Positions 1-18,266 of a DNA stretch of 18,266 nt are shown piece by piece. The first letter of the stretch is position 1. Every line of letters starts with the position of its first letter. Source of the DNA: Zygophlyctis sp. KS116 (lineage: Eukaryota > Fungi > Chytridiomycota). Location: the NCBI GenBank assembly GCA_054661495.1, contig BAAFSQ010000199.1:1-18266 (forward strand), read 5' to 3'. Below the pieces are notes generated by a model. That model was not told where the DNA came from. It did no database searches and saw nothing but the letters and a program-made list of their open reading frames with translations. Position numbers and translations under genes: made by a program.

Positions 1-22
1 AACCAATTAAATACGGCTCCTC

Positions 23-2740
23 TTAGTGTCTTTTGCCAAGACTGAATAAAGTGCTTAATCTTTTTCCTTCTTGGAATTTTGTTTTTTCTTTATCAGTCTC
101 TTGAGGCGGTTGCATAGCTGGCATACTAACTGCAGAATCTTTATCTTTCACGATTCTAGATTTACTTGAATTATTTGGCAACTGAGAAGTATTTGAGGAT
201 TGTAGAGGAACGATTTGAGTTCCAATCTTCTTTTGAAATAAATCAATTACAACAACTTGCTCAGCTCGTTTAAGACCTTTTAATTCCAGGATCTTTTGTA
301 ATTGGCCAAGATTTTGGTCAGTATACAATCTCAGATATGTTTCGACTATTCCTTCAGGAGGATCATGGGATCGACTGACCACTTTCAGAAGCTGTTCGCA
401 GTTTGAAATTCCCTTTGTGAGTATCTTACTATACCTAAAAATAAATATTCATGAGTTACGTTGCAGAGACCTGAATCTTTTCGTTTTGTCCCAAATTCGC
501 CATTTTAGTAAAGATAGACTTTAAAGCGCTAGTGTCTAGTAGCATCTATCAGTTTAGAATAAGAAGTAAGATACCTGATCAGCTCCAATTGTCGAAATAG
601 GTCGACATCTGTATATGTTGGTATAATACTTTACCAAAAATGATCTAAAATTAGTTATATGATTATTTACTCTGCAAATTTATCGCAAAATGACTTAAAG
701 AAACGTGCAGATGTTAAATATTTTCGAATATGCTGAATGTTTGTAGACAAATTAGTGCCAATTTGGTTTATAAAGTCTGACTGATCGCCTACTGAATCAA
801 TGGTATTCCAAGATTTTCGTATCATCATAGTCAAAGCTGGTTCAAGCTGCATTTCAACATAGCGAACTAAGCCCTGAAGCGCCACTCCGGATACATTCAA
901 AAAGCTTTCAGTTTCAGCTGAAAGTGAAATTTGACTTTTAAAGTTTTGATCAATAACTTCTTGAATCTTTTCTTCTAGCTGCACAGTAGTACTTGTACAA
1001 TATTCAGAAGTATTAAGAATCAAGGAGAAAATCCGAATTTCATTTTCACTGATTTGCTTTTTATGATCGTCCCTGAAATTTTAAAAGATTGAAAAATACT
1101 TTGGAAATTTACTGATCAATAAATCCGCATAATGTCTCAGCCATTTTGCAAAGACTTCGGAAAGAGCCACAAAAGGTTTACTCCGAGAATACTCTGAGAA
1201 AACTTCAAGAGTCTGTCTATAATAGTAAAACAAATCAGTACTTGAATTCAAAACCACATCTTCCTCTTCCAAGATATGTTTTGATTTGTACACATCCATC
1301 ATACCAGCCAAAGTTCTTTATATATTAGTTTAAATCTAACTTACTTGTCTTGAAAATCAATATAATGTTTTAAATAAGGTTCAAAAACATTTGATATAAT
1401 CTTATGAAACTTATTTAAATTTGTATCAGTCTGCTGGTCGGTGAAATTATTCTAAAACTATTTAATATATGATAAATACTTTTGAAGGAAACCTTTTTTC
1501 TAATTTTTCCTCAAATTCCATGGTAGTTTGAATTGCTTGAATGAGCACTTTAACATCCATTGTTGAATCTTCTCTTTTACAAATTTCAACTAATTGATCC
1601 TTTGTATCTAAACAAAATCGTTCACATAAATACTCCGCTGTACTCCAATGAAGAGGAAACAATCCAGCATGTTCTTCATCATAAGTCTTCAGTATTCTTT
1701 TTAGCCATGAAAATCTCCTAGAAATCGCATCTAAACCGGCTGCCTAAATTTAGCCAAATTTGTGTTACTTCGGGATTGCTTTTAAAAATATTACAATATT
1801 CCTTTAATTGAAGATCACAGTACCAATTAATCAATTCTTTCCTTATTTTTTAGATACAGTTAAAAAATACCTTGGATTCCCTGGAATATCCAATATTTCC
1901 AGTACCAAACACGCTTCATTCAACAAATTCGTTTGCATTTTCAATATCCCAGTATTAAAACTTGTAATCAACTTTAAATTTAAAAACCTTTTTTCAAATT
2001 CAGTTAAAATTGTAGCTTTTAGCTCTTTTTGAAATTGATGAACACTATCATATAGCGCAGAAATCTGTTTAACTTCCTTGTAAGTCTTAAAATTTGTCAT
2101 TAGTTGCAATACAACCTTTTACTTAGCTCATGCATAAATAATTACCTGTAATAACTGAGAAACTTGCGTAAATTGTTTTCTAGATGCCATTCCTCTTAAC
2201 TGATCCATTGTAGATATCAACATTTGAAGTCGTCTTAGAACAGTGATAGATAAAGTTAAATTCCTTTTTCCAAGATCTAATTTCTTAATATCTCTGGTCA
2301 TATCTGAGACTATTTTTTCAGAGTCCGATGCTTTTTCCTTGATTGTTCTAATTCTTGCCGTCAAGTCCTATCTAGTTAAGTATTTTAAATACATTCATTG
2401 CCTCCTTTACGAGCATGATTTCCCTTTCAACTTCCAAATTTCCTTCTTGCGATAATTCCTTTAATAATATTAATGAATCCTGGTCTATTTTTTTCATTTT
2501 GATATGTAGACCATCTATTGCCTTTGATGCATGAGCAATAGATTGTTCATTAGGAAATATTAGATTAATATAATCCACCACATTGATATCATTTGCGTCT
2601 AAAGGGGAGGTTGGAGGAAAAATGTTCTGAAGAGCAATGTTTAATTCTGGATTTAGTCTCAATAACGTTTTTGCTTCATGCACATTGTCATTTGAGATTT
2701 GAGAAAGCGGTGAAGGGAGTTTATGTAGAGGAGAAGTCAT
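23..2740 (-). CDS. VPS53: Vacuolar protein sorting 53 (GARP complex subunit), multi-exon
   Basis: Consecutive minus-strand ORF pieces carry Vps53 motifs: PLDANDINVVDYINLIFPNEQS, DIKKLDLGKRNLTLSITVLRRLQML, VLNSSTDLFYYYRQTL, VGDQSDF, KILELKGLKRAEQ. Introns checked by hand: 2368-2392 (25 nt) and 2116-2145 (30 nt). Not every junction was verified. Confidence 0.95.
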
Positions 2741-2787
2741 GACGCGAAGCGGATGTCCGAAACTTTTTGCAGATCAAATCATTGAAT

Positions 2788-3935
2788 TTAACGCCATTTT
2801 CTGTATTTTACAAAATCACTTAAACGCTCACAAGTACAATCTCCACAATACCATTCACCAGTAATTTCTTTTTTATAAAATTCATTAGACAATGAAACAC
2901 ATTTCCCATGGAACCAACCAATTTTACACTTGGAATTACTGCATTCGATCATTAATGAATGATCATCTGGCATTTGACAGTAGCAGTATAAAGGATCTTT
3001 AACAATATCTTGATCCATAACTAAAAGTGTCGACTTAATCTCATCTGTTTTTTCTCGAGACCCCTTGAATTTGGGTGTAACGTGGGGTGTTACGGGACCT
3101 TTAAGTTTTTTAATTAATGGCTAGAAAAGATTTAATTATAGAAAACTCACCTTGCGCTCTTTCAATTTCAACGATTTTCCCAGAAAAGTAGTTTTGGACT
3201 TTGGCTTCGTCTTTGGTGACTCCAGATCCAAGGGTAACGCCAAGATCTCTGCATTCTTTTTCTTGAGATCCAAAACCAAGTCCACAACAACCTTCCATCT
3301 AGATTCTTTGAGTAATTCATGAATAAATTCCAAATGTTCGTTATTTTTTTTCCTGTACTCGTAGTAATGCAGTAACTGAGCATCACTTATACTATTGATT
3401 TCAAAGTTTAATGGCAAAGGTGATTTTTCATCTGATCTTGAAACACCTGAAAGCCCAAGAGGTGCTTCAAGCAATTCCACTGATAGACTAGATCTATTTG
3501 ATAATTCATTCATGGATAATGTCCCATCAACTCTAATCTGTGAAATACACGTAGATTCTGAAAGAGAATTAGAAATTTGATAATACTGTTTGACTATTAC
3601 CCATCTTTTAATAATTGATTGAAACGAATCCAAGTCAATAATTGAATAAAACTTCAATTGGAATTTACGATCATTGTATTTACCATAGAGCATTTTGTCT
3701 TTTGAATAGAAACTCAATTTGATTAATTGGACATTTAAATTGGACAAATCAATGCATTCCTTTGAGTTTTAATTTATATAATTACCAGCACAGTTTCTTT
3801 CAGAGAAACATTAATTATTGCGCTAGAATTCTGTTCTTCAACAATTGCTTTTACACAATCGGACACAGATTCCCATTTTTTGTCAAGTGGGGAAAATCTA
3901 GAATACTTTTCAATCTCCCAATAGTGTTTACTCAT
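2788..3935 (-). CDS. REC114: REC114/Rec7-like meiotic double-strand-break factor fused to a C-terminal PHD finger (about 363 aa; exons 3935-3786, 3759-3151, 3120-2788)
   Basis: ATG at 3935 gives MSKHYWEIEKYSRF...KW...VLECIDL...DRKFQLKF...IIKRWVIVK, matching remembered REC114 PH-domain signature motifs. FIHELLKESRWKVVVDLV resembles the C-terminal helical motif. Phase-0 introns 3760-3785 (GTAATT..AAG) and 3121-3150 (GTGAGT..TTTTCTAG) join all parts in frame through to the C4HC3 PHD (LYCYC..MIEC....C...WFH..C...WYCGDC). The PHD call is firm; the REC114 call is from motif memory only. Confidence 0.72.
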
Positions 3936-4175
3936 TACTAAGATTAGGAGAGGCTAAACGATATATTAAATTCGATATAAGAAATATATTAAATCCTTAA
4001 CAATGCATCATCTAATGCATGATCTGTAAATGATGCATGCCCCATAGTTATCAAAGCTTAAGTCTCATAATAGAATCTTTAATGCTAAAGTCAAGTATGT
4101 CGCATCCAATACTTGCATTATTGATGTTAACTTTAACGTTTTATTAGATCATACAAATATTATTGATTTGTAAGG

Positions 4176-7100
4176 CTATTTCCCTTCAGCAATAAAGACA
4201 CCGTCCCAATCACTTTCAGGGGGTTTAATGAGATATTTGGCAGATCTCTCCATCAATGTAGTGCACGGTCCATCTTTATATAAAACTGATCCTTTTTGGA
4301 ATTTTGTTATTGCAGCTTCAAAATTTCGACTCTTATATAATTCTAGACCTTCCTTATATATTTGTATAGCTTTGATAGTATGATCAGTAAGAGGAGTTGT
4401 TTTCTTACCGAGCAATTCAAATAATTTCACAGGTTTTGTTTTACCAGTAACAATTACAGAATCTATTTCACGTACATGGAATAGATTGCTGGTTTCAACA
4501 AAAGTATTTTCAGTAATTAAGATTTCTACTCCATATGCCTTTGTTAATCCTTCAACTCTGGATGCAAGATTAACAGTATCACCGATACAACTATATTCCA
4601 TTCGAGTTTGAGATCCAATATTCCCTGATAATACCTAAAGTTTAAATAAGAATCCTTACAATCCCTGTATTCACTCCTATTCCAATAGCTATTCCTTTTA
4701 ACCCGATTGAATTTCTGTGCTCGTTTAAAATTCTAACTGAATCTTTCATCCTCAAGGCGGCATTGCAAGAATTTACGGGATCTTCCGGAGTACCAAAGGG
4801 AACTCCAAACACTGCCATGACTGCATCTCCTATAAACTTATCTAAAATTCCTTTCTGTTACTATAAAATTGAAAATACCATGCTCTTCTATAATGGCATT
4901 TACAGCACCAGTGAAGTGCTGATTCAAAAGTTCGACAACTTCATGAGGTTCCATAGATTCAGAAATTTTTGTAAATGATCTGATGTCACTAAACAATATC
5001 GAAACATTTTTTCGGGTGCCTCCTAATGTGAAATTATTCTCTTGTAAAACCTGCTTGGCAAGTTCTGGTGACATATATCTTTATAATTAATGATAAATAC
5101 TATATTACCTTCCCAATGTCATCACGGCTTTTTTCTCAGATGAAATATCATCAAACACCAATACAAGACCATTTCTTGATGTTCCTGTTAAAGGCACAAT
5201 TTGATAATTCACAAATGTGGACTTTGCCCCCTTGATTTCATATTCTGACACAAAAATTGGTTGTCCATGTTTAAAAACTGACAAAACGTCATTCAGTAAT
5301 GTTTGGTTTTCTACTCCGATCCATTTATTAATTGGAGAATCCCTCATAATTTCCTCTGTAACTCCTATCGCATTCATAACAAATGGCCTATTCATTGATA
5401 CCTTAATCGTAAAATATTCTAAACTTACCATCCTCATTCCGTCATTTAAAGTTATAACGCAGCTAGTAATTGAAGACAAAATGCTATGCTGATATAGTCT
5501 CATTTCTTCTGTTTTTTGGAATAGTTCTGTTTTTGATAAAGCTACTGCCGCTTGAGCAGAAAATGAACTCAGCATATTTTCATCTTCCCCTGTGAATATC
5601 CCATTCTTCTTGTTGATCATCTGCGTGACTCCGATACATTCACCATCCATATTTTTAATCGGAACGCAAAGTATTGTTTTAGTTACATAACCAGTCTGTT
5701 TGTCTACATCTGAATTGAATCTACTGTCCCGATATGCATCACGAATATTAATTGATTCTATCTTTATTATTATTAATATACCTCCAGACATTAAAACACT
5801 TCCTGCTATTCCTGCGTCCATTTTGATTCTAATCTCTTCGATAGTCTCACGGCCTAATATTTTTGCTACTAATTGTTTTCGCTCTGCATCTTTTAAAAAC
5901 AAAGTACATCGATCTGCGTTCAATAACTCCTTGGCAGATTCCATAATTTTCTTTATGAGCTCATCAAAATCTAAAATAGAAGATAATGATTTAGTAGTTT
6001 CCAGCAAAACTTGTACTTTTTTTCGAGTCTCTGTAATTTTGGCTATTGAACGAGCATTTGTTAGGACAATTGTCAATGTACGAGCCAAAAGCCGCAAGAG
6101 GTATTCATCCTCCTCGTCAAAGCTCTGTGTCATTCCATTATCTCCAAACTTATTAATTAATTCCACAACTGCAAGAACTGGTTCATTTTTCAGAAATATC
6201 GGACATGCCAATATCTGTTCGGGTTTAATGTTAGTCCCGCCAATATCAACAGCAGAATGATATCGAGGAAAATTTAGAGGATCAGCGACATTAATCATCT
6301 CCTTTGTTGCAGCAGCGAAACCAACAATTCCAGAGCCAGCAGGAAATATCTTTCTAGTGCCAAGCATTTGTTCTTCTTTTTCGTTAAAGGTTTTGAGAAT
6401 CAGCTCTCCAGTATTTTGATCAACTTCATAAAATAAAATTAATTCTGCCTGCATCATTTCCTCTGTATCTGCCAAAATTTTTTTCAGAGCATCATCGAAT
6501 TCTATGTCCAGTGATGTAGAGCTAGATGCCATAAGTACTTTATCAATCTTTTCAAATTGCGTAAGAATATGCTTTAATGTTTTTACTCTATTTTCTTGAT
6601 CTGAATTTGCGAATCCTTCTAAAAAAGTTGGCTGATAATACTTTAACAATAGACCATCAATTATAGACTCGTTTTCTAATGAAACGGATCTGTCTTTCAT
6701 AGGTTCTTCCTCTATTATTTTTTGCTTCCTGGGCTTGTTGACGTTTGCATAAGATAAACGCCTGGACGCTTTGGTTTCGGAATTGGATTGTTGTATTCCT
6801 CCGTTTACTATAGACATTTTTCTGTTTAAAATAGCTGTACTTCCTCGCCTTGCTTGACTGGGTAGATCATGTGGATTGTTTGAGCGTACATTTTCCTCAT
6901 CTATCAATGCTATCATATTATACTTATAAAAAATACCTCTTGAAGTAGCAGATGCGGCCTTGAGCAAGTACGGAATTACTCCAAGTCTAGCAAAGAGTTC
7001 ATGTGACTTGTCAATGTTCTCGTATATTGATACCAGTAGAGTGGTTACAAGAGCTTGTATTTCCAAATCTTCTGAAAATGTTTTTAGTATCGGAGACAAT

Positions 7101-7923
7101 ATAATTACTGCTCTATTATCATAAAGCAGCTGCTGAAATTCCGATCCTAAATAATTAGATATTTTATTATACCAGATGATTGAAAGAGTTTATGCATTTC
7201 TTGTAAATGCTTCAAAACCGTCGGAAAGCTTTGATCAGTATCAGTTAGCTTTAATAATAATTCGCATAATTTCTTTTCTGTTAAACCATCATCTTCATCT
7301 TCTGATAATTTTTCAAGTTTTTCAGGTCTGGAAAGCTTGGAATTACTGGTATGATGTGACGCTGGGGATGGAAGCGGAGATAGTTCCTACATGTAAATCA
7401 TAAAAATAATTACATCTTCCTTAAGTGCTGATAAGCGATCTGATGGTGTTGAATTCGGTGATTTATTTTCGCCCCGTACCAATTCGGACACATTAATATT
7501 TGGTCGATTTTTCTGCTTGTTTTGCTTAATTTTGGAATAATATCCTGAAAAATGAGCTCCTAGTGGATATGTAGAATGTTGGATTGTATGAGCAGGTAAT
7601 GCTGGAGATATTTGAGGTGAAACTTCTGGTGATGCATGAAAGGGACCTGTCTGAATATTTCTTGAAATATTCATTGGTAGATTTTTGGATAGAGGGCCTT
7701 GAGTCCAACCGCTAATATCAGGCGAATCTGATCTAGAATTGCTGAAATATTTTGTTTGGATTGTCGAAATTTCCCTTGTCTTATTAGCCTTTTTGGGAGA
7801 TCTTAGAGTTGATCTGAATGCAGAGCCTGCGATCGCAGACTTTTCTTTATCTTTCAAATGTGCGTCTACATCTATCGACATTGTATGCAATTGAGCCTTT
7901 AAGGAGGCCGCATTATCAATCAT
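4176..7923 (-). CDS. Class III adenylate cyclase: low-complexity/helical N-terminus, tandem GAF, PAS-like, catalytic domain and TPR-like tail; start codon uncertain
   Basis: Spliced catalytic motifs ILFSDIRSFT, GILDKFIGDAVMAVFG, GIGVNTG, GNIGS and EYSCIGDTVNLASRVEG. Two GAF domains have NKxnFxxxDE motifs (LINK..FDEEDE; MINKKNGIFTGEDE). The upstream 7387-7953 ORF joins in frame through 27-nt and 26-nt introns. Confidence 0.92.
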
Positions 7924-8116
7924 GTCACTTTGATATTTGTTTGCTGTCGTCACTCCTTGATATCTCCGAAAAATCAGTTTCCATACATGTATTAGTAGCA
8001 GTTAGATCTCAAACAGTTCAATTAAAGAATTCCAGTTATTCTATTTTTGCATTAATGCTACAGTACAAGTATTTTGCTAAACTTTACAAATTCCCGATGA
8101 ATTCAGTCGGACATTA

Positions 8117-10631
8117 ATGAATTTTAGATCTGATCGCAGAAAGTTATGTCCTCAAAAGACAATTAAAACTAAAGCCAAAAAATCTGCATTAGAAGCTGCT
8201 CGATCGCCCATAAATATCAAGTATGAAGGTATTATTCTACCAATTGTAGAGGAAGATTTACCAAAATCTAGGTATATATTATCCACCTGAAATAAAGCTG
8301 TTTAGCTAAAATGGTTCATACTTCAACCACATACAAATTACTCCAGGAATTATCATTGATCTCTGAAAGGATTCTATCAATTGATTCATATCGTGATCGA
8401 GATAAATTAGATTATACCATCGATGCATTAGGAATGATATTGAAAGGAGCTATGAAAAGTTTATCAGGATTTTTTAGTCAAATCAGTTATAAAGTTCCAG
8501 ATATTAAAATCGGAAAAAGTAATGAAAGGATAATAGGACTAGAAGCAAAGTTATCTAATCTTGTTAGAATTGTAAGCGGTACTTTTGAAATGTTTGGCAG
8601 TTTGGTGAATTATGATTTTGAAACCCAAAAGAAATTACAAACTATTATGATTGAATATAGAGAAATCGAAGAGCAAGTCGGATTAATGAAACAAGTACTA
8701 TCACAATTTAACCCAAATACTTTAACGGGGCCAGTTTATCTGACAGTTAAAAAGGAATTAAAAATTAAGACTGAAGTAATATATATGATAGTCTTAAAAT
8801 TAGGTGAAAGACAATGATTGTCAGACTGATAGAGAAACTGAAACCCCCATTAAAAATACAGTGGCCCAATCAAAAAACTCAATCACGGTTAATCAATCCG
8901 ACGATTCCGAATCTCTAGACTTGGATTTAAAGAATGAATACCATAAATTAAAATTCGATCATGTAGAACTTGTAGAAAAGTATGCTTTGCTCTTAAAAAA
9001 CTCTGAAAAGCATTTGACTGAAAATATTTTTTTAGAAAATCAACTTAAAATTGCCCAAAGTAATATACAACAAGAAATCGAATCACTAAAAAAGGAAAAT
9101 TCAAGGACACGTAAGACTTATTTTAGTCTAAGAGATTTAGAGGATGAATTAAAAGTTTTGCATGAAAATCTCAAGCGTTCACAATCAGAGATATTAAAAT
9201 TATCAATTGAAAAACAAGACATTGAAAATCAGTTGAAAGTCTCTGAAATTCAAAATTTAGAAAAACAGGAATTCATAGAAAATCAAAATGTTCAGACTCA
9301 AGAATTGATAAAACAATCAGATATTCTCTCTAACCAACTTTCCAGCCTGCAAAATGATTTAGAAACCGAAAAATCTATTTTAGCCGAAAACCGCAGACAC
9401 TTTAATCTAGAAATTCAGAAGTCAACAGTCATTGTGAAAGCCCTACAGACTTCTAATCTAGAACAAGAGGTATATTTCAACTTTTTTAAACCAAGGAACA
9501 TATCAAAACCTTGGAAAAAAGTCTTGCAGATGCTAATTCCAATGCAGCGTTTTTGCAATCGTACATTAATTCTTTAAAAGAGACTGAAGCTCTTATTTCT
9601 AATCTGGAAATCGAAGATTTTGATATAAAATCCCAGACTCAACTATTGGAAAATAATTCTTTACTTTATCTTCTTTCTCAAAAAACACAAGCTCTACGAT
9701 CTTTGAAATTAAAAGATCTCAAAAATTGTGATAATCTTGCTATAAAAGAGTCTGAAACAGAATTTGAACTAGAAAGAGTTCCTTTTAAATTTTTTGAATG
9801 GCATGAAGACATTTTACAAAAGCTAGAAATAGAATTCAATGTAATTTTTATAAAACTTATGAATAGACTCAAATTTCAGACTCAAAAGACTCATTCAAGA
9901 CTAGTTTTAGACTTTTAAAGGAAAAAGAATATCAAATATATGGACTTGAATCTGAAAAAAGCATACTTATTCGGGAAATTGATGACTTAAAATCTCAAAT
10001 TCAAGAATATCAAGAAAATATTCAAGACAAATCCATTAAATTTGAAAACATTACAGTCAAACTAAAGAATTTGGAATCTGAAATTTCAAATGCAACTGCA
10101 CAAATTTCAATTAAAGACCAAGAATTCAGAATTGCAACTTTTAAATTTCAAGAATCAGAATCTCTATTAAAACTTGAATTACATAAAACTCTAAAATTAA
10201 ACTCTGAAATGGAAAAAACAATCTCAATGTCTGCCTCAAATCAAAATGTTTTACTTGATCGAATTCATTCTCTAAAGAGTGAACTTGATGCTTCCAAAGC
10301 CTCTATACAAAACTTTACTGATACAATTAATCAACTTGAAAGAGAAAATCAAGAATTAATCTCTATTAAAAAAGAACAAGAATCTCTCATAAATTCATTA
10401 ACAGAATCTTTTGTCTCTGATACACAAGATATTCAAGAAATTCAAAAAACAATTCAAGGAAACAATTACATGATCTTATATTTGGAACGTAAAAATTACG
10501 ACTTGAGAAAACGCATTCTCAAATCTTGCCAATCTTTAAAAAAAACTGTACGGATATCTGATCCTCAAACCCTGTATGAAAAATCATTAGTGTCAAAGGC
10601 TACTCTCCTACTGAATTCTAGTAGTACATAA
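8117..10631 (+). CDS. Uncharacterised long coiled-coil protein, multi-exon
   Basis: ATG 8117 (MNFRSDRRK...) splices in frame to the 8311 ORF. Consecutive E/K/L/Q-rich heptad ORFs overlap at short GT..AG segments. No family recognised, and a single gene is assumed. Confidence 0.6.
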
Positions 10632-10736
10632 TAGAATCTGTGTATAATTAGAGCTATAAGTGAATGTCCGACCGACTGACCGACCGACGGAGAATGACTG
10701 AGTCCAGGTGGAAAATTTCGCGTTTTGCATTGTAAA

Positions 10737-11098
10737 ATGGGCGGCGGATCAAGATATCCCTATCCAAAATGGGTCTGGTCATGGTTTGGAGGCTGGTGGG
10801 CAGAGCCTGCAAATGCCAATAGAAACGCATTAGTCTCTGTCGGAATCTATACTGGAGTTTTAGCTTCTATTTGGACTTATTCAGCGTCAATCGAAGTAAT
10901 TTTTATTTTTCTAAATCTAGACTCGTCATCATTATCCAAACAGATGGATTCCTTCAATGTTATGGGGCAGAGATTTTAATGATCCTGCATTCATTGCTCA
11001 ATGGAAGGAACATTTGAAATCAAAAGATAGAGAATGGATTGAACCTTGTGCAGATTGTAAGTTACTGTATTTAATCCCAAGGGTGGCAATCGTCTTAA
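10737..11098 (+). CDS. NUUM: Mitochondrial complex I accessory subunit, NUUM (fungal)/P2 (plant)-like
   Basis: MGGGSRYPYPKWVWSWFGGWWAEPAN followed by one TM helix. Removing 25-nt introns 10896-10920 and 11057-11081 gives ...TRHHYPNRWIPSMLWGRDF...CADWWQSS*. Confidence 0.8.
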
Positions 11099-11101
11099 AT
11101 T

Positions 11102-12183
11102 CTACAAGTCTGGCTCTGAATCATTAATTAGCATCATAGCTAATAATATTACAATTATTAAAAGTAAAAGTAATAAATATGATTTTCCTAACTATTAAAT
11201 GTTTTAAATACCTTTGCTTGGAATTTCAGATAATTTTATAGTTCCATCTGCAGATCCACTTGCTAAAATTGTAGAATCATCATTAAAATCTATACAAGTG
11301 ACTGGGAATCCATGAGCTTCTTTAATCCTAGAAATACATTTTAAAGTGTCAAGTCTGTAAATGCATAAAGATAAATCAGAACATCCAAAAGCTATCAAGT
11401 CAAAACTCTTATTGACAGCATAAGCAGTCATTGGTTTACAAGACAATTTGATATACTTGAAATATTTCCAAGATTTTTTAAAATGTGAATATAAGACAAG
11501 ATATGATGCTTTTCGTGATTTCGAGTTTAATAGGATATAGAGTAAATCCTTGATAACTCTGTTATTAAGTCTTTAGAAATATACCTTGCACCTCTAAAAT
11601 CACATTTTTCAGGAAGAAATTTCAAGTCTGAATTTGTGATTTCCAGAGTTTTATCTAGACCATTTCCACCTGTAGTAGTAAATATAGTTAATCCATCTAC
11701 AATTTAGTAATTCTAAAAATTACCAATGCTGACAATTAAAAAATCATTTGAATCCTGAATGAAATTTGCATCGAAATTTTCAATAGTCGACTTAAAATTC
11801 TGTAATTTACGTAATGATGGCCATTCAAACAATATCCAAGATCCATCTGACACAAGTACTATTAATCGGTTTCCGTCATGACTAAAAACTAATTTCTTTA
11901 CAAATTCATATTCGTCAGTGAATTCAAGACTTATTTCAGAGGTAAATTCAAAGTCCGAACCGACTTTATAGATTTTAACTGAATTACCGACAGCAGCAAT
12001 TATAATCTTTTGAAAAGGATGAAATGTAGCTGCCATGACTGCATCTTGTGCAAAATTAATAGAAACTTGGAAATCATTATTATACAATTTTAGAGTATTG
12101 TTAACGCCGGCTTTGGTAGATCCACCGCCTCCGCCAATCAGCAGTTTGTCCTGAAGACAAGAAAGCGAAAAGATTGGAAACAT
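11102..12183 (-). CDS. SEC12: Sec12/PREB-like WD40 Sar1 guanine-nucleotide exchange factor
   Basis: N-terminal FPIFS...IGGGGGSTKAGVNN K-loop; last WD repeat AHGFPVTCIDF...LASGSADGT. After a 24-nt intron (11188-11211) comes a C-terminal TM helix YLLLLLLIIVILLAMMLI, with the stop at 11102. Confidence 0.9.
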
Positions 12184-12293
12184 TCAACGGCCGCAATCCT
12201 AAATCTGATTTATAGAATCGGACAGACTGCCTAAAGTCTAATGCAACCTGACGATTTATTTAATTCTACTCAACAAATAAAACTGTGATATTT

Positions 12294-13280
12294 CTATCCG
12301 ATATTGATACATGGTACAAATCGGTTGTCGAACTTGTTAGATTTCGTAATCATTGGATGAATTGCAATTCCGCAATAAAGAAAAAAATTCTTTGATAATT
12401 GTACGAGTGTTTTACCATTAGAATCTGTAGTCTGTACTGTATATGGAACACTAGTTACTTCCATCAGATCTGATCTTTCGCTTTGAGTCATGCCATTATA
12501 TTCGGCTTCAGTAAATACTCTGAAAAACGATCTTGGTAAGTCTTGATTTACATTTCCAGACAATCTAAAGTGCTGATAGGATGATTTATCAGAACGGTCT
12601 TTACATGCTTCAGGGCCGGTAGGCCATAACTCTGTATTATCACCTAAAGTATTGGCTTTTAGAGAAGTCCCAGAATATCTTCCATTACTGATTCTACCTG
12701 CAGCCAAGCTACCTAATGCTGTAAAGTCTATTTGCTTTCTTGATCTTCCTTCATAACAAGAGATTTTCTCTTTTAATCTAGAAGGCATGTTTTTTGGTCG
12801 TGACCAGATTCCTAGAATACCGTTTCTTTGGTTATTTTGACGTGCCAAATTGAAAAGCATATTGTTCTGACTTGAATCGGGAATTCCAAAGAGTGCTGGT
12901 TCATTTTCAGGGAGTGAAACCGAACCAGTGTCTTCTCCTAGGAAAGCATGCGGTCTGCCTGGTGGAATCAATGGTGACACTTGTTTAGATGGAGTATTTA
13001 ATTTTTGTGGAGGCTGGATATTCACATCAGAGATAATTGGTCGCGGTGGTCCTAAATTCCGTACATTTTTATGTGGTACCTGTGGTGAATTCATAAAACC
13101 TTGAATTTCTTGTTGGGTATTGCCAGAGTGTGTAATAGCATCTGAGAATTCATCTACATTTTCACCCCAAACTGAAGGAGATGGAATTTTGAATACCCGT
13201 TTATCTAGTCCATCCTGATTTTTCAAACAATAGGCCGTCTGAAACAAACAGAGTAGTAAAATGTGGCAAGAGAGAATCAT
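12294..13280 (-). CDS. Secreted protein (328 aa) with putative RNase T1/ribotoxin-like C-terminal domain, paralogue A
   Basis: Signal peptide MILSCHILLLCLFQTAYC, dibasic LDKR site, Pro-rich linker, and a four-Cys domain ending LYCGIAIHP...NRFVPC. Clearly homologous to the neighbouring gene. The fold is an inference. Confidence 0.7.
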   Translation of the reverse strand: MILSCHILLLCLFQTAYCLKNQDGLDKRVFKIPSPSVWGENVDEFSDAITHSGNTQQEIQGFMNSPQVPHKNVRNLGPPRPIISDVNIQPPQKLNTPSKQVSPLIPPGRPHAFLGEDTGSVSLPENEPALFGIPDSSQNNMLFNLARQNNQRNGILGIWSRPKNMPSRLKEKISCYEGRSRKQIDFTALGSLAAGRISNGRYSGTSLKANTLGDNTELWPTGPEACKDRSDKSSYQHFRLSGNVNQDLPRSFFRVFTEAEYNGMTQSERSDLMEVTSVPYTVQTTDSNGKTLVQLSKNFFLYCGIAIHPMITKSNKFDNRFVPCINIG

Positions 13281-13380
13281 TGTTTATAAAGTGATAAGAC
13301 TGATAGCCGTTCTGAACCGTTTACGGGAAGACGGACTGTCTGTGACATTCTGGACCGTAAAATGCAATTAATTTACCAAA

Positions 13381-14332
13381 CTATTTTAATGGTACACATG
13401 GAATATACCCATTATTTCCTTTTTGTTCAGGGTGAATTGCAATTCCGCAGAATAAATAGAAAACATCTTTTACTGATATTCCATCGGTTTGTCGAACTTT
13501 TATGAGATCCTTCTTTGATCCTTTGTATTCCTTTTCCTTATTAAAAACCAAGAAAAATGATCTAACTGCACTTGGTAATTCTTCATCAAACAAATCATAA
13601 TGCTCAAAGAGATCATTGTCACCTTTGCGATTACAAGGATCATCAGCTCCAGGAAATAAATGCCCCTTTTTCCCAAATTGATCTGCAATCTGATCAGCCT
13701 TGAGTTTGCTTCCTTTATAAAGTCCTCTGCTTATTTTTCCAATTTTTAAACTATTTTCAGCAGTAAATATCGCAGTTCCCAGTTTTCCTACCGGACATTG
13801 AAACCGTTTGCCGAGTATTTTCCGTTGTTTACCACTAATCTCTTGAATATCATTGATTCCTGTTACAAACTTTGGAGGACTCCTAATTTTGAGATTATTT
13901 ATTTTTAAATCTAGTTTTACTCGAGTATCCATTTTTTCAGCCAAATTATCTGAATTAATTCGATCCTTTGTGGGTAACTTTCTGCGATAGTTTTCTAGAT
14001 GTATATAATCATAATATTGTCTTTCTAGAGGACTTTTATGGCTTTTGTATGGTGGATCATGGAAATTATCAGTATTGTATTCCATAACTGAGATTTTTCT
14101 AAATCGTTGCCAGATATCAGAAGATGTAATTCTGGGAGTGATTGATCCTACTTGTTAACAATTCTTAAATTATAGATTTACCAACTGACAGTTGTTTTCC
14201 TCTATTCAATGATGTCCGAAACCCTTTCAAAACGGACGATGCACTCCTTTTCTCAAGTCTGCTGTTATCTATACTATCAAGACTCTGTAATGAGAAAACA
14301 ATCATAAAGATCAATCTCCATGAAATCATCAT
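13381..14332 (-). CDS. Secreted protein (305 aa; exons 14332-14182, 14147-13381) with putative RNase T1/ribotoxin-like domain, paralogue B
   Basis: Exon 1, absent from the ORF track, reads MMISWRLIFMIVFSLQSLDSIDNSRLEKRSASS. A 34-nt intron (14148-14181) joins it in frame to MEYNTDN. The domain reads KRFQC...DPCNR...LFEH...VRSFF...LFCGIAIHP...YIPC. Confidence 0.7.
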
Positions 14333-14515
14333 GTCTTTAAAGGATGCAGTACAAGGATGGATGTAATTTTAGAGCAAATACGGCAGCGTTTCATGACCGT
14401 CACAAAACAAATATGTTTCATTGTAAAAAATGTAAGATTATATTTATTAAAAATAATTCTAGAGCAGTTGAAATGTCAGATTCTTTACTCGGCCTGACCA
14501 AGATTTAGGCGCTGG
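14127..14515. repeat. Direct repeat copy 1 (about 390 bp): promoter, signal-peptide exon, intron and start of exon 2 of paralogue B
   Basis: Aligns by eye with 15570-15954 from TAATTCTGGGAGTG to AGATTTAGGCGCTGG. Confidence 0.97.
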
Positions 14516-14618
14516 TTGGCGCAATTACCAATATTGGCGCAATTAGATGATATTACAAAAAATTAATTGTTACTTAATCATTGATTTCTCAATAAAATTT
14601 CAAGCAATAAAAGGTTTA

Positions 14619-15515
14619 TTACTGTTGAATCTTTAATTTCTTGCTGTAGATGAGATTCTTTGGACCAAAGCAGTTTCTGAGTTGAAGGGAATCTTCAATC
14701 TTTTCGACAGTCAAATCTTCGGTAGATGCCCTGGGAGAGATAGATTTGATAGCAGTCATAAACCAAGTAAACCAGCGAAGAATTTCAGTCAAAGAAGAGC
14801 TTGAATTGTATGTTCCATCTTGTCCGATTTCCAATAGACGAGTCGTGGAAGCATAAACGACTCCATCAGTATCAATAGCAAAGAAGCGAAAGAGAAGTCC
14901 ATTGGTAAGAACAGCAAACACAGGAGTCTTTTTTCCAGCAGCCAGACGTTTCTTAAGCAAGCAGCCAGCTTCGGCAAGGACTTGAGGGATTGCACTGTCA
15001 GGCCATTCTTTCTTTGCTTCCACAACCAAAAGAAAAGAGTCCATGGTATCAACAGATTTGGTTTTAGAAGACCCAAACATATAGTCCACATCTCCAGTGT
15101 AGCTGAATCCAGTTCCTTCCCAATCATTCTTTACTTCACAGAAACCCAAAAGTTGGTCATTTGATTCATTCAGTAGAACTTGCGTAAGGATGGCATCAAT
15201 CACAATTCTGCAAGACTTTTCATTGTTCAATACCCAGACATGGTCAATCTTCGCCAAAGTTTCACAAAGCCAAAGACTAGGAGATACTGTTTCGAAATCA
15301 TCAGGGATGTGAAGTGAAGGGGCTTTGACATCAATATAGTCAATGTTCAAGGCTAGACCATCAGGTCTAACACAGTCGTTGAGAGTAGCAGAGGAGAATG
15401 GAACAGAAGGCTTGGTGGAGCCAATGAGAGCCTTGAGACCTTTCTTTTGTTTGTCTGTGAGCTGCTCCTTTTCTTTTTCTGTTAGTTCATTGAGCTTGTT
15501 CAATAGTTGGTTCAT
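14619..15515 (-). CDS. PD-(D/E)XK restriction-endonuclease-fold protein, Crinkler C-terminal REase-like, intronless (298 aa from ATG 15515)
   Basis: Motifs CRIVIDAIL, CEV, TGDVDYMF, LLVVEAKK, AIPQVLAEA and VFAVLTNGLLFRFF. The ATG is in an AAAATG context, and the frame stays open upstream to 15590. Confidence 0.8.
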   Translation of the reverse strand: MNQLLNKLNELTEKEKEQLTDKQKKGLKALIGSTKPSVPFSSATLNDCVRPDGLALNIDYIDVKAPSLHIPDDFETVSPSLWLCETLAKIDHVWVLNNEKSCRIVIDAILTQVLLNESNDQLLGFCEVKNDWEGTGFSYTGDVDYMFGSSKTKSVDTMDSFLLVVEAKKEWPDSAIPQVLAEAGCLLKKRLAAGKKTPVFAVLTNGLLFRFFAIDTDGVVYASTTRLLEIGQDGTYNSSSSLTEILRWFTWFMTAIKSISPRASTEDLTVEKIEDSLQLRNCFGPKNLIYSKKLKIQQ

Positions 15516-15564
15516 TTTAGAATTAGACAATGGTCTATAAATAGAGCGCACAGCCTTTTCCCTA

Positions 15565-15781
15565 TTATATAATTCTGGGAGTGAATGATCCTACTTGTTA
15601 ACAATTCTTAAATTATAGATTTACCAACTGACAGTTGTTTTCCTCTATTCAATGATGTCCGAAACCCTTTCAAAACGGACGATGCACTCCTTTTCTCAAG
15701 TCTGCTGTTATCTATACTATCAAGACTATCAAGACTCTGTAAAGAAAAAACAATCACAAAGATCAATCTCCATGAAATCAT
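15565..15781 (-). pseudogene. 3'-truncated copy of paralogue B (60 aa if spliced at 15591-15624), or an alternative signal-peptide exon for the nuclease
   Basis: MISWRLIFVIVFSLQSLDSLDSIDNSRLEKR...LSV|GSFTPRII*. The ATG, exon frame and splice sites are intact; a stop follows immediately after the repeat boundary. Confidence 0.65.
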
Positions 15782-15954
15782 AATATGTTTGAAGGATGCA
15801 GCGCAAGGATGGATGTAATTTTAGTGCTAATACGGCACCGTTTCATGACCGTCACAAAAGAAATATGTTTCATAGTAAAAAAGTAAGAATATTTATTAAA
15901 TAAATTCTAGAGCAGTTGAAATATCAGCCTGACAGATCCAGATTTAGGCGCTGG
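15570..15954. repeat. Direct repeat copy 2 (about 385 bp)
   Basis: Matches 14127-14515 and carries an extra 9-bp tandem duplication (ATCAAGACT). Confidence 0.97.
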
Positions 15955-15983
15955 CTAGATTAAGGGCGAAAGTTTGAAAACAA

Positions 15984-17835
15984 ATGTCATCTGTTGCATT
16001 TAGATCAAATGCAGGAATATCCATCAAGAGTCATGAAATTCAAGAGTATGTTAAATCATTTACTAATGCAAAGTCTGGATTTGACGAATCCAAAGTCGTT
16101 TAAATATTCTGAAAATGGAAAATATTTGGGAATTATTGAAAACTTGAAAGTATTGATTTATCTAGATTCTAACCTTAAACATACAATTAATCTAAAAAGT
16201 TCTCCGATAGAAATCTCATTCTCACCGCTCGGGTCTTGGCTATTGATCTTTGAAAAATACATAAAGACTGATGGAACAGTAGATCCATCTCCTAATGTGA
16301 CAATGTGGGATACTGACACTGGAGAAATGGTTTGGTCTTGGACTCAAAAATTACCAAATAACTGGCTGGGTCAATGGTCGGAAAATGAAGAAATTTATGC
16401 TAGGATGTTGAATGCTGCAGTTTCAATTTGGAATTTGAAAAACGAATCAAATTTTTGGAAAATTACTCCTGCTGTTTTGAAAGTGGATCATTTAGGTAGT
16501 TTTTCTATCTCTCCAGGGTAAGAAATTTACGTTAATTTGAAAAAGAGTTGAGCCAGTGATTGCTGTTTTTACTCAAAATAAAAAGGATGCTCCAGCTAGT
16601 GTTAAAATGTTTAATTTGGGAAATTATACTACTCCAATTACACAAAAAGCATTCTATAGAGCAGATTCAGTACAGTTTCATTGGAATAAAGCAGGATCAA
16701 ATTTATTGGCTTTTACTCATACTGATATGGATGCAACAGGTCAAAGTTATTATGGAGAAACAAATGTTTATTATTTGGATAGATTTGGAAAGTTTGATTG
16801 TCGGATTGATTTTAGTAATTTTAAATTTTTCTAATTGTAGATAAATCAGGGCCAGTACATGATGTGTCTTGGAGTCCTACAGGAAGAGAATTTGTTGTGG
16901 TTTATGGGACAATGCCTTCTAGAGCTACCTTGTTTGATCATCGTGCAAATCCAATTTATGAATTTGGAGAAGCTGCAAGAAATACAGTCAAATTTAATCA
17001 AAAAGGAAGGCTCTTGTTTATTGGAGGATTTGGTAATCTGTCGGGAGAAATCGATGTTTGGGATCGTAAAGGTTTTCAAAAATTGGCAACTTTTCAAGCA
17101 AGTAATTCTTCTACTTGTGAATGGTCACCGGATGGAAAACATATTTTAACTACTACACTCTACAAGAGATTGAAAGTAGATAATGGTTTTAAAATTTGGC
17201 ACTATAGCGGTGCTCTAATCCACCACACCGATGTCAAAGAAATGTATCAAGTAGAGTGGCAACCTAGTTCAGAAGATATTTGGCCAGATCGAACAGGTCA
17301 ATCTCCTCCACCTGTTGCTATTATTTCTCAGGTTGCTAGTCCTGGTAAGGTCAATAGACATTTTTAATTTTAAGCTAAACCCATGGGTGCATATCGTCCT
17401 CCAGGAGCAAGAGGATTAAACGATGTACCAGCTGTAATTTTCCTTTTGTAATATTATAGGAACGTTCTACTCTGTCTTCTCTTTCTTCGAATCTTAGATC
17501 ATCAAGAAGCATACCTGGCCTTAATAAAAGTAAACATAATTTGAATTTAATCAATAGAAAGAAGGGGAAAAAAGGAAACTTCTGTGGTAGAGGCAAATGT
17601 TGTCAATAATGTTCCTGCATCTACTGGGCTAGTTAATAAAGATCCTGAAAAGAGAATCAAGGCATTAAAGAAGAAGCTTAAGCAGATTGAGGAAATCAGG
17701 GAACGTATTAAATCAGGAGAGCAAGTGGAATTAACGCAAATGCAAAAATTAGATTCCGAAGCATCTATTTTAAAAGAGGTATATTAAACTTTAGGATTTA
17801 TATTTTAGTTGAATGATTTGACTCTAGAAGCTTAA
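15984..17835 (+). CDS. EIF2A: Eukaryotic translation initiation factor 2A, multi-exon
   Basis: FSPLGSWL, DATGQSYYGETNVY, WSPTGREFVVVYGTMPS, GGFGNLSGEIDVWD, RLKVDNGFKIWHYSG, AYRPPGARG and KRIKALKKKLKQIEE. The last exon LNDLTLEA* ends at 17835. Confidence 0.96.
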
Positions 17836-18015
17836 GGATATAGAAAGTATAGATATTAATTTCAAGAATAAATACCAGAATTAATCCCAAATAGTTTATC
17901 GTGTATCCTGCAAATACAATATTTGCCAAAACTTTTAAAATTACTAAACCGAGACATTAGAATTTCAATATAAAATGCTATCTCAATTTTAGAATGCTAA
18001 TTTAGCAAAAAGAAA

Positions 18016-18087
18016 CTCCCTGGCGGGGAATCGAACCCCGACCACATCAGTGAGAGTGATGTATCCTAACCATTGGACCACCAAGGA
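18016..18087 (-). tRNA. tRNA-Glu (anticodon CTC)
   Basis: 72-nt cloverleaf TCCTTGG...CCAGGGA-G with D arm GTCCAATGGTTAGGAT, anticodon arm CATCA-CTCTCAC-TGATG and T arm CGGGG-TTCGATT-CCCCG, followed by a T-run Pol III terminator. Confidence 0.97.
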
Positions 18088-18266
18088 TGAATTTTAGAAA
18101 TTAGCTTTTGATTATGAACTCATCAAACAGCTAGTTCAAACTATGCAAATTATTGACAAGGTTTTTGTTTGATAATGCCGCCCATCTCAAAAATCTTTGG
18201 CTCATGCATTGAGAAGCGATTTATTTCCATCAGTAGCCCCTGGCTTTCGCATGACAATCCGCTGGT

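Follow-up and report, generated by a model that had tools for sequence, protein, structure and literature searches.

The window, by which we mean the whole stretch of DNA analyzed, is a single contig (C199) of 18,266 nucleotides, and the eukaryotic assembly searched along with it comprises 12.7 Mb in 1175 contigs. DNA of this assembly is present in freshwater samples and the host is a lake-dwelling fungus, probably a chytrid, with numerous chitin synthases. Its genes have tiny introns, such as one of 25 nt in a conserved motif of the cyclase gene adjoining the gene described here. That gene, a probable REC114 fused to a PHD finger, lies on the minus strand at 3935-2788 and has three exons and 363 codons, with introns of 26 and 30 nt that are both GT-AG and in phase 0. 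Its neighbours share its strand: a nucleotide cyclase with GAF domains lies 240 nt upstream, and Vps53 is 47 nt downstream. The GAF-GAF cyclase gene itself occupies 4176-7099 (minus strand), has tiny introns (the one of 25 nt at 4635-4659), and is also the upstream neighbour in the relatives L001 and L004. The features of the gene are as follows.

3786-3935, minus strand: exon 1, 50 codons from the ATG at 3935; start of the PH-like domain, with an SSM1-like W-x-I-E-K-Y-S-R-F motif
3562-3926, minus strand: REC114-like PH domain with intron 1 inside it, about residues 4-116, drawn from Atlas features of the homologues P0002 and P0003 and from a low-confidence model
3760-3785, minus strand: intron 1, 26 nt, GT-AG, phase 0; its position is outside the coverage of the RNA contig
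3151-3759, minus strand: exon 2, 203 codons; remainder of the PH-like domain, a short Ser-rich spacer, the helical module and the first half of the linker
3274-3414, minus strand: conserved helical module (alignment A4)
3274-3327, minus strand: SSM7-like segment, putatively for dimerisation and Mei4 binding, from its hydrophobic spacing in four homologues
2989-3267, minus strand: basic Pro/Ser/Thr-rich linker spanning intron 2, about 83 codons; Lys or Arg in 20 of the 73 codons counted
3121-3150, minus strand: intron 2, 30 nt, phase 0, GTGAGT donor and TTTTCTAG acceptor
2788-3120, minus strand: exon 3, 110 codons and a TAA stop
2836-2988, minus strand: PHD finger, complete Cys4-His-Cys3, with ligands at 2985, 2979, 2943, 2928, 2910, 2901, 2847 and 2838

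Much of this model had been anticipated by a sequence-only reading of the window. Intron 2 was confirmed at 3121-3150 with its GTGAGT donor and phase 0, and the open 34-codon linker proposed there is present, as 34 codons from 3120 reach the ATG at 3018. The upstream exon that was said to supply WEIEKYSRF corresponds to 3935-3786 and is closed by the 26-nt intron at 3785-3760, which had not previously been delimited. Exon 1 is 51% identical to residues 26-70 of P0002, the homologue from L001, and also matches L004; P0002 and P0003 are collinear across the site of intron 1, with neither a gap nor an intron. The simplest reading is that the ATG at 3935 is the start codon. An 18-codon ATG ORF lies just 5' of exon 1 at 3989-4045 (minus strand), with an in-frame acceptor at 3954; an extra 5' exon is possible, and a GT donor of matching phase was looked for upstream of exon 1 and none was found. 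Two alternative frames, at 3110-3298 and 3168-3386, had neither homologues nor other support and were rejected.

Several lines of data confirmed that the REC114-like N-terminus and the PHD finger are fused in one spliced gene. In a freshwater metatranscriptome (X20), a 244-nt contig matched 3064-3340 with 0 mismatches and exactly 30 nt missing at 3121, and the sequence of intron 2 was kept in DNA run X11. The RNA support is this one contig, at a depth of 2.2, which ends at 3064 before the finger; past that point the frame continues without a stop. The predicted junction at 3121-3150 is therefore seen in RNA, and the contig crosses 3120, so that the transcripts ending before 3120 that had been considered in the sequence-only reading did not occur. 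Nor did the second case considered there, a PHD expressed from its own ATG at 3018, since that codon is dispensable: in strain L039 it is ATC with the PHD unchanged, and the next Met lies within the finger. Strains L007 and L039 carry a 1-nt insertion within intron 2 (31 nt), while upstream of the ATG at 3018 their exon 2 and linker differ only by in-frame deletions of 3 nt and 9 nt. The insertion inside intron 2 is the sole frame-shifting indel among the strains.

Relatives of the gene add to these observations. P0002, which is ~55% identical and has the cyclase upstream, is intron-less at both sites and forms a single frame from the N-terminal WxIEK motif through the linker up to the PHD's first zinc knuckle. 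In the relative L003 the position of intron 2 is likewise occupied by a phase-0 intron of 30 nt, and L004 is also syntenic. Only this species shows the PHD in full: P0002 diverges from the finger beyond that knuckle, with 47 nt of its contig left, and the L003 and L004 contigs stop ahead of the finger. Conservation of the fusion was thus borne out for the N-terminus, the linker and the start of the PHD, which share one frame in P0002, and not for the complete finger. Three irregularities were noted in the contigs of the relatives. The 47-nt tail of L001 (1210-1256) matches neither contig nor window and is either a chimeric end or a true truncation; L003 (1-190) has an opposite-strand ORF rather than PH-coding sequence 5' of the helical module, and is a chimeric contig or a PH-less copy; and L004 has a frame change at ~1652, between its PH and helical parts, that is an assembly error or marks a pseudogene. 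Homologues of the N-terminal part number only a handful, all environmental. A search with the PHD ORF returned same-species strains only, and a search for further relatives in JGI metagenomes and GTDB gained none. One candidate, P0006, was a chance match and not a homologue.

The finger passed the PF00628 cut-off narrowly (24.5 against 24 bits), and all eight zinc ligands are present in Cys4-His-Cys3 order. Its best PDB matches were ING PHDs (E 1e-9), followed by DIDO, PHF2, BPTF and Spp1, nearly all of them K4me3 readers, and its C-x4-C spacing is of ING type. The methyl-lysine cage residues aligned with the sequences of the ING1 and ING2 structures at Tyr 2988, Met 2952 and Trp 2916, in agreement with the ING-type cage (Tyr before Cys1, Met and Trp) that had been read from the sequence. 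The acidic H3R2 pocket is absent from the finger: the Asp that follows Cys3 in ING is replaced by Ser, and the Glu that precedes the cage Trp is replaced by Gly; in ING2 these residues, which hold H3R2, are D230 and E237. The first loop has the length seen in DIDO, TAF3 and Spp1 and contains P-D-D, an Asp of which presumably occupies the position of the TAF3 cage Asp. An aromatic cage with an invariant Trp is characteristic of H3K4me3-reader PHDs, in which loss of the acidic H3R2 pocket weakens binding, although RAG2 and PYGO1 read K4 methylation without such a pocket (PMC3241642). The TAF3 cage Asp residue is described in PMC8246079. Across the strains, substitutions inside the finger were all synonymous except for one Ile-to-Val change.

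The closest relatives of the finger are those of the host's own two ING genes, at 42% and 36% identity, which suggests that it may have been captured from an ING copy. The gene is not a misread ING gene, a candidate that was rejected: exons 1 and 2 had no match to the ING domain PF12998, and two full ING genes with PF12998 are found elsewhere in the genome. Like ING1-5, Yng1/2 and Pho23, the finger has the C-x4-C spacing and the Tyr/Met/Trp cage, and it differs from ING proteins in that no ING N-terminal domain accompanies it, the acidic H3R2 residues are lost and the first loop is as long as those of Spp1, DIDO and TAF3.

We call the gene REC114-like and a probable orthologue of REC114; that identity is likely, not proven. 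The exons were searched individually, with P0002 and P0003, relatives whose frame is naturally continuous, serving as stand-ins for the joined protein. An ESM Atlas feature search with residues 20-235 of P0002 was led by REC114-like (0.94, 195 of 256 features), PHS1/Rec114 (0.92) and PHS1 (0.90), and the ten best named matches (10/10) fell in a common family or clan. With the PH part alone (P0003) the order was unchanged, at 0.88, with Rec7 ahead of EVH1 families and Inp1; Inp1 and EVH1 clusters ranked lower in the Atlas lists, at 0.75-0.80. Shuffled controls attained 0.9 in 4-10% of cases, but the family matched by the real queries was the one named beforehand. Both Atlas searches represent a single source, with queries from relatives. 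Exons 1 and 2 may also fit human REC114 motif by motif.

Independent data came from the helical module. In mouse REC114, the residues contacting MEI4 are F230, L231, L235, F240, F243, V244 and V247 (PMC10425845). At 3414-3274, all seven of these positions are hydrophobic, without gaps, in four related homologues; shuffles matched the 7/7 hydrophobic spacing in 5-15% of cases, and in 1-4% with the aromatic in place. The SSM7 of yeast Rec114 has a near-invariant F411 and also E419, with exceptions known for the salt bridge (10.1101/2023.01.18.524603). In all four homologues here the F411 position is Trp and the E419 position Leu or Ile. It is because these two residues, conserved and not strictly defining, are not matched that the label was kept at REC114-like, probable orthologue. 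The order of PH domain, spacer and helices agrees with that of Rec114 (PMC10393190).

Rec114 diverges quickly and HMM searches usually miss it (10.1101/2023.01.18.524603). Pfam scans of the exons and relatives for REC114 (PF15165, PF03525 and PF25349) gave no match, nor did any control match, the family being one that escapes HMMs; genome searches with the same profiles, which are insensitive, likewise gave no REC114 match. PDB sequence searches with the N-terminal part gave no REC114 match, and a match to multicystatin was a chance repeat match. AlphaFold, run with one or four alignment rows, reached a pLDDT of 33 and 42, and three fold searches, which showed no REC114 match, used a model too poor for them to weigh for or against the identity; the low-confidence model shows a beta-meander and a C-terminal helix. 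The locus is single-copy, as a search of the genome with profile A2 returned this locus only, and no better REC114 was found elsewhere in the genome by family searches that are too insensitive for the task. The sequence-only reading had rested the REC114 identity on short motifs. The Atlas ranking and the MEI4-contact spacing now extend the case beyond such motifs, and HMM and structural searches gave no match that would add to it.

Other components of the meiotic and chromatin machinery were found in the host genome, including Spo11, Set1 and a HORMA gene resembling Hop1 with a PHD match after it (G000:C10:21333-22767; L033, L027). PHDs thus occur on two or more of the host's meiotic proteins. 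A weak Spp1 candidate, a PHD protein on G000:C123 (L023, 838-1890, minus strand; E 0.003 over 187 residues), is a candidate COMPASS subunit, and with such a candidate present the fusion may supplement Spp1 and not substitute for it. A genome search for Mei4 with PF13971, an insensitive search, gave no match, and one with PF12269 gave no useful match.

What is established, then, is one spliced reading frame encoding a PH-like domain, helices, a basic linker and a PHD that is complete and retains the methyl-lysine cage. By analogy with known systems, we consider it somewhat better than an even chance that Rec114, the basic linker and the ING-derived PHD together form a built-in tether that holds the break machinery at promoter nucleosomes marked with H3K4me3. 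As in known Rec114 proteins, the PH domain would bind a Spo11 partner and the helical segment would dimerise around Mei4 (2:1). Because Rec114 binds Mei4 as a dimer, two PHDs would hang from each complex on flexible basic tethers. The paired fingers would bind promoter nucleosomes carrying H3K4me2/3, with avidity and linker-DNA contacts offsetting the weak H3R2 pocket, and the break machinery would be drawn directly to promoter chromatin, the job done by Spp1 via Mer2 in budding yeast. Spp1 dimerisation raises nucleosome binding in yeast (PMC8848140), and it has been predicted that any PHD linked to the break complex would do Spp1's job (PMC5828529). The broader proposal is one that we put forward tentatively and would not yet favour: that Rec114 of this chytrid lineage reads H3K4me3 directly, via a captured ING-type PHD, and is what chiefly guides Spo11 breaks to promoters, by a covalent arrangement that arose independently of Spp1-Mer2 and converged with it in wiring this mark to the break machinery.

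The gene shares with Rec114/REC114/Rec7/PHS1 of the RMM complex a probable N-terminal PH-like domain, a spacer, helices with the MEI4-contact hydrophobic spacing, its single-copy state and the company of Spo11 and Hop1 in the genome. It differs in that the helices are internal, followed by the basic linker and PHD, that the spacer is ~50 aa and not ~250 as in yeast, and that Trp stands for F411 and there is no E419. The likeness to the Spp1-Mer2 tether, for which CXXC1-IHO1 has been proposed as the mammalian counterpart, would be that of a K4me3-type PHD linked to RMM machinery in two copies per complex; here, however, the link is covalent and Rec114, not Mer2, bears it, the finger is of ING and not of Spp1 type, and the function is predicted. 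The chromatin-binding region of opisthokont Hop1 (PHD and winged helix) is likewise a PHD grafted on a core meiotic protein, although that protein is the axis HORMA protein, also present in this genome, and there is no winged helix in the fusion; many opisthokont Hop1 proteins have a PHD with an intact cage (PMC10907721). Given such Hop1 PHDs, the host's own Hop1 PHD match and the weak Spp1 candidate, the earlier description of the fusion as a third route to hotspot targeting was overstated. A further statement, that some filamentous-ascomycete Mer2 proteins carry a PHD, was unconfirmed, the term "PHD" being absent from the main text of PMC5695089.

Other explanations of the locus bear on each of its parts. 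Gene callers give two separate ORFs, as though the PHD were a stand-alone gene from the ATG at 3018; the spliced RNA contig, the ATC at that codon in L039 (with the next Met inside the finger) and the one open frame of P0002 led us to reject this reading, the chance of which is close to nil. It is also very improbable that intron 2 is often retained to yield a normal PHD-less Rec114, with the PHD form a minor or regulated isoform. Retention would end the protein ahead of the PHD with the PH domain and helices whole, here at an in-frame TAA four codons into the intron and in L003 at a stop at the acceptor, and isoform shares are not readable from contigs. Set against this, the sole RNA contig is spliced, the donor and acceptor are canonical and P0002 lacks any intron at that site.

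That the N-terminal part might be another PH/EVH1-like domain, unnamed or of the type in Inp1, PP4R3 or Dcp1, with the protein acting as a non-meiotic chromatin reader, would be in keeping with the HMM and structure searches, the lower-ranking Inp1 and EVH1 clusters, the unretained F411 and E419 and the origin of the transcript in a bulk lake sample. We judge it unlikely because REC114, PHS1 and Rec7 stood above every other family in both Atlas searches, the helical module fits the MEI4-binding spacing independently, and quick divergence with HMM failure is usual for Rec114. More plausible, though still doubtful, is a Rec114 whose finger does not select H3K4me3 hotspots and instead contacts a partner protein or the DNA of nucleosomes, or is a weak and dispensable recent addition. 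The acidic H3R2 pocket is lost and such losses weaken binding (PMC3241642), the PHD of yeast Hop1 binds DNA and not the tail (PMC10907721), the P0002 finger is maybe truncated, and the Spp1 candidate and Hop1 PHD could provide the link. The yeast Hop1 PHD, however, lost its cage, whereas the finger here keeps eight zinc ligands and the Tyr/Met/Trp cage; its strain substitutions are synonymous but for the one Ile-to-Val; and RAG2 and PYGO1 manage without an acidic R2 pocket.

A chromatin-reading Rec114 would bear on a wider question: in budding yeast H3K4me3 has an established causal role in meiotic break placement, a role that is debated for other organisms (PMC13186367, PMC5828529). If Rec114 is naturally fused to a PHD, evolution would supply separate support for the view that the core break machinery reads this mark, and a targeting module would be shown to be tolerated C-terminal to the Mei4-binding helices. 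The gene also hints that an early-diverging fungus has a meiotic programme that is intact and transcribed. The architecture is not known to have been described, and our literature search, with subscription papers outside its scope, found no REC114-PHD fusion. What is probably new is a PHD fused to a core meiotic factor, the probable Rec114; the parts and the logic are already known from Spp1-Mer2 and the Hop1 PHD.

The remainder of the window held several further features. Two tandem intron-less ORFs at 12294-13280 and 13381-14085 (minus strand) have a common C-terminal F-x-C-G-I-A-I-H-P motif and no Pfam match, and the first begins with a signal-peptide-like stretch. An intron-less ORF of 310 codons at 14619-15551 (minus strand) also had no Pfam match; visual inspection suggests a PD-(D/E)XK-like E-A-K-K motif of the kind found in Crinkler-type nucleases. 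A tRNA gene (Rfam RF00005) lies at 18016-18087 on the minus strand.
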